Shown here piece after piece: positions 1 through 64,000 of a stretch of DNA of 64,000 nucleotides (the first letter of the stretch is position 1; each line of letters begins with the position of its first letter). Made by a program: the position numbers and the translations under genes. The DNA is taken from IMG/VR virus record IMGVR_UViG_3300010885_031309. One strand, given 5' to 3'. The notes under the pieces were generated by a model, which did not search any database, was not told where the DNA came from, and saw only the letters and a list, made by a program, of their open reading frames with translations. Source of the DNA: a virus. Lineage: Duplodnaviria > Caudoviricetes.

Positions 1-605
1 TTTCTTTTCTTAAATCTGTTGTAGCATTGCGTTTCAGCAATTTCCGGAACATGAGCAGGGTTATGAACTCCAAACTTATTAAAAAACTTTTCCTGCCAAT
101 TTATAAAATTATGCGAAATCCCATGTCGTTCCATCATAGTGTTGATTCTTTTTTGTTTTACTTGTTCGTTACTACTGGGATTTTCTACTCCGTATTTTTC
201 AATAAAATGTTTTTTTCTTTGTTCTGCCATTCCGGGCAGATTCATAGGGTTGTCTACTCCGTATTTTTCCTGTAGAGTTTGTTTGGCTAATTTTTTAATT
301 CCTTTGCCTGCTACTTTGTAATCAGCAAACATACTATAACCTTCACTCATTCCGGGTATATCTATACTTTCAACAGCCGCTCCAGCTCTCCATTTTCTTT
401 CCCTACCCGAAATTGGGCATAACGGAACAATATTAGTTTTGTTCCAATAATGCCACAGTTTTCTCTGTAGGTTCCACTCTGCTGGCAAGTTCATTTGAAC
501 AAATTGGTTTTCTAATTCTTCAAACCAAGAAGCCTTGCGTAAGCTAAAGATTAGTTTCTTCTGTAGAGTAGATGATTGTAGGTATTCTAATATTTGTTGT
601 TTCAT
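1..605 (-). CDS. Homing-endonuclease-like protein with KYG-x-x-NP repeats (partial; runs off the window start, absent from the ORF track)
   Basis: Manual translation from ATG at 605: MKQQILEYLQ...QEKYGVDNPMN...EKYGVENPSS...NKFGVHNPAH, open to position 1. ATAAATA lies just upstream on the minus strand. Confidence 0.7.
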   Translation of the reverse strand, partial: MKQQILEYLQSSTLQKKLIFSLRKASWFEELENQFVQMNLPAEWNLQRKLWHYWNKTNIVPLCPISGRERKWRAGAAVESIDIPGMSEGYSMFADYKVAGKGIKKLAKQTLQEKYGVDNPMNLPGMAEQRKKHFIEKYGVENPSSNEQVKQKRINTMMERHGISHNFINWQEKFFNKFGVHNPAHVPEIAETQCYNRFKKR

Positions 606-832
606 ACTTTTATTTATCTAAATGATGGAGAAACCTATTAAATAATATACCTAACATACAATTAAAGATAAATACAATCAATAACAAATGGGTTCGATGG
701 GGAAATAATTACTTGGACAAAAGAACATGATTAAACACGCGATATGTTAACATATCGTCTCGCGCACATAAATATAGTAGTATATATTCAACCGACAAAT
801 AAAGAAATCTGTGACAGTTTCATCAATTAAAA

Positions 833-1723
833 ATGCAAAAAAATATACTAATAGTAACCAAACTAGACCGAAACGAATACGAATCCAGTAGATTAGCGGA
901 TAGTTTTGAGTCAAAGGGAATAAAAACAATAACGGCTCATCCGGATGATTTTGATATTATCGTGGACAAAAACATTCATACTGGATTAAAATATCGCGGT
1001 AAAGATATGAAATTACCCGATCTAGCATTAATTAGATTGGGTGCTGGAATACAACCATTTCAATTAGCGGTTGTTCGTCAATTAGAGCAATCTGGTGTCA
1101 CTTGTGTAAATCAAAGTGTATCAATAGAAACCGTCAAAGACAAACTTCACGCCAGTCAAATTCTTAGTAGACATGGTATATCAATTCCTAATACTATGAT
1201 GGTTAGATTGCCAATAGACGACGACTTGGTGAAAAATAATATAGGGTTTCCATGTGTAGTAAAGGTTGTTACTGGTAGTTATGGCGAGGGCGTATATTTG
1301 TGCGAGAAGCAACGAGATTATCGTAAATTAATGGAATTTATTAATAATTTAGAAAGTAAAAAAACATTAATAGTACAAGAATATTTGGGCGAAAGACCAG
1401 GTGAAGATTTAAGAGTGTTGGTAGTTGGTGGAAAAGTAATCGGAGCAATGAAACGCACTGCACCCGAGGGAGACTTTAGAGCAAATATTACCAACGGCGG
1501 AACTGGACAAAAATTTGAAGTAACTGATGAAATAGACTATTTGGCAAGAGAAACCGCTAGAGTATTAAATTTAGATATTGCCGGAATAGATTTGCTATTT
1601 GATAGTAGAGGGTTCAGAGTTTGTGAGGCAAATAGCAATCCTGGATTTAGTGGTTTTGAAAAATACTGTGGCGTTAATGTGGCAGATTTAATCACTGATT
1701 ATATTAAATTCAAAATTCAATGA
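833..1723 (+). CDS. rimK: RimK-family ATP-grasp ligase
   Basis: KDKLHASQIL, GFPCVVKVVTGSYGEGV, IVQEYL, DLRVLVVGG, FRANITNGG, GIDLL, VCEANSNPG. Confidence 0.85.
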   Translation: MQKNILIVTKLDRNEYESSRLADSFESKGIKTITAHPDDFDIIVDKNIHTGLKYRGKDMKLPDLALIRLGAGIQPFQLAVVRQLEQSGVTCVNQSVSIETVKDKLHASQILSRHGISIPNTMMVRLPIDDDLVKNNIGFPCVVKVVTGSYGEGVYLCEKQRDYRKLMEFINNLESKKTLIVQEYLGERPGEDLRVLVVGGKVIGAMKRTAPEGDFRANITNGGTGQKFEVTDEIDYLARETARVLNLDIAGIDLLFDSRGFRVCEANSNPGFSGFEKYCGVNVADLITDYIKFKIQ

Positions 1724-2724
1724 AAAAAATATTAATTATCACTGATAACATACATTCAGAACAGATTAATGGTGTAGTAACTACATTTCAAAATATTGAG
1801 CAACATGCCATAGCTGATGGATATACAGTTGAATATATTGACCCAACACATTTTAAACACTGTAATGCTCCGGGATATTCTGATGTTAAGCTGGCATTGC
1901 CTATTGGAATAGGAAAAAAAATTAAAAAATCAAATCCCGATCACATTCATATTGCTACTGAGGGACCAATTGGACTAGCAGCAAATCTATGGTGCTGGAA
2001 AAATAATTACAAATTTAACACTAGTTATCATAGTAAGTGGCCAGAATTTATTAAAAAGATGTATGGGATTCCAGAATTTTTAACATACTCGTATCTGCGC
2101 TGGTTTCATAATCATAGTGGAATAGTTCTTACTACCACTGATACTATTGTTAATGAGCTAAAACAGCATAAGTTTAAGAGTAATATTATTGCGTGGACAC
2201 GCGGTGTTGACAGATCAATATTTAATAGTAGTCAGCGAGATAATTCACTGAATTATAAAAGACCTATACTATTAAATGTTGGACGAGTAAGCATAGAAAA
2301 GGGACTTGAAGACTACTGTAGTTTACAATACAAAGATTGTACAAAAATAGTAGTGGGTGACGGCCCAATTAAAAATGAATTGGAAAAAAAGTATCCAGAT
2401 GTCATTTGGACTGGAACTAAAAAGGGCAGTGAGTTAGCTTATTATTATGCTAACGCTGATGTGTTTGTTTTTACCAGTGTTACAGATACTTTTGGGTTAG
2501 TAATGATAGAAAGCATAGCGTGCGGAACTCCAATAGTTGGATACCCTGTACCTGGACCACTGGACATAATAGACGCTAGAGTTGGATTTATTGACACTGA
2601 TTTAAGCGCAGCAATAGACAGAGCACTTCTATTGAATAGAACAGAAGTATTGGAAGCTAGTTATCGCTGGTCATGGGAAGAATGCTGGCGCATTTTCAAA
2701 ACTAATTTGATACCAATTAATTAG
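1720..2724 (+). CDS. Glycosyltransferase family 4 (GT-B fold)
   Basis: PDHIHIATEGPIG, RGVD, VGRVSIEKG, VVGDGP, DVFVFTSVTDTFGLVMIESIACGTPIV. Confidence 0.9.
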   Translation: MKKILIITDNIHSEQINGVVTTFQNIEQHAIADGYTVEYIDPTHFKHCNAPGYSDVKLALPIGIGKKIKKSNPDHIHIATEGPIGLAANLWCWKNNYKFNTSYHSKWPEFIKKMYGIPEFLTYSYLRWFHNHSGIVLTTTDTIVNELKQHKFKSNIIAWTRGVDRSIFNSSQRDNSLNYKRPILLNVGRVSIEKGLEDYCSLQYKDCTKIVVGDGPIKNELEKKYPDVIWTGTKKGSELAYYYANADVFVFTSVTDTFGLVMIESIACGTPIVGYPVPGPLDIIDARVGFIDTDLSAAIDRALLLNRTEVLEASYRWSWEECWRIFKTNLIPIN

Positions 2725-2758
2725 TTTTTGTTCAGTTCTATAAGCATATGTGTTAATG

Positions 2759-2765
2759 ATAAATA
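2759..2765 (+). promoter_or_regulatory. T4-type late promoter core ATAAATA
   Basis: The same heptamer precedes many genes: + strand 5645, 6164, 7891, 24549, 29154, 31660, 48284, 48830, 51565, 53770, 55082; - strand 37907-37913, 62485-62491, 63047-63053. It resembles T4 TATAAATA. Confidence 0.75.
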
Positions 2766-2787
2766 CTTTATATTTTGGACCATAATC

Positions 2788-5211
2788 ATGGCTAACATCA
2801 GAAAATTAATTGACATTATTAATGAAACCAGTGCAGGTGCAACTTCATCTGGAAGCGTATCGGTAGTTGAGCAACCGTTATTGAAGCAAAGTAGAGTTGA
2901 AACTCCAGAAGCTCCGCAAATACTTGAATATGGAATGTGGGAGAATAGTGTACTTGCGACCAATAAAAAATTAAAAAAGACTCGCACTAAGGCACGTGAT
3001 GTGGTCAAGAAAATATATGGCGAAGACCAACCAGACAAGCAAAGTGTGTCAGAAAACTCAAAAAAAGTAGCAAAGAAAAAGAGCGACGGTATTCTATGGC
3101 GCGTAGAGCAATCAGAAGCAACTCTAAGATATTATGTTGTCAAGGGCCATCAAAACAAAGAATACTGGACCAATAAGCTAGGGGCTTCTGACTTTAATAA
3201 TAAATCTGATGCTGAAGCAAAAGCAAATGAATTGAATAATAAAGTAGATGAAGGATTCAGTGGTGCTGCTGCAGGAGCTATTGGTGGAGCAATTTTTGGA
3301 AAATCGCCACAGGCGGCTGTAACAGGAGCTAATATTGGTAGTAAAGTACAAGACATGTTTTCTAATGAAGATGTGGCGGAAGACAGCTTACAAGAAATAG
3401 GATACGCTGACAGCCTTGATGATGCTAATTATCCAATAGATAGACTTTTAAAAATCGGTAAGTTATACGATACCATTGAGGGCAATAAAGTAATGACTGC
3501 TGCCACGGGATCAGAAAAAGTGTATTTTTTAGTAGTAGATGATCAAGTTACTGCCTTCTTGGGATTCAAAAATAATCATCTAAAAAACATAAAGAATTTT
3601 ACAAAAACTCCGGGCGTTATCAGAGCGCTGATAGGGTGTTTAGTACACAAGCATGGTCAAAAAATCATTATTTCCAATAGTGAACCACTAACATCAGACG
3701 GTAAAAAATGGGTGCTTCATCTGATACAATCCCCGCGGGGGCTAAACATAGTAGATCAAAACGGCAAGCAGATTGATAGCAGATCGCTAAAACAAGAATG
3801 GTTAGAGGCACGAAAAACTAGCATACCTGGACCTACCAGTGTAGTAATTAGCGAGAACTATGAATTTGGTAATAAATTGCGAGAAAATGAATCGTTGAGA
3901 GAAAGCAATTCATTGCTTATGCCATATCAGTTTTACGACACAAAAATTAAAAAGCAAGTTGTGGCGGAAGCTTTAGTTAATGAAATAGGATTTGCAAATG
4001 AATTAGGCAAATTGTCAATGTCTGAACAAGATATTCTGAATAATAGCATCGTTGACGGACAAATAGGACAGCGAGATGTAATGAGATTTGAAATAGACAA
4101 TAATGCATTATACTTTTTTTCTGGAAAAAATAAAATTGAGGCTCTATTATTGTTAGATGGCTCCAGATTAGCAGCAATAAAAAACTTTACTCAAAATAAA
4201 GGTTTAATTCATGGTTTGTTTAATTACGTAGTGAACATGAAGAGAAAAAAATTAAGAATTGATCCTAATGATCAGTTGTCCCCGTACGGAATAGATTGGT
4301 TACTAAAACAGATTGAACGATCAGATGGTATTAAGATCACCGATTTAAATGGAAAATCAATTAATGCTGATGAATTGAGAAATGAATGGAATAAATCTAA
4401 ATCAGATTCTGATCAAGCCCCAGGATCAATCGGTATTATAATCGGTGAATCTGCTATGGGAAAAAGATTACGAGACAATGAACGCTCATTGATGCCATAT
4501 GACATATTTGGGGTCAATAAACATATTAATAAAGAGCAAGATGTGACGGAAGGCTGGAGCAAAAAGTACAAGCGTAGTATTGATTGCTCACATCCTAAAG
4601 GATTTAGTCAACGCGCTCATTGTGCCGGAAAAAAGAAACACAACGAAAGCATTGAAATGGAAATGATTTGCCCAGATTGTAATATGTGCGAAACACATGG
4701 CAACAACATGATGGAAGTCAAACAGCGATTAGATGCAAAATGCTGGGCGGGAAAACACAAAGAAGGAACTAAGATTAAAGGTGGGGTCAGAGTTAATAAC
4801 TGTGTTCCAAACGAAAGCGTTAGTGAAGATGGAATGTCATTCGGTAATATAGCTTCTGCTTCAATTGGTGGTGGAACAAGTAGCGGCACTAGTGATGGCA
4901 CAAAAATGTTTTTGGAAACAGAAAATGAGCCTAAAGTTAGACGATACAAAGATAACTTTGGACAAGATCATTGGGAAGTTTTAGACTGGAAGGGTCATCG
5001 CGTAATAAGTTTTACTAATCGTTCAGCGGCGCACGAATATCTAAAAAAGAATTTGTATCGTTTAATTGATACTGAAGAATTAGAAGAGGGTGAAAACAAA
5101 CGCATCAAGGGTGGCGACCCATGCAGAAAAAACTATCAAATGGTAGGCATGAAGCAAAAAAACGGTAGATCAGTTCCTAACTGCGTACCAGTATCAAAAA
5201 AGAAAAAGTAA
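2788..5211 (+). CDS. Modular polyprotein with leader, glycine zipper, two tandem GNAT-like domains and Cys-rich mini-modules
   Basis: Start moved to MANIRKLIDIINE, downstream of the late promoter. Duplicated domain of about 180 aa (EIGYAD..MPYQFY / EIGFAN..MPYDIF). Linkers EDVAED, QVVAEA, QDVTEG. Confidence 0.75.
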   Translation: MANIRKLIDIINETSAGATSSGSVSVVEQPLLKQSRVETPEAPQILEYGMWENSVLATNKKLKKTRTKARDVVKKIYGEDQPDKQSVSENSKKVAKKKSDGILWRVEQSEATLRYYVVKGHQNKEYWTNKLGASDFNNKSDAEAKANELNNKVDEGFSGAAAGAIGGAIFGKSPQAAVTGANIGSKVQDMFSNEDVAEDSLQEIGYADSLDDANYPIDRLLKIGKLYDTIEGNKVMTAATGSEKVYFLVVDDQVTAFLGFKNNHLKNIKNFTKTPGVIRALIGCLVHKHGQKIIISNSEPLTSDGKKWVLHLIQSPRGLNIVDQNGKQIDSRSLKQEWLEARKTSIPGPTSVVISENYEFGNKLRENESLRESNSLLMPYQFYDTKIKKQVVAEALVNEIGFANELGKLSMSEQDILNNSIVDGQIGQRDVMRFEIDNNALYFFSGKNKIEALLLLDGSRLAAIKNFTQNKGLIHGLFNYVVNMKRKKLRIDPNDQLSPYGIDWLLKQIERSDGIKITDLNGKSINADELRNEWNKSKSDSDQAPGSIGIIIGESAMGKRLRDNERSLMPYDIFGVNKHINKEQDVTEGWSKKYKRSIDCSHPKGFSQRAHCAGKKKHNESIEMEMICPDCNMCETHGNNMMEVKQRLDAKCWAGKHKEGTKIKGGVRVNNCVPNESVSEDGMSFGNIASASIGGGTSSGTSDGTKMFLETENEPKVRRYKDNFGQDHWEVLDWKGHRVISFTNRSAAHEYLKKNLYRLIDTEELEEGENKRIKGGDPCRKNYQMVGMKQKNGRSVPNCVPVSKKKK

Positions 5212-5230
5212 AAATATAACAAGACTGATC

Positions 5231-5611
5231 ATGCGAGCTAAAGAATTTATATTAGAATCCAACAGTGTTGTTAAAATAAAACAGCGACTTCCTAAAAATG
5301 CAGAGTCTGCAATGACGGGTGCTCATAGAGTTGCCGGAACTCTAGATCGCACATACGACTTGAACAGAATTATGATGTTATTGGCTGGGACAGATGGTAA
5401 AAATCATACACACGCTTCTCCTCAAAGCTGGGCTGGAAAAAATAATACTGCACATCCATATACCGTAGAAGAACTAAAAATGCTTAAACATGTATATGCT
5501 CTTGCAAATATAGAATGGGATGATGTTATTGCACAAAATTCCTCTAATAAAAGCACTGAACTAGATGACACGAATAAGCGTAGTCCAGTTAACTCATTTA
5601 AGGGATATTAA
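5231..5611 (+). CDS. Hypothetical protein with MRAKEFILE leader
   Basis: ORF with the leader motif shared across the window. Confidence 0.75.
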   Translation: MRAKEFILESNSVVKIKQRLPKNAESAMTGAHRVAGTLDRTYDLNRIMMLLAGTDGKNHTHASPQSWAGKNNTAHPYTVEELKMLKHVYALANIEWDDVIAQNSSNKSTELDDTNKRSPVNSFKGY

Positions 5612-5658
5612 TGTTACGCAGTGTTAAATGCAGATAGCATTTTGATAAATACTATATT

Positions 5659-6078
5659 ATGAAAACAGCAGAAATAGTATTACAAGAAAATGTTACGAGT
5701 GTTACATGGGCAATAACTTATTTCTCAGAATCTGAATTAAGAAAACCTGCGCTTAGAAGAGTAATAAGTTCAAAGGGTGGATTTGTAACACCAGATGCAG
5801 CGGAAGAATGGGCCAAGACTAACAGAGTTGAGATACAAACACTATACAAAGAGCGTAAAAAGCCAACACAAGAAGCAATAAACCCAAATAATAGAATGGA
5901 TGACATTCCAACAACTACTACGTATATGCTGTATAAAAATACGGGTAATACATGGACTCCAGTTGCAAGATATCAAAGTGAAGCTGAAGCAAGACAGGTT
6001 GGACAAGAGATGATGCAAGAACTTGGCGGTAAGTTCAAAGTTAAAAAAATACAGTATCCTGTAACTAAATATGAATGA
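5659..6078 (+). CDS. Hypothetical two-module protein with MKTAEIVLQE leader
   Basis: ATAAATA at 5645; internal KPTQEA junction. Confidence 0.7.
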   Translation: MKTAEIVLQENVTSVTWAITYFSESELRKPALRRVISSKGGFVTPDAAEEWAKTNRVEIQTLYKERKKPTQEAINPNNRMDDIPTTTTYMLYKNTGNTWTPVARYQSEAEARQVGQEMMQELGGKFKVKKIQYPVTKYE

Positions 6079-6188
6079 TGTAAAATGCTGGTGCTTCTCT
6101 TTAGCATTAGAGTGGTTGGGTGTTGCTGTCTCGCGAACTACACTTTTATATATTATTTTTCTGATAAATACTTAAAATTGGAGTTATT

Positions 6189-6629
6189 ATGTTAGCCGAC
6201 ACGCTCAAAGTTATGTACGCTTCCACCTTTGTCTATTTCGTGAAATCGTTTGGATTTCATCATAATATTGAGGGTGAAAATTTCCCACAATACCATGAAT
6301 TTTTAAAAAACATCTATGAAGATGCACAAGATACATTAGATCCTCTTGCCGAATTAATTCGTCAATTAGATAGCTATACTCCTGGCAGTATTGCTCGTTT
6401 CTCTGAATTAAGTCAAATATCAGATCAAACAAAGATCCCACGGGCTGAATTAATGATGGCAGAATTATTCCAAGACAACCAGAAGTTGCTAGAAATGTGG
6501 AAGGCAGCATTCCCGCTAGCTGAAGAAGCAAATGAGCAAGGTATTGCTGATTTTATTGCCGGCAGAATTGATGCACATGGCAAGTGGGGTTGGCAACTAC
6601 GCAGCATTATGAAAAAGGAAAGAGCGTGA
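6189..6629 (+). CDS. dps: Dps/ferritin-like protein
   Basis: FHHNIEGENFPQYHEFLKNIYE, DPLAELIRQL, HGKWGWQLRS; four-helix ferritin pattern. Confidence 0.85.
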   Translation: MLADTLKVMYASTFVYFVKSFGFHHNIEGENFPQYHEFLKNIYEDAQDTLDPLAELIRQLDSYTPGSIARFSELSQISDQTKIPRAELMMAELFQDNQKLLEMWKAAFPLAEEANEQGIADFIAGRIDAHGKWGWQLRSIMKKERA

Positions 6630-7429
6630 AGATACGAGATTTATTAGAGAGTAAAATTCTAGTAGAAGGAGTACATGATCCCGCTATATTTAAGGCTGTG
6701 TTTGTAATTGGCGGCCCAGGTAGTGGTAAGAGTAAAGTTAGTGAATTATTGGCATTAAAATCGTTGGGTTTTGTTACTGTTAATAGCGACGAGGCGTTTT
6801 CTCACTTACTAACAAAACACGGTCTTAGTCTAAAAATGCCCCCAGAGGAAGAAACACAGCGTAGCGTTATGCGATCCCGTGCAAAAGAGATAACAGCTAA
6901 TAAAATGCAGCTTGCTCTTGACGGAAGATTGGGTGTTGTAATTGACGGAACAGGTGAAGATTACAGAAAAATAGCTGCAATTCATACAAACTTGAAAGAA
7001 ATGGGATATGAAAGTTTTTTGATCATAGTATATGCGAGTTTGGAAACAGCACTGCGTAGAAATGCAAAACGAGAGCGTAGTGTTCCAGAAACAATTGTTG
7101 AGAAAAAATGGCGCGGCGTACAAGAAAATTTGGATGAATTTTTGTTGACTTTTGAACACAGTACTATCATTGATAACAATGGAAACTTGAATGAATTAAT
7201 TCCACAGACTGAACATGTTTATAAAATGGTTGCACAGTGGTCTAAATCAGAACCCAGTAGTGATGAAGCTCAAACATGGATCAATGATCAGCTTGGTATC
7301 ACTGATGAACCCGACGAATACGATGATGTTGAAGACGACGATATTGAAGACGATGATATTGAAGATGATGAGCATGAAGATGACACTGACAGTGCTGAAG
7401 ATAACGATACTAATACAAAATTAAAATGA
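6626..7429 (+). CDS. Zeta-toxin/AAA_33-like P-loop kinase with leader and acidic tail
   Basis: GTG start overlapping the dps stop; MKIRDLLE leader; GGPGSGKS Walker A, NSDE, IDGTG, RNAKRER. Confidence 0.75.
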   Translation: MKIRDLLESKILVEGVHDPAIFKAVFVIGGPGSGKSKVSELLALKSLGFVTVNSDEAFSHLLTKHGLSLKMPPEEETQRSVMRSRAKEITANKMQLALDGRLGVVIDGTGEDYRKIAAIHTNLKEMGYESFLIIVYASLETALRRNAKRERSVPETIVEKKWRGVQENLDEFLLTFEHSTIIDNNGNLNELIPQTEHVYKMVAQWSKSEPSSDEAQTWINDQLGITDEPDEYDDVEDDDIEDDDIEDDEHEDDTDSAEDNDTNTKLK

Positions 7430-7845
7430 ACCACTGGATGACTTATGTTAAGGCTGCATATGAAGTCATTATGATGGCAGAGTCCAAGTCATCAGTGATT
7501 TTGGATCACGAGACCGAGGCATTTGTAGTTCACACATTTGCCAGATATATGGAACAACCTAATATACCTACTGATGTAATCGCAATCAAAATGATGACTG
7601 CTGTTAGTGAGCGTGGCGAAAAGCAAAAACACGCATTTCAACAAATTGCAGAAGAATGTTTGCTTATAAATGGGTTAGAATTGAATAGTCGTCGCTGGCC
7701 AACTAAAAACTACTACAGCGATATGGGCAAACTAGCACTGGAGCATCGTGCCTGGGTTGACCGTCCTCCAGAATTATTATACGAAAAAATTGCATATCAA
7801 TTTGACAACATCAGCAGAGTGTTGCACTCTATTAGACACGTCTAA
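7426..7845 (+). CDS. Hypothetical protein
   Basis: Coupled ORF, 139 aa. Confidence 0.7.
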   Translation: MNHWMTYVKAAYEVIMMAESKSSVILDHETEAFVVHTFARYMEQPNIPTDVIAIKMMTAVSERGEKQKHAFQQIAEECLLINGLELNSRRWPTKNYYSDMGKLALEHRAWVDRPPELLYEKIAYQFDNISRVLHSIRHV

Positions 7846-7903
7846 TTTACTCGTTCAGTTCTAGTAGAACAACTCAATCTGTGTTTGTGCATAAATACTA
7901 ATT

Positions 7904-8479
7904 ATGCATATATCAGAAGTCACCGAACAAAACACTGTTGATGATATTTCACCAGAGTTGCAACAGTTAATTGATATCGCCGGCAAAACTGGCGATAAGA
8001 TGGCTGCATCTAGCAAATACAAATATCAATTGTTTGTTCCACGCAAAACTGCGGTGTATGAAGACTTCAAGCCAAATGCAGAGCGCTGGACTAGTACCGC
8101 GATAAAACGCGGAGATACATACACTAGCGAGTGGGTAGAATGGTGTCATTTTAACATGCCACGATGGATAGATAATACTGGAACACTCTATCGTATAGAG
8201 CCTGGAGCAAAAATTCTGCACATTGGCAGTGATCGTCGTGCTATTGAGATTGCTAAATTATTCGGTAGACAATACAAAACTAGAAATTACGAACGATTAG
8301 GAAACTATCCGTGGAAAGAGTTAGGACTGTATTTTGATGCCATACATTATCCGGCAAGATTACGTCGTAGATATGACAACATATTGATGAGTTCATGGGA
8401 TGTAGAAAGCACTGCCTGGTATAACACTAACAAACTCACTGTTATTAAACAAGTGCAAGTTAAGGCGCGAGGTTGGTAG
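7904..8479 (+). CDS. Leader-bearing protein, possible ADP-ribosyltransferase-like fold
   Basis: MHISEVTE leader, ATAAATA at 7891; WTS...FDAIH...WDVES pattern. Confidence 0.55.
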   Translation: MHISEVTEQNTVDDISPELQQLIDIAGKTGDKMAASSKYKYQLFVPRKTAVYEDFKPNAERWTSTAIKRGDTYTSEWVEWCHFNMPRWIDNTGTLYRIEPGAKILHIGSDRRAIEIAKLFGRQYKTRNYERLGNYPWKELGLYFDAIHYPARLRRRYDNILMSSWDVESTAWYNTNKLTVIKQVQVKARGW

Positions 8480-8480
8480 T

Positions 8481-10226
8481 ATGAACATATTAGAAGTTAC
8501 ACAACAAGATACTGTTACATTACAAGACTTATATGGCGGAAATTACCCAGACGATACTGAGTTATTTTGGCAATTCGTAACTCCTGGTGACTTAACTGTT
8601 CCGTTGACAATAGAGCGACTAAGTTCACACAAAATTAAATCAATATTTGAAATTCAATATCATGTTGATGACATAGAAGATTTATTGTTTCGTCTGCGAG
8701 ATGAACAAAAAGAAACACTAGCACAGTATAGAGCAAGTACGCAGCTTGCTAATAGCATAGTAATTATTGCTGCTGGAAAAATCATTGACGGCAATCATAG
8801 AGCGTTGGCGGCAGCATTAAACAACATGTCTATCAGAGCCGTTGATTTATCCGAATTAGATGAAACAAGAACGGATGAAATGTTGAATGAATTAAACTTC
8901 AATAAATCGGTTCAATACACTAGAGACGCAAAACCCAAATCTCCCATGATATCAGATGAGATTAGCTTTACGGCAGAAATTCCAATCAATGATGTGATCA
9001 CTGATAAATTAAATGTTGTTTTTGATGTCTATAATGTCTACAAAAAAGAAAAAGCATTGGAAATATCATTTTCCGTCAATGATGACTGGGAGCCTACTGG
9101 TCGTGGAAACTTTGTGTTGATATTATCAACTGTAAAGTCTATAGTTTCTAATGAATTGCCAAAAATATTGAATGCTGATCAGCAAATTGTAAGACTTGTT
9201 TTTACTGCCGCTCGTGACCAGTCAGGAAGAGTAAAACACTATCGCAACACTGTTGTTCCATTTATCACCACTCTTCTAAACAAAACAAATAACACTGGTG
9301 GTTGGGTATACAGTGAAGATAATAAATCTGAACTACACAATATTCGGTTTGTATGGGAAAAAAACGCACAGCAAATTCCAGTGGATGAAATGGCAATGAA
9401 AAGTTACACACCACTCGGTGATTTTAGTGCACCGGGACCATTCAAAGACCCAGATTACAAATTGGTAGTTCATCCTACACACATTAAGAAGGTTGAAAGC
9501 TTCTTTAAGAACACCAACCAAGATTTTAGATTTTTCGTATCCAACTTACCTAAATTAAGAAAATATCGCGAGAGTGGAGAAGCAACCGCAGAAGAACTGG
9601 AAAAAATATTTGGACCAAAAATCTCACAGCAAATACTACAAGGGTCAGATGAAGCCATAACAGTAGTGTTTATGGGCAACTATGGTCTTAATAGAGTTAT
9701 GATGACTCCCTGGACTATGGCACATAGAATAGGACATGCCATCGCCGCCAGTGACGGTTATGGTACTAATACTCAGAGATCTATTCCAGAATGGCCAAGA
9801 TTGCGAGATGAATTCAGAAAGAGCACAGAAAAAATACTATCAACTTATTATGGAGTCTATTCTTCTATTATGCCATATGGCCGTTATTCTTATATTGAAG
9901 ATGCTAAAAGAGCATTGTATTACGGGCTTGGCACAACAAAGTCAAGTAGAGAACGCAACTTAAACACTTCAACTGAATTTATATATGAACAGTTAGCTCT
10001 TTTTATTTTAAAGGGCACTGTAGTTCTGAATCCGCTGCCAGTGAGCGTTGGGTACGGTCGTGTAGTAGGATGGAAGAACAAATCATACGAAAAGTATTTG
10101 AACATTAAATCAGAATTTCGCGATGAACCAGCGAGACAGCAAGCATCACAAAAATTAGCACATGAGTTGAACGGTTTACTGAACGATTTCTTATGGGCTG
10201 CTGTTGGTCGTGTGTTCATTATGTAA
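8481..10226 (+). CDS. Polyprotein: ParB/Srx-like + GNAT-like + HRxGH zincin-like domains
   Basis: IIDGNHRALAA; TGRGNFVLILSTV...FTA...R..HY; WTMAHRIGHA...EFIYE. Confidence 0.75.
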   Translation: MNILEVTQQDTVTLQDLYGGNYPDDTELFWQFVTPGDLTVPLTIERLSSHKIKSIFEIQYHVDDIEDLLFRLRDEQKETLAQYRASTQLANSIVIIAAGKIIDGNHRALAAALNNMSIRAVDLSELDETRTDEMLNELNFNKSVQYTRDAKPKSPMISDEISFTAEIPINDVITDKLNVVFDVYNVYKKEKALEISFSVNDDWEPTGRGNFVLILSTVKSIVSNELPKILNADQQIVRLVFTAARDQSGRVKHYRNTVVPFITTLLNKTNNTGGWVYSEDNKSELHNIRFVWEKNAQQIPVDEMAMKSYTPLGDFSAPGPFKDPDYKLVVHPTHIKKVESFFKNTNQDFRFFVSNLPKLRKYRESGEATAEELEKIFGPKISQQILQGSDEAITVVFMGNYGLNRVMMTPWTMAHRIGHAIAASDGYGTNTQRSIPEWPRLRDEFRKSTEKILSTYYGVYSSIMPYGRYSYIEDAKRALYYGLGTTKSSRERNLNTSTEFIYEQLALFILKGTVVLNPLPVSVGYGRVVGWKNKSYEKYLNIKSEFRDEPARQQASQKLAHELNGLLNDFLWAAVGRVFIM

Positions 10227-10240
10227 ACTAAATAGCTATT

Positions 10241-12784
10241 ATGAAAACTAATGAGATAACTTTAACAGAAGCAGCAATGAATCCAAGTGAGTTCGGGAAT
10301 GCTATTGCTCAGTCGGAGAATATGGGTGTACTTGTGGGATTTGAGTTTGAGTTTTGTTTTCCTAAAAATAAAATACAGGAACTTTTCTTATCTAAAGTTG
10401 GCGACTCAATTGATAAACAAGTCAGATATATACTTTCAATAAAATTAATTCGCGATAACGTAGCTAAATTAGACATAATATCTTTTTCCAAAATTATTAC
10501 TTCTGTAGATAAAAAACCCACACTTGAAGTGTATAAGAATTATATTGATAGTGTTTTATCTTCATTTATAAATGAGTACAATAAAACTACCGCAGAATTA
10601 TTGAAGCTGATAAATGGTGCAATTTATAATAAATACGATATAAACAATGTAGTATCATTGGGTGCAAAATTCAAATGGCTAAACCCAATACTTCAATTAG
10701 AGCATAGAAAACAAGAAATTCAATATATTGCATTGCTATCTGATATTATCAGATCAAATCTGCTTGATACTATTTTTGTGCAGAAAATTAATGCTAAAAA
10801 TTTAAATTTTAAAAATCAAGCAAGAAAATTAGCAGACGCGGCAAGATTTGCACTTTCATTACTGAAAACAGCGGACTTCATAACAGCGATAGAGCGTGAA
10901 TTTGGTAATGTCAGTGACGACGATTATGCAGACAATTATACGATTGATCATAAAGGGTTGCAATCAGAATTTCGTGTTACTAGTTTCTCTGAACTTATCA
11001 AAAACCCAGGATGGTATGAAATGGGCGCAGTAATGAAGATGTTGTGCGAAAAATATCTAAATACGAAACCAATATTGTTTAATTCCTACCATGAACGTAA
11101 AAAAGATAGTACACATTGGTATATAGAACCTGATGGTAGTTTACGACCAACTAGCGAAGAAATATCATTGGAGTTTGTTAGCCCTCCAATGAAGCCGCGT
11201 GATGCTATACAGGCACTGCAAATTTTTTATCAAATGGCCAGTGATTATGAATTCAGAACGTCCAAAGAAAGAAAAACTGGATGTCACATAAACGTAAGCA
11301 TTCCTGATAAAATAGATTTGATGAAGTTAGCACTATTTACTGGCGATCAATATATTCTACAGCAGTTTGGTCGCGAGAACAATTCATATGCTCGTAGTGT
11401 TTATGCTGAGCTAAAGTCAAAAAAAATTAGTTCTGCGCTATATTCTATTGACGATAAGTTCACTTTGAAAACTATTGCTGACATAGCAGAAAGGACCATG
11501 GATTCTCATTCTGCCAGTATAAGTGCAGAATCTGATAAAAAATTCATAAGCTTTCGTGGAGTAGGTAGTGATTACTTATCGCAATTTCAAAATGTGGTCA
11601 ACGCTAGTGCTAGATTCGTGCGATCAATGATGATAGCCAGTGATCCTACTCTTTATAGAGACGACTATCTCAAAAAACTTTATACATTATTGAAGAAATA
11701 TCCATCTACAACAACATCGGCGCAGCGTACACGAAAAAAAGTTGAACGAATTAGAACTCTGCGTAATACTATCGAGAGTGAAGGAATTCCAGTTCTAATA
11801 ATAGATGCTTATGTTAGAGATGGAGCTAAAAAGCTCAAAGACGCATTTACATCAGACAGTTCATTTTTATATAACCTAATTCCAGGTAATACCAAAACCA
11901 ATGTTGGATTTATTGTTCAAGTAGATAAAAAACAAGAGGTCATTGACAATTTGATATCTGCTATTAGTACTAATCAGAATGACGTTAAATATTATAATTC
12001 ACCATGGGACAAAGATGAGACAGTAACTGCCATAACAAATAGTGCTGATGGTGTTTATCGTGTAATTTTTTATCCAAAAACTATGCTTGGGTACAACCAA
12101 TTTAGGAAGAGACTACAAAAAGGTCCGGACAAATCACTAAATCATATACGAGTTCAGATGCCAGGATCCTCTATCATGCGATATTATGGGTGGAGACTAA
12201 ATTCATTTAGTATGATGCCTGGCAGTAGTGAATTTGCTACTAAGCTGACTGCTAATATCAAAGCAGAAATTGGAAATGTACTAGATGATCTGAAAAAAAC
12301 CAAAACCAGAAGGCGAAAGCTTCCGGAATCTGTGAGCAAAGCACCCATATACTATTTTGCGTATGGAATGCTAACTAGCGACAGAATAATGAATCAATAT
12401 GCTGCCAATAAAATTGGATCAGCAGCGTTGTCTGGATATAAATTTGAATTACTTGGACATGCCAATGTGATTAGAGATAATCAACATACATGTCAGGGTG
12501 TGTTGTGGCAAATTGACGCAGAAACATTACAAGAGTTGGATGCATTAGAAGGATATCCCGACTACTATACCAGAAAAAAGGTTCGCGTCGTTAGCAAAAA
12601 CAAAACATATAACGCCTGGGTATACACTATGACTGACTCTAGTAGAGCAAATTCATATGAACACGGACATCCATCTAATAATTATGTTAATACCATTGCT
12701 GCTGGGTATCGTAGTGCTGGAATGTCATTCAATCAATTGAACGCGGCAATAAGAGAACTAAACAGTAGATTTGAAGAACAATGA
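10241..12784 (+). CDS. Putative amidoligase (COOH-NH2 ligase type 2) fused to gamma-glutamylcyclotransferase
   Basis: GFEFEF, EPDGSL, LEFVSPP, TGCHINVS; C-terminal YYFAYG...LDALEGYPDYYTR; MKTNEITLTE leader. Confidence 0.8.
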   Translation: MKTNEITLTEAAMNPSEFGNAIAQSENMGVLVGFEFEFCFPKNKIQELFLSKVGDSIDKQVRYILSIKLIRDNVAKLDIISFSKIITSVDKKPTLEVYKNYIDSVLSSFINEYNKTTAELLKLINGAIYNKYDINNVVSLGAKFKWLNPILQLEHRKQEIQYIALLSDIIRSNLLDTIFVQKINAKNLNFKNQARKLADAARFALSLLKTADFITAIEREFGNVSDDDYADNYTIDHKGLQSEFRVTSFSELIKNPGWYEMGAVMKMLCEKYLNTKPILFNSYHERKKDSTHWYIEPDGSLRPTSEEISLEFVSPPMKPRDAIQALQIFYQMASDYEFRTSKERKTGCHINVSIPDKIDLMKLALFTGDQYILQQFGRENNSYARSVYAELKSKKISSALYSIDDKFTLKTIADIAERTMDSHSASISAESDKKFISFRGVGSDYLSQFQNVVNASARFVRSMMIASDPTLYRDDYLKKLYTLLKKYPSTTTSAQRTRKKVERIRTLRNTIESEGIPVLIIDAYVRDGAKKLKDAFTSDSSFLYNLIPGNTKTNVGFIVQVDKKQEVIDNLISAISTNQNDVKYYNSPWDKDETVTAITNSADGVYRVIFYPKTMLGYNQFRKRLQKGPDKSLNHIRVQMPGSSIMRYYGWRLNSFSMMPGSSEFATKLTANIKAEIGNVLDDLKKTKTRRRKLPESVSKAPIYYFAYGMLTSDRIMNQYAANKIGSAALSGYKFELLGHANVIRDNQHTCQGVLWQIDAETLQELDALEGYPDYYTRKKVRVVSKNKTYNAWVYTMTDSSRANSYEHGHPSNNYVNTIAAGYRSAGMSFNQLNAAIRELNSRFEEQ

Positions 12785-13506
12785 AAACAAAAGAAATAAT
12801 TTCAGAAGTTAAACTGCCAGCGACACTTCGGAGTATTCTTTATAACAAGGGATATAAATTTCTTGGAGCTGGAGTTGAACACAGTGTGTGGCAGGGTCCA
12901 GACAACTATGTTTACAAAATATTGCCTCCGCGATTTATCAAGGAAGAAACAGCAAAAGAACTTCACTTTGGCAGTCTAAGCCCAGAAGACTTGTACATGA
13001 CAGCATCTCAGCGTTGTTTTATCAGTTGGGTTGAGTATTGTCAACAACATCAATCAAATAATTTCTTGCCATTTTTTGACGACTGGCAACCATTCACGCA
13101 CAAGTTTATTCGCAACGACAAAACTTACTACTACATGTATATACAGTGTAGAACAGAAAGATTATTTCAGTTGTCACTAGAATGGAGCAGAGCATTACAA
13201 GAATTGGCACATGATATTACAGTTGGAAAACTACCCAAAGATCGTTTATATGATAGATTAAAATATGATTTATACGATCAGCGAGTATACGAGGTAATTA
13301 GTCATATGGGAGCAAAAGAGACAGGCATATTCTATGACACGATAGTTGAACTAGAACAGATAGCAAAAACCAACAGTTATAGACTTGATCTACACGGTGA
13401 TAATTTTATGTTGGGCAGCGATGGACATATAGTAATCAATGATCCATTTTTTATTAGATACAGCAATGCTTCTACTCTTGGAACAAATTATTTTAATATG
13501 AGCTAA
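12781..13506 (+). CDS. Protein-kinase-like (APH/PK fold) enzyme with leader
   Basis: LGAGVEHSV...VYKI...DLHGDNFM...IVINDP; MKTKEIISE leader. Confidence 0.75.
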   Translation: MKTKEIISEVKLPATLRSILYNKGYKFLGAGVEHSVWQGPDNYVYKILPPRFIKEETAKELHFGSLSPEDLYMTASQRCFISWVEYCQQHQSNNFLPFFDDWQPFTHKFIRNDKTYYYMYIQCRTERLFQLSLEWSRALQELAHDITVGKLPKDRLYDRLKYDLYDQRVYEVISHMGAKETGIFYDTIVELEQIAKTNSYRLDLHGDNFMLGSDGHIVINDPFFIRYSNASTLGTNYFNMS

Positions 13507-13557
13507 TGTGGATTTATATAGAGTTAAACAGTTAATTCAGACAAAAGGGACAACACA

Positions 13558-14472
13558 ATGAAGATCAGCGATTTTCGTATTCACAGCACTGACAAGTTAG
13601 ACGCCATGCTAGCCGAGTGTGTCAGCTTGATACTTGAGCATCAACAACAGGACAGTAAACATTGGGGCATGGTTGCCGCATGTGTATTGGATATGGACAA
13701 TCGCGTCGTGTATGGAGTTAATCATGCCATGCCAGATGGCACCCGCAAACACGCAGAACGAGTGGCTATTGACAACTACCGTGAACAATATGGATCAAAT
13801 CTGGAACATTGTATTGTAATAACTACACTGAGTCCGTGTAGCGAAGATATGGATGAACGACATGGTGATAGTTGCACCAATTTAATCAATGAAGTTGGAA
13901 TTCACAAAGTCTATTGTGGTTATAAAGATCCAAGTCAGCAACACAGTGATGCGTATTTACACAAGCACTTTCATGTTAAATCTACTCGCAATCCAAAATT
14001 GAATGAACTCTGTAAGAAACTGGCAGACACATTTTTAAAATCGGACGACGAGCAATTGACTGAAAATTTTCCTGGAAAAAATAAAAACAATATATACACT
14101 TTATTAGTAAACAGTGTTGGAGCTGGCCCATTTGATGGCGGATGCGTTATTTTTGCCAGAGCACTACAAATGATTTATGGTGGAGAGATAGTGGCATTGA
14201 TTGGATATGCACAGAGTTCTGTTGCATCCAAAAATCCAACTGCACAACATGCTGCACTGTTAGTTGACGGTCGTATGATAGATGCGGACGGAATCAAGTC
14301 ACAAGACGAGTTTGTTCGTAATTTTGAAAATAATGAATTAAAACATGTGGGTGGAAAAATAATCGGAATAAGACCACTGCACAATTCGGATCTATCAGAA
14401 GCACCTCGTGACGAACAACTATCGGCAAAAATATCCAAACTTTTAAAGTCCTCTAGTGCCAAAATAAGTTGA
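13558..14472 (+). CDS. Zn-dependent deaminase fused to a papain/transglutaminase-like domain
   Basis: HAE...LSPC...SC deaminase motif; GGCVIFARAL...QHAAL...IDADG Cys-His-Asp pattern after EQLTE. Confidence 0.7.
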   Translation: MKISDFRIHSTDKLDAMLAECVSLILEHQQQDSKHWGMVAACVLDMDNRVVYGVNHAMPDGTRKHAERVAIDNYREQYGSNLEHCIVITTLSPCSEDMDERHGDSCTNLINEVGIHKVYCGYKDPSQQHSDAYLHKHFHVKSTRNPKLNELCKKLADTFLKSDDEQLTENFPGKNKNNIYTLLVNSVGAGPFDGGCVIFARALQMIYGGEIVALIGYAQSSVASKNPTAQHAALLVDGRMIDADGIKSQDEFVRNFENNELKHVGGKIIGIRPLHNSDLSEAPRDEQLSAKISKLLKSSSAKIS

Positions 14473-14525
14473 CATTTTACGCAAGTGTAGTAAGATACAT
14501 ATTTATCTATCTACAAGGAGTAATA

Positions 14526-14807
14526 ATGTCTGATACCGAAAGTTTTGATACCCCAGTAACCTTTAGCGGTGACCAAAAGAAGAAGCTAACACAGGTAATT
14601 AACGAAGGCATGCAGGTTCTACACGAGGTAGACACTCTAAATGAGGGTCTAAGTGAAACCATTAAGGCAATTGCCGAAGAACTAAACATCAAGTCATCTG
14701 TGCTAAAACGGGCAATCAAAATCGCTCACAAGGCAGAATTTCATAAATCACAAAAAGAACAAGAATTGTTGGAAACCATTCTAACTACGGCTGGAAAAAC
14801 TCTGTAA
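14526..14807 (+). CDS. T4 DsbA-like small dsDNA-binding protein
   Basis: AGGAG then ATG at 14526; IKAIAEELNIKSSVLKRAIKIAHK helical pattern; upstream of DNA polymerase. Confidence 0.5.
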   Translation: MSDTESFDTPVTFSGDQKKKLTQVINEGMQVLHEVDTLNEGLSETIKAIAEELNIKSSVLKRAIKIAHKAEFHKSQKEQELLETILTTAGKTL

Positions 14808-15073
14808 TGAGCAGCAGCATTCAAGCCATTCACGACGACGAAGCTCAATGGGCCTACATTCGTCGTGTGGCAAACATTCCTGAAGTGTCATGGAGTGTTT
14901 ATAGCAGAGAGGCGACCGTTGCAAAACAGGGTTATACTGAACATGTTTATACCGGTAAACAGCTTAAGCTGTATGTCAAGCAACAGTGTGAATTGAATGA
15001 CTTGAAGCAGCGCCATTCCGCTGAATGGAAAGAACTTGCACTACTACTTGATTTGGAGAACAAATACGGATGA
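14807..15073 (+). CDS. Hypothetical protein
   Basis: Coupled ORF overlapping the polymerase start. Confidence 0.6.
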   Translation: MSSSIQAIHDDEAQWAYIRRVANIPEVSWSVYSREATVAKQGYTEHVYTGKQLKLYVKQQCELNDLKQRHSAEWKELALLLDLENKYG

Positions 15074-17268
15074 GTTATGTTGATGCTATTTTTGATCGCG
15101 AACGAGATACTATTCATGTAGTAGAGCGGTCGCACAACGGTCAGCGACTGTATCAACAGTATCCGGCTAACTATGTTTTTTATTATGATGATCCCAAAGG
15201 AAAGTTTCGTAATCTAAATCACGAGCCAGTAAGTCGCTTTAGTACCCGTAAGCGCGGTGAGTTCATAAAAGAACTTAAGATACACAGTGGAAAACGCAAA
15301 TATGAAAGTGATTTGAATCCAGTATTTCGTTGTTTGGCTGATAACTATTTGGATGCCGAACCTCCGAAACTGCACACTGTATTCTTTGACATTGAAACCG
15401 GCTTCAATCCAGATCGCGGGTTCGCACCAATCACTGATCCATTCAATCCAGTGACAGCAATCTCACTGTATTTGGATTGGCTACAGCAATTGGTTACACT
15501 GTGTATTCCTCCGCGACACATGTCATCTGAAACAGCGCAAGAGATAGCATCTCAATTTGAAAACACATTTGTGTTTGACAATGAAGTAGACATGTTCAAT
15601 GTGTTCTTTGACTTGATAGAAGATGCTGATGCTCTTAGTGGCTGGAATAGCAGTGGATACGATATTCCCTACATGGTTAATCGTGTCACGCGAGTTATGA
15701 GCAAAGATGATACGCGAAGATTTTGTTTGTTAAATCAGTTACCAAAGCTACGCAAGTATATTATGTTTGATCAGGAACAGGAAACATATGATTTAAGTGG
15801 CCGAATTCATATGGACTACTTGGAGTTGTATAAGAAATACAATTACGAAAGTCGTCATAGCTACAAGCTGGACTTTATTGGAGAAATGGAAGTTGGCGAG
15901 AAAAAGGTTCAATACGAGGGAACATTGGATCAGTTGTATAACAAGGATTGGAAAAAATTCTTAGAATACAACCGCCAAGACACCTTGTTGTTGTTTAAGA
16001 TCCATGATAAACTAAAGTTCTTGGATCTTGCCAACAGTATTGCTCATCAGAACACAGTGCTATTACAAACCGTAATGGGCAGTGTAGTAATGATTGAGCA
16101 AGCAATTATTAATGAAGCACATGCTCGTGGATTAGTAGTACCAGATAAAAGGAAAATTAATGAAGATACAGAACCAACAGCAGCCGGTGCCTATGTTGCT
16201 ACGCCCAAAAGGGGCATGCACGAGTGGATCGCGGCGGTTGACATCAACAGTCTCTACCCATCGGCTATCCGCGCTCTTAACATGGCACCGGAAACCATCG
16301 TTGGACAACTCAGACCCACTCTTACAGACAAATACATCGCAGACAAATTAGCCACTGGATTAGAATTCGCGCATGCTTGGGAAGGTTTGTTTGGAACACT
16401 AGAGTACTCTAGTGTAATCAACCAAGAGCGTGGAACAATGATTACCATAGATTGGGAGCGTGGTGGTAGCGAAACTGCCAGTGCGGCCGAAATCTGGAAG
16501 TTAATCTTTGACAGCAATCAACCATGGATGTTAAGTGCTAATGGTACTATATTCACTTACGAGCGCGAGGGTATTATTCCTGGATTGCTTACTAAGTGGT
16601 ACACTGAGCGTAAAGAGATTCAAAAGCAACTTAAAGAAGCAAAGAACGAAGAAGAGCGACAGTTTTATGACAAGCGACAACTGGTAAGAAAGATCCTCTT
16701 AAATTCAGCCTACGGAGCACTGCTTAACATTCACTGCCGGTTCTATGATATCAGAATTGGACAAAGCACTACTCTGTGTGGGCGTCAAATCGTAAAACAT
16801 ATGGGCTCTCATTTAAATGAGCAGATTACTGGGAATTACGATCATAATGGCGAAGCTATTATATACGGCGACAGCGTAACTGGAGACACAATTATTAGAA
16901 CAAGTGATGGTGATATGTCTATAGCTGATTTATTTGATCGGTGTATTGAACATGTTAAAGTTGGTGAAAAAGAATATGGAGTATGGAATGAAACTAAAGT
17001 ATTAGGATTCAATTCGGAATATATGGAAAAAATTGCTGCGCCACTAAACTGCGTAATGAGACATAAAACAAAAAAGAAGTTGTATAAAATTACTACTGCT
17101 AACGGAAAAACAGTAACTGTCACTGAAGATCATAGTGTAATGATTGATCGTGATGGATTTTTGATTGAATGTAAACCAACTGAAATTCTAGAAAATGATT
17201 TAATTATTACACTTTCATCAAAAAATTTCTGGAAACAGAACGGCGGCAGAGGTGTGGAAAAAAGATAG
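15070..17268 (+). CDS. Family B DNA polymerase, N-terminal fragment, fused to the N-half of a split intein
   Basis: Exonuclease FFDIET, GWNS.GYDIPY, YN.QD; motif A VDINSLYPS; motif B KILLNSAYG; ends at YGD|S. Confidence 0.95.
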   Translation: MSYVDAIFDRERDTIHVVERSHNGQRLYQQYPANYVFYYDDPKGKFRNLNHEPVSRFSTRKRGEFIKELKIHSGKRKYESDLNPVFRCLADNYLDAEPPKLHTVFFDIETGFNPDRGFAPITDPFNPVTAISLYLDWLQQLVTLCIPPRHMSSETAQEIASQFENTFVFDNEVDMFNVFFDLIEDADALSGWNSSGYDIPYMVNRVTRVMSKDDTRRFCLLNQLPKLRKYIMFDQEQETYDLSGRIHMDYLELYKKYNYESRHSYKLDFIGEMEVGEKKVQYEGTLDQLYNKDWKKFLEYNRQDTLLLFKIHDKLKFLDLANSIAHQNTVLLQTVMGSVVMIEQAIINEAHARGLVVPDKRKINEDTEPTAAGAYVATPKRGMHEWIAAVDINSLYPSAIRALNMAPETIVGQLRPTLTDKYIADKLATGLEFAHAWEGLFGTLEYSSVINQERGTMITIDWERGGSETASAAEIWKLIFDSNQPWMLSANGTIFTYEREGIIPGLLTKWYTERKEIQKQLKEAKNEEERQFYDKRQLVRKILLNSAYGALLNIHCRFYDIRIGQSTTLCGRQIVKHMGSHLNEQITGNYDHNGEAIIYGDSVTGDTIIRTSDGDMSIADLFDRCIEHVKVGEKEYGVWNETKVLGFNSEYMEKIAAPLNCVMRHKTKKKLYKITTANGKTVTVTEDHSVMIDRDGFLIECKPTEILENDLIITLSSKNFWKQNGGRGVEKR
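16873..17268 (+). mobile_element. Split intein N-fragment (Ser1), Pol-c site
   Basis: SVTGDT after YGD; block B TVTEDHSV; HINT-like end KPTEILENDLIITL plus 17 extra residues. Confidence 0.9.
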
Positions 17269-17395
17269 ATTAAAGATTAAAACAGCAGAAAATTATGGAT
17301 TTAGAGTATTAGTTGTATGGGAATCGGATTTTAGAAAAGACAAGAACAAAACAATTGAAAAGGTGACAGAATGGATTGTGAATGGACAAAAGTAA
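17204..17395 (+). pseudogene. C-terminal remnant of a Vsr-like homing endonuclease
   Basis: Alternative frame, no start codon: HFHQKISGNRTAAEVWKKDRLKIKTAENYGFRVLVVWESDFRKDKNKTIEKVTEWIVNGQK*. Confidence 0.75.
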
Positions 17396-17496
17396 GTAAA
17401 ATAGAATGTTTAGGAGAAGTAGATGATTATGTATACGATATAAGTATAGAAGAACAGGATCCGTTCTTTTTTGCTAATGATATTTTAGTACATAAC
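17371..17496 (+). mobile_element. Split intein C-fragment (42 aa, ends HN, +1 Thr)
   Basis: MDCEW...YVYDISIE...FFANDILVHN|TDS; own AAGGTGA ribosome-binding site. Confidence 0.9.
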
Positions 17497-18390
17497 ACCG
17501 ATAGCTGCTATTTCAGTGCATGGCCAACTTTGAGCAAGGATGAAAACTTCATGAAATCTTGGAACAAAGATGTGGCTGTTAATATCTATGATCAACTTGC
17601 AGAAAATACAAATCTCAGCTTTCCAGAATTTATGGAGCGAGCGTTTCATTGTCCGCGAAAGAGTGGAGCGATCATTAAAGCTGGACGAGAGCTAGTAGCA
17701 GATCGTGGTTTGTTTATTACAAAAAAGCGTTATGCCGTTAACATCTATGACAAAGAGGGAGACAGACTTGATTTGTACGATGAGAAGCGGGCAGCAAAAA
17801 AGGGTGTAATATCGGGCATGGGTAAAATCAAGGCAATGGGTCTTGATCTAAAACGCGCCGACACTCCCAAGTATATTCAGAATTTCTTGATGAATGTGTT
17901 GATTGATGTTCTTCGTGGACATGAACGACAAGCGATTGTTGATAAAATTGTTCAGTTCAAAACAGAATTAGAGAAGCAACCAAGTTGGACCATGGGAAGT
18001 CCCAAGGGCGTTAACAAGCTAACCTGGTATGGCGAACAGCAGGAAAAATCCGATAAAAAGATAAACATGCCCGGGCATGTTCGTGCTAGCTTAAATTGGA
18101 ATTATCTAAGAACACTCAATAACGATAATCACAGTCAAAAAATTGTAGATGGTATGAAAATAGTTGTGTGCAAGCTAAAAGACAATCTATTGGGAATGAC
18201 TAGCATAGCATATCCAACAGATGAATTGCGATTGCCACAGTGGTTCTTAGAATTGCCATTTGACGATAAAGACATGATTAATACATTGGTTGATGAAAAG
18301 ATTAATAATCTTATTGGAGTGTTAAATTGGAAAATTTCCAACGACATTAACATCAACAGTACATTTAACAGCTTGTTTACATTCAGTTAA
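17371..18390 (+). CDS. Family B DNA polymerase, C-terminal fragment, fused to the intein C-half
   Basis: TDSCYF completes YGDTDS; KKRYAV, KAMGLDLKRADTP. Confidence 0.95.
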   Translation: MDCEWTKVSKIECLGEVDDYVYDISIEEQDPFFFANDILVHNTDSCYFSAWPTLSKDENFMKSWNKDVAVNIYDQLAENTNLSFPEFMERAFHCPRKSGAIIKAGRELVADRGLFITKKRYAVNIYDKEGDRLDLYDEKRAAKKGVISGMGKIKAMGLDLKRADTPKYIQNFLMNVLIDVLRGHERQAIVDKIVQFKTELEKQPSWTMGSPKGVNKLTWYGEQQEKSDKKINMPGHVRASLNWNYLRTLNNDNHSQKIVDGMKIVVCKLKDNLLGMTSIAYPTDELRLPQWFLELPFDDKDMINTLVDEKINNLIGVLNWKISNDININSTFNSLFTFS

Positions 18391-18407
18391 TTTGGATACA
18401 CTCACGG

Positions 18408-18436
18408 TTGACTTGTGTAACACATCGCACTATAAT
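18408..18436 (+). promoter_or_regulatory. Sigma70-type promoter
   Basis: TTGACT-17 nt-TATAAT upstream of 18458. Confidence 0.7.
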
Positions 18437-18457
18437 TTAACACATTAAGGAAAAAAC

Positions 18458-19186
18458 ATGCGTGACTATTTAGAAGATATTATTCAACATACTTGCAGTC
18501 TTGGAAATATTGATTTAATAAAGATTGTTGGCGATCAAAATGAAACTTCAATTCGGTCTTTGACCGAAGATCGTTTCGTAATATTGAACGGAAAATTCAA
18601 GAACCCAAATCAGCAATTTGCTGGTGTTTTTGGAATGCCAAATCTTCCAAAACTCAAGACTATTCTTGGTTTTGATGAGTATGATGACAGTGCAATCATT
18701 CAAATGACACATCAACAACAAAATGGAGTTAATGTTCCTGCTGCCATTCACTTTGAAACTAAAAGTGGTGACTTTGTTAATGATTATAGACTAATGGGTC
18801 AGACTATTGTAGAAGATAAAATTCGCGATGTAAAATTTCAGGGTGCTAGTTGGAATGTACAATTTGAACCAAAAGTCAGCAGCGTTATTCGGCTAAAAAA
18901 GCAATCTCAGGCCAACAGTGAAGAAACTCTGTTTACAGTTAAAACTGAGGGCGGACACTTGAAGATGTTCTTTGGTAACATGTCAACACACAGTGGAAAT
19001 TTCGTATTTGAAAGCAATGTAACAGGAGCTCTGCAACGAACTTGGCGCTGGCCAATTCGCCCATTTTTGGCAATCATGGATTTGTTGGGTGACAAGCAAG
19101 TGTACATTAGCGATCAGGGCGCTATGAGAATTACGGTTGATAGTGGACTAGTAGACTACGAATATTTGCTTCCTGCACAAACTTAA
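18458..19186 (+). CDS. Probable sliding clamp (gp45-like)
   Basis: Size, beta-rich pattern and position after DNA polymerase. Confidence 0.5.
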   Translation: MRDYLEDIIQHTCSLGNIDLIKIVGDQNETSIRSLTEDRFVILNGKFKNPNQQFAGVFGMPNLPKLKTILGFDEYDDSAIIQMTHQQQNGVNVPAAIHFETKSGDFVNDYRLMGQTIVEDKIRDVKFQGASWNVQFEPKVSSVIRLKKQSQANSEETLFTVKTEGGHLKMFFGNMSTHSGNFVFESNVTGALQRTWRWPIRPFLAIMDLLGDKQVYISDQGAMRITVDSGLVDYEYLLPAQT

Positions 19187-19187
19187 A

Positions 19188-19532
19188 ATGATTAAGGCAC
19201 TTGTTTCAAATTCTACACATCTGACAGTAAGCAACGGTTCTATGTCATGGGTTTCTTCAAGTCCAAACTCAGGAACAGTCAGATATAATACAAACACTCA
19301 AACACTTGAAGTATCAGGTGATTATGGTTGGACTCAGTTGGGCACATACACTACTATTGATTTAAGCGAAACAACCCAAGAAGTTCTAAAATGGGCAAAT
19401 GAAAAGATGCAGCAAGAGAAACAATATAGTACACTTGCTGCTGAGTGTGTTTCAGTACAAGCGGCTCTTGAACAATTTGCCAAAGCTAAAGAGCAGCTTG
19501 ATATTATTGTTGCTTTGGCGCAAAAGAGGTAA
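19188..19532 (+). CDS. Hypothetical protein
   Basis: Coupled ORF; S/T-rich N-terminus, coiled-coil C-terminus. Confidence 0.65.
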   Translation: MIKALVSNSTHLTVSNGSMSWVSSSPNSGTVRYNTNTQTLEVSGDYGWTQLGTYTTIDLSETTQEVLKWANEKMQQEKQYSTLAAECVSVQAALEQFAKAKEQLDIIVALAQKR

Positions 19533-19535
19533 ATC

Positions 19536-19754
19536 ATGTTTGAAAATCGTATTAAACATTTGGAACAAATGCATCGCGACTTAGATAATCAGATCACTAA
19601 TTTGGATACTATTCATCCTCATGTTGATGAAGTTCATCTACATGAAATGAAAAAGCAGCGACTAGCGATTCGTGATGAATTGAATTCTCTTCGTCGTAAA
19701 CAATTTGAAATGTCAAGTGGACGAGAGACAGAAGACTGGGCCGACGACCGTTAA
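19536..19754 (+). CDS. DUF465/YdcH-like coiled-coil protein
   Basis: RIKHLEQMHRDLDNQI...MKKQRLAIRDEL. Confidence 0.65.
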   Translation: MFENRIKHLEQMHRDLDNQITNLDTIHPHVDEVHLHEMKKQRLAIRDELNSLRRKQFEMSSGRETEDWADDR

Positions 19755-19776
19755 ATTAATTTGGACTGAAATTAAA

Positions 19777-20133
19777 ATGATTGAAGATGCTCGTCGGGCT
19801 GCAAATACTGATCGTGCAATGAGAGTACTAAAGTGTTCCAAGCATAGTACTCTCATTTCAAACGATGTTAAAGATCTAAAGATCTCAGTTAAAATTGAAG
19901 CAAAAGTTTGCGATGACTTTGATTTCAATGGTATTAGACAACAGATCAATGATATTTTTACTAATTGTTCTCCAGAATCAGAAGACATTTGGAAGTGTGC
20001 GGATGACTTGTTTTTGCTATTAAGCGAAACATATAACGATAACAAGATTAGTATTAACATTACTGACAAAATCGGCTGTGGATTTACCACAAATTACTAC
20101 AACAATATCCCTCAACAAGTAATTAAAATTTAA
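19777..20133 (+). CDS. Hypothetical protein, possibly a degenerate T-fold (QueD-like)
   Basis: Start moved to MIEDARR; weak CADDLF..LSETY pattern; no catalytic His residues seen. Confidence 0.4.
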   Translation: MIEDARRAANTDRAMRVLKCSKHSTLISNDVKDLKISVKIEAKVCDDFDFNGIRQQINDIFTNCSPESEDIWKCADDLFLLLSETYNDNKISINITDKIGCGFTTNYYNNIPQQVIKI

Positions 20134-20143
20134 GGATTAAAAC

Positions 20144-20353
20144 ATGACAAATCAACTTAACAAGATTTTTGAAGATCTAGAAAACTTTCGCGAATTTTGC
20201 GTAAACTATGGATATCGTTTTGACGAGTCCAATCTATATAACATGCGTAGTTATGCTTTTCAACAATACATGAAATTTGCAAGTGGAAAGAACGCAAAAA
20301 ACATGTGGACCGAGGACGCAAAGAAGTTTAATGCGACTGTAAGTAACTTCTAA
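20144..20353 (+). CDS. Hypothetical protein
   Basis: AAGGA ribosome-binding site; 69 aa. Confidence 0.65.
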   Translation: MTNQLNKIFEDLENFREFCVNYGYRFDESNLYNMRSYAFQQYMKFASGKNAKNMWTEDAKKFNATVSNF

Positions 20354-20385
20354 AGTCTAATTAGCTGCTGAAGAAATTCAGAATT

Positions 20386-20417
20386 AATATGGCCCTGTGG
20401 GGCCATATTGTTTTGTT
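20386..20417 (+). terminator. Rho-independent terminator
   Basis: Perfect 10-bp stem AATATGGCCC-tgtg-GGGCCATATT followed by a T-rich tract. Confidence 0.8.
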
Positions 20418-20572
20418 GGTAAATCAAGTTAGCGATATACTCTAGGTATTTCTATAATCTAGTGTCATAAAACAAGAAACGACAATTACGAAGATTTATG
20501 GATTGTCAAAAAGATTTGACAGCAAATCAGCTACATGATACTATTCACTGTCTTAACAATTAATTTTATATT

Positions 20573-21607
20573 GTGACTATAAAGCGTATTGGATTTGCTT
20601 GTAAATGGATTGATCGTCCAGATCAATGTGACGGCATCAAGCCAAAGGACGATTGTGCAAAGTACAACACTGGCACAACTACTCGTGCTTGGCTAAATCG
20701 TCAATCTCGTGGTGTGGCTGAAGACAAGTTGTGGTCTTTAATGAAAGACAATATTGAGTCAATCAGACTACTTGTTCAGCGTGTTGGTACACTGGAACCT
20801 TCTCTGCGAATGGTTCGTCTGTCATCTGAGATTTTGCCCTTGTATACTGAAGCAGACTGGAAATATTTTTATCGTCAGTCTGATGTTGTCAGTTACATGG
20901 AACGACATTTTGCTACTGTTGGAGAAATTGCACGCGCAAACGATGTTCGTCTTAGTTTTCACCCAGGGCAATTTACCGTTATTGCCAGCGAAAATGAAGG
21001 CATTGTTCAAAACAGTCTAGCAGAATTAGAGTATCATACCGATATGATGCGTTGGATGGGATATGGTAATAACCTTCTTGAGACTAAAATAAATGTGCAT
21101 CTTAGTGGAAAGCTAGGAGTAAATGGATTCGATGCGGCATGGAATCGTATGAGTCCGGAATTGCGTAATATGCTAACCTTAGAGAACGATGAATTTCAGG
21201 CTGGACTTGATGCAGTGTTACAATTGAAACATAAAGTCGGGGTGGTGCTCGATCTACATCATCATTGGATTAACACGGGAGAATACATCAATGCAAATGA
21301 CTCGCGTATTAAAGAAGTTATTGAAAGCTGGTGTCGTGACGGCGGTAATCGGAGACCCACCATTCATTACAGTGTTAGTCGCGAAGATGTTCTTGACGAA
21401 CATTCTATTGATCAACAGCCGTTTCGTGACGCACTGATAGAATCTGGGCATAAAAAGGCAAAACTTCGTGCTCACAGTGATCGCATGTGGAATATCGCGA
21501 CAAATAAGTGGGCACGACAGCATTGGGAATGGGCCGATTGTATGATAGAAGCAAAAATGAAGAATATCGCCAGCAAAGAATTGTTTGAGCAATGGTCTAA
21601 GACTTAG
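20573..21607 (+). CDS. uvsE: UV-damage endonuclease UvsE/UvdE
   Basis: RIGFAC, RLSSEILP, RLSFHPGQF, LTLENDE, LDLHHH, HYS, AHSD, MIEAKMK. Confidence 0.92.
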   Translation: MTIKRIGFACKWIDRPDQCDGIKPKDDCAKYNTGTTTRAWLNRQSRGVAEDKLWSLMKDNIESIRLLVQRVGTLEPSLRMVRLSSEILPLYTEADWKYFYRQSDVVSYMERHFATVGEIARANDVRLSFHPGQFTVIASENEGIVQNSLAELEYHTDMMRWMGYGNNLLETKINVHLSGKLGVNGFDAAWNRMSPELRNMLTLENDEFQAGLDAVLQLKHKVGVVLDLHHHWINTGEYINANDSRIKEVIESWCRDGGNRRPTIHYSVSREDVLDEHSIDQQPFRDALIESGHKKAKLRAHSDRMWNIATNKWARQHWEWADCMIEAKMKNIASKELFEQWSKT

Positions 21608-21731
21608 CCTTGCAATTATCAAAATGATGACGCGATAAATTACTTTTGCCTCCAGTTATTCCACAATAACAGCAAGTTACAATCTGCTGTTTGTATCCTT
21701 TTTTTGGCCCACCTGAGAACTTGTATTCACC
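21597..21731 (-). pseudogene. C-terminal Zn-finger remnant of a homing endonuclease
   Basis: Startless frame ...KQQIVTCCYCGITGGKSNLSRHHFDNCKAKS*. Confidence 0.6.
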
Positions 21732-21752
21732 AGAAATATATAAATAGATATT

Positions 21753-22247
21753 ATGTTTGATAAGATTAAAAAGTTATTCAGTAAGTCTGACTCTACACAA
21801 TCTCAGAAAGTTAGTGCGACCGATTCCAAGCCTGAGACGAAACAGCCGCCCGCGAAAAAGACAAGAAAGCCGCGTCAACCAAAAAAAGCTGTAGTCACTT
21901 CACCGAAGATTGAGCTATCGGAAAAAGAACAAGCGACGCTAGCAGATAAGCCCTATATTTCTATTTTGAAAGTGGATGTTGATCCAACCAATATCAATTC
22001 TGGACAATTTGAGTTGGATTGGAACGATAAGTTTGTATTGAATTTGATTCGTGCTGGTTACAAAATCCGCGAGGACGATACAGACAATAATATAGTGGAT
22101 CGTTGGTTTCAAACTGTTTGCAGAAATATCGCTTTGGAAGTATATGAACAACAGGCAGCCGATCTTACTGACAGAAAGAATGTAAACTCTGATGTTAGAT
22201 CGGTTCAGGCTCGCGATCTTGGAAACGGGCGTACTGAAGTCAGTTAA
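21753..22247 (+). CDS. Hypothetical protein
   Basis: TATAAATA directly upstream; LDWNDKFV..L..AGY motif. Confidence 0.75.
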   Translation: MFDKIKKLFSKSDSTQSQKVSATDSKPETKQPPAKKTRKPRQPKKAVVTSPKIELSEKEQATLADKPYISILKVDVDPTNINSGQFELDWNDKFVLNLIRAGYKIREDDTDNNIVDRWFQTVCRNIALEVYEQQAADLTDRKNVNSDVRSVQARDLGNGRTEVS

Positions 22248-22295
22248 AATTAATAATTAATATATAATTTAATTTTCTACTACTTGATTATTTAA

Positions 22296-22817
22296 ATGGC
22301 TAAATCAAAAGTTTCAATTAATAAGATTTTTGTTCCTATGGATCAAAGACCTAGATGCACACACCCAAATTGTAATGAGCCCGCGCAGCATATGGGCACG
22401 TATCGTTTAGATGGCACACCTCATTTTAGAAAACTATGCTTTAAACATCACATGATCAGCGTGGCTAAATCTCTGGGTTACAGTTCCATTGCCGATTTTC
22501 AATTCGCTGTGCATGAGAAAACAGCGAAAAAGAAGGGATACGAGTCTGTTACAGAGTACAAGAACTCAAAACATCCTTATAGAAAATATCGTAAAGATTA
22601 TTGTGAAAATCGCGATGGGCGGTTGGGCTATAAGTGTAGAGTTAAGATAAGACATTCTGCTCAATTACAAGTTGACCATATCAATGGCAATCCAACTGAC
22701 AATCGTGAGAAGAATCTACAAACATTATGTGTGCTATGTCATGTTTTCAAAACACATGAAAATAAGGACTACATCACTCCCGGAAGAAAACATTTCAGTA
22801 ATTATGTGGAAAATTGA
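22296..22817 (+). CDS. HNH endonuclease
   Basis: LQVDHINGNPTDNREKNLQTLCVLCH. Confidence 0.85.
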   Translation: MAKSKVSINKIFVPMDQRPRCTHPNCNEPAQHMGTYRLDGTPHFRKLCFKHHMISVAKSLGYSSIADFQFAVHEKTAKKKGYESVTEYKNSKHPYRKYRKDYCENRDGRLGYKCRVKIRHSAQLQVDHINGNPTDNREKNLQTLCVLCHVFKTHENKDYITPGRKHFSNYVEN

Positions 22818-22842
22818 CATTAATTGATAATAGTAGTATACT
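22814..22842 (+). promoter_or_regulatory. Sigma70-type promoter
   Basis: TTGACA-17 nt-TATACT. Confidence 0.7.
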
Positions 22843-22876
22843 TAATCAACTTACATAGCTATATCTAATCATTCAC

Positions 22877-23923
22877 ATGAAGTACATCATCGTAGACACG
22901 GCTAATCTTTTCTTTAAGAGTAGACATGTTGCCAGTCGTCAAAGCACAGACTGGGAACGAATTGGAATGGCAATTCATCTGACGCTGGCCAGTGTCAACA
23001 GTCTTGTGCGTAAATTCAGCGACGGACAGCCAACTCATGTTGTATTTGCACTAGAGGGTCGCAGTTGGCGCAAGGATTTTTATGCTCCCTACAAGGCTAA
23101 TCGTGTTGTTGCTAAACAAGCACTGACCGAGGCTGAGCTTAAGCAGGATCAAATGTATTGGACCGCGTATGAGCAGTTTACTAACTTTTTGATTGAGCAG
23201 ACAAATACCAGTGTGTTGCGTTGTCCTACTGCTGAGGCAGATGACATTATTGCTAGATTTATTGCACTACATCCAGATGATGAACACACTATTGTTAGTA
23301 GTGATGGTGATTTTTATCAGTTGGTGTCATCAAATGTAAAGCAATACAACAGTTTGAATGCAATGTTGATCACTGACAGTGGAATCTACGATGATCGTGG
23401 ACGCAAGGTTGCATTTACATTGGACGGCAAAAGCAAGATCAAGATCGGTAAACCCGATGCTAATTTTGTTTCTCCAGAAAACTGGGTTGAGTATGGATTG
23501 TTTCTCAAGTGTGTGCGCGGCGATACTGGTGACAATGTGTTTAGTGCCTATCCTGGTGTTCGTGAGCGGGGAACAAAAAATAAGCCGGGACTAAAAGAAG
23601 CATTTGATGATCGTGATCGTCGTGGCTTTGCATGGAATAATCTTATGCTGCAACGATGGACCGATCATAACAACGAGGAGCACAAAGTTCTTGTTGATTA
23701 TGAGCGTAACCGAGTGTTGATTGATTTGAAATGTCATCCAGAACAGATTAGACAAACTGTTGATGAGTCCATCAAAGCTGGAATAAAGAAGACGAGAGTG
23801 TCCAATGTTGGCATTTATTTTATGAAATTCTGCGGTAAGTTTGAACTGAATAAAATCAGCGACAGCCCGGATTCGTATGCACGATGGTTGAATAACTCAT
23901 ATGCTGGGAAACTAGTGTCTTAA
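22877..23923 (+). CDS. rnh: T4 RNase H-like 5'-3' exonuclease
   Basis: IIVDTAN, EADDIIA, IVSSDGDFYQL, RGDTGDNV. Confidence 0.88.
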   Translation: MKYIIVDTANLFFKSRHVASRQSTDWERIGMAIHLTLASVNSLVRKFSDGQPTHVVFALEGRSWRKDFYAPYKANRVVAKQALTEAELKQDQMYWTAYEQFTNFLIEQTNTSVLRCPTAEADDIIARFIALHPDDEHTIVSSDGDFYQLVSSNVKQYNSLNAMLITDSGIYDDRGRKVAFTLDGKSKIKIGKPDANFVSPENWVEYGLFLKCVRGDTGDNVFSAYPGVRERGTKNKPGLKEAFDDRDRRGFAWNNLMLQRWTDHNNEEHKVLVDYERNRVLIDLKCHPEQIRQTVDESIKAGIKKTRVSNVGIYFMKFCGKFELNKISDSPDSYARWLNNSYAGKLVS

Positions 23924-23948
23924 TTTGATCTTAACAAGAGAAGTATAA

Positions 23949-24095
23949 ATGAAACTTATTTTTGATGACTTTAATGGTGTTTGGGTTTGGGTGTCTGAGA
24001 CAGATGAGGATGTTGAGCTAAGCCCACAGTTTGATGAAGAATTTTATGCGGTTCAATGGCAGAAGCGTATGAAAAAAATCTTTACTGGAAAGTAA
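23949..24095 (+). CDS. 48-aa microprotein, paralog A (absent from the ORF track)
   Basis: MKLIFDDFNGVWVWVSETDEDVELSPQFDEEFYAVQWQKRMKKIFTGK. Confidence 0.65.
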   Translation: MKLIFDDFNGVWVWVSETDEDVELSPQFDEEFYAVQWQKRMKKIFTGK

Positions 24096-24098
24096 ACT

Positions 24099-24404
24099 AT
24101 GCTGAAATTCAAGTTCATTGGATGGTGTAAAGATAGCAGCCATGACAAAGTATGGGGTGTTATATTTATTGATCAATCGGAAGAACGAACATACACTGGA
24201 GAACGGGTTTTAGTATTCTGGGGTCGCCGCGGCTCTAAATTACAAACCAAGTTAGATTACAACACCAACAAAATATCACGCTTGATTGACTCAAAGCGCG
24301 ACAAGGGATATCGTCAAATTGACCGAAGTGATCTAGATCAAGTTTACCCAGAATTTCAAAGTGATTTAGAGAAAACTGCCGTTTGGGCAATATTGAGTAG
24401 TTAA
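24099..24404 (+). CDS. WGR-domain protein
   Basis: DKVWGV...VFWGRRG...KRDKGY. Confidence 0.7.
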   Translation: MLKFKFIGWCKDSSHDKVWGVIFIDQSEERTYTGERVLVFWGRRGSKLQTKLDYNTNKISRLIDSKRDKGYRQIDRSDLDQVYPEFQSDLEKTAVWAILSS

Positions 24405-24406
24405 TT

Positions 24407-24556
24407 ATGAAGCTTGTTGAAGATATTTATAAACAGATTTGGTTCTGGGTTGATGATGCTGATGACAGCATCATTCTTAGCCCACGGTTTGATTATGAGG
24501 CGGACGCACTCTTATGGAAAAATCGTTATGTAAATGATGATGCCGAGCATAAATAA
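24407..24556 (+). CDS. 49-aa microprotein, paralog B (absent from the ORF track)
   Basis: MKLVEDIYKQIWFWVDDADDSIILSPRFDYEADALLWKNRYVNDDAEHK. Confidence 0.65.
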   Translation: MKLVEDIYKQIWFWVDDADDSIILSPRFDYEADALLWKNRYVNDDAEHK

Positions 24557-24579
24557 ATCAGTACAGTATTACTGATTTT

Positions 24580-26718
24580 ATGAGATATAAAGACTTTTCA
24601 ATCAATCAAATAAATGAGATTCGTATGAATCCACGTGCTTTTGATAAGTTTATCAGAAGCGATGCGTCTAGTAACATCAAATGTGGATTTGAGGCAGAAT
24701 TGTATTTTACAGACATGCCAAATTACGAAGATGATGAACCAGAGCCCGATTACAGTGAGGATGGAAGAGCCAGATCAATAGATAATATTTGTGATTTTTT
24801 TGATGATAGCCGTCGTCTAAGATCAACATTACAACAACGCTACGAAGATTGGCAATCCGATAAAATGGATGAAACATGGAAAAATGAACGAGAGGATCTA
24901 ATCAGACAATATATTGAAGATAACGATTGGGACTGGGATGAAAAAATAACAGAGCATCTTGTAGATTTAGGCTTATCCGAATCAGATGCTGAACATGTAG
25001 TACTTGTATCAAAACTATCAAAAACAGAGCAGAGTGAATTATTCACATATGATGAATCCATTAAGTTGTATAAAGAAGCCAAACAAAATGCAGGAACAGA
25101 ACTTGATGATGAAGTCAATAGTGCTATAAGATTTAGAGATTATAATTACAGAACAGCGTATGATGAGTTTGTTCAAGAGAAAACTGAAGATGGTGATTAC
25201 GACGAAGAATCATTTTTAATTGATATTGGTATTCGCAGATATAGCGATGTTCCGAATGTATTTTCGGAAGTTCAATGGCCATATTTGAACACATCATCAA
25301 CTGAGTTTGATGAAACTACTGGATACTGTTTTCAAGCCGCACAAGAACTGGCATATGATTTACAAACATCAATGATGCCTATTGTAGTTAATGGAAAACA
25401 ATACGCGCCAGAAGCAGTAGCTGGTGAAAGATACAAGAGTGTCAGAAGAAATTACGATACACGTCCTAACTTATGGATCGTAGAACCAGATGGAAGTTTG
25501 ACAGAGCCTGATTATCCAGGCCCGCATATGGGTGCAGAGATTATTGCACCTCCAATACCACTAGACCAAGTAGAAACTGTATATAAAACTTTTTGTGATT
25601 GGGCACAGAAATATTCTGCCTACAGTAAAGAAAGCACTGGATTACATATTAATGTAAGTATTGCTGATATTCCATTTGAACAGATTGATTACTTAAAGTT
25701 GGCTTTACTGCTTGGCGATCAGTATGTTGGTCAACAGTTTGATAGAGAGCTTGCAGATTACTGCTACAGTAGTATGTTAAAAATACGAGACAGTTTTCAG
25801 TTAATGGACATTGAACAACTGATGATTGACTTGAGACACAATCTACAAGATAATGCAGAAAAAATATTAAGACGTAAGACTGGCGCGGAAAAAAGATCCA
25901 GTATTCATCTTAAAGATGCATGGAATGCTATTGAATTTCGTGCAGCGGGTGGGGAAAAATACTTCAAAGAAGAAAATTTACCATTGGTATTAAACACTAT
26001 AAAAAGATTTGCATATACTACTTATATTGCTTCAAATTCAGCGTTAGAGAAAAATACATACGCGAAAAAATTAATATCACTGCTTTCATCCATATTGGTT
26101 GGTCGTAAATCTGTTACGAAATATTACGATCCAACATTGCCAGACAACGCAAAACAGCCAACAGTATTTGTTGATAAACCACAGCGCGGATTTAGACAGA
26201 TAACTGTTTCTCCTGAGTACAGTAAAGATCTTATTAATATTTTTACCCGTTATGCAATCGGTGATTTGCCACAAGCTGCACTAAAGAGTTTTATTAAACA
26301 GGCTCAACTACAGCGCAGTTTATCAGCAGATAAAAAATATTGGTGGAAGGTTGAATTTAATTCCTCTTCTATAGAAGTTGTTGCCAGCAGTGAACAGGAA
26401 GCAAAAAACAATGCACGGGCGGAATACGGTTGGAGAGCTTCAGATGTGAGAGATCTTCAAATGAAGGCAACAGTGCTGCGTCCATACGAAGATGAGAGTG
26501 GTATAACACTATCTACTACTGGTGGAGGAGGAATTCTCCCAGCAGAAGATGACAACGGAAATTGGGAAGTATACAATCGTAATAATAATATTACAGTGTA
26601 TAGATTTCAGGCCGATGATCAATCTGATGCACGGCGTGTAGCACAGTTATGGGCATTCAGGAATAATATGACACCTAATTTAGTCAATAATTATTCTGTC
26701 AGAGCATCCTCTACTTAA
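24580..26718 (+). CDS. Second putative amidoligase, with leader and C-terminal small repeats
   Basis: GFEAEL, EPDGSL, AEIIAPP, TGLHINVS, IEFRAAGG; MRYKDFSINQINE leader. Confidence 0.8.
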   Translation: MRYKDFSINQINEIRMNPRAFDKFIRSDASSNIKCGFEAELYFTDMPNYEDDEPEPDYSEDGRARSIDNICDFFDDSRRLRSTLQQRYEDWQSDKMDETWKNEREDLIRQYIEDNDWDWDEKITEHLVDLGLSESDAEHVVLVSKLSKTEQSELFTYDESIKLYKEAKQNAGTELDDEVNSAIRFRDYNYRTAYDEFVQEKTEDGDYDEESFLIDIGIRRYSDVPNVFSEVQWPYLNTSSTEFDETTGYCFQAAQELAYDLQTSMMPIVVNGKQYAPEAVAGERYKSVRRNYDTRPNLWIVEPDGSLTEPDYPGPHMGAEIIAPPIPLDQVETVYKTFCDWAQKYSAYSKESTGLHINVSIADIPFEQIDYLKLALLLGDQYVGQQFDRELADYCYSSMLKIRDSFQLMDIEQLMIDLRHNLQDNAEKILRRKTGAEKRSSIHLKDAWNAIEFRAAGGEKYFKEENLPLVLNTIKRFAYTTYIASNSALEKNTYAKKLISLLSSILVGRKSVTKYYDPTLPDNAKQPTVFVDKPQRGFRQITVSPEYSKDLINIFTRYAIGDLPQAALKSFIKQAQLQRSLSADKKYWWKVEFNSSSIEVVASSEQEAKNNARAEYGWRASDVRDLQMKATVLRPYEDESGITLSTTGGGGILPAEDDNGNWEVYNRNNNITVYRFQADDQSDARRVAQLWAFRNNMTPNLVNNYSVRASST

Positions 26719-26762
26719 CAAGCGTATCTAGTACATTTTTCAATAAATCCATAAATAAGTGT

Positions 26763-27167
26763 ATGAAGCACTTGAAGTGGACAATAACACTACTGCTACT
26801 AGTAGTATCAGAATTGATTTTTGCTCAAGAGTGGATTCCTATAGTCAAAACAGACAAGTCCTCTTTCTATATTTTAGAACAGTCTTTAAGAATTAATAAA
26901 ATTCAACAAGACAACGAGTATATATTTATGGTATTGGGCAAGCATGCGACCGAGTCTACTGCTGACACAGAAGTAAATGCATGGATTGTTACTGCAGGCG
27001 ACTGTTTGAAAAAACAGGGTACTTTTTATATGGCTGACAAAAACGGGAAAATAGTGCTAAAAACCGAGTTTAGCTTTGCTTCAAATACAATCAGTTCAAT
27101 CATTTCTAAGATTATTTGCACAACTGCACTAGATGTGCTAACGAAACCAAATTCAGTTGGAATTTAA
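26763..27167 (+). CDS. Exported protein with signal peptide
   Basis: Hydrophobic N-terminus ending IFA|Q; ATAAATA upstream. Confidence 0.7.
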   Translation: MKHLKWTITLLLLVVSELIFAQEWIPIVKTDKSSFYILEQSLRINKIQQDNEYIFMVLGKHATESTADTEVNAWIVTAGDCLKKQGTFYMADKNGKIVLKTEFSFASNTISSIISKIICTTALDVLTKPNSVGI

Positions 27168-27229
27168 TATTCCAATATCTATTGATATTTAATTGTAATT
27201 AGTTTATAGTTTACTTTTACAGGTGAATT

Positions 27230-27439
27230 ATGAACATGGAACTACGTTGGATTAAACGAAAAACCGGCAATCAATTGATGAATGATCATGGATTTTACTA
27301 TGATGAAACGGTAAAAGTTCTTCAATTTCGGATCTATTATGACAAAACCATATATGGTGGTATGGGTCCACATGGAGATTTTCTAAAACAAATGGTGTGG
27401 TCAGAATGGACCGATGTCAGAGAGGTTGACGAAGAATGA
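27230..27439 (+). CDS. Hypothetical protein
   Basis: AGGTG ribosome-binding site. Confidence 0.6.
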   Translation: MNMELRWIKRKTGNQLMNDHGFYYDETVKVLQFRIYYDKTIYGGMGPHGDFLKQMVWSEWTDVREVDEE

Positions 27440-27735
27440 TTAACTTTAACTTAGTACTACATAATATGTGGTGCAAAGAAGACTTTAAGAGCATCTGGGA
27501 TAAAAGTGGTAGTTTTACTAAACATAAGCACTGGGAATTGCAACTTACTAGATATAAACCAGAATACATCGGGCTCAGTGTTGATACACGCTGGCGAGGA
27601 CATGATCATGCGGGAATTTCGGTTGAATTGATCTTGCTAGGATATCATTTTGATGCTAGACTATATGATAGTAGACATTGGGACTACACAAACAATTGTT
27701 GGATGACTTACACAGAAGAGGAGAAAACATGCTGA
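27436..27735 (+). CDS. Hypothetical protein
   Basis: ATGA-coupled ORF. Confidence 0.6.
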   Translation: MINFNLVLHNMWCKEDFKSIWDKSGSFTKHKHWELQLTRYKPEYIGLSVDTRWRGHDHAGISVELILLGYHFDARLYDSRHWDYTNNCWMTYTEEEKTC

Positions 27736-28244
27736 CACTAAAAGATTTCATGGAAACTGTTAACTATCGTATTACTGAAGGCAGTGATTACTGTTGGAGT
27801 TGTTATGGATACAATGCGTATACGCTAGGTAGCTGGAACGGTGATAGTGACACTGGATATAGCGTTGATATTGTGTTTGATACTGTAACGCAAACGGTCT
27901 ACGAAATGAACGTTAGTGATTACAAAAATCAACGAGCTTATCGTTGGATTAATTCCGACTTCCGTGAAAAGTTTCAAACTGAATCAAAAGAACGATATGT
28001 TGACGCAAATCAAGCTTGGGACAATGTTACTTATATTGACTTAGAAACTGAGAAAGATATGCTAGAAAAAACTCGTGCTATTGTTGCTGGTGAAGATTAT
28101 GATACTCGGGTAGAAGTCCCGATAGAGTTGGATGATGAAGTTATTCTTAATGCTGCACTAGAGGCACACAAGCAAGATATTACACTCAATCAATACATTG
28201 AGCGTATTCTTCGTAATATGATTGAGTCCGAGAAACAAAAATGA
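27729..28244 (+). CDS. Hypothetical protein
   Basis: GAGGAG ribosome-binding site before MLTLKDF; possible C-terminal ribbon-helix-helix (ITLNQYIERIL). Confidence 0.7.
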   Translation: MLTLKDFMETVNYRITEGSDYCWSCYGYNAYTLGSWNGDSDTGYSVDIVFDTVTQTVYEMNVSDYKNQRAYRWINSDFREKFQTESKERYVDANQAWDNVTYIDLETEKDMLEKTRAIVAGEDYDTRVEVPIELDDEVILNAALEAHKQDITLNQYIERILRNMIESEKQK

Positions 28245-28471
28245 ACAAGCTTGTTGTATCCAAACTTATCAATAATGCTGGGTTTAGTCATACTTATGAA
28301 GCAGATCGCTTACAATTATTGGTTCAATTAACTCTAGAAGAGTGCATTAAGCAATTGAATAGTCTTCAATATAGTCAGGCAGTGAATAATCAAAATCATT
28401 CAAATCAGTGGCACGATGGAGTAGATAGCAGCATTCAAGCACTAACAGAATATTTTGAGGTCAACAAATGA
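28241..28471 (+). CDS. Hypothetical protein, distant member of the MNER..HFGVE family
   Basis: LTLEEC...EYFEV. Confidence 0.55.
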   Translation: MNKLVVSKLINNAGFSHTYEADRLQLLVQLTLEECIKQLNSLQYSQAVNNQNHSNQWHDGVDSSIQALTEYFEVNK

Positions 28472-28707
28472 GTAATTATGCTACGTATTTTTCCGAGAAC
28501 AGATATAAATCAACCTATCATTTGGGTGATCGTGTTCGTGGACGATGGAATGGAATTCCATTTAGTGGAACAGTACAGATTGATACATTAGTTGATGAAT
28601 ATGATGGCCCGTATGTGATTGTGTATAGTGATCTTCCAATCAAAGACAGTAACAATATCATTCACACTATGATCAAGGTCAAGCCAGACACTATTAACCG
28701 TATCTGA
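28468..28707 (+). CDS. SH3-like hypothetical protein
   Basis: LGDRVRGRWNGIPFSGTV. Confidence 0.6.
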   Translation: MSNYATYFSENRYKSTYHLGDRVRGRWNGIPFSGTVQIDTLVDEYDGPYVIVYSDLPIKDSNNIIHTMIKVKPDTINRI

Positions 28708-28713
28708 AATTAT

Positions 28714-29157
28714 ATGACGCTGATAGCAAAACCCTTAGTAAAAAACAAGCTTTGGATTGTGGTAAATGGACAATTAAAAGTTGGAAATGTAAAAGCAGAA
28801 GAAGACGGCTATGTAGTAAATATTGGAAAAAATTACAATAAGTTTTCCAGCACTGACAGCATTGAAGAATTTGCCAAGATTGAGTTTGAACGGCCAAGCA
28901 AAACATCAAAATTAAAAAATCCACTGTATAGTTATTGGCCAACGAATGACAAAACGCACAATGATATGTTTGATATCAAGCGAAAAATTCATTTGTACAC
29001 TAAAACTCAGCACAGTAAATCATACTATGCCAGTGGTTGGTATAAGATAAAGGTAAATAATCACTGGCATTCTTATTTTTGCCCAAAGTATATTTTAATT
29101 CAACGATACTCTTATGTGGGCCCCTTTATGACAAAGGAACAGGCCGACAATGCATAA
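28714..29157 (+). CDS. Hypothetical protein
   Basis: ORF in a co-oriented cluster. Confidence 0.7.
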   Translation: MTLIAKPLVKNKLWIVVNGQLKVGNVKAEEDGYVVNIGKNYNKFSSTDSIEEFAKIEFERPSKTSKLKNPLYSYWPTNDKTHNDMFDIKRKIHLYTKTQHSKSYYASGWYKIKVNNHWHSYFCPKYILIQRYSYVGPFMTKEQADNA

Positions 29158-29165
29158 ATACATGC

Positions 29166-29372
29166 ATGGTAAATATTAAAAAATTCTTTGACAAAGTATC
29201 AGTAATGGATGTTAGATCATCCAGAGATTTAATTTTATCTCTGGATGAAGCGCGAATGCTACGCGATGAAATTGCAAAGTTACTAGCAGATAAGGTAGAG
29301 CAACAACGAAATTTCTCATCTAAGTCTTCAAATGAAGTAATTCAAGTTGAGATTATGGGAGGAAAATGGTAA
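29166..29372 (+). CDS. Hypothetical protein
   Basis: Start moved downstream of ATAAATA at 29154. Confidence 0.6.
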   Translation: MVNIKKFFDKVSVMDVRSSRDLILSLDEARMLRDEIAKLLADKVEQQRNFSSKSSNEVIQVEIMGGKW

Positions 29373-29665
29373 TGTCCAGAACTCAACCAAAAATTTTGAT
29401 GGAGATTGTAGATAAGAAAACCTACAAGTGTGACCAGATAGTAGAGGCATCTGGAATTTGGGCCGTATTTCTGGATAATCAGCCAATAAACTTAAAAAAT
29501 CAGCACTATTTGGACAGCAATAGTGTTCCAAAATACAAGAAAACAAGTTTCAGTAATCCAGGACATGCCAGAAATCTATGTAGAAAACTGAATGCACAGT
29601 TCAAAACAAACAGATTTACTGTTGTATTGCTAAATCAAGGAACAAAAATATATCCAGATGAGTGA
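29366..29665 (+). CDS. Hypothetical protein
   Basis: Coupled ORF; KYKKTSFSNPGHARNL. Confidence 0.7.
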   Translation: MVMSRTQPKILMEIVDKKTYKCDQIVEASGIWAVFLDNQPINLKNQHYLDSNSVPKYKKTSFSNPGHARNLCRKLNAQFKTNRFTVVLLNQGTKIYPDE

Positions 29666-30047
29666 TTTTGTAAAAAATCGTTCTGCAATAGTAACGGCTA
29701 TTCTTCACATTATAAAACCAGATCACGCCGCCAAGGATATTGAAGATGCTAATCGTCTATGGTGGATAAACTTACGCAGTACTGGTGGTCTAGGGTTGAC
29801 TGATCTTGGATATGATTGCTTTCAACGAGCAGAACTTGAAAGTTATACTTTTCATATACAAAAAACTACTCCCAGCTTGGCTGTATATGGAGTAGAAATA
29901 GATAGAAAGTTGCAGTGTCCCTACTATCTTAGATATATAAAGAAGGATAGATATGTCACTGTATATGACACGCGAATAGCATCAATAATTCAATTACACG
30001 GTGATTTTGCGTCATATATTAATAGCATAAATAATTCTTATGACTGA
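29658..30047 (+). CDS. Hypothetical protein
   Basis: Coupled ORF. Confidence 0.65.
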   Translation: MSDFVKNRSAIVTAILHIIKPDHAAKDIEDANRLWWINLRSTGGLGLTDLGYDCFQRAELESYTFHIQKTTPSLAVYGVEIDRKLQCPYYLRYIKKDRYVTVYDTRIASIIQLHGDFASYINSINNSYD

Positions 30048-30225
30048 TAAAAAACGAAACTCAAATCCATTCATTCGCATGGCTCAGAAAGCAACAGAAG
30101 CGCAACAGTCGCAACAGACACTGGCGAATAAAAATGATCAACTAAAAATGCTAATAAATACAAAAGCTCCAAAGCCAACACCGGGTTTTGGGTCTAGAGT
30201 AGTTAAGAAAACAGGAAGAGCATAA
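30040..30225 (+). CDS. Small basic hypothetical protein
   Basis: Coupled ORF. Confidence 0.55.
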   Translation: MTDKKRNSNPFIRMAQKATEAQQSQQTLANKNDQLKMLINTKAPKPTPGFGSRVVKKTGRA

Positions 30226-30300
30226 AGAATTTGTTATTCCACTCTTGTTTACAACGCAATATTTTTGTTCTATAATTTTAACACTAACAAAGGAAACAAC

Positions 30301-30492
30301 ATGAAACAACTAATCACAATCGTAGCACTAGCATTTGCCGGCACAGCATTCGCTCAATCTCCCGCTTCAGCACCAGCCAAGGACGCCGCTAAGTCAGCAT
30401 CTGCTGCTTCTGCTCCAGCTAAAAAGGAAGTCAAAAAGGTTGAAAAGAAGTCTGAGACGGCACCTGCTGCTTCTGCTCCAGCTAAGAAGTAA
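30301..30492 (+). CDS. Small exported Ala/Lys/Pro-rich protein
   Basis: Signal peptide MKQLITIVALAFAGTAFA; internal AASAPAKK repeat. Confidence 0.75.
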   Translation: MKQLITIVALAFAGTAFAQSPASAPAKDAAKSASAASAPAKKEVKKVEKKSETAPAASAPAKK

Positions 30493-30509
30493 ACAATCTT
30501 TACTTCACT

Positions 30510-30542
30510 AAAAAGAGAGACAAATACTGTCTCTCTTTTTTT
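30510..30542. terminator. Bidirectional rho-independent terminator
   Basis: AAAAAGAGAGACA-aatac-TGTCTCTCTTTTT. Confidence 0.8.
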
Positions 30543-30601
30543 ATGCATAAATACATTTGACACAACTAATGTTGTCACACACTACACACAGAGGAAAATT
30601 T

Positions 30602-30772
30602 ATGTTAGATATAACAACCATCTTAATGGGATTAAGATCCCTATTCCGATCACCAAGCTACGGTGAAACTCTAGAACAATACATAGTATCCAAACATCCA
30701 AAAGACAGTTCAGACATTGATCGTCTTACTTTGGAATGGCAGCGTAATCAATCACGAGGGCTCATGCTATGA
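30602..30772 (+). CDS. Small hypothetical protein
   Basis: GAGGA ribosome-binding site; followed by two further micro-ORFs up to about 30950. Confidence 0.55.
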   Translation: MLDITTILMGLRSLFRSPSYGETLEQYIVSKHPKDSSDIDRLTLEWQRNQSRGLML

Positions 30773-31004
30773 ATACTCTAAGAAATCTATGGAATGCTCT
30801 AATGGACTGGGCAGAAGAAATTAACGAACATCGTCGCAAGAATGGTATTCGTTCTATGTATTAAGGAGATAAAAATGACACAATGGCAACCAATGACGGA
30901 GGAGGACTGGCAGTGGGTCAATTATGGCACACTGCCCAAAAATAGTTGACAACTCTAACACAAAAGTTGTAATATAGACATACACACATTAAAGGAGATA
31001 AATC

Positions 31005-31274
31005 ATGTCTGACTTTCAATTACCAAAGATGCCTGAGATTAAAGCAACAAAATCAGGATATGAAATTCGTGCTCAAATTTTACAGCAAGCACAAGAACTA
31101 GTTGCTCAAGAATTTAAGTTCAAATGGCAAGACTGGGAAATGTCACAACAGCGTGATAAAGATGGAAATCTTATTACCAAGGTTGATATGCCTGCATTTC
31201 CAGGCTTAGAGCAAGTATTGAGTACGGCTGAAAAAATGTATGCATTTGTTACTGCATTCAATAACAAAAAGTAA
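31005..31274 (+). CDS. Hypothetical protein
   Basis: AAGGAG ribosome-binding site. Confidence 0.7.
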   Translation: MSDFQLPKMPEIKATKSGYEIRAQILQQAQELVAQEFKFKWQDWEMSQQRDKDGNLITKVDMPAFPGLEQVLSTAEKMYAFVTAFNNKK

Positions 31275-31306
31275 TTTTTGACTACTTACTAAATACAGGG
31301 GCATTA

Positions 31307-31612
31307 ATGCCCCTAACTTTTATGTTTGAATTATTCTACTCAACACTAAACTGGATCAAAGAAGATTATCGCAGCAATCCGCTTAGATGTGCATTAGAAG
31401 TATTTGCATGGGTTCTAAGCATAAGTTGTAGCATTATTATGATGCTTACAGTTCCACATCCTCCTTTTTTACTGTTATATCCATTGTTCATTATACAGTG
31501 TGGTGTATTTGCTTGGGCGGCATGGTCTCGTCGCAGTAGCGGAATGCTAGCTAATTATGGTTTGTTGGTTACAATTGACACTATCGCGTTAACAAGGCTA
31601 CTGATTATGTAA
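31307..31612 (+). CDS. Small membrane protein
   Basis: Three hydrophobic segments. Confidence 0.7.
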   Translation: MPLTFMFELFYSTLNWIKEDYRSNPLRCALEVFAWVLSISCSIIMMLTVPHPPFLLLYPLFIIQCGVFAWAAWSRRSSGMLANYGLLVTIDTIALTRLLIM

Positions 31613-31613
31613 T

Positions 31614-31642
31614 TTGACAAATAATCGGATTAGTGCTATACT
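31614..31642 (+). promoter_or_regulatory. Sigma70-type promoter, in tandem with the late promoter at 31660
   Basis: TTGACA-17 nt-TATACT. Confidence 0.7.
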
Positions 31643-31683
31643 GCATTCATAGCTAGATGATAAATAGTTGTTGGAGTATACAC

Positions 31684-31866
31684 ATGAAAATCAATGAAGT
31701 TGTTCAATCCAAAAGTAGGGCTATCTTTGAAAGTCTTAGCTACGATTCGGATCATCCTTTTAGCAAGTCCACGCTGATGGAAATTGCTGATACAGTTTCA
31801 AATAGCGAATTTGAACCAGCGATGACCGCCGAGCAATTCTTTGAATGGTTGGATGGTGTCAAGTGA
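31684..31866 (+). CDS. Small acidic protein with MKINE leader; putative antitoxin
   Basis: Directly upstream of the YafQ-like gene; acidic C-terminus MTAEQFFEWL. Confidence 0.55.
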   Translation: MKINEVVQSKSRAIFESLSYDSDHPFSKSTLMEIADTVSNSEFEPAMTAEQFFEWLDGVK

Positions 31867-31872
31867 TCGTGG

Positions 31873-32580
31873 ATGCAAATAATACAAAAGAAAACCTTCA
31901 GAAACTCACTGTTATCACATAACACCGACCAAATAAAGTCTAAACTAAAGGACTTCATCTATCACAAGATGAAGCACCCAGCCAACGGGTCTGCGCCTGG
32001 AATTCATCCTCCGTTTGGAAGTAATGATAAGCAGTTTCATACTACTGGCCATTTTGGAAATGCTATTCGCGGTATAAGTCATGCTCACTTGACACACAAT
32101 ATCAGTGTTGTCTATCGTATTAGTGATGATGTACTAGAATTATATGGCATTTATACCCATGATGATATTGGAACAGGTCAGCCGCCAAATGTTCGTCGTC
32201 AGGATTCTTGGGCCGACCGTTGGAACAATAGTGTTAGTGAACCCTTTAGTACTAGCGATCTAGCACCATCGCCATCAAAATCATCTACTGCTACTGTGGC
32301 GTCAAAACAGTCGTCAGTAGTATATACTCCTAAAGCTAAAAGCACAGTTCCAACGATTACAGACCGTGTTTTACCGCTGGTTCAACGGGCTCAAGAAACA
32401 TATCCTCAGCGAAACTTGCTATCTAAATATCAATCATCAAATATGCAAGAATTTATGACTGTTTTGGCAGGAGAAGTACGATACTTGCAATCTATTCGCC
32501 GCGATGGTGGTCGTCTATATGCTAATCAATTGGAATATTTGAGTATTCTACAAGATATTGCCAAAATAGTATCTCGTTGA
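31873..32580 (+). CDS. RelE/YafQ-like mRNA interferase with C-terminal extension
   Basis: DKQF..GHF...ISHAHLTHNISVVYRISDDVLELYGIYTHDDI matches the RelE/YafQ core. Confidence 0.65.
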   Translation: MQIIQKKTFRNSLLSHNTDQIKSKLKDFIYHKMKHPANGSAPGIHPPFGSNDKQFHTTGHFGNAIRGISHAHLTHNISVVYRISDDVLELYGIYTHDDIGTGQPPNVRRQDSWADRWNNSVSEPFSTSDLAPSPSKSSTATVASKQSSVVYTPKAKSTVPTITDRVLPLVQRAQETYPQRNLLSKYQSSNMQEFMTVLAGEVRYLQSIRRDGGRLYANQLEYLSILQDIAKIVSR

Positions 32581-32581
32581 T

Positions 32582-32621
32582 TTGACAATAAATCGGTTCT
32601 CCGATATACTGTTCTCATAGT
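32582..32621 (+). promoter_or_regulatory. Sigma70-type early promoter, conserved extended unit
   Basis: TTGACAATAAATCGGTT..GATATACTGTTCTCATAGT; 17-nt spacer. Confidence 0.8.
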
Positions 32622-32638
32622 CAGTAAACCGAGTTAAT

Positions 32639-33061
32639 ATGAACTTGATCATGGAAATGACCCCGCTTGATCGCCAACAATTGGTAGATGCTAGTCTACA
32701 TTTTATGCGGGCTATCGGTAACATTTATGGAAGTGACCGTGCAATGGAAATGTGGAATACCATTGCAGACACGGTAAACCCAGACCTTAAGGGCTGGACA
32801 TTTGAGGCAATGTTGCTGGGTCGCATGAGCGAAACCATTGTGATTACCGCATTGCCCAGATATCCTCCAGACAAGGTAGGAGTGATCAAAGCGATTAGAA
32901 CCTATGATCGTCGTAATCTTGGCTTAAAAGAGGCAAAGGATATGTATGAGTCATTGGCAGACAGTCGTGCTACTCCAATCACGCTAGAAGTAACTCATGG
33001 AAGAACACCCGCGGCGCGTACAGAATTAATGAAGTTGGGCTGCGTTGGAATAGGAATTTAG
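32639..33061 (+). CDS. Protein with a ribosomal bL12 C-terminal-like domain
   Basis: KVGVIKAIRTY...LGLKEAKDMYE...L..LG. Confidence 0.65.
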   Translation: MNLIMEMTPLDRQQLVDASLHFMRAIGNIYGSDRAMEMWNTIADTVNPDLKGWTFEAMLLGRMSETIVITALPRYPPDKVGVIKAIRTYDRRNLGLKEAKDMYESLADSRATPITLEVTHGRTPAARTELMKLGCVGIGI

Positions 33062-33062
33062 T

Positions 33063-33767
33063 ATGTTTAATAATTTATTTGAAACAATCTCGCTAGATGA
33101 CAATCAGACAAAAATTTTCACACAGATAGATCCATTGACTGTCAGTGTGACTTATCATCGTCTTCGTACTGCAAAATCTTCTACAATTCCATATATTGAT
33201 CATTTTGACAATAATCTGTTGTATGCTCGGGTCAATCCATCAGATTATCTTACTGCTGCAAACATACGGTCCTACTATCAAAAGAAGTTAGTGTTCTGGA
33301 AGCTAAAGGGTATTGAACTGACACGATTTAGGACCGATCTAGAGAAATATCTTGTTAGAACTGACAACTACTACTACAGTAGTGAGCTAGGTCTACTTAC
33401 TAAGCTTCCTGAGTTTTACTACTATGATCTTCAGCTAGAAGCATTCCATGAACAACACTATTGTGAAGCTACTAGTTTTGATATTAAAAACACGGATGAT
33501 GAGTATATTTTTCTGAAAAAGTTTGAACGAAATATTAGATACAGAAAGTCTGCTATCTATTGGTTCAAGCGAACGGATGGAGCGTTAGTGTCATACGGCG
33601 TGGCTCTGCCAAATACACTTGCGTCGGCGTTTGATTCCGTGGTTTCAACTTCAAAATCACTGATTTTTACTGGACAATTTGATTTTTACAACACGCCCGT
33701 TCCGCACTATCAACTGAGCAAGCTTGCTACATTACAACCAATTTTTGACAATAAATCGGTTCAGTGA
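33063..33767 (+). CDS. Hypothetical protein
   Basis: 234-aa ORF. Confidence 0.65.
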   Translation: MFNNLFETISLDDNQTKIFTQIDPLTVSVTYHRLRTAKSSTIPYIDHFDNNLLYARVNPSDYLTAANIRSYYQKKLVFWKLKGIELTRFRTDLEKYLVRTDNYYYSSELGLLTKLPEFYYYDLQLEAFHEQHYCEATSFDIKNTDDEYIFLKKFERNIRYRKSAIYWFKRTDGALVSYGVALPNTLASAFDSVVSTSKSLIFTGQFDFYNTPVPHYQLSKLATLQPIFDNKSVQ

Positions 33768-33784
33768 TATACTGCTCTCATAGT
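33745..33784 (+). promoter_or_regulatory. Sigma70-type early promoter, conserved extended unit
   Basis: TTGACAATAAATCGGTT..GATATACTGCTCTCATAGT; near-identical to 32582. Confidence 0.8.
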
Positions 33785-33801
33785 CAGAAACGGAGAGAAA
33801 C

Positions 33802-34098
33802 ATGACCAAGTTTGACAAGTCTCAGTTTACTAGTGGTGAAGTTGCAACTTACAATGGACGATTTGTGGCTCGCTTCAAGCGTGGAGGTCGTGCTTCTTTC
33901 ATTTCGTTTCTGTGCAAGAATTTCACTGTTGAAGAGTACTTTGCAGAACTGGATGCTGGATTGACTCCACTGCAAGTTCTTCAGAATCGCGGATACATTT
34001 TGCCACACATTGTGCGATGGCTCAAGCAACAAAACTATCCAGTTACTGCGGCTGGATACAAACAATTTATCACTGATCAATCTACTGCACGGATGTAA
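33802..34098 (+). CDS. Hypothetical early protein
   Basis: GGAG ribosome-binding site after the promoter. Confidence 0.7.
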   Translation: MTKFDKSQFTSGEVATYNGRFVARFKRGGRASFISFLCKNFTVEEYFAELDAGLTPLQVLQNRGYILPHIVRWLKQQNYPVTAAGYKQFITDQSTARM

Positions 34099-34229
34099 TA
34101 ATGAGTCCAGAACTGTTGGCTGGTTTGTTGTTGATTGGCTTACCGATTTGGGTAATGATTATTGTATGGATACTAGTAAAGGTTTTAAACATTACTAGTG
34201 TTTTTGACTAACTATGAACATAAAATGAC

Positions 34230-34412
34230 ATGGGAAAAATTAAAGAAATTTTGCTTGAAATTGAAGACCGACTGAACGACAATCAATCTGTTGAGAGTAT
34301 TTCCAAAGATTTGAGTGTGTCTGCGGACTACATCACAGAAGTTGAATTGGAAATGAACTGGAGCCAATTTGCTCTGGTTTGTGAAGACCCTGAATATTTG
34401 AGGACCGTATAA
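34230..34412 (+). CDS. Small acidic hypothetical protein
   Basis: MGKIKEILLEIE. Confidence 0.6.
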   Translation: MGKIKEILLEIEDRLNDNQSVESISKDLSVSADYITEVELEMNWSQFALVCEDPEYLRTV

Positions 34413-34588
34413 TGAAGCGTGAAATTATTTCGTTTTCTGTTGCTAAGTCGCGCAATTTTGTTGCTCGCGATATGTTGAACCGTGATGGCCCATTCAAGCC
34501 GCGAGTTGAGAACACACAACGAGAATATCGTCGTAATGACAAACATCGTAAGAACTATTCGGATTACAACGACCGTTTTTATCGGTAA
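34412..34588 (+). CDS. 58-aa basic microprotein, weakly ArfA-like (absent from the ORF track)
   Basis: RNFVARDMLNRDGPFKPRVE...YRRNDKH. Confidence 0.5.
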   Translation: MKREIISFSVAKSRNFVARDMLNRDGPFKPRVENTQREYRRNDKHRKNYSDYNDRFYR

Positions 34589-34606
34589 TTTGGAAGAGTT
34601 AATTGG

Positions 34607-34635
34607 TTGACAAATAATCGTCGTTGAGTTATACT
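34607..34635 (+). promoter_or_regulatory. Sigma70-type promoter
   Basis: TTGACA-17 nt-TATACT. Confidence 0.75.
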
Positions 34636-34713
34636 ACTGTTTACTGTTGAGCAATTGGGATCTTCCCGAGTTCTGATTGTTCATTTTTAATCATCGGGTT
34701 ATAAGGAAATTTC

Positions 34714-35172
34714 ATGGCTACTCTTAATACTCTTTGGACTTGTGTTGGAATCACCAAGCATGTTGGTGCTAATGGTAAGGAAGTTGTAAAAGTTCGTTGC
34801 GGCGTTGACTTGGCTCGTCGCATCAAGTCTAGTCAGTCTGCGTCTTATGTAAAGAGTCGCGGCGAAAAACTTAAAGAAGTTCGTACTGACTTTATTTCTC
34901 TACCTACTCCCATGTTGCGTCTGGATGCACTAAAATTTGCTCTTGCTGCATCTGAGTTTCAATCTTCATCGGATCAGGCACTAATTCAGGACGCTATTGA
35001 TAGTCGCGTACCAAAGACTGCAAAGACTACCAAGGTAACTGCTACCCGTTCTTCAAAGAAGACTGCTCCAAGTCTGGACAGCATCAAGAGTCGTGTTCGT
35101 AAGAGCCGTGCTACTGCCGATGATGTTCTGGCTGCGGTAGTCGCGACTGAAACTGTAACAAAAACAGTTTAA
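34714..35172 (+). CDS. Basic hypothetical protein
   Basis: AAGGA ribosome-binding site; high-expression-like codon usage. Confidence 0.75.
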   Translation: MATLNTLWTCVGITKHVGANGKEVVKVRCGVDLARRIKSSQSASYVKSRGEKLKEVRTDFISLPTPMLRLDALKFALAASEFQSSSDQALIQDAIDSRVPKTAKTTKVTATRSSKKTAPSLDSIKSRVRKSRATADDVLAAVVATETVTKTV

Positions 35173-35181
35173 GGACTTATA

Positions 35182-35403
35182 ATGAGTAGGTTATCCTCGG
35201 TTGGTCGTCAGTGGGTCAGCTTTGATCCAATGAACGAAAATCATCGTCGTTGGTATGCGGACTTTGAGCGAACAAAAACTTGGGGTAGTTGTCCCGTTAG
35301 GTTCTTTGTCAACGAGGACCACGGGGATCTACTCAGTATGATCAGGTCTCAGCTAATTCAGTACTATATTAAGAGAGAATTCCAAGACAAAATTTGTCAA
35401 TAA
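35182..35403 (+). CDS. Hypothetical protein
   Basis: AAGGA ribosome-binding site. Confidence 0.65.
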   Translation: MSRLSSVGRQWVSFDPMNENHRRWYADFERTKTWGSCPVRFFVNEDHGDLLSMIRSQLIQYYIKREFQDKICQ

Positions 35404-35433
35404 ATTGGAATTCTGATATACTGCTCTCATAGT
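35394..35433 (+). promoter_or_regulatory. Sigma70-type early promoter, conserved extended unit
   Basis: TTGTCAATAAATTGG..GATATACTGCTCTCATAGT. Confidence 0.7.
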
Positions 35434-35451
35434 AGATAAGAGGATGCAGCG

Positions 35452-35655
35452 ATGAAGACCAGCACCAAAATTCGTGGTTACTCTGTGCAAGGTCGCGATG
35501 AGATACTTAGAGTTACCTTTGTCACTGGCTTGGAAAGCACGGAAAAACAGGACAGAAAGAGTCTGGGACAGATGCTTGCAAGTCATCAGTATTCCGAAAA
35601 AGAGAAAAAGACTCTGCGAGTTGTTCGTATCTCTGAAGTTATTGAAGAAATTTGA
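35452..35655 (+). CDS. Hypothetical protein
   Basis: GAGGA ribosome-binding site. Confidence 0.6.
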   Translation: MKTSTKIRGYSVQGRDEILRVTFVTGLESTEKQDRKSLGQMLASHQYSEKEKKTLRVVRISEVIEEI

Positions 35656-35680
35656 CAATAATTCGGTTTGGTGATACACT
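35652..35680 (+). promoter_or_regulatory. Sigma70-type promoter
   Basis: TTGACA-17 nt-TACACT. Confidence 0.7.
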
Positions 35681-35711
35681 GTATTCAAGTTAGAAAAACA
35701 GGAGAAACATC

Positions 35712-35954
35712 ATGAACGGCAAGATCAAGTTTCATAAGGCAACGGGTCCCGCGTTCAATGTGGGCGAAGTGTGGGTTAGCGTCACTGGCGTCAAGGTGGA
35801 AATCGTTGAGGTGGTCAAGTATCCTGGTGTCACCGAGGATCACACTGACGACTATAGCGTGACCTATCGTAACACCGTTGATGGAAGCCTTCACGAAAAG
35901 GATGCCTGGAATTTCCAGGTTCGCTACACCCACAACGCCGACCAGTTTGTGTGA
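35712..35954 (+). CDS. Hypothetical protein
   Basis: AGGAG ribosome-binding site; GC-richer codons than its neighbours. Confidence 0.7.
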   Translation: MNGKIKFHKATGPAFNVGEVWVSVTGVKVEIVEVVKYPGVTEDHTDDYSVTYRNTVDGSLHEKDAWNFQVRYTHNADQFV

Positions 35955-35973
35955 TGTGGGCAAGGAGCACACA

Positions 35974-36168
35974 ATGAACGAACAAATCAAAGAACTGGCG
36001 AGAGAATGCGGACTCCCTACTGATTCTGATAGAACCTTAACCCATGAGGTCGAGAGGTTCGCAGAAGATATGGTGAGGAAATGTAGCCTCTACCTTTGGA
36101 AGAATGAACCAGAATGGACTGCCTTCAAGGAAGATCGTCTGTTCAAACATTTCGGAGTTTCGGAATGA
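35974..36168 (+). CDS. MNER..HFGVE family protein 1
   Basis: MNEQIKELA...ERFAEDMVRKC...KHFGVSE. Confidence 0.7.
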   Translation: MNEQIKELARECGLPTDSDRTLTHEVERFAEDMVRKCSLYLWKNEPEWTAFKEDRLFKHFGVSE

Positions 36169-36347
36169 CTACTCAGATAAACGAATTAAAAAAATATCCG
36201 AACTGGATTGATACTCTCACGAAAGAACAACAGTATGCATGGTATGTGAGCATCAAGAAATCTTTGTCGCAGTGGCAAGAGCTGGGTGACATCACTGAGC
36301 TAGAACTAGCAATCAAAGAGTACGAAATCAAAAACAACATTGTATGA
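36165..36347 (+). CDS. Hypothetical protein
   Basis: ATGA-coupled ORF. Confidence 0.55.
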   Translation: MTTQINELKKYPNWIDTLTKEQQYAWYVSIKKSLSQWQELGDITELELAIKEYEIKNNIV

Positions 36348-36556
36348 AGATTGCTGAAGTCACCAGCGATGCAAGAAAAGTAATCAGACGGCTACAAAAT
36401 CTGTACTTGACATACTCGTTAAATGCTAATACATATAATGAACTTATGAATTTTATATTGGAAATTAGTAACACAGGTGATGCTGATGTGCTTAAAGAGA
36501 TTGCTATTATCAAAGCAAAATTGTATAATGAATTGATTGTCATACTGAGAAAATGA
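36344..36556 (+). CDS. Hypothetical protein
   Basis: ATGA-coupled ORF. Confidence 0.55.
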   Translation: MKIAEVTSDARKVIRRLQNLYLTYSLNANTYNELMNFILEISNTGDADVLKEIAIIKAKLYNELIVILRK

Positions 36557-36825
36557 ACGAACGAATCCTTGAACTTGTTAATCAAGCTGACATCAAATTT
36601 GATGTTTCTTCTGACAATTACGGTGTTGATACTGCTACAGTAACACCTTATGATTTAGAGAAGTTCGCCGAGTTGATTGTGCGTGAGTGCCTAAGGATCG
36701 TGGACGAAAATACCTACGGTCCGGGTGGTCTATACGATTATAGCTACTCCAGCGCGTCGGCTGCTGCTGACGACAGAGCAACCGCAATTTACACTAATAT
36801 CAGGGAACATTTCGGAGTCAAGTGA
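36553..36825 (+). CDS. MNER..HFGVE family protein 2
   Basis: MNERILELV...EKFAELIVREC...EHFGVK. Confidence 0.75.
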   Translation: MNERILELVNQADIKFDVSSDNYGVDTATVTPYDLEKFAELIVRECLRIVDENTYGPGGLYDYSYSSASAAADDRATAIYTNIREHFGVK

Positions 36826-37046
36826 TGAACGAACGAATTAAGGAACTCAAGCATCAAGCATCGCTATGGTGTGATAAGAATATTCCCGAGCAATATTCTG
36901 AAGAAACAAATGGATATGGTCGGGTTTGGGAGGACAAGTTCGCCGTTCTGATTATTCAGGAATGTGCTCGTAAAGTTGAAGATATGATTGACAATGGATG
37001 GTATGCTGATACCGGAGAAATGAAGGAACATTTCGGAGTTGAATGA
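36822..37046 (+). CDS. MNER..HFGVE family protein 3
   Basis: MNERIKELK...KFAVLIIQEC...EHFGVE. Confidence 0.75.
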   Translation: MMNERIKELKHQASLWCDKNIPEQYSEETNGYGRVWEDKFAVLIIQECARKVEDMIDNGWYADTGEMKEHFGVE

Positions 37047-37252
37047 TGAAAGTATCAGAATCTCCCTATGGTATGACAGAATCTTACAGTGTAAAGTTTT
37101 GGTATATAAATCAAGAAGGATTTTATAGTCAAATTGAAGAGACTATTTGGGCTAATAGCAAAAGTGCCCATGATGCGGTAGAGAAGTATTGTAATAAAAA
37201 TCTATCAAAATTCTATAAGAATTTCAGAATTATCAGTGTAACTTATCAATAA
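37043..37252 (+). CDS. Hypothetical protein
   Basis: ATGA-coupled ORF. Confidence 0.6.
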   Translation: MMKVSESPYGMTESYSVKFWYINQEGFYSQIEETIWANSKSAHDAVEKYCNKNLSKFYKNFRIISVTYQ

Positions 37253-37267
37253 ACATGTTGGAGTTGA

Positions 37268-37480
37268 ATGATGACACGGGCATACGAACGCACCAGCCAA
37301 CGACTGTTAGTTGGACTATCCAAACCCAAGAAGTACTGTCGGGTATGGGAAGGTAGGCTTATTTGTGGGACACAGAGCCTGCACCGGAGTCGTTCAGGTT
37401 GCCGTTACCGTATGTTCTGGCGTATCAAGAGTCTGCGCACCATTCTGACCAAGATTGACCCTATGAGTGAAAGAGTTTGA
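37268..37480 (+). CDS. Basic hypothetical protein
   Basis: GGAG ribosome-binding site within the cassette-junction motif. Confidence 0.5.
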   Translation: MMTRAYERTSQRLLVGLSKPKKYCRVWEGRLICGTQSLHRSRSGCRYRMFWRIKSLRTILTKIDPMSERV

Positions 37481-37487
37481 CAATAAA

Positions 37488-37902
37488 TCTGAGAAAGCTT
37501 AGATAATTTTCTTATTTCCCCTGTCGTCTTATGTTTGGCAGTGATCATCCCTGAATTTACTTTTGAAGCCGCTAACGATGCCGAATATCCGCCACCCGCA
37601 CAGTGCCCATTTAGGTAATTTTTGTTAGCCGGGACTTTCAATTTTTTAAGAACTCTTGACTCTCATGACACGGTTTCTTTTGGGTTATTTCCAAAAACTC
37701 GTCGAATTTCTTTTATATCAGGTTCGCCGTGCTGACTTGTCATCCTTTTGACTAGGGTACTCGATGTATAATACGTCACCCAAAAGTCAGACGGGTCACA
37801 GCCCTTAGCATAGCGGGACCCATAATAATTTATATTCAGTTTTGACCAACCTATTCTGTAGGTGTAACAATTTCTACTGTGGCAATTTTTCTTAGAGGGC
37901 AT
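37488..37902 (-). pseudogene. GIY-YIG-like homing endonuclease with an internal TGA and a truncated end
   Basis: YTYRIGWSKLNINYYGSRYAK...YYTSS..VK; frame continues through the TGA at 37663-37665 as ESRVLKKLKV..KNYLNG; ATAAATA upstream. Confidence 0.75.
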
Positions 37903-37923
37903 AAATTATTTATTACATATCAC

Positions 37924-37951
37924 TTGACAATAAACTTTTTTTCAGTATAAT
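37924..37951 (+). promoter_or_regulatory. Sigma70-type promoter of the RNA ligase gene
   Basis: TTGACA-16 nt-TATAAT. Confidence 0.7.
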
Positions 37952-37980
37952 ACTAAGTATTGAGATTACAAGGATAAATC

Positions 37981-38991
37981 ATGACTGACCGCAAGATGGC
38001 ATGGATTGCCAAAATAGACGAAGTTTCTCCTATTCCTAATGCCGACTCAATTGAGGCATATCGTGTTGGTGGATGGTGGGTAGTAGACAAGAAAAGTGCC
38101 TACAAAGTCAACGACATCTGCGTATATGTTTCCGTTGACAGTTGGGTGCCCACTGAACTAGCACCATTCTTGACCAAAGGTAGTGAGCCACGTGAATACA
38201 ATGGTGTCAAGGGTGAACGTCTGCGTACTGTGCGTTTGAGAAACACTCTATCACAAGGTTTGCTTATTCCTGCACTGGGTACTTTTTCAGAAGGCACGGA
38301 TATGACTGAAGCACTTGGCATCCAAAAGTGGGAAGCACCTGTTCCTGCGCAATTGGCTGGTCAAGTTCGTGGTATGTTCCCTTCGTGGGGTAAGCGGACT
38401 GATGCAGAACGGTGTCAGAATATTACCACAGAAATTACAGAAGCATACAATAATGATGTAAAATTTGAGGTTACCATTAAGTTGGATGGAACTTCAATGT
38501 CTGCGGGGATTGGACCAGATGGTGAATTTCATGTATGTTCACGTAATCTTTCATTGAAACTGGATCAAATTGGAAACACTTATGTTGATGTAGCCAAGAT
38601 GTATAACCTAGAAGACAAGATGCGGTCACTTGGACGACCACTTATGATTTCTGGGGAGTGCCTCGGCGAAGGAATTCAGAAGAACCAGGAAAAGATTAAG
38701 GGGCATGATTTCTATGTGTTTAACATTTGGGACCCTGTTCGCGGAGAATACATTTCAAGTGAAGAGCGTATGATTATTGTACGAGAACTTGGTCTTAAGC
38801 ATGCTCCAGTAATTCATGATTCTGTTACCCTGCGTGATCTAGGATTGGAAACAGTTGAACAGATTTTGAAGTTCGCTGAGGGTCCATCTTTGAATGCAGC
38901 ATCTCGTGAAGGTGTGGTATTTAAGTCAATTGATGGGTCATTTATGTTTAAGGCTGTGAGTAATTCATGGCTAATCAAACATGGAGAGTAA
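37981..38991 (+). CDS. RNA ligase (Rnl2/DRB0094-like, with N-terminal OB-fold)
   Basis: Motif I TIKLDGTS, GEC.GEGIQKN, FYVFNIW, REGVVFK, FKAVSN. Confidence 0.88.
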   Translation: MTDRKMAWIAKIDEVSPIPNADSIEAYRVGGWWVVDKKSAYKVNDICVYVSVDSWVPTELAPFLTKGSEPREYNGVKGERLRTVRLRNTLSQGLLIPALGTFSEGTDMTEALGIQKWEAPVPAQLAGQVRGMFPSWGKRTDAERCQNITTEITEAYNNDVKFEVTIKLDGTSMSAGIGPDGEFHVCSRNLSLKLDQIGNTYVDVAKMYNLEDKMRSLGRPLMISGECLGEGIQKNQEKIKGHDFYVFNIWDPVRGEYISSEERMIIVRELGLKHAPVIHDSVTLRDLGLETVEQILKFAEGPSLNAASREGVVFKSIDGSFMFKAVSNSWLIKHGE

Positions 38992-38993
38992 AC

Positions 38994-39197
38994 ATGCGTG
39001 ATGATGAAAAAACACTGAGTGACTATCCTTTAGGATCCGTGTTCCTTCTGGGAGTGTTTCTGGTTATGGTGTTTTGGGCAGCAGTGTTCCTAGGATGGGC
39101 TGTTGCTCACAACACTGTTGCAAAAGAGTGTCAACGACTTGGTTCATTCTACGTGGGCAACACTGTATATGAGTGTAAAGCAAAGACAGGAGAGTAA
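38994..39197 (+). CDS. Small membrane protein
   Basis: One transmembrane segment; C..LGSFYVG..VYEC. Confidence 0.65.
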   Translation: MRDDEKTLSDYPLGSVFLLGVFLVMVFWAAVFLGWAVAHNTVAKECQRLGSFYVGNTVYECKAKTGE

Positions 39198-39199
39198 AC

Positions 39200-39418
39200 A
39201 TGAGTGAAGATATCCAAGACTCGGGCAGTAGCAAGGCCCGAGCACAATTACAAAAGATTGACGAGCAGATTGCTGCCTACAACCGTAAGGTGTCCAAAGA
39301 GCGCTCTGTTGACATTGAGCGACATTGGCGGGCACGTGCTGAACGCAAGCGTCAATTGATGATCAAGGTGCGTGAACTGTTCACTCAGTCTGAACTTGAT
39401 GATCTTGGATTGTATTGA
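39200..39418 (+). CDS. Coiled-coil hypothetical protein
   Basis: AGGAG ribosome-binding site. Confidence 0.6.
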   Translation: MSEDIQDSGSSKARAQLQKIDEQIAAYNRKVSKERSVDIERHWRARAERKRQLMIKVRELFTQSELDDLGLY

Positions 39419-39505
39419 AAACCCGAATGGCTGATGGATACTTTTTCCAAATAGTCACGCAATAATTTAGATATCTGATATAATATTTGTTCAAAGGAGT
39501 AAATC

Positions 39506-39721
39506 ATGGAAAATGAAGTTCGCGTTGTAAATGGTTATGTTCAAAACAGTGATGGCAAGTGGGTTCTTACTGAAGAAGCAAAGGCAGAATCTAAGGCACT
39601 ATACTACAGTGGTCGTCTTGCATATGACAGGGAAGATACCAGTCATGCTATTGGTCGCTACAATTCCATTGGCGAAGTTATTCCGTTCAAGCCCTGGCCA
39701 TCCAAGTCCGTCGTTGAGTAA
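39506..39721 (+). CDS. Hypothetical protein
   Basis: AAGGAG ribosome-binding site. Confidence 0.65.
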   Translation: MENEVRVVNGYVQNSDGKWVLTEEAKAESKALYYSGRLAYDREDTSHAIGRYNSIGEVIPFKPWPSKSVVE

Positions 39722-39735
39722 ACGCTGACGCAATC

Positions 39736-40143
39736 ATGGGACTAGATCAATACGCATATGTCGCGGCCCGAGCCGACACAGAACATGGTGATCTCAGTAG
39801 GCGAGAATTGGCTTACTGGAGGAAACATCCGAACCTTCAAGGATGGATGGAGCGACTTTGGCTTAAAAAACTTGATGTGCCCAATAACGAAGGTGATCGG
39901 TTTATTGAATATAATTATCCGCCGCAAGATTTCAATTGTGTTGAACTCCAACTAAGTTGGGATGATATTGACAGACTTGAAAAGGATATTCTGTCCGGTG
40001 TGGTAGCTAAACTGGATACGCGAGGATTCTTTTTTGGTAATCATAGCGATTATCACTACCGTGAATATGATTTGAAATTTTGCAGAACGGCTAAAGCAGA
40101 GTTGTTTACTGGTCTAAAAGTATTTTATAATTCAAGTTGGTAA
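39736..40143 (+). CDS. Hypothetical phage protein
   Basis: MGLDQY...YWRKHPNLQGWM...GFFFG...YNSSW. Confidence 0.75.
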   Translation: MGLDQYAYVAARADTEHGDLSRRELAYWRKHPNLQGWMERLWLKKLDVPNNEGDRFIEYNYPPQDFNCVELQLSWDDIDRLEKDILSGVVAKLDTRGFFFGNHSDYHYREYDLKFCRTAKAELFTGLKVFYNSSW

Positions 40144-40148
40144 CTAAA

Positions 40149-40487
40149 ATGGCTGGATATAGTCTTGTTCGCAAAGTGCATGAACTAGAAGAACGCTGTG
40201 AGAGATTGGGTTTTATGATGTGTCCTAGCAGGCATAATTATACAGATTCAGTAGCGGTAATTCCCAAGTGTGCGAATAGTCTGCCAATCTATAGTCGCGA
40301 TGCTGAATTGTTTGTGGGCACACTTGAACAACTTGAAGTCTGGATACACGGCATTGAGTGGGCACGAGATTATGACAGAATGATTAAGTTAAGTGATAAT
40401 ACCAAGCGTGAGCGCAAAGAACAGGATGAACGAAATCGCATATTAGTTTCTATCTTGCGCGATGAAGAAATAAAAATTAAGGAGTAG
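40149..40487 (+). CDS. Hypothetical protein
   Basis: ORF in a co-oriented cluster. Confidence 0.65.
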   Translation: MAGYSLVRKVHELEERCERLGFMMCPSRHNYTDSVAVIPKCANSLPIYSRDAELFVGTLEQLEVWIHGIEWARDYDRMIKLSDNTKRERKEQDERNRILVSILRDEEIKIKE

Positions 40488-40585
40488 TGATGAATTATAA
40501 ATATCATTGCGAGATATTACTTTTAGTGAAGGCGAACGTTGAACTAGCACAATGAAAAATGGTACACCAATTAGTGTACTACGTG

Positions 40586-40620
40586 CTGATGATTCGGATG
40601 ATTACAAAGAATTTTGGATT
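40586..40620 (+). repeat. 35-bp direct repeat, copy 1
   Basis: CTGATGATTCGGATGATTACAAAGAATTTTGGATT; 33/35 identical to copy 2. Confidence 0.9.
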
Positions 40621-40672
40621 AATCTTGGTTGAAAACTAATTTAATTCATTTAAATATTTTTAGGAGAAACAT

Positions 40673-40933
40673 ATGGACTACTTATTAGGTTCTATTATTT
40701 GGTTAACATTTCAGTGGGCTCCCGTGGGCACCATGCTTGCAGAAGGTCAATGTTTAAGTATTGCTCAAAATGCAGCATTATATAGTTTAGTGGGCAATAG
40801 ATACGGTGGTGATGGTCGTCAGACATTCTGTGTACCAGATCTACGTCCAAAAAATCAAAATGGACAAGCTGACTGGGGTAATGGTCCTCGTGCAGTAATT
40901 GTCACTAGCGGTATATATCCAAGTCGTCCTTGA
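40673..40933 (+). CDS. Stand-alone phage tail collar domain protein
   Basis: LGSIIW...WAPVG.ML.EGQ.LSI.QN.ALYSLVG.RYGGDG.QTF.VPDLR. Confidence 0.85.
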   Translation: MDYLLGSIIWLTFQWAPVGTMLAEGQCLSIAQNAALYSLVGNRYGGDGRQTFCVPDLRPKNQNGQADWGNGPRAVIVTSGIYPSRP

Positions 40934-41016
40934 TAGAGTAGAAAAACAATCTCTATTATAGAGATAAAGTTATTAATCATTATTAAAATCCCATAAATGT
41001 TGATACTTTGATAAGT

Positions 41017-41051
41017 CTGATGATTCAGATGATTACAAAGAATTTTGAATT
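41017..41051 (+). repeat. 35-bp direct repeat, copy 2
   Basis: CTGATGATTCAGATGATTACAAAGAATTTTGAATT. Confidence 0.9.
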
Positions 41052-41087
41052 GATCTGTACTAACCGTTCTAAAAATTAGGAATAGTA

Positions 41088-41504
41088 ATGAATGAAATTG
41101 TAGATAGCTCAGCGGGCACAGTGTCTGAATGGAATGATGAACAATGGGCAAATTTCAAGTACTGGCTGAAAAATTTGCTACACAATGAGATTGTAGAGTT
41201 GGTTTTTATCAAAAGTGATGGAACTCAGCGAGTAATGAAGTGTACGCTTGATGCTCTAATACTAACTTCTGGTGTAATGCTGTTAGAAGAAAAGCGAGTC
41301 AGTAAGTCAGAAACTACTGGTCAATCTGAGCCAAAAAAGTCTCGTCCTAAACCAAGAGAAAACAAAGAAAATATCACAGTGTGGGATGTAGAAGCTGAAG
41401 ACTGGCGTAGTTTTAAAGTCCGCAGTCTAACGAATATTTTGACGCTAATTATTAAATATGATTATCGTGAGCCTAGCGTAGACGAATTTGAGGTAGCATT
41501 CTAA
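41088..41504 (+). CDS. WYL_2/DUF2693-like Sm/SH3-fold protein
   Basis: VFIKSDGTQRVMKCTL...VWDVEAEDWRSFK. Confidence 0.7.
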   Translation: MNEIVDSSAGTVSEWNDEQWANFKYWLKNLLHNEIVELVFIKSDGTQRVMKCTLDALILTSGVMLLEEKRVSKSETTGQSEPKKSRPKPRENKENITVWDVEAEDWRSFKVRSLTNILTLIIKYDYREPSVDEFEVAF

Positions 41505-42133
41505 TGAAACAAGAACTAGATAAACAACTTTGTGAAAAGTATCCAAAGATTTTTGTGAATCGTCACGCGGATATGCGCGTCACAGCTATGTGCTGGGGGT
41601 TCGAGCACGGTCCCGGATGGTACAATATTATTGATCGACTGTGCTCGAATATTCAAGGGCATATTGACTATTCACGAAAAGAACGAGCCCGTGTATTGAG
41701 ATACAATCGTGCATTGAAACGTGCATTGAATGGTGATGTAGCTGCGCTAGAACGGTATTACATGTATCCTGGTAATAAGAAATGGACTAAGTGGGCTGAA
41801 GAACGTACAGCAGAGGACCTATTGAAGCCTGTATTCAAGACCGTTCCTGAAGCTGTTCCACAAGTTGTTGCCGAACAAGTAAAAGAAAAGTTCGGTGGTC
41901 TACGTTTTTATTACCGTGGCGGCAATGATGTTATTGACGGTATGCTTCAAATGGCAGAATCTATGTCATATGTAACTTGTGAAGAATGCGGCAGCCCTGC
42001 TAAATCTACTACAGACGGTTGGATTGTTACAAACTGTCAATCATGTACTGATTCACGCGAAGAACGTAGACAAAGAGAACTAGCTGAATATAACGATAAA
42101 CACAAGGCTGAATACGAAAAAACAAATCAGTAG
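41504..42133 (+). CDS. Hypothetical phage protein
   Basis: GFEHGPGWY..I; QVKEKFGGLRFY; CEECG. Confidence 0.75.
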   Translation: MKQELDKQLCEKYPKIFVNRHADMRVTAMCWGFEHGPGWYNIIDRLCSNIQGHIDYSRKERARVLRYNRALKRALNGDVAALERYYMYPGNKKWTKWAEERTAEDLLKPVFKTVPEAVPQVVAEQVKEKFGGLRFYYRGGNDVIDGMLQMAESMSYVTCEECGSPAKSTTDGWIVTNCQSCTDSREERRQRELAEYNDKHKAEYEKTNQ

Positions 42134-42159
42134 CACTCTTGGTCAAAGCTATCATGTAG

Positions 42160-42188
42160 TTGACAATAATTCTAACAAGTGTTATACT
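42160..42188 (+). promoter_or_regulatory. Sigma70-type promoter of the DNA ligase gene
   Basis: TTGACA-17 nt-TATACT. Confidence 0.75.
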
Positions 42189-42213
42189 CTAATCTTAATA
42201 TATAGGAGTAATC

Positions 42214-43539
42214 ATGCCTGCACAATGGATTGAACGACTAAATGCTTCAGATAGTCGTCTACATAAAGAAGATGTACTTAAGCAGGCTCTGACTGCTGCC
42301 ACACTGGGTGATTATGGAAGTCAAGTGTTTCTTGGTCTTACAAACGCGGCATATAATCCAATGATTACTTGGGGAATCAAGCAAGTACCCAACACGGTTG
42401 GAATTGTTGATGCGGAAAACCCATGGGATGACTTCAATGCTCTACTGAATGATCTTAGATTGCGTGTACTCACGGGTAACGCGGCACGAGACGCTATCTC
42501 AAGTATGAGTCAGCGTTTCAACAGTAATGATTGGAACGATTTTTGTGCAGCAGTTCTACGCAAAGACTTGCGCTCTGGAATCAGTGATAAAACTATCAAT
42601 AAAGTTTGTAAGGGCACTAATTATCAAGTTCCGGTGTTCTCTTGTCAATTGGCAACCAGTTGTGAGGATCGCCCAGAAATGCGCGGTCCAAAGCGTCTTG
42701 AGCCTAAACTGGATGGTGTTCGCGTACTCATGCTATGTACTATTAGTGATGATGGCGGCCGATTGGTCACTAGCTACAGTAGAAATGGAAAAGTATTTGA
42801 AAACTTTGGACATATTGAAGAACAATTGATGTCAGTTATGGAACCGCTATCTGTTAAGACTGGTTGTACTAGCTTTGTGCTGGATGGAGAGGTTGTAGGA
42901 AATACATTTCAAGAATTGATGAAGCAAGCCAGACGCAAAGAAAATGTTCAGGCTACTGATAGTACATTTCATGTGTTTGACTTTATTCCACTCACAGACT
43001 TTATTAATGGATACTGGAACGCTAAGCTTAGCAAGCGACTGCTAGTTTTGGAAAAAATTCGCAGCGTTATTGAAAATCTCACAAGTGTAAAATTACTATC
43101 GCATATCAAGGTTGATCTTGATACTGCATCTGGACGAGAACAGTTAGACCGTTATGCCAATGATTGCGTTGCTCAAGGATTTGAAGGAATCATGATCAAA
43201 AATCTTGATGCTCCTTATGAGTGTAAACGCAACACATTCTGGCTAAAATGGAAACCTACCATTACTGTAGATCTGAAAGTAATTGACATTGAAGAGGGAA
43301 CTGGTAGAAATATTGATCGTATGGGAGCATTGGTATGTTCTGGAACTGATCAAGATAAACAGATTTCGGTAAATGTCGGTAGTGGTTTTAGCGATGAGCA
43401 GCGACATGATTTTTGGATCAATCGTAATTTTGTAATTGGTCAAACGGCCGAGATTCTTGCTGATGCTGTAACAAGAAATCAGGATGGTACATATTCACTT
43501 CGGTTTCCCCGTTTTTTTAGATTTCGTGAGGATAAATGA
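42214..43539 (+). CDS. lig: ATP-dependent DNA ligase
   Basis: EPKLDGVR, LDGEV, FHVFDFI, EGIMIK, WLKWK, VGSGFSD, LRFPRF. Confidence 0.95.
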   Translation: MPAQWIERLNASDSRLHKEDVLKQALTAATLGDYGSQVFLGLTNAAYNPMITWGIKQVPNTVGIVDAENPWDDFNALLNDLRLRVLTGNAARDAISSMSQRFNSNDWNDFCAAVLRKDLRSGISDKTINKVCKGTNYQVPVFSCQLATSCEDRPEMRGPKRLEPKLDGVRVLMLCTISDDGGRLVTSYSRNGKVFENFGHIEEQLMSVMEPLSVKTGCTSFVLDGEVVGNTFQELMKQARRKENVQATDSTFHVFDFIPLTDFINGYWNAKLSKRLLVLEKIRSVIENLTSVKLLSHIKVDLDTASGREQLDRYANDCVAQGFEGIMIKNLDAPYECKRNTFWLKWKPTITVDLKVIDIEEGTGRNIDRMGALVCSGTDQDKQISVNVGSGFSDEQRHDFWINRNFVIGQTAEILADAVTRNQDGTYSLRFPRFFRFREDK

Positions 43540-43784
43540 TGCATAATCGTAATGGTGTTGAATACAGTTTTGAAAAGGTAGGTAAGAATACTTACACTAT
43601 CAAGGGCGCTCTTGAGTATTGGCGATATGGTGGTCAGGAAGGTCAGGATAGAATTGACTACAATAATCTAGGATTTGTTGATCCCAGCGGCGGCCCTTTC
43701 ATCAGTGTGGGATATCCAATTGATGGACGCAAAGTTGTTCGTATCAGTATGGCAGAAGATCAGCTACACTTTGAGGTAGAATAA
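43536..43784 (+). CDS. Hypothetical protein
   Basis: FVDPSGGPFISVG; coupled ORF. Confidence 0.65.
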   Translation: MMHNRNGVEYSFEKVGKNTYTIKGALEYWRYGGQEGQDRIDYNNLGFVDPSGGPFISVGYPIDGRKVVRISMAEDQLHFEVE

Positions 43785-43880
43785 TGAAACTAATAAATGA
43801 TAAGTCAAAGACTTATCCAAATATATTGAAGTTAAATCACTCTATGTTTTATAATTGTGTTTCAATAACGGGAGATTTTA

Positions 43881-44126
43881 GTGAGCAAATTTAATACCTG
43901 GTTAGTAGAAAGTCTGGATCTTTTGAATAAGATTTTAGCTGGAATATTCCTAGCACTAGGAACATTCAAGTTTATTGATACTGTAGCAGACAATTTAATT
44001 GGTGCGGTGTTTGAGTCATTGACTATTGTGGGTGTTGGAATTCTAACTTGCGGATACATTGCACTAATGATTAACATTAATAACAATGTAGAAGCAATTC
44101 GCAATAAAATTCATGGAAGTGAGTAA
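43881..44126 (+). CDS. Two-helix membrane protein
   Basis: Two transmembrane segments; GGAG ribosome-binding site. Confidence 0.6.
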   Translation: MSKFNTWLVESLDLLNKILAGIFLALGTFKFIDTVADNLIGAVFESLTIVGVGILTCGYIALMININNNVEAIRNKIHGSE

Positions 44127-44130
44127 TAAA

Positions 44131-44418
44131 ATGCCATTATTCGTAGTTGAAACAATTCAAACATTTCGCCATCGGTATGTAGTAGAATGCAAGTCATTGG
44201 ATCATGCGTATGATACAGTGGCAATGGAGGAGGCAGATGAATTTAGTCAAATGCATCTAGGTGAACAGATCGTCACTGGTCGTGAGATTACTCAGGAACA
44301 ATTTCATGCTATGAACGAATCACTGAAAATTCACGGTGACGGAACACATTATCGGCCAGAACGTGGCAGTCCATGGATGGGTGAAAAGATGATTCACGTG
44401 GTAGAGTATGATCAATGA
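44131..44418 (+). CDS. Hypothetical protein
   Basis: VVETIQTFRHRYVV...EFSQMHLGE.I. Confidence 0.7.
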   Translation: MPLFVVETIQTFRHRYVVECKSLDHAYDTVAMEEADEFSQMHLGEQIVTGREITQEQFHAMNESLKIHGDGTHYRPERGSPWMGEKMIHVVEYDQ

Positions 44419-44520
44419 CTGAGAAATCGTTGAACTTGAAATGATTGTCAAGTACATCAGGCAAATAATTGATGTAGTTGATCCAAAGAAAATTGTTGAA
44501 ATTCTAGCGAGGTAACCATA

Positions 44521-44757
44521 ATGGGACAATATAGATCTATTACAGTAGAAGCAGAAGTTAATCTGGATGAGTTTGACACGGAAGACCTAATTGAAGAACT
44601 AGAAAGTCGCGGCGTGGACTACAACACTAAAGGTGTTGATGCCTATGAAATGCGTGAACTTCTAGAGCAGATTTGGCTAAAGCGCCGAAATGGTCGCACT
44701 GACTACCAGCGTGACTTGGATGATTTGATTTGGGGCGTTTTGGGAAAAATGGCGTGA
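44521..44757 (+). CDS. Hypothetical protein
   Basis: GAGG ribosome-binding site; acidic. Confidence 0.65.
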   Translation: MGQYRSITVEAEVNLDEFDTEDLIEELESRGVDYNTKGVDAYEMRELLEQIWLKRRNGRTDYQRDLDDLIWGVLGKMA

Positions 44758-45212
44758 AGAAAACTTTTTATGAAAAAGTAGGCAACAAGTATGTCCCAGT
44801 CCGAGAATATGACTCGGATTTTTCTTCTGCTTTTCCCGCTGGATCTCATCTTGTTGTAAGTGGTCCAGGCTATGGTCTAACACGATACAATATTGATCCG
44901 GCTTTTGCTCCACTGGTGGCTGCTGGTACTTTTGCCACTGATAAAATCGCCTCTAAGATTTCAGAAGCAAGTAGTTTGCGGCTGAGTAGTGAAATTCGTC
45001 GCGATGAGATTACACTAGAACAACGGTCAGCCTGGGAACATCTAGTGGACGTGTTCGGAGATTCTGCAAAAAGATTGGAGTGGCCTTCTACAATGGAGGC
45101 CGCTGAAGCCGGCGTAAATGCTCTGATTGAAGAAGCTAACAAAAAATTACAACATCCAGAAGTTAAAAAGGCATATGAGCAGTTTCTCCTAGTGTATAGT
45201 CTAGCAAAGTAG
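44754..45212 (+). CDS. Hypothetical protein
   Basis: GTGA-coupled start MKKTFYEK. Confidence 0.7.
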   Translation: MKKTFYEKVGNKYVPVREYDSDFSSAFPAGSHLVVSGPGYGLTRYNIDPAFAPLVAAGTFATDKIASKISEASSLRLSSEIRRDEITLEQRSAWEHLVDVFGDSAKRLEWPSTMEAAEAGVNALIEEANKKLQHPEVKKAYEQFLLVYSLAK

Positions 45213-45250
45213 TCTAGCGATGCTAGGTATTTTTTCGCTAAATACTGTCT

Positions 45251-46804
45251 ATGATTGAAAAATATTTTTCTTTAAGTACCTTTACTCTACTAGTGGCACT
45301 GTGTATCAGTGCCATTGCCGCTTGGTACAGTGTGGCTGGTCTAGCAACTATATTTGCCGGCGCTGTTGTTCCTATTATTATCATGGGAACAATTCTTGAA
45401 ATCGCGAAAATAACCACTACTGTGTGGTTACATAAGTATTGGAATTACGCTAGTGTAGTAATTAAAACTTATCTTACTGCTGCTGTAATAATACTGGCGT
45501 TTTTGACTAGTATGGGAATATTTGGATTTTTATCAAAATCACATAGTGACACTGGAGTAACCGGCGGTGATGTAGCAGCACAAATTGCAATGCTTGACGA
45601 AAAAATAAAAACACAGCGTGACAATATTGACACTGTACGCCGAGCACTACAGCAAATGGACGATCAGGTAAATCAACGACTGGCGCGCAGTGATAACGAA
45701 CAAGGAGCAGAACGTGCAGTGCAAATTCGCAGGCAACAATCTCCAGAAAGAGCAAAGCTGCAAAAAGAAATCGCAGATGCACAGGCAATCATATCTAAAC
45801 TCAACGAAGAAAGAGCACCTATCGCGGCAAATCAACGAAAAGTTGAAGCGGATATCGGCCCAATAAAATATATAGCTGCTCTAATATATGGTGATAATCC
45901 AGATTCCAACTTATTAGAGCGCTCAGTTCGTTGGGTTATCATAGTCATAGTAATTGTGTTTGATCCGTTGGCAATAATATTGATTCTTGCTGCAAACAGT
46001 AGTCTAAAAATTGACAGTGAGCGAAAAAATAAAACCGAGACAACTGATAGCAGTACTGTTACTACAACAGAAACAGTGACAGTTTCTCAGAAAGAGATAG
46101 AAATCTCAGCGGTTTCAGAAGAAATCTTAGATGACAAAGTTAAATCAACGAACAATTTTAATCTGAGTGATTACCCATATCTGTTCAAAACACCAGAATC
46201 TAGACATCCTCCTGGAGTTGAACCAGTTTTGCCTCAAGTGTATAAAGATACAAAATCAATAGTTGTTACGGACAACACGCTTGATTATGCTCAGGCTCAA
46301 TATGATACCAAGTACACACTAAATCCAACTACGATTAAATTAGAAGAAGTAACCGATGAAACTAATATCAATGATATCAAACAAATTCATGAGACTGATA
46401 GTACAGATGATTTAGTGGAAACAGTTGAAAAACCGCGATTTGATGAAAATCAAGAATATGTACATTTTGATGGGAAACTAACAAGTATCAAAGCTCTCAA
46501 GGAGACTCGTCCTGATTTGATAGTAAAAGATAAAAATAGTTCTATAATAAATTTTGGTTCAAAGTTTCCACAATATGCTTTTAGTGGAGAGTTCTGTATA
46601 AGAACTGACACCAAGCCGCATAAGATGTACAAATTTGAATCTAAGAAATGGGTAAATGTTGATAAAAATGCTGTAACAATCTATTTACAAAATGTTCAGT
46701 ATATAAGATACTTGATCAATCAAATAGAAGCTGGAGAGTATCATCTAGACTATCTAACAGATAGTGAGCAGCATGAAATTACTAATTATCTCAATCGTAA
46801 CTAA
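45251..46804 (+). CDS. Membrane-anchored coiled-coil protein
   Basis: N-terminal transmembrane helices, long coiled coil, IVIVFDPLAI transmembrane segment. Confidence 0.75.
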   Translation: MIEKYFSLSTFTLLVALCISAIAAWYSVAGLATIFAGAVVPIIIMGTILEIAKITTTVWLHKYWNYASVVIKTYLTAAVIILAFLTSMGIFGFLSKSHSDTGVTGGDVAAQIAMLDEKIKTQRDNIDTVRRALQQMDDQVNQRLARSDNEQGAERAVQIRRQQSPERAKLQKEIADAQAIISKLNEERAPIAANQRKVEADIGPIKYIAALIYGDNPDSNLLERSVRWVIIVIVIVFDPLAIILILAANSSLKIDSERKNKTETTDSSTVTTTETVTVSQKEIEISAVSEEILDDKVKSTNNFNLSDYPYLFKTPESRHPPGVEPVLPQVYKDTKSIVVTDNTLDYAQAQYDTKYTLNPTTIKLEEVTDETNINDIKQIHETDSTDDLVETVEKPRFDENQEYVHFDGKLTSIKALKETRPDLIVKDKNSSIINFGSKFPQYAFSGEFCIRTDTKPHKMYKFESKKWVNVDKNAVTIYLQNVQYIRYLINQIEAGEYHLDYLTDSEQHEITNYLNRN

Positions 46805-46828
46805 ATATCTATATAATAAATCAAATTC

Positions 46829-48040
46829 ATGTCAGAAGTAATTCATTTTCAAGAATGTTCATTTTGTGGGAAACACAAAAGTGTAGTAAAAAAACTAATA
46901 GTTGGAGACGGAACTGCTATTTGTAGTGACTGTGTTGAACTTTGTAATAGTCTCTTACTAGAAGAGAATGATTCTATTTCAAGTGTAGACAACGAAAAAA
47001 CCAGTTTGTATCCAGATAATATTAAATCATATTTGGATCAATATATTATTGGACAAGATCGTGCCAAGATGATTCTTAGCGTGGCGGTCAGTAATCATTA
47101 CAAAAGAATTAAAAATAAAGAATCAACTATAAAAATTCAAAAAAGCAATGTATTGATTCTAGGCCCAACTGGAGGCGGCAAAACATTGTTGGCAAAAACC
47201 GTAGCCAATTATCTGGATGTACCGTTTGTTGTGGCCGATGCAACAAGTCTTACTGAGGCCGGGTATGTAGGAGACGATGTTGAATCAATGATTGTTAGAC
47301 TGTTGGCGGCAGCAGATGGTGACATTGAAAAAGCACAATGTGGAATTGTATTTATTGATGAGATAGATAAGATTGCTCGTAAAAGCGAAAGTGCTAGTAT
47401 TACTAGAGATGTTTCTGGCGAGGGTGTACAACAGGCTCTACTCAAGCTGGTTGAAGGAACAGTTTGTCGTATTCCTCAAAGCGGTAAAAGAAAGAATCCA
47501 AACAATGACATGATAGAAATAGACACAAGCAATATTTTGTTTATATCTGGTGGTGCATTTGTTGGATTAAATGAAATTATTGCAAAAAGAGTTGATGGAA
47601 ATAGTATTGGATTTGAAGCAAAAATTCAAACACACAAAGATGAGATTGATTATTTGAGTCTAACTACCCCTGATGATCTTACTAAATTCGGAATGATACC
47701 AGAATTTACGGGAAGATTTACCAGTAGAGTTGCTATTAGTCAGTTAACCAAAGAACAATTAATTCAAATCTTGTTGAATGTTAAAAACAGTTACATAGAG
47801 CAGTATCAATATTTGTTTCAACTTGACGGAATTAAATTACTGTTTGACAGCAGTGCAATAGAAATCATAGCGGAAAATTGTCTTGCTCTAAAGACTGGCG
47901 CTCGTGGCTTGCACAGTGAAATAGAAAGAGTATTATTACCACATATGTTTAACATTCAAAGTTATTTGAAGCAAGATATCAAAAGCATAAATATTACAGC
48001 ACAATTGGTAAATGAACCAAAATGTTTATTGGAGAAATAA
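46829..48040 (+). CDS. clpX: ATP-dependent Clp protease ATPase ClpX
   Basis: Zn-binding CSFCGK..C..C; GPTGGGKT; [11 protein letters not shown]; FIDEIDK; [14 protein letters not shown]; TGARGL. Confidence 0.95.
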
Positions 48041-48246
48041 TGAAAGTAGTTAATACAAAGGATAATTTTGACCAGGCAATGCGTAAGTTTAAGAAGAAAG
48101 TAATTGACAGCGGATTACTTCAAACTTTGCGTGACCGTGAGTTTTATGTTAAACCAAGCATTGCCAAGAAAATTGCAAAGGGCAAAGCGGTTAATCGTTG
48201 GAAAAAATATCTGCAAAGTCAAGAGCTTCCAAAGAAGATGTTTTGA
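48040..48246 (+). CDS. rpsU: Ribosomal protein bS21
   Basis: FDQAMRKFKKKV..SG.L..LRDREFYVKPS; GGAG ribosome-binding site. Confidence 0.88.
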   Translation: MKVVNTKDNFDQAMRKFKKKVIDSGLLQTLRDREFYVKPSIAKKIAKGKAVNRWKKYLQSQELPKKMF

Positions 48247-48294
48247 TACCAAAATACTTGTATTTTTTGCGTAAAACTGTATCATAAATATACA

Positions 48295-48319
48295 AGTTAG
48301 CAGAATGGTTCTGTTAACT
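48295..48319 (+). promoter_or_regulatory. 5' hairpin with AGAATGGTTCT apex after a late promoter (hsp20 leader)
   Basis: AGTTAGCAGAA-tgg-TTCTGTTAACT; ATAAATA at 48284-48290. Confidence 0.65.
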
Positions 48320-48388
48320 ATCTCAGTAACGCCTATTACAGGGTTACAAATTAAATGTCATAACTTGCTTATATGAAAGGAGAAAACA

Positions 48389-48823
48389 ATGACAAATCTT
48401 CAACTTCGTTCTATTGATATTCCTCAGTTACATCGTGTCGGTGTAGGTTTTGATCGTGTATTTGATCATTTTGACGAAATGCTTCGTGCAAATCAAACTA
48501 ATTATCCCCCGTTTAATATCGTTAAGACTGATGAGAATAATTGGTTGATTGAAATTGCAGTTGCTGGGTTCAAACAGGGTGATATCAATATCACTGTCAA
48601 AGATCAGCAGCTAACTATAGAGGGCAAACAAGTAACAGAAGAAAATCGTGACTATGTTCATCGTGGATTGAGTAGTCGCGACTTTATTCGTAGCTGGACT
48701 CTTGCAGAGTATGTAGAAGTTCGTGATGCTTTTCAAGAGAATGGAATACTCAGTCTACATTTAGAGCGTGTGATTCCAGAGAATAAGAAGCCTCGTTCTA
48801 TTGCTATTACTTACATTAAATAA
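48389..48823 (+). CDS. Small heat-shock protein Hsp20 (IbpA-like)
   Basis: NYPPFNI, IEIAVAGF, YVHRGLSSRDF.RSW.LAE.VEV, NGILSLHL. Confidence 0.92.
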   Translation: MTNLQLRSIDIPQLHRVGVGFDRVFDHFDEMLRANQTNYPPFNIVKTDENNWLIEIAVAGFKQGDINITVKDQQLTIEGKQVTEENRDYVHRGLSSRDFIRSWTLAEYVEVRDAFQENGILSLHLERVIPENKKPRSIAITYIK

Positions 48824-48838
48824 TATAATATAAATACA

Positions 48839-48865
48839 CAGTAGAGAGAATGGTTCTCTCTACTG
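48839..48865 (+). promoter_or_regulatory. 5' hairpin with AGAATGGTTCT apex after a late promoter (clpS leader)
   Basis: Perfect 12-bp stem CAGTAGAGAGAA-tgg-TTCTCTCTACTG; TATAAATA at 48829-48836. Confidence 0.7.
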
Positions 48866-48881
48866 CACATAGGACTACAAC

Positions 48882-49187
48882 ATGGCAAATACCGATACCA
48901 AGACAAAAATTAAACCAAATCTAAAAATCTCTGAACCATCAATGTTCAAAGTTATCTATGTGAATGATGATGTTACAACAATGGAATTTGTAGTAGAGAG
49001 TCTAATGCAACACTTTGATTACTCATCCACTACGGCACTTGAAGTAACAGAAAATATTCACGCTAGTGGAAGTGCAGTAGTTGCAGTACTACCGTATGAA
49101 ATTGCTGAACAAAAAGGGATTGAAGTAACACTAGATGCAAGAAATCAAGGTTACCCGCTTCAAATTAAAATTGAAAGCGAAGCTTAA
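48882..49187 (+). CDS. clpS: N-degron adaptor ClpS
   Basis: PSMFKVIYVNDDVTTMEFVV...IHASG.AVV..LPYEIAEQK...YPL. Confidence 0.92.
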   Translation: MANTDTKTKIKPNLKISEPSMFKVIYVNDDVTTMEFVVESLMQHFDYSSTTALEVTENIHASGSAVVAVLPYEIAEQKGIEVTLDARNQGYPLQIKIESEA

Positions 49188-49882
49188 ATTTCAATTCTTT
49201 TTGGCCAATAGGGCTGTCCGGCTACATATGGATTATTAACATATCGTCTATTATTGAGCTTTATGTCAACACTTAATTCAGAGCCGCCAAACAGCCAATT
49301 TTTTACTTTACTTGTTTGATCACTGACTAAAGCAATTGCCGGATCTATTTTTTCATTTAATAAATGCTCTGAGTGATATAAAAAATCTTCTGCTGGTATA
49401 GAACTGGTAATTGCTACAATCTTTTTTGTCTCTTTGTGTGATTGTAAATTTCTTATTGTGTTGGTCAAATAACCAACATCCTCTACTTTTAACTCAGACA
49501 CTATGGCAACATCATCAATATTTTGAATGTTTGGATTATTTCTGAACCAACCGTTACAAGCAACAAAAGCAACACCATTTAGTACTACTACATGATTATG
49601 TAGAAATACAACATTGTTTATATTGTTACAAATTTCCTTGATGTTTTCTATAGTTTCTTGGTACTCTGATATTATTTCATGCTCAAATGCACCATCAATG
49701 TAAAATACCCCACGATAGTGCTTGCTTAAATGTTCTAGAACTGTTTTTATTTTTTTTATACTATGACTGATGCCCCCACCAATTACGCAGAACAAGCTTG
49801 TTGGCTTGTCAGTCCAATCAAATTCTTGATCCTCGTCTAAGTTAAGGTCACTAATGAAGTCTATAGCCAGCGAGGATTTCAT
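49184..49882 (-). CDS. Calcineurin-like metallophosphoesterase fold, probably degenerate
   Basis: ISDL, GGISH, YIDGAFEH; canonical metal-binding His residues partly lost. Confidence 0.65.
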   Translation of the reverse strand: MKSSLAIDFISDLNLDEDQEFDWTDKPTSLFCVIGGGISHSIKKIKTVLEHLSKHYRGVFYIDGAFEHEIISEYQETIENIKEICNNINNVVFLHNHVVVLNGVAFVACNGWFRNNPNIQNIDDVAIVSELKVEDVGYLTNTIRNLQSHKETKKIVAITSSIPAEDFLYHSEHLLNEKIDPAIALVSDQTSKVKNWLFGGSELSVDIKLNNRRYVNNPYVAGQPYWPKRIEI

Positions 49883-50235
49883 TATTTTTTAGTCTTTGTT
49901 GTCTTTGACTTTTGTTCCTTCATTGGTTTTGTTTCTGAAGGCTTTTTAGTTGCTGTAGATTTAGCTGCACTTTTTTTAGCGACTGGTACTGGGTTTTGCT
50001 TCACTGATTGCTTTCTTGCTCTTTTTGGCTTATCAGCAACGGGTTTAGCGGGATTTAATTCCAATTTTTTCTTTTCCCATTCATCCAGTGTCAATGCATG
50101 ATATCCAACACACACGCCAGATGGACTTCTGCCACAGCCACACATTTTTGGTTCAGCGGGCCGAATTGGATCTTCTTGTTTTTGTTCTTGCTCTTGTTTT
50201 TTTCCGAACAGCTTCATAAAAAATTCTTTAATCAT
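49882..50235 (-). CDS. CDGSH-like iron-sulfur/zinc finger protein with a Lys-rich tail
   Basis: CGCGRSPSGVCVGYH. Confidence 0.6.
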   Translation of the reverse strand: MIKEFFMKLFGKKQEQEQKQEDPIRPAEPKMCGCGRSPSGVCVGYHALTLDEWEKKKLELNPAKPVADKPKRARKQSVKQNPVPVAKKSAAKSTATKKPSETKPMKEQKSKTTKTKK

Positions 50236-50346
50236 TGTATAAACTCCTTATATTAATATTTATTGGTTTTAATACAATCAAATATTTTCTCTAATTGCTT
50301 GCTATTACTAAATCATTAGTGTAGACTACATTAATGGAGACTTTCT

Positions 50347-50955
50347 ATGACAGAAACACAAGAGACTGATATCACTTCTTACTCAGAAGAGTTGAATAAA
50401 GCTGGAATATATATATTCATGAATGAAGTTAACAGTGAAACTGTTAAGCCAGTAGTTGAATGGATACTACATGAAAATTATGTTTCTAAACAAAAGAAAA
50501 AAGAATTATTGTTAATGATATGCAGTCATGGCGGAGATTTGGCGGCTGCTTTTGCACTGATTGATGTAATGCACAACAGCGCTATTCCAATTAAAACTGT
50601 TGGCCTTGGCCAAATTGGAAGTTCTGGTCTGTTGATATTTATGGCTGGCACTCGCGGCAGGCGTATACTAACACCAAACACAAGTATTCTTAGTCATCAA
50701 TTTAGTTGGCACAACGAGGGTAAAGCTCATGAACTTTTTGCTACACTCCGTGAGCTTGAATTAACGCAGACACGCATGATTGATCATTATAGAAAATGCA
50801 CTGGTGCAGATGACAGCACTATAAAAGAATATTTATTGCCCGCACAAGATCGGTGGCTCAGTGCTGAAGAGGCGTTGAATCTTAAAATCTGTGATGCGAT
50901 CAACATGTCAAATCAAGTAATAACTCAATCAACCATTAATAGAAAGGTAAAATAA
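50347..50955 (+). CDS. ClpP-family protease (divergent)
   Basis: ICSHGG, IGSSG nucleophile region, [15 protein letters not shown]. Confidence 0.8.
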
Positions 50956-50956
50956 A

Positions 50957-51565
50957 ATGGCATTAGTACCAATTGTTATTGAACAAACAAGCAAAGGCGA
51001 GAGAAGCTACGATATATATTCCAGATTATTGCGAGACCGAATCGTCATGCTTACAACAGATGTTAATGAAGTATCGGCAAGTTTAATTGCTGCTCAACTC
51101 TTGTTTCTAGAGAGTGAAGATGATAAAAAGGACATTTACTTTTACATCAATAGTCCCGGAGGTAGTGTCACTGCTGGTCTAAGTATTCTTGACACAATGA
51201 ATTTCATAAGACCAGATATCAGCACCATTGTAATGGGACAAGCATGTAGTATGGGTAGTTTGCTTGCTAGTAGTGGAGCAAAAGGTAAGCGTTATATGTT
51301 ACCTAACAGTCGTCATCTAATTCATCAACCACTTGGCGGAGCCAGTGGGCAAGCAAGTGATATTCAGATCCAGGCAAAAGAAATTCTTCGTATGAAGAAA
51401 CAACTAACCGAGATATATGTACAAAACACAGGCAAGCCTTACGAGCAACTAGAGCGAGACATGGACCGTGATAACATCATGACTCCCGATGAATCAATTG
51501 CTTATGGATTAGCTGATAAGATTATCACCGCTAGAGAGGCGCGCCCAGAGACTTCGTTAATTTGA
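50957..51565 (+). CDS. clpP: ATP-dependent Clp protease proteolytic subunit
   Basis: [39 protein letters not shown]. Confidence 0.95.
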
Positions 51566-51592
51566 TAAATATTAGATACGGGAGTAATTATC

Positions 51593-53146
51593 TTGGATCC
51601 AATAGCAATAAGAAATATACTTAACAAAGTTAATATGATCACTGAAAGCACTGGCTTGGCTGGACGCAAGCCGGGTGCTGTGTTTACTGATAGTCAAACG
51701 AATGAACAAATAACATTCGTTGATCTACAGTTTTATCCTGAGGAGGGTGGAAAATTTCTCCCAGATGATTTAACAAAGGCGATCACACATATTGAATCCA
51801 AGATAGATGATCCTATTCAGTGGGAAAATCAGCGTGGACCAAGAACTGGCGGTTTTGCAATTGCTACTTTTACGACATCAGATAATAAAACTCTGGCTGT
51901 AGGAACATATCTACAAGAAATAAAGCAAATAGCAACACAAAATTATGTGTCTAACACAGTGTTGGGCAGATATAAGTTTTCTGGGAAAGCAGCAGCAAAA
52001 ACTCAAGCTGGATTAACTCCACAGGATCTATTGGAAAAAAGAAATGGCTTGTCTGTAGCAGAAATAATGAATCAACTTGCAAAGAAATTGGGCACAGATG
52101 ATGCACTATATCATGTTGCTCATCATGTTGCTCTTGGACAGCCATTGCCATTTGAATTTGATGCACCAGAGGGACAAAGCTTCACGGCATTTCGTGATTA
52201 CTTCTGTGAGATACTACAGCCGATTGCACTACACAAGGGCTTGTATAGTGGAAACGCTGGAGAAGCAGCAGAAATATTCTTGGGTGCAAGAGGGTTTGAA
52301 TCAACCAAGATTAACTTTGACGCTGCAAAAAATGCTGGTCTAAGTGATAGCATTCTCGATACTGCAGATGGTAAGTATGTAAAAGTAAGCAGTAAGGGTG
52401 ATAAGGGTGCAGAAGCCAGTGCTAAGAACTTGATTGATAGCGTAGATGAATTGGCCGAAACAGATCGTGGCAAAAAATTATTGGACAAGTATAAAACGAC
52501 TATTGATATAGTCAGAGAAATTCAGAAGCAGGGTCAAAGTGGAGCTCCATTGTATCTAGGAGTAAAATATGACGTGATCACTGAACAGGAATCAACTATT
52601 GTAAAGGGTCTAAAGAATGCTGGTCCAGTAGATATTAATAATGTAGAGCAATTAAAGGAAGCCAAGTTAACATCCACGCTGATAGAGTTGGCACAGAGTC
52701 GTGGAACAAAAACTCCCGAACGCACCAGTCTGTTCTATCACTTAATTGCTGCGATAGCACATAAAGCGGCAGATCAAGTAAATGAAAAAACCAATTTCAG
52801 TGATGCTGCGTCAGACATTCTAAACAACGGTGCTCTGGTTCAAGTATATACACAGGCAAAAGAAAAAAATGGAAAATGGGTGTTAGAGGGATTTGATACA
52901 GTTTACCCAGGAACTTCGGTAAGTGGAGTTGTATTAAGTGCCAAGAAAAATTATGCTAGTACAGCTATCAAAGGAAACTTTACCTTCAAAATTCTGCGAG
53001 GTAACGCAAAAGTAGCACCAGAAGATGATACTGAAGAAGTTGCTGTGCCCACTGAAGTTGATGACACTGTTCGTGAACCCGGAGAAAGAGTGTCTGTTAC
53101 CAAGGGTGAAAAGGCTAAACTGGGAGCAGGACGCGCTCGCAGATAA
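51593..53146 (+). CDS. Large leader-bearing protein, possible PD-(D/E)xK nuclease fold
   Basis: TTG start after ATAAATA at 51565; FCEIL...LSDSIL...VKVSSKG. Confidence 0.6.
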   Translation: MDPIAIRNILNKVNMITESTGLAGRKPGAVFTDSQTNEQITFVDLQFYPEEGGKFLPDDLTKAITHIESKIDDPIQWENQRGPRTGGFAIATFTTSDNKTLAVGTYLQEIKQIATQNYVSNTVLGRYKFSGKAAAKTQAGLTPQDLLEKRNGLSVAEIMNQLAKKLGTDDALYHVAHHVALGQPLPFEFDAPEGQSFTAFRDYFCEILQPIALHKGLYSGNAGEAAEIFLGARGFESTKINFDAAKNAGLSDSILDTADGKYVKVSSKGDKGAEASAKNLIDSVDELAETDRGKKLLDKYKTTIDIVREIQKQGQSGAPLYLGVKYDVITEQESTIVKGLKNAGPVDINNVEQLKEAKLTSTLIELAQSRGTKTPERTSLFYHLIAAIAHKAADQVNEKTNFSDAASDILNNGALVQVYTQAKEKNGKWVLEGFDTVYPGTSVSGVVLSAKKNYASTAIKGNFTFKILRGNAKVAPEDDTEEVAVPTEVDDTVREPGERVSVTKGEKAKLGAGRARR

Positions 53147-53147
53147 C

Positions 53148-53194
53148 TTGACAATAAGAGTTAACTGAGTTACAATAGTATTGCTCAGTTAACT
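53148..53194 (+). promoter_or_regulatory. Sigma70-type promoter overlapped by an 11-bp inverted repeat
   Basis: TTGACA-17 nt-TACAAT; arms AGTTAACTGAG (53159-53169) and CTCAGTTAACT (53184-53194). Confidence 0.7.
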
Positions 53195-53206
53195 ATTACA
53201 CTTACT

Positions 53207-53773
53207 ATGTCAACTTGGAAATATACCTGTAGTGGATGCAACATTGAAATACCATGGGGTGGCCCTACATACTGTAGTACTTGCAGACTTGAACGAGCAA
53301 TAGAACGAAATTCAACTGGCCCGGGTTTAGTTGAACGCAGTCAGTCTTCTTATAAAACAAGAAGCAATCTTGACGGTCTAGTAGAACTAGGTTCTTTGCT
53401 TGGCGTCATCTACGGTCAAGATGTCAAAACAAAAATGCGAGAATTGGAGATTCGTGAGCGAGAATTAGCTATTCGCGAAGCACAACTTGGAAAAAAGTAT
53501 TCCGCGCCCACTTCATCTTCGCGTACCTCAAGTTTCAATTACAGCCCTACAGTCTCACGTTCATCTGTTTCTTCTTTGCCAGCGGCATCACCACTTGACA
53601 CAAAAGCTCAGATAGTAGACGCGACTGAACCAAAATCATACGACACTGACTATACCAGGTTCAAGAAACCGACTATCAGAAATAATAGCTCTATATGGGA
53701 AGATAACGATGTATTCATCATTTTATTCACAATTGCGTGTATTATTATTCTGGTAATTATCAAATCCTTATAA
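53207..53773 (+). CDS. Hypothetical protein with an N-terminal Zn ribbon and a C-terminal membrane anchor
   Basis: CSGC..CSTC; C-terminal hydrophobic helix. Confidence 0.6.
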   Translation: MSTWKYTCSGCNIEIPWGGPTYCSTCRLERAIERNSTGPGLVERSQSSYKTRSNLDGLVELGSLLGVIYGQDVKTKMRELEIRERELAIREAQLGKKYSAPTSSSRTSSFNYSPTVSRSSVSSLPAASPLDTKAQIVDATEPKSYDTDYTRFKKPTIRNNSSIWEDNDVFIILFTIACIIILVIIKSL

Positions 53774-53781
53774 ATATTATC

Positions 53782-53958
53782 ATGACCACAAACGAAGAAA
53801 AAATTACATACGAAGTAACTACAGTTGAAGATCCAGAAACTGGAGATATTTTACTTCCATTTCCACCAGAACTTTTAGAAAAGTTGAACTGGAAAGAGGG
53901 CGACGAGATTAATTGGAATCAGTCAGATGACGGTGCTTGGATTTTAACAAAAAAATAA
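53782..53958 (+). CDS. AbrB/MazE-like DNA-binding protein
   Basis: GDILLPFPPELLEKLNWKEGDEINW; TATAAATA at 53769. Confidence 0.7.
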   Translation: MTTNEEKITYEVTTVEDPETGDILLPFPPELLEKLNWKEGDEINWNQSDDGAWILTKK

Positions 53959-53959
53959 T

Positions 53960-54406
53960 ATGAGTAACATGAGTTATCAAAATTCATCACTGCAAGATCT
54001 GTTAACAGAGACAATAACAATAACTGCTGGCCCCACTATTCAAAGTGGTGTATATGATACCAGTTATATCTACAATTCTGCACAAAATTCTACGGTCACT
54101 AATACAGTAATAACAAACAATACTGGAGGACCATATGGATGGTACGGCGACAATACTACATTTGGCTCAAATCTTAGTTCAACTTTGGATGTTAAAGGTG
54201 ATGTTGAAATCGCTGGTGCTCTAAAACTTCAAGGAAGAGATATTGGGTTTATTTTGGATAAAATATCTGAGCGTCTTGGAATTTTACAAACTAATCCAGA
54301 ATTAGAATCTCGTTGGGAACGACTGCGAGAGCTTCGTGAAGAATATCTAAAAGTAGAAGCCGAAATCAAAGAAAAAGAAGAAATCTTTCGTGCTTTGAAG
54401 ACTTGA
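53960..54406 (+). CDS. Hypothetical protein
   Basis: T/N/G-rich N-terminus; coiled-coil C-terminus. Confidence 0.7.
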   Translation: MSNMSYQNSSLQDLLTETITITAGPTIQSGVYDTSYIYNSAQNSTVTNTVITNNTGGPYGWYGDNTTFGSNLSSTLDVKGDVEIAGALKLQGRDIGFILDKISERLGILQTNPELESRWERLRELREEYLKVEAEIKEKEEIFRALKT

Positions 54407-54431
54407 CAATAAATCTTCGGTATGATAGACT
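54403..54431 (+). promoter_or_regulatory. Sigma70-type promoter
   Basis: TTGACA-17 nt-TAGACT. Confidence 0.65.
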
Positions 54432-54462
54432 ATAAAGATAGTAACAACACTATTTCAACAAC

Positions 54463-54843
54463 ATGAGTTTAGTTAAGGGTCTTACTCTTTCTGGCAAGAA
54501 ACGCGGCAAAGTTAAATTTGCAAGTGCAGAGGCAAAACGACAATACGAGCAATTGCAAAAAGATTGGGCCGATCTAAAAACTAAATGGGGCGTCACTGAC
54601 ACTTCCAAGCGTAAAACTACAGTGGTTGAATTGCCAACTATTGCCAAGTCACAAATTCGTGATAGTGCAAACGGCAAGCCAAAATCACTAAATTCTTGGG
54701 TTGTCGGTCCAGCGGCAAAAAAAGAAAGTAAGCAGTATACTGGAAACAAAATGGTAGGCATTGGAACTCTTCATAAGAGCAATGCCGTACCAGTGTTTTC
54801 TGATCAGGAGGCAAAGGAAATCGCTACAATGCGACGAAACTAA
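54463..54843 (+). CDS. Hypothetical phage protein
   Basis: [19 protein letters not shown]...A.EIA.MRR. Confidence 0.75.
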
Positions 54844-54845
54844 TT

Positions 54846-55064
54846 ATGGCAAAAACAGACACTATTAAACTTGAAGGTACCGTGGTAGACTTACTACCGA
54901 ACGCAATGTTTCGCGTAAAGCTACTTGAAAATGAACAAGTAATCATTGGGCACATCAGCGGGCGAATTCGTCAAAACGAAATTCGTATTCTACTTGGTGA
55001 TGCTGTTCAAATGGAATTTAGTCCATATGACTTAACTAAAGGTCGCATAGTCAAGCGACTGTGA
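54846..55064 (+). CDS. infA: Translation initiation factor IF-1
   Basis: [18 protein letters not shown]...HISGRIR...[19 protein letters not shown]. Confidence 0.93.
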
Positions 55065-55093
55065 TTATCTCTTACAGCATGATAAATACATGC

Positions 55094-55654
55094 ATGAGAG
55101 AAATTATTAATTTGGTTGAAAGTAAATCTCAGTCAAAAGATGAGATTGAAATAGTAAATCTTTCTTATTCGTCTAGTGCTCTTAGTCCAGTATTTTCATC
55201 ATCTCTGATGAAGCTGCACTACGAAAAGCTAGCTCATGGGTATGCAGAAAGATTTAATAAAAAAGAGGGTGACCCAACCTTCAATTATGCTGGCGCCTGG
55301 CTGCATAATGTGTTCTTTACGCAATTCAGACCTTCGCGTATGAACAATGTTCCCAACGGTCCAATTGGGAATATGATAAAAACCAAATTCAAAAGCTTTG
55401 ACGCATTCAAAGATGCATTTGAGCAAGAAGCCATGAAGCTACATGGCAGCGGATGGTTATACTTGGCTCGCGATGCTAGTATTAAAAGTATAAATAATCA
55501 TCAAGTCCGTAATGATATTCTAATCTTGGTAGACATGTGGGAACATGCTTATCAGCATGATTATGGTTCTAATAAACAAAAATATCTGGATAATATCTGG
55601 AAAATAATGGACTGGAATGTGTTGAACACAAGATGGGGACAGGGATACAAATGA
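55094..55654 (+). CDS. sod: Fe/Mn superoxide dismutase with an MREIINLVE leader
   Basis: LHYEKLAHGY, LHNVFF, GSGW, DMWEHAY; start moved downstream of ATAAATA at 55082. Confidence 0.88.
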   Translation: MREIINLVESKSQSKDEIEIVNLSYSSSALSPVFSSSLMKLHYEKLAHGYAERFNKKEGDPTFNYAGAWLHNVFFTQFRPSRMNNVPNGPIGNMIKTKFKSFDAFKDAFEQEAMKLHGSGWLYLARDASIKSINNHQVRNDILILVDMWEHAYQHDYGSNKQKYLDNIWKIMDWNVLNTRWGQGYK

Positions 55655-56205
55655 AAGCCCACGAGTTCTTAACTGAAATTGGTTCATTTAATTACAAGTT
55701 CAAAGAAGAGCCATATTACTTAGAAGACAACAAGAATTGGCAAAGAATACTATTCAATATTGCGAACAAAGTGGCTAGCTATTTTTCCAGACCTGTAGCT
55801 GGTAAAAAATATACATTCAGCACTGACAGTGGTGCGAAATACGAGGTGTATTTGGATCTATATATGAAATCGGGTCTAAACATACGATTTTTTTATGTTA
55901 ATCGTAGTGGAATCAGATTGCACAAACTTACTGGAACTGCTGCTGGAGAAGAGTTGAGAATCATAAGCACAGTAAGACAAATAGCAAAAAAATACATAGA
56001 CGAAGTACATCCGTCTGTTATAGCCTTTAGTGCCGTTGAATTAAAAGAAACATCCAGATTCAGCTTGTATGACAGAATTGCTAGAGATTTTAGCAGATAT
56101 TTTCCAGAATACAAGTTTCGCTCTAGTAAAGACACTCAACACGGAAAGACTTGGTTTTTTGGAAGAACAGAAAATTATGACAATACAGCTAACACAAGAA
56201 GCTAA
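55651..56205 (+). CDS. GNAT-like protein with an MKAHEFLTE leader
   Basis: TGTAAGEELRIISTV...FSA...SRFSLY; same domain as the middle of 8481-10226. Confidence 0.65.
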   Translation: MKAHEFLTEIGSFNYKFKEEPYYLEDNKNWQRILFNIANKVASYFSRPVAGKKYTFSTDSGAKYEVYLDLYMKSGLNIRFFYVNRSGIRLHKLTGTAAGEELRIISTVRQIAKKYIDEVHPSVIAFSAVELKETSRFSLYDRIARDFSRYFPEYKFRSSKDTQHGKTWFFGRTENYDNTANTRS

Positions 56206-56506
56206 ACTAAAAATCATAGACATACTAGCCACTACTGATGAAAACACTAGACTTCGTATTGCTGTAGTGGGCGGTGGTTGTGCTGGGCTAAATTATCATT
56301 TTGTACTGGACGAAGATTATAGTGAAGATGACTTTCTAATTGATTCTGGACCGGCACGAGTAGTAGTAGATTCTGTTAGCGCTCAATACCTAGAACAAGC
56401 GACAGTTGACTATGTAGACGAACTATGGGAAAAAAAGTTTGTTGTTGATAATCCAAATGCCGAAGTAAGTTGTGGATGTGGTAGCAGTTTTCGTCCGAAA
56501 ACTTAA
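56177..56506 (+). CDS. IscA/HesB/ErpA Fe-S cluster assembly protein
   Basis: LRIAVVGGGCAGLNY...VDY...NPNA...CGCGSSF. Confidence 0.92.
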   Translation: MTIQLTQEAKLKIIDILATTDENTRLRIAVVGGGCAGLNYHFVLDEDYSEDDFLIDSGPARVVVDSVSAQYLEQATVDYVDELWEKKFVVDNPNAEVSCGCGSSFRPKT

Positions 56507-56704
56507 TTATTCTTTTTTGTTGATTTTTGTAATTTCAGAGTAGGTTACAATTTTTCCGTTACTCAAAAGATATTTTGAACCTTCAACAGCAGTGACACTA
56601 CATGATTGTCCTTTATATTGTACAGTGTCACCAGCTTTAATTGGATTCTGACTATATGATTTATAGCTGTTATAGCCCTCAACAAGCACTTCGTGTATTT
56701 TCAT
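56507..56704 (-). CDS. Small SH3/KOW-like protein with an MKIHEVLVE leader
   Basis: IKAGDTVQYKG..C.VTAV. Confidence 0.65.
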   Translation of the reverse strand: MKIHEVLVEGYNSYKSYSQNPIKAGDTVQYKGQSCSVTAVEGSKYLLSNGKIVTYSEITKINKKE

Positions 56705-57975
56705 GATTCATCCATTTTAGTATTAAACCAGGGATCAACTATTACCAGTGTACCATCTTTGCGTTCCATGACATTTTCGGTATGTAGATCCCAGCCCTGT
56801 TTATCTAGCTTTCCACGCTTGTATAATAATCTCATCATTGAATAAAGAATATCAAACTTTACATAAGTCATTGCATCCAGGGACTTTAATTTTTTGATTA
56901 ATTCTTTATCAGTCGGCGGAGCATCCCAATGCTTCCATGTAGTTGGCTTTAACATTTCCGTGTAGGCTTGTTCCCAAGTCTTATCTTTTGCAGCTAGATC
57001 ACTCATCATCCATACTAGTGCTTGACTAAAACTACCGTCTTTTAATGGGCGTAGTCGTTCCATGCCAATCATAGTAAATTCGCGATTGTCTGCTTCAAAA
57101 GTAGCGTGATGGCCATCCTTTGTAATTTGTACAAACTTTGGTAGATTTGGTTGATCACTATTTTTCATACAGAATTCATAAAATAGCTTGAATGTTTTAA
57201 CTGCACCACTCATACTATCACGATCTTCTGGCATAATAATTTTGATAACGCTCTCGTCGTCTTTTGCCCAGACTGTTGCTTCAGCGCCACTTCCTAATTT
57301 TTTGTATCCCATTTCCTTGAATACTTTGTTTATTTCTTTTGATGCTTTGGTTCTAGTTTCTGCTTCGCTGATTAAATCAGAATTATTCAATAATTTTACT
57401 GATCCGTTATCGTTGACAAAGTATGGAAAGAATTTAATATCCGGATATTCTTGCTTTAATTTTGAAAATACACGAAGATTGGTCATGCTATCATCATACA
57501 TACTAACACGATAGTAGCGACCAGTATCTAAATATCGTCTGACAAATACTGCTTTTCTTTCTGCTGGTGTAGTTGGTTGTTCTAAATTTCCAGCACGATG
57601 TACATGTACGCGACTCATATCTATACCATACTTGGCAAAAGTTTGTAGAAATGTGTCGCGATCATCAAAATCACTACGAGCAGTAAGCATTATGATTTTA
57701 CAATTGGTTGCTACTTTAAGTATTGCTTTTAGTTTAGCTATCATTGGTCTGATAGGCTCACTCTCACGATTGAATTTTTCTGCGTTACGAAATTCTCCAA
57801 AATCAAACTGTTCATCTGGTTCTGGTTGATATGTATTGTATTCTTTATTGGTAAGACTACGAACTACTTTACCATTTTTGATGACATTTATTTTAGCCGT
57901 AGTATGAAACAGCGTGTCATCTATATCCATGATTATTAGATGTTCAGACTTTGAGTTTATATCTCTAATTCTCAT
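56701..57975 (-). CDS. HAD-superfamily phosphatase fused to a protein-kinase-like domain
   Basis: DIDDTL, LTARS, YDDS..NL; LGSGAEATV..VIKI...DLHTENVM..VIVDP; junction LISEAE. Confidence 0.8.
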   Translation of the reverse strand: MRIRDINSKSEHLIIMDIDDTLFHTTAKINVIKNGKVVRSLTNKEYNTYQPEPDEQFDFGEFRNAEKFNRESEPIRPMIAKLKAILKVATNCKIIMLTARSDFDDRDTFLQTFAKYGIDMSRVHVHRAGNLEQPTTPAERKAVFVRRYLDTGRYYRVSMYDDSMTNLRVFSKLKQEYPDIKFFPYFVNDNGSVKLLNNSDLISEAETRTKASKEINKVFKEMGYKKLGSGAEATVWAKDDESVIKIIMPEDRDSMSGAVKTFKLFYEFCMKNSDQPNLPKFVQITKDGHHATFEADNREFTMIGMERLRPLKDGSFSQALVWMMSDLAAKDKTWEQAYTEMLKPTTWKHWDAPPTDKELIKKLKSLDAMTYVKFDILYSMMRLLYKRGKLDKQGWDLHTENVMERKDGTLVIVDPWFNTKMDES

Positions 57976-58090
57976 ACAGTATTCTATTACATTTAGTAGT
58001 AGGACTGACCGTTTGCCATAATGCTACGCAATCCCTTGGCTAAATCCGGTAGATAGGACGCGTGATATACGTAAATAATTTCATTTATTT

Positions 58091-58501
58091 TCATTGTTCA
58101 TCCAATAGCATTATAGGATCGCCACCGGCATCTCCTATTATTTCAAACCCATAATTTTTATACCAATCAACGATACTGAACTCATTACTTTCATGTACAT
58201 CAGCAATTAACAGTATCGCTTCAGCACCCCTGTCATATGAATCATCTATAGCATTATTTAGCAGATTGCTACCTAAACCCTGCCCTCTTGAATCATCATC
58301 AATATACATGTTCTTAATAATACTTATTCTGCCAAATTTACTAGCGATATTGTTTATCAGTTGTTCAGATGCACCTTGAGATTCTAAGTAATTTTTCAAT
58401 TGTGACTTATCAGTGTCTACCACGTAACCCTCAAGTGCACCACCATCAATACTTTTTGATATCATTTGTATAGATTCGATTAGTAATTCTTTGATCTTCA
58501 T
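58091..58501 (-). CDS. GNAT acetyltransferase with an MKIKELLIE leader
   Basis: MYIDDDSRGQGLGSNLL...WYKNYGF. Confidence 0.85.
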   Translation of the reverse strand: MKIKELLIESIQMISKSIDGGALEGYVVDTDKSQLKNYLESQGASEQLINNIASKFGRISIIKNMYIDDDSRGQGLGSNLLNNAIDDSYDRGAEAILLIADVHESNEFSIVDWYKNYGFEIIGDAGGDPIMLLDEQ

Positions 58502-58503
58502 AA

Positions 58504-59946
58504 TTACATCACAAATATTTTACCAACGCTGTCACTCAACACATCATTGAACAACAATTCCATTGTATATGCTAAACGTTCGGCTTTTTGCTTTCTTGAA
58601 AGTTCATCACGATATTCAGGTTTAATGTTTAGATATTTTGTAGGTGTTCCCCATGCTTGTCTTCCGTAACCTAAATTAGTTGGTAATAGATTAAACGTGA
58701 CTTTGCCTGTGCCTAAATATTGTGCAAATATTTCATATAAGAATTCATATGGACGTTTAATCTGATTACTTCTACTACTACGTTGTGTGCCTAATGCATT
58801 GAACAGTGCATTATACTCGGGGGTCAAATCCCACTTGATTAGAGTATTGTATGTGTTTGCACCCCTATATGCTTTGCCATAGTGTTCTTCTAACACTGAA
58901 TTTACAGTTTCAAAGAAATACTTTTCTGCTTCAGCCCAAGCCTTCCAATTCTTGTTTTCATATGCAGCCTCTGCCCCTATAGCGTGTCCAAATCTATGTG
59001 CCATCATCCATGGCGTAAGCATTACTTTACTATCACCCTTGTTGCCCACATACACTACAGTTATAGCATCTTCACTGCCATTGATAATTTCTTCAGCCTG
59101 TTCTTTACCAAAAATTTGCATAATCTGCTCTGGGGGCATTGCACCGTATTCACTATACTTCCCAGTGCCGGGCACGTTACTAAAGAATAAACGGAAATCG
59201 TAGGGTGTTTTTTCAAAGAATGTAGTAGCTTTTTCTATGTTCTTGGGATGTGGCACAAGGTTTTTATCTGCTCCGCGAAATGGTCCTGGCTTAGTAAAGT
59301 CACCAAACGGTTGATACTTGGCTAATGCCATTTCACCTACTGTGTCTTCCGCCACGCCTTGGTTTGGTCTGCTTAATGTATGCTTTTCTGTTCTATAATC
59401 GTATGTAGCACCTAACTTCTTATATATTTCTCTTGCTGCGTTGTTATGGTCTTGATCAGAAATGATATTGTAGTGCTTGGACAATCCTTTTAGAAAGTCA
59501 GTGTAAATGCCTTTGCCTCTTAACTTTTCATCAAAGACTTCAGAGTATTGAACTTCAACCGTATCGTTGTAAACATCGGCCCAAACACCTAATACTGTTT
59601 TACCTTTACTGTCTTTCACTCTAATAAAGGTGTTTGCTTCAGCGCCAGATTTCCAGGGTACTTCGTCACCGGGTTCAAATGACCATGTGTAGCCCGATGG
59701 TGTTTTGCCGCTGACAGATTCCGTAACATCTTGCTTGTCAAGTTTCTCTAAACGATGTATCTCATCGGCAACCTGTGTCCAATAACGATATTGTGGAGTA
59801 TTACTTTCATAACTCATGGCATGGTCGTTGGCACGTTGAGCAGCAGTATAGGAATGATCTTTATACCGATCATACATTCGTTTTGCCGTTGACTTTACTT
59901 CTAAGTCACTGGAATTATTTTCAACAATAAAATCATTTGCTCTCAT
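58504..59946 (-). CDS. Polyprotein: small helical module + GNAT + HRxGH zincin-like domain
   Basis: MRANDFIVE leader; linkers QDVTES and QGVAED; RGKGIY..A..IY.KLG; WMMAHRFGHA. Confidence 0.8.
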   Translation of the reverse strand: MRANDFIVENNSSDLEVKSTAKRMYDRYKDHSYTAAQRANDHAMSYESNTPQYRYWTQVADEIHRLEKLDKQDVTESVSGKTPSGYTWSFEPGDEVPWKSGAEANTFIRVKDSKGKTVLGVWADVYNDTVEVQYSEVFDEKLRGKGIYTDFLKGLSKHYNIISDQDHNNAAREIYKKLGATYDYRTEKHTLSRPNQGVAEDTVGEMALAKYQPFGDFTKPGPFRGADKNLVPHPKNIEKATTFFEKTPYDFRLFFSNVPGTGKYSEYGAMPPEQIMQIFGKEQAEEIINGSEDAITVVYVGNKGDSKVMLTPWMMAHRFGHAIGAEAAYENKNWKAWAEAEKYFFETVNSVLEEHYGKAYRGANTYNTLIKWDLTPEYNALFNALGTQRSSRSNQIKRPYEFLYEIFAQYLGTGKVTFNLLPTNLGYGRQAWGTPTKYLNIKPEYRDELSRKQKAERLAYTMELLFNDVLSDSVGKIFVM

Positions 59947-59956
59947 ATTATTACTC

Positions 59957-60883
59957 TTAAATTGCCAATACATCAATGAACACAATATTGTTTCTACGCG
60001 GATCCCACATTACGTTATCGTCGTGAAGATCCAGTCCACCATGTTTTACCGACATTCTGAATAATTCAGTAGCTAGCTCAGACAGATCTGGATCTTTTTT
60101 GATACTGTTTTCTGCAATCACTTTCCAGTGTTTGGCATCAAAGAACCACATGTAATTTAAACGCTTTGATGGCTTACTACGCATAATATCTGTTGCTAAA
60201 TTGTCTGAAAGAAAACCGATGATATAGTTAACAAAGTTATTAATTACATCAGGATTAGTTATCTTTTCTAATTTGCGTAGATACAGTATACCTATTCTTT
60301 CATTTGTTTTAATAGTGTCGTCTTTTCTCAAGTGTTTGTATAGCTTAACGACACTACCATCTTCATATGGTATGATTTCTGGAACATATTTGTTATTTTG
60401 ATGAGCGACCATCCATCGTAAATATTCAGCATAACCACGATCATTTGAAAATATCTTTAATACTGTAGCATTGTTTTTTGGATCTTGCAGCACGGTTGCA
60501 TAGTGTCCAGTACCAACAATTTGCATACCCTCGCCCTGTTTACGAAGTGCTATCTCAGTGTGTCTTTCCGAGCTAGGCATAAATGATAGTGCTTCGTCAG
60601 TAATTTCATACTCACTTAAATCTTTCTTTGGCGGAATAAAAAATATTCTGGTTCGTCTGACATCATGTGGGTCTCGTTCCCATATAGTTTCATTATTAGC
60701 CGCATCTTTTACTAGCCAATGACTTGGAGCTTCTCCTTCTTCATCACGCACTTCTTGCTCGGCGGCTCCAATAGCTTCATCGCGATCATAAAAAGTGTCT
60801 ATTAGATGATCATAACAATACAACTGATATCTATTTTTGTAATCAGTAGCATCATATTCAGTGATAAAATCATTTGCTCTCAT
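59957..60883 (-). CDS. Small module + protein-kinase-like domain with an MRANDFITE leader
   Basis: VGTGHYATV...VLKI...DLHDDNVM...VFID. Confidence 0.75.
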   Translation of the reverse strand: MRANDFITEYDATDYKNRYQLYCYDHLIDTFYDRDEAIGAAEQEVRDEEGEAPSHWLVKDAANNETIWERDPHDVRRTRIFFIPPKKDLSEYEITDEALSFMPSSERHTEIALRKQGEGMQIVGTGHYATVLQDPKNNATVLKIFSNDRGYAEYLRWMVAHQNNKYVPEIIPYEDGSVVKLYKHLRKDDTIKTNERIGILYLRKLEKITNPDVINNFVNYIIGFLSDNLATDIMRSKPSKRLNYMWFFDAKHWKVIAENSIKKDPDLSELATELFRMSVKHGGLDLHDDNVMWDPRRNNIVFIDVLAI

Positions 60884-60904
60884 TATCTTTCCTTGAATTG
60901 TTAT

Positions 60905-62461
60905 TCATATTCTTCTCATTATTGAATAGCCACCAACTTTTGCCATTTCAAACCAAATTGGGCGTTTTGCAGTCGGACTCTGTACCGCTTCAGAATCTTT
61001 AATTTTTCTTATGTCTACATTTCTTGTTATTAAATCGGCTATATCGTTTATGCTTACTGAATCACGACCGCGACCAGATTCTGATTCTAAAGCTTTAGCG
61101 AATACTTTTTCCATGGCTATTATACTATCCATAGAATCATCGTCATCATCTTTTTCGTTGTATATCTTCATAATCTGTTTGTAATTTAGTTCAGCAACAT
61201 ACTTTACATCATTATAAAATCGTCTGGCAGAGTCGTTATAGTTCAAATAATCTAATTCAGAGTTGTCAGCTACTTTATCCCAGTCAATGCCTTCATCTTC
61301 AGTTTTGTATTCTGGGTTTTCATCTACAAACCCAACAATATAATCATAATAGTCATCATCAGACCTGTTCATATCTTCTATCATTGAATTTGCTGTGTCC
61401 ATTGCCATCTCGCCTATTGTTTTCCATATCTTTTCAACAACTTCTGAATCGGCGAATATAACAGCTTCTGATAGTTTTGGTTCCAATTTCAGAAATATCT
61501 CTCGTAATTCGGGAAATCTTTTCTCAAACAAGACGCTTACACTTATCGGGTCATCGTTCTCGTTCATAAACTGATTACTATTTACATGAACTTGATATTT
61601 TTCACCCTCATATGTAGGCGTCTGAGGTATGATAATATACATTGGACCCTGACGATTATAATAGTCAAACTGATTTGTTCTAGGAGGTATGTATGCTGTA
61701 CACCACTCAGTTGGTCCTCCTAACACACGACCAAAATATAATGATGCCGCTTTGTCTCGCGGATGTATGACTACTACATCACTTGCTATTTCTACGGCGG
61801 GAGCACCACTGATTAAATCATTAGTAACAGCTAATTTACCGTATACAACATCATACTCGCCCATGTTATAGGCAATGCCCTCTGGATCATTTGGGTTAAA
61901 TCTAGCTACGATAGAGTGTAATTGCTGTGCTGTTAAGCGAACAATATCTTTTGCTTCTTGTGGGAATCCACGACGACGCTTGTTTGCTTCGTATAGTACC
62001 AAATCGGCAGCGGCGTCGGTAACATCTTCTAACAATCTAATATTGTTATTAGCGTATTCTCTTAGTATCCACGGGATGTATTTACGAATGCTATGATTCG
62101 TATAAGTTTCAATATATTCAGCGATATATAGCGATGTCAGTTCATCATCAATTAGTTTTCTAAACTCTGGTTTTCTTATAATATCACTGTATCTTACATC
62201 ATTGATGTTAATAGTCAAATAGTTAACGTTTTGATTATAAACCATGAGTTTAAGATGATTCATCAATGATTGAGCATTATTAAGCCCTAATTGTATTTCT
62301 CTGAGAAAAATCAAATCGTGCGCGGCTTCTTCTCTCGCACGATTATAATCAATCATCAAAAACTTATCAGTTAATTTTTTACGAAACGCTGGATTACGCA
62401 GCGTAATCTCGCGATTGTATTCTAATAATACTTGTTCTGTGATAAATTGATATGCTCGCAT
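60905..62461 (-). CDS. PcfJ-like domain protein with an MRAYQFITE leader
   Basis: TEWCTA...NQFDYY..QGPMYII...KYQVH...FMNENDD. Confidence 0.65.
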   Translation of the reverse strand: MRAYQFITEQVLLEYNREITLRNPAFRKKLTDKFLMIDYNRAREEAAHDLIFLREIQLGLNNAQSLMNHLKLMVYNQNVNYLTININDVRYSDIIRKPEFRKLIDDELTSLYIAEYIETYTNHSIRKYIPWILREYANNNIRLLEDVTDAAADLVLYEANKRRRGFPQEAKDIVRLTAQQLHSIVARFNPNDPEGIAYNMGEYDVVYGKLAVTNDLISGAPAVEIASDVVVIHPRDKAASLYFGRVLGGPTEWCTAYIPPRTNQFDYYNRQGPMYIIIPQTPTYEGEKYQVHVNSNQFMNENDDPISVSVLFEKRFPELREIFLKLEPKLSEAVIFADSEVVEKIWKTIGEMAMDTANSMIEDMNRSDDDYYDYIVGFVDENPEYKTEDEGIDWDKVADNSELDYLNYNDSARRFYNDVKYVAELNYKQIMKIYNEKDDDDDSMDSIIAMEKVFAKALESESGRGRDSVSINDIADLITRNVDIRKIKDSEAVQSPTAKRPIWFEMAKVGGYSIMRRI

Positions 62462-62520
62462 AGACTAAATCTTAGTTGATTTAGTATTTATGCGTGATTT
62501 GCCGATACTGTAACTGTTAT

Positions 62521-62934
62521 TTAATCGCCAGCTTCCATCACTTCAAATGTAGTTGGCCATGATCCTTTAAACCCACCTGGTCCGTTTGGAGCTCTAGGAA
62601 TACCAGGCATGTTTCTGTAATGATCGTAATTTGTATTATCGCGACAGTGCGACATTAATCTTTCTGCCATGGTTTCTGCTACATCTGAGCTAGCATAAGT
62701 AGCTACCACGTGCCAGCCACCGCGATGTGCTCTCATCATTCTCTTAAAAGCACCCTGCTCAGATAATCCTAAAACTGAACGCAGTGCTTCAAGTACCACT
62801 TCAAATGGAGTAACATTGTCGTTTAGCAATACAACATTGAACCCACCTGGTTTGTCCAACTCAATTTCTTGTGGCTGTTTAACTGGTGGTCTATCAAGCA
62901 CTTCTAATTCATTGAGTAGTTTTCTAAAGTTCAT
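62521..62934 (-). CDS. clpS: Second ClpS-like protein with an MNFRKLLNELE leader
   Basis: FNVVLLNDNVTPFEVV..L...A...M..AH..G...V. Confidence 0.8.
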   Translation of the reverse strand: MNFRKLLNELEVLDRPPVKQPQEIELDKPGGFNVVLLNDNVTPFEVVLEALRSVLGLSEQGAFKRMMRAHRGGWHVVATYASSDVAETMAERLMSHCRDNTNYDHYRNMPGIPRAPNGPGGFKGSWPTTFEVMEAGD

Positions 62935-63052
62935 CGCAATATTATAATAAGTCCTCACTTTGTCTACAGAATGGCGTTAATGTAGAACTAGCAGCAGGCG
63001 CCATATACACACCGTGACTAAAAAGTCCTAAGGTAGGTGTTATTAGTATTTA

Positions 63053-63484
63053 TCAGCACCACGAAGCTTTTGCTTCTCCAAAGTAGGGACGAGCATATCC
63101 ACTGCCAATAAGCATTGATCTCAAACTGACTCCATCTATTAGAACATCCCCAAGTACGCGACCGCCATACTTGTCCCAGTCAATGATCACCACTTGAGTG
63201 CGTTTAGCATTACCAATCATTTTTTTAGTAAAAGCTGATGCTTCTAATCCCTTTTTATTTTCTGCATCACATTTGGCGCGAAATCCTTTTTCTGGAGTAT
63301 CAACTCCATAAACTCTTATAGACATTTCCTTTTTTAGTGGATTCGGCAGAAATCTTGCTTCAAAACCAACAGTATCACCATCAATTATTCTGGTGATTTT
63401 GTAGTCATATGCTACGCCTGTTTTTTCCGTTGCTGCAACAGCGAATGTCACGGTTGCAAGTAATAGTGTTATTAATAGTTTCAT
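63053..63484 (-). CDS. Exported thermonuclease (SNase fold)
   Basis: Signal peptide; IIDGDTV, IRVYGVDTPE, DKYGGRVLG, GYARPY. Confidence 0.92.
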   Translation of the reverse strand: MKLLITLLLATVTFAVAATEKTGVAYDYKITRIIDGDTVGFEARFLPNPLKKEMSIRVYGVDTPEKGFRAKCDAENKKGLEASAFTKKMIGNAKRTQVVIIDWDKYGGRVLGDVLIDGVSLRSMLIGSGYARPYFGEAKASWC

Positions 63485-63497
63485 AATTATTCTTTAT

Positions 63498-63986
63498 TCA
63501 ATTAAAAGTAGCTACGTAGTCGTCTACAGCAATTTTTTCTACAACGTTACCAGTTTCTACTGTAGCGAGATAAAAGTTTAGCGAATTTTTAATCCACGTT
63601 GATATATTGCCAATGTCATTAGAATTCATATACAATGGCCATCTATCTCTAGGATATCTTCTATTATGATCAGCATAATCTCTAAATGTTTCGTACAGTA
63701 TTGCTTCGTATACATACTTTAAATCATACACCGTGTTCATACTAGAGTTATATTGCCGATTGTGTTGATCAATCACAATACGTATCTGTCTGGCTGTGGT
63801 ATACGCTGTGAACCAATCATCTAACTGTTCGCGGTAAGTTTCTAATGATACTTCATCCGTGTCTACTAATTGATCACTAAAATGCTTCAATATTAATCTA
63901 GTACCTGCACGATACAACTCGTGTAGAGTTTCATCTGGTATCAATTCAAGTTGATCTTTCAGACTATAACCCAATTTTTCAAACAC
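63498..63986 (-). CDS. Hypothetical protein
   Basis: 162-aa ORF. Confidence 0.6.
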   Translation of the reverse strand: MFEKLGYSLKDQLELIPDETLHELYRAGTRLILKHFSDQLVDTDEVSLETYREQLDDWFTAYTTARQIRIVIDQHNRQYNSSMNTVYDLKYVYEAILYETFRDYADHNRRYPRDRWPLYMNSNDIGNISTWIKNSLNFYLATVETGNVVEKIAVDDYVATFN

Positions 63987-64000
63987 TGATATTAATTGCG

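Follow-up and report, generated by a model that had tools for sequence, protein, structure and literature searches.

The question raised by this locus is how an intact family B DNA polymerase (PolB) can be made from two adjacent genes when the break between them falls inside the catalytic YGDTDS motif. The locus belongs to a freshwater jumbo phage and was analysed within a 64,000-nucleotide stretch of its DNA, hereafter the window. The phage is without a close cultured relative, the best matches being the PA5oct-like phages, Phosso and Atu_ph07, with whose polymerases the N-extein shares about 50% amino-acid identity. An earlier note on this DNA had proposed that the polymerase is split by a Ser1/Thr+1 intein placed in YGDTDS, and the open reading frames, the motifs and the Pfam matches all agree with that proposal. 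We consider it quite probable that this is a fractured PolB gene which has lost most of its invader, and that its two products trans-splice into an 898-aa polymerase.

A polymerase gene in two parts

The features of the locus are as follows (a slash in a motif marks an intein boundary; HEG, homing endonuclease gene; L numbers denote related alleles from viral contigs).

15070..17268, + strand: ORF 1, PolB up to YGD plus the N-intein, 732 aa
15070..16872, + strand: N-extein, PolB exonuclease and polymerase domains, ending ..IIYGD, 601 aa (Pfam and homology)
16873..17214, + strand: IntN core, 114 aa (Pfam, match to PDB 9hth, alignment of 52 IntN)
17215..17268, + strand: IntN tail, 17 codons plus TAG (IntN ends of relatives, junction alignment to L005)
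17219..17223, + strand: deletion junction at an AAAA microhomology (DNA comparison with the L005 IntN end and HEG interior)
17219..17395, + strand: endonuclease remnant in frame 2, 58 codons plus TAA (tblastn, BLASTP, weak Pfam)
17360-17365, + strand: Shine-Dalgarno AAGGTG of the IntC gene, within the endonuclease remnant (sequence)
17371..18390, + strand: ORF 2, C-intein plus the remaining PolB, 339 aa
17371..17496, + strand: IntC, 42 aa, with block F DYVYD and block G His41-Asn42 (Pfam, alignment of 42 IntC)
17497..18390, + strand: C-extein, from Thr+1, TDSCYF plus the rest of PolB, 297 aa plus stop (tblastn, colinearity)

Both ORFs are read in one common frame, and they are separated by five in-frame stops (TAG 17266, TAA 17278, TAG 17302, TAG 17332 and TGA 17356), exactly as had been claimed. 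The fragment ends are likewise those previously described, since the first runs ..IIYGD/SVTGDT..TVTEDHSV..DLIITL and continues into a 17-aa tail, while the second reads MDCEW..VYDISIE..ILVHN/TDSCYF and is preceded by its own ribosome-binding site, AAGGTG, at a distance of 5 nt from the ATG. The N-extein matches DNA_pol_B_exo1 (5.7e-20) and DNA_pol_B (3.3e-33), and the C-extein is 46% identical to the C-fragment of PA5oct over 97% of the query in tblastn and is colinear with the intein-less allele L070 across YGDTDSCYF. Neither extein and neither intein half contains a frameshift or a stop, and dN/dS is about 0.1 on both halves with dS near saturation against the relatives; by this measure both PolB halves are under long-term purifying selection. 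No promoter-like or terminator-like sites were found between the halves, and no tRNA genes were found in the window.

The intein halves

The IntN core scores 42.3 bits on its own against the Pfam family Intein_splicing (PF14890, cut-off 35.8), and the whole of fragment 1 scores 38.3 bits over profile positions 10-95. Residues 2-42 of fragment 2 take up positions 117-155 of the same profile with 28.3 bits, a partial match that falls below the cut-off when taken alone, as is expected since it covers only a quarter of the domain. IntC is furthermore 81-95% identical to the IntC of L005 and L014. The motifs of a class-1 Ser1/Thr+1 intein are all present: Ser1 directly follows IIYGD and is invariant in 52 relatives, block B is found as Thr84-Glu-Asp-His87 inside VTEDHS and is near-invariant, the NX motif is Arg63-His64 in MRHKTKKK and is conserved in the clade (KH in the Aes intein), and the block F aspartate (DYVYD), the block G His-Asn (..LVHN) and the +1 nucleophile (the threonine of TDSCYF) are in place. 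In the alignments of 52 IntN and 42 IntC these positions are invariant or nearly so. A histidine following arginine or lysine in the NX motif is reported to be a signature of Ser1/Ser(Thr)+1 inteins (PMC10189870). With separate ORFs, an IntN of 114 aa plus the 17-aa tail, an IntC of 42 aa, five intervening stops and a Shine-Dalgarno sequence before the second ATG, the sequence supports a class-1 (HINT fold) Ser1/Thr+1 intein that is naturally split at the endonuclease position and inserted at YGD/TDS of a T4-like PolB. Reading the intein as cysteine-less does not survive, since there are five non-catalytic cysteines, namely Cys24, Cys60 and Cys100 in IntN and Cys3 and Cys13 in IntC.

We infer that the two halves associate. 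Their predicted complex has an ipSAE of 0.70, the best of 3 controls being 0.00, although a related complex has been solved and the value may therefore partly reflect memory; among 78 solved complexes 51 attain this ipSAE mark, as do 2 of 108 mismatched pairs.

The arrangement is already known in phages and the window is a further case of it, homologous fractured PolB genes being found in Aeromonas, Campylobacter, Tenacibaculum, Vibrio, Klebsiella and Pseudomonas phages. The closest characterised system is the PolB1 intein of Aes123 and other T4-like phages of Aeromonas salmonicida (Aes508, JN377894; PDB 9hth; the engineered CL/CLm inteins), which lies in the same motif of the same host protein, begins with Ser1, has the NX histidine and is split at the endonuclease position. 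Its IntN is homologous to ours at about 38% identity (E 3.3e-15 to 9hth; for Aes123, JN377899.1, H40 in our comparison, tblastn gives 37.9% and E 1e-12). As a precedent at the same site Aes123 holds only in part, for the homologous split intein is there but it is inserted two codons downstream, at DTD/S with Ser+1, the reading in Aes508, CP21, PTm1, VPALA and PA5oct being x-DTD/S...HN/S, whereas the window reads YGD/S...HN/TDS with Thr+1. Unlike the window intein, the Aes intein is cysteine-less, and Aes508 has kept between its halves a Vsr-domain ORF of the kind that the window has mostly lost. Trans-splicing of Aes123 PolB1 has been demonstrated experimentally, and the natural Aes IntN is about 30% efficient in vitro owing to aggregation (PMC11923092).

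The insertion site of the window, YGD/S...N/TDS with Thr+1, is shared by Klebsiella phage KP13-7 (OP617745) and Salicola phage SCTP-2 (MF360958), whose IntN are about 35-37% identical to that of the window; in KP13-7 the polymerase gene is fractured and the Vsr-like gene (EVHGDYWH..VIWESDW) intact, the pieces being annotated only as hypothetical proteins; the mini-intein of SCTP-2 is contiguous within a single ORF of 1089 aa and ends in KN, not HN; and neither carries a truncated endonuclease stump. The PolB intein of Nanoarchaeum equitans presumably also occupies exactly this insertion site. It is likewise a naturally split, cysteine-independent intein of Ser1/Thr+1 type in a family B polymerase (Choi et al. 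2006, as cited by later authors), but it is archaeal and thermophilic, with its halves at distant loci and no endonuclease trace. It too has a histidine matching the NX motif (PMC10189870).

The endonuclease remnant and its relatives

The frame-2 reading between and across the two genes corresponds to the last 58 codons of a free-standing Vsr-like (DUF559/EDxHD-type) HEG of about 320 aa. In tblastn it is 58.6% identical to residues 263-320 of the HEG of L005 (E 3e-17) and 61.8% identical to residues 265-319 of that of L014, BLASTP finds Aes508_035 (E 5e-9) and the PTm1 'VSR endonuclease' (E 2e-10), and the Pfam matches to MTES_1575/DUF559 are weak. It aligns downstream of the catalytic motif and is without a start, the E..D-x-H..D core (FNGDYWH region) and about 262 N-terminal codons; no intact free-standing HEG lies between the IntN and IntC genes and no further endonuclease copy was found in the 64-kb window. 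Its stop (17393-17395) overlaps the IntC gene, counted from the ATG at 17371, by 25 nt, which is also the overlap in L005 and L014. The 'Hef-like' endonuclease that intervenes in PA5oct was considered as a relative of the remnant and rejected (E 0.46), a different invader being present in that clade.

DNA comparison with L005 places the junction at the AAAA microhomology, where about 850 nt have been deleted in the lineage of the window, including a hairpin with a Shine-Dalgarno sequence in its loop that lies upstream of the HEG in relatives. The 17-aa tail exists because the same deletion took out the stop codon of IntN, which in relatives comes 1-4 residues past DLII(T/C)(L/F). Its first residues, SSK, are the normal IntN end, and the 14 codons that follow result from reading the endonuclease remnant out of frame and are unique among 52 relatives. 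Judged from these alignments, tail and gap are thus leftovers of the deleted Vsr-like HEG and not plain spacer. The tail is absent from the residues named in the predicted IntN-IntC interface, and 14 novel residues on the C-terminus of IntN could lower the efficiency of splicing. The remnant has a dN/dS of 0.25-0.35 against L005 and L014, the same as pairs of intact genes, and dN/dS, with dS saturated against all relatives, resolves neither selection since the deletion nor the timing of that event.

The HEG is intact between the PolB halves in 29 of 45 distinct related alleles from viral contigs, in the order IntN, Vsr-like HEG of about 320 aa, IntC with the 25-nt overlap, and this intact arrangement is annotated in Aes508 and PTm1. 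Another 12 distinct alleles in related contigs are split as well but have lost all or part of the HEG. Where a stump can be recognised, the 3' end of the HEG has been retained, and this is where the IntC ribosome-binding site is located; the shortest alleles (L038, L059-62) have no recognisable stump.

A free-standing Vsr-like HEG between split-intein halves is what Dassa et al. (2009, NAR 37:2560, PMC2677866) describe as fractured genes. The likeness covers adjacent same-strand N-extein-IntN and IntC-C-extein genes, a phage replication gene as host and a Vsr-like HEG whose 3' end overlaps and supplies the start of IntC. Loss of the whole HEG is step III of the model given there and was observed at the locus gp41-7, where the halves are still adjacent after the loss, as they are in the window. 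On that model our locus fits the derived state in which the endonuclease is lost. It differs from what is set out there in that the HEG has gone only in part and by a route that can be traced, with 58 of about 320 codons left and the junction mapped to a microhomology, in that the IntN stop has been removed and a novel 14-residue tail gained, and in that PolB at YGD/TDS was not found among the loci in the part of the paper available (PMC2677866).

Probable trans-splicing, its alternatives and the fate of the locus

The motifs, the homology to Aes123, the predicted complex and the presence of the allele in three metagenomes point to trans-splicing as the likely way in which an intact polymerase is made. 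The ancestor had a class-1 Ser1/Thr+1 intein at YGD/TDS, cut by a free-standing Vsr-like HEG at the usual endonuclease position, from which the deletion of about 850 nt at AAAA removed the stop codons of IntN, the hairpin upstream of the HEG and HEG codons 1 to about 262. The remaining 58 codons still contain the Shine-Dalgarno sequence and overlap the IntC ATG. Both genes are probably co-transcribed, and their 732-aa and 339-aa products probably associate via IntN and IntC and then trans-splice, probably through oxyester intermediates. An N-O shift at Ser1 would be followed by transesterification to Thr+1, cyclisation of Asn42 and an O-N shift, to give a polymerase of 601 plus 297 aa, that is 898 aa, with its YGDTDS motif intact. 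We infer that an active enzyme depends on this reaction, by which a further essential replication enzyme of phages would probably rely on protein trans-splicing. The analysis covered 64 kb of the genome, however, and a second replicative polymerase may be encoded elsewhere.

It might be argued that the split is an artefact of assembly, or that one polypeptide is made by recoding, either by readthrough or by two frameshifts via the frame-2 remnant that overlaps the ends of both ORFs, and read depth is indeed low (3-8) in the runs holding the split allele. Nonetheless a contig from another sample and another study (X2) is identical to 16891-17535 and one from a third study (X3) to 17021-17355, both with 0 differences, and misassembly across 17200-17400, on which the earlier note had made its reading depend, is therefore unlikely, as an independent assembly reproduces the whole junction exactly. 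The junction is identical in contigs assembled from three runs, each belonging to a different study (2017 and 2022), which shows that the split allele recurs in nature. None of 50,697 phage records matched the junction in a megablast search. Readthrough is ruled out by the five stops, among which all three kinds occur, as the note had held, while recoding would need two opposite frameshifts in a gap with no apparent slippery site and with no more RNA structure than chance (fold z-score 0.76). In relatives the polymerase is likewise encoded by two genes, with a complete gene separating them, and we regard this explanation as extremely unlikely. Somewhat less so, though still very unlikely in our view, is that the fragments assemble non-covalently with the intein halves as a mere dimerisation module. 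Fractured genes without inteins whose products function as associated subunits, such as gp43A/gp43B and Aeh1 NrdA, are cited in Dassa 2009 (PMC2677866), Aes508 has an additional intein-less gp43A/gp43B break farther upstream, and the complex prediction speaks for binding and is silent on chemistry. The break in the window is however inside YGDTDS, so that about 170 intein residues, if not spliced out, would occupy the active site, and the strict conservation across the clade of the splicing residues (Ser1, RH, TxxH, D, HN and Thr+1) would be unnecessary for mere dimerisation.

The last alternative is that the deletion crippled the polymerase, by the tail, by lost regulation or by altered expression of the IntC gene, and that the allele is a decaying one carried by a defective or helper-dependent variant. 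In agreement with this, the tail is unique to the window, and an allele that lacks the intein but whose flanks are about 99% identical, from another sample of the same study, is roughly tenfold deeper there (word depth 31 vs about 3), which may mean that the split allele is the less fit form. On the other hand runs from three studies five years apart yielded assemblies identical at every base, the coding sequence of both exteins and both intein halves is uninterrupted, the IntC gene has kept both its Shine-Dalgarno sequence and its ATG, and the 12 other alleles that have likewise lost their HEG in part or whole keep its 3' end whenever a recognisable stump is left. Decay thus appears improbable, if a little less so than the two explanations above, and trans-splicing of a working split gene is the reading that we prefer.

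On that reading the locus is an example, dated in sequence, of a fractured gene that sheds its endonuclease and retains the signals needed by the downstream half. Characterised mesophilic Ser1/Ser+1 split inteins include those of Aes123, CP21, LCGC14, GOM-OPS-1 and PolB16, and Neq Pol is a thermophilic split intein (literature including PMC10189870), and our literature search did not find a characterised mesophilic Ser1/Thr+1 split intein from a phage. More than 40 natural sequence variants of the clade are present in public viral contigs and are a potential source of such an intein, although the window member is not cysteine-less.

The relatives furthermore form a natural deletion series, informative on what a split intein needs for expression and on the reversibility of splitting. 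The 13 distinct deletion alleles are scattered tips next to endonuclease-intact sisters, and the free-standing HEG appears to have been lost many times independently via short-homology deletions, some of which appear to fuse the intein halves in frame into contiguous mini-inteins. If so, reversion of a naturally split intein to a cis-splicing mini-intein is possible. It is seen most clearly in L021, which equals L016 minus the HEG, with the join at an AAAA(C)GGTAAA repeat and 9 nt of the HEG 3' end left. Whether the clade preserves every stage in the life cycle of a fractured gene, through repeated losses of the HEG and some reversions and with the window as a frozen intermediate, we judge to be evenly balanced. 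The intein-less allele has a hyper-divergent 40-nt patch at the insertion site, and compared with 12 relatives both versions of this patch are equally distant with respect to gain or loss of the intein; if the cycle is real, this strain would represent its final or its first stage.

The split polymerase locus and its assembly

The PolB gene of the window, which stems from a freshwater metagenome, is divided between two open reading frames that share a frame and are separated by five stops, and the second has a ribosome-binding site of its own, in both respects as the earlier note had described.

15070..17268, + strand: PolB fragment 1 with the N-terminal intein half (IntN), 732 aa
17266 (TAG), 17278 (TAA), 17302 (TAG), 17332 (TAG), 17356 (TGA): in-frame stops between the two ORFs
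17360-17365: Shine-Dalgarno sequence AAGGTG, 5 nt upstream of ATG 17371
17371..18390, + strand: C-terminal intein half (IntC) with the PolB remainder, 339 aa, same frame as 15070..17268

Up to ..IIYGD, fragment 1 gives Pfam matches to DNA_pol_B_exo1 and DNA_pol_B, and thereafter it corresponds to the N-terminal two thirds of an intein splicing domain (38.3 bits, or 42.3 bits for IntN alone, against a cut-off of 35.8 bits). Residues 2-42 of fragment 2 match the last quarter of the same domain (profile positions 117-155) and are directly followed by TDSCYF and the rest of PolB. The flanking polymerase parts, an N-extein of 601 aa and a C-extein of 297 aa, add up to 898 aa and are colinear with the intein-less relative L070 across ..YGDTDSCYFSAWP... 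The Pfam matches and conserved motifs support the proposal of a natural Ser1/Thr+1 split intein within the YGDTDS motif, and the earlier description of the locus was accurate in all details checked.

A misassembly across 17200-17400, which had been raised as a concern, was addressed by comparing Logan contigs with window 16400-18000, the comparison being one of contigs of low depth (3-8) and not of reads. Sequencing run X1, possibly the source of the window, covers the whole stretch and is identical. Run X2, from another sample and study (2017), covers 16891-17535 with 0 differences in a contig that begins at the 7th codon of IntN and spans the gap and the whole of IntC, and run X3, from a third study (2022), covers 17021-17355 and 17381-17805, likewise with 0 differences. 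Since independent assemblies reproduce the junction, it is unlikely to be a misassembly.

Furthermore, run X4, from the same study as X3, contains a 4584-nt contig (word depth 31) without the intein, the flanks of which differ from the window at 4 of 445 and 2 of 492 positions (6/937; ~99% identical). It omits window 16845-17508 and has 40 other letters in place, which read in frame as ..H-TGEAVIYGD-TDSI-YF... and leave the polymerase uninterrupted; compared with the 28 + 12 extein bases of the window, 17/40 positions of this patch differ, mostly synonymously. The site is polymorphic for presence of the intein, and the patch resembles a recombination tract: a short hyper-divergent stretch exactly at the insertion site, with ~99% identical DNA around it, is what such a tract would be expected to leave. 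The patch could stem from co-conversion during intein gain or from intein loss against a divergent template, and comparison with 12 relatives did not discriminate between the two.

Prospects of trans-splicing

We consider it probable that the two products trans-splice into an active polymerase. When 52 distinct IntN and 42 distinct IntC sequences are aligned, the invariant or near-invariant elements are Ser1, the Arg/Lys-His pair in MRHKTKKK, VTEDHS (block B), DYVYD (block F) and HN followed by TDS, and the window intein keeps Ser1, Arg63-His64, Thr84/His87, His41-Asn42 of IntC and Thr+1. The R/K-H pair corresponds to the "NX motif", which is reported to mark inteins of the Ser1/Ser(Thr)+1 type (PMC10189870). 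The nearest solved structure is 9hth, an Aeromonas phage intein (E 3.3e-15), and trans-splicing in vitro has been demonstrated for the natural Aes123 PolB1 split intein (AesN 120 aa, AesC 39 aa), whose efficiency of ~30% is limited by aggregation of its IntN (PMC11923092).

Binding of the two halves is supported by complex prediction, in which IntN with 5 extein residues and its tail was paired with IntC with 5 extein residues: the predicted complex has an ipSAE of 0.70 with the best control at 0.00, a mark attained by 51/78 solved complexes and 2/108 mismatched pairs, although a like complex has been solved and the pass may partly be memory. The named interface residues reach 121 of chain 1 and the novel tail is not among them. 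Against the nearest relatives dN/dS is ~0.1 for both IntN and IntC, which with dS saturated speaks of long-term constraint only. Co-transcription of the two PolB genes is also likely, since neither a promoter-like or terminator-like site nor an unusual RNA structure was found between them.

As to use under oxidising conditions, which the earlier note had mentioned for Ser-initiated split inteins, the intein is not cysteine-less, as it has five non-catalytic cysteines, and such use would need engineering of this intein or a different member of the clade.

An endonuclease remnant and a natural deletion series

The gap between the PolB halves is the stump of a Vsr-like homing endonuclease gene. 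Frame 2 is open over 17204-17395 and from 17219 corresponds to the extreme C-terminus of the ~320-aa product of a gene that separates the intein halves in related viral contigs, with 58.6% identity to residues 263-320 of the L005 protein (E 3e-17) and 61.8% to residues 265-319 of that of L014. Two annotated phage proteins match it with their last ~45 residues as well, namely Aes508_035 ("similar to VSR endonuclease domain"; E 5e-9) and the "VSR endonuclease" of Tenacibaculum phage PTm1 (E 2e-10). The catalytic core and ~262 N-terminal codons are gone, and no second copy of the gene was found within the 64-kb window.

By DNA comparison with L005 the deletion junction falls in an AAAA run at 17219-17223, upstream of which the window matches the IntN end through the SSK codons (SPK in L005) and downstream of which it resumes within the coding sequence of the endonuclease, at ..KI(I/S)GN... 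The deletion of ~850 nt took the stop codons of IntN (TAATAATAA in L005), a hairpin with a GGAG ribosome-binding site in its loop and most of the endonuclease gene. The hairpin lies 3' of the IntN stop and just 5' of the endonuclease ATG, as in ATGCTGATA-GGAG-TATCAGCAT-ATG, and is kept in 5/5 intact relatives shown (L005:4625-4662, L014:4565-4599, L016, L020, L026). Because its stop was deleted, IntN reads 14 more codons out of frame through the stump, and its "17-aa tail" is thus a by-product of the deletion. The retained 3' end carries the Shine-Dalgarno sequence of the IntC gene, which the stump overlaps by 25 nt, the same as in L005 and L014. Dassa et al. (2009, PMC2677866), who described Vsr-like endonucleases in "fractured genes", proposed that the invading element brings exactly such signals for the downstream half; they also described translational attenuator hairpins to which the GGAG-loop hairpin is similar, and observed endonuclease loss, step III of their model, at one locus (gp41-7).

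An IMG/VR scan gave 74 loci with 45 distinct intein sequences having both halves. The endonuclease gene is intact in 29/45 (~965-985 nt from IntN end to IntC start), partly or wholly deleted from a split intein in 13/45, window included, with gaps of 378, 210, 207, 180, 156 (window), 130, 124, 107, 48 and 47 nt, and three (L069, L021, L057) are contiguous in-frame mini-inteins without a stop. Intein-less relatives are L072-L077 and L070, the latter being the closest extein relative (90% and 82% amino-acid identity). On a maximum-likelihood tree built from IntN+IntC, the deleted forms appear as scattered tips, and every one of them has sisters in which the endonuclease gene is intact (L006, L011, L013 and L014 for the window), and since they are so scattered the gene appears to have been lost many times. 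All recognisable stumps (gaps 107-378 nt) include the 3' end, the site of the IntC Shine-Dalgarno sequence. In L017, ~20 codons survive at the 5' side of the gene and just a few at the 3' side, and no stump can be recognised in the shortest split alleles (L038; L059-62). Retention of the 3' end would be consistent with selective pressure to keep the downstream half expressed. The main value of the locus lies in this natural deletion series, in the intein-plus/intein-minus polymorphism and in a possible mesophilic Ser1/Thr+1 split intein for engineering.

One pair bears on the passage between split and contiguous forms. L016 and L021 are nearly identical, and L021 (4595-4660, compared with L016:4293-4352 and L016:5245-5310) consists of the L016 IntN end, 9 nt from the 3' terminus of the L016 endonuclease gene (GGTAAAAAA) and the IntC ATG, joined across an AAAA(C)GGTAAA repeat to give ..ICLKGKKMDIERT.. 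in one frame. The simplest reading, on which our judgement is evenly balanced, would be that a split intein was turned back into a cis-intein by deletion; the same pair may also reflect the opposite direction, namely homing of the endonuclease into a contiguous intein.

Insertion sites, cultured relatives and other genes

The exteins are ~50% identical to polymerases of PA5oct-like Pseudomonas jumbo phages, Sinorhizobium phage Phosso and Agrobacterium phage Atu_ph07, and no nucleotide-level match was found among cultured phages. A split PolB with an intein at the YGDTDS motif is already known and partly annotated, the window being a new case.

PolB inteins of cultured phages (slash, insertion point)
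Aeromonas Aes508, AS-gz and others: "intein-containing split DNA polymerase precursor", Vsr-domain ORF between; DTD/S, Ser+1
Tenacibaculum PTm1: "VSR endonuclease" between halves; DTD/S, Ser+1
Campylobacter CP21: Vsr-like gene between halves; DTD/S, Ser+1
Vibrio VPALA: Vsr-like gene between halves; DTD/S, Ser+1
Klebsiella KP13-7: intact Vsr-like gene between halves; YGD/TDS, Thr+1
Pseudomonas PA5oct group: unrelated 560-aa "Hef-like" endonuclease between halves; DTD/S, Ser+1
Salicola SCTP-2: contiguous mini-intein; YGD/TDS, Thr+1

Insertion thus occurs at two points, which lie two codons from each other: the upstream YGD/TDS, used by the window together with the IMG/VR clade, KP13-7 and SCTP-2, and the downstream DTD/S, used by Aes508, CP21, PTm1, VPALA and PA5oct (L001:2630-2670, L002:3480-3518, L003:3480-3518, L079 and L081 compared with window 16858-16890). 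Inteins at both are homologous, with an S-V-x-G-D start and an ILVHN end. Aes123 PolB1, which had been placed at the same site as the window intein, lies two codons downstream and therefore counts as a homologue rather than an allele. The characterised split inteins Aes123, CP21, LCGC14, GOM-OPS-1 and PolB16 are Ser+1 and that of Neq Pol is thermophilic; a literature search gave no mesophilic phage split intein of the Ser1/Thr+1 type that has been characterised, and the window intein is possibly one for engineering.

All three genes of KP13-7 (L080; OP617745.1 350363-355126) are annotated only as hypothetical proteins, and the annotated start of its C-fragment lies ~85 codons upstream of IntC. 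The contiguous mini-inteins of L057 (4493-4660) and SCTP-2 (L004) end in Lys-Asn, not His-Asn (..ILLKN/TDS). In L014:3839-4567 and L063:3887-4612 the N-extein seems to be broken again further upstream, since the IntN-bearing ORF is only ~242 aa with a non-polymerase-like leader, a break comparable to that of gp43A/gp43B in Aeromonas phages.

The window also encodes dCMP deaminase, UvdE, a 5'-3' exonuclease, DNA and RNA ligases, ClpX, RimK, a GT4 glycosyltransferase and an amidoligase-GGACT fusion, a content that fits a large phage. The protein of 847 aa at 10241-12784 has a weak amidoligase match and a C-terminal gamma-glutamyl cyclotransferase (GGACT/AIG2) domain, and that of 304 aa at 13558-14472 has a dCMP/cytidine deaminase domain followed by ~180 residues without a Pfam match. 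A near-consensus sigma-70-like promoter (TTGACT, 17 nt, TATAAT; 11/12 matches) lies at 18408-18436, directly 3' of the polymerase C-fragment and 5' of the ORF at 18458.
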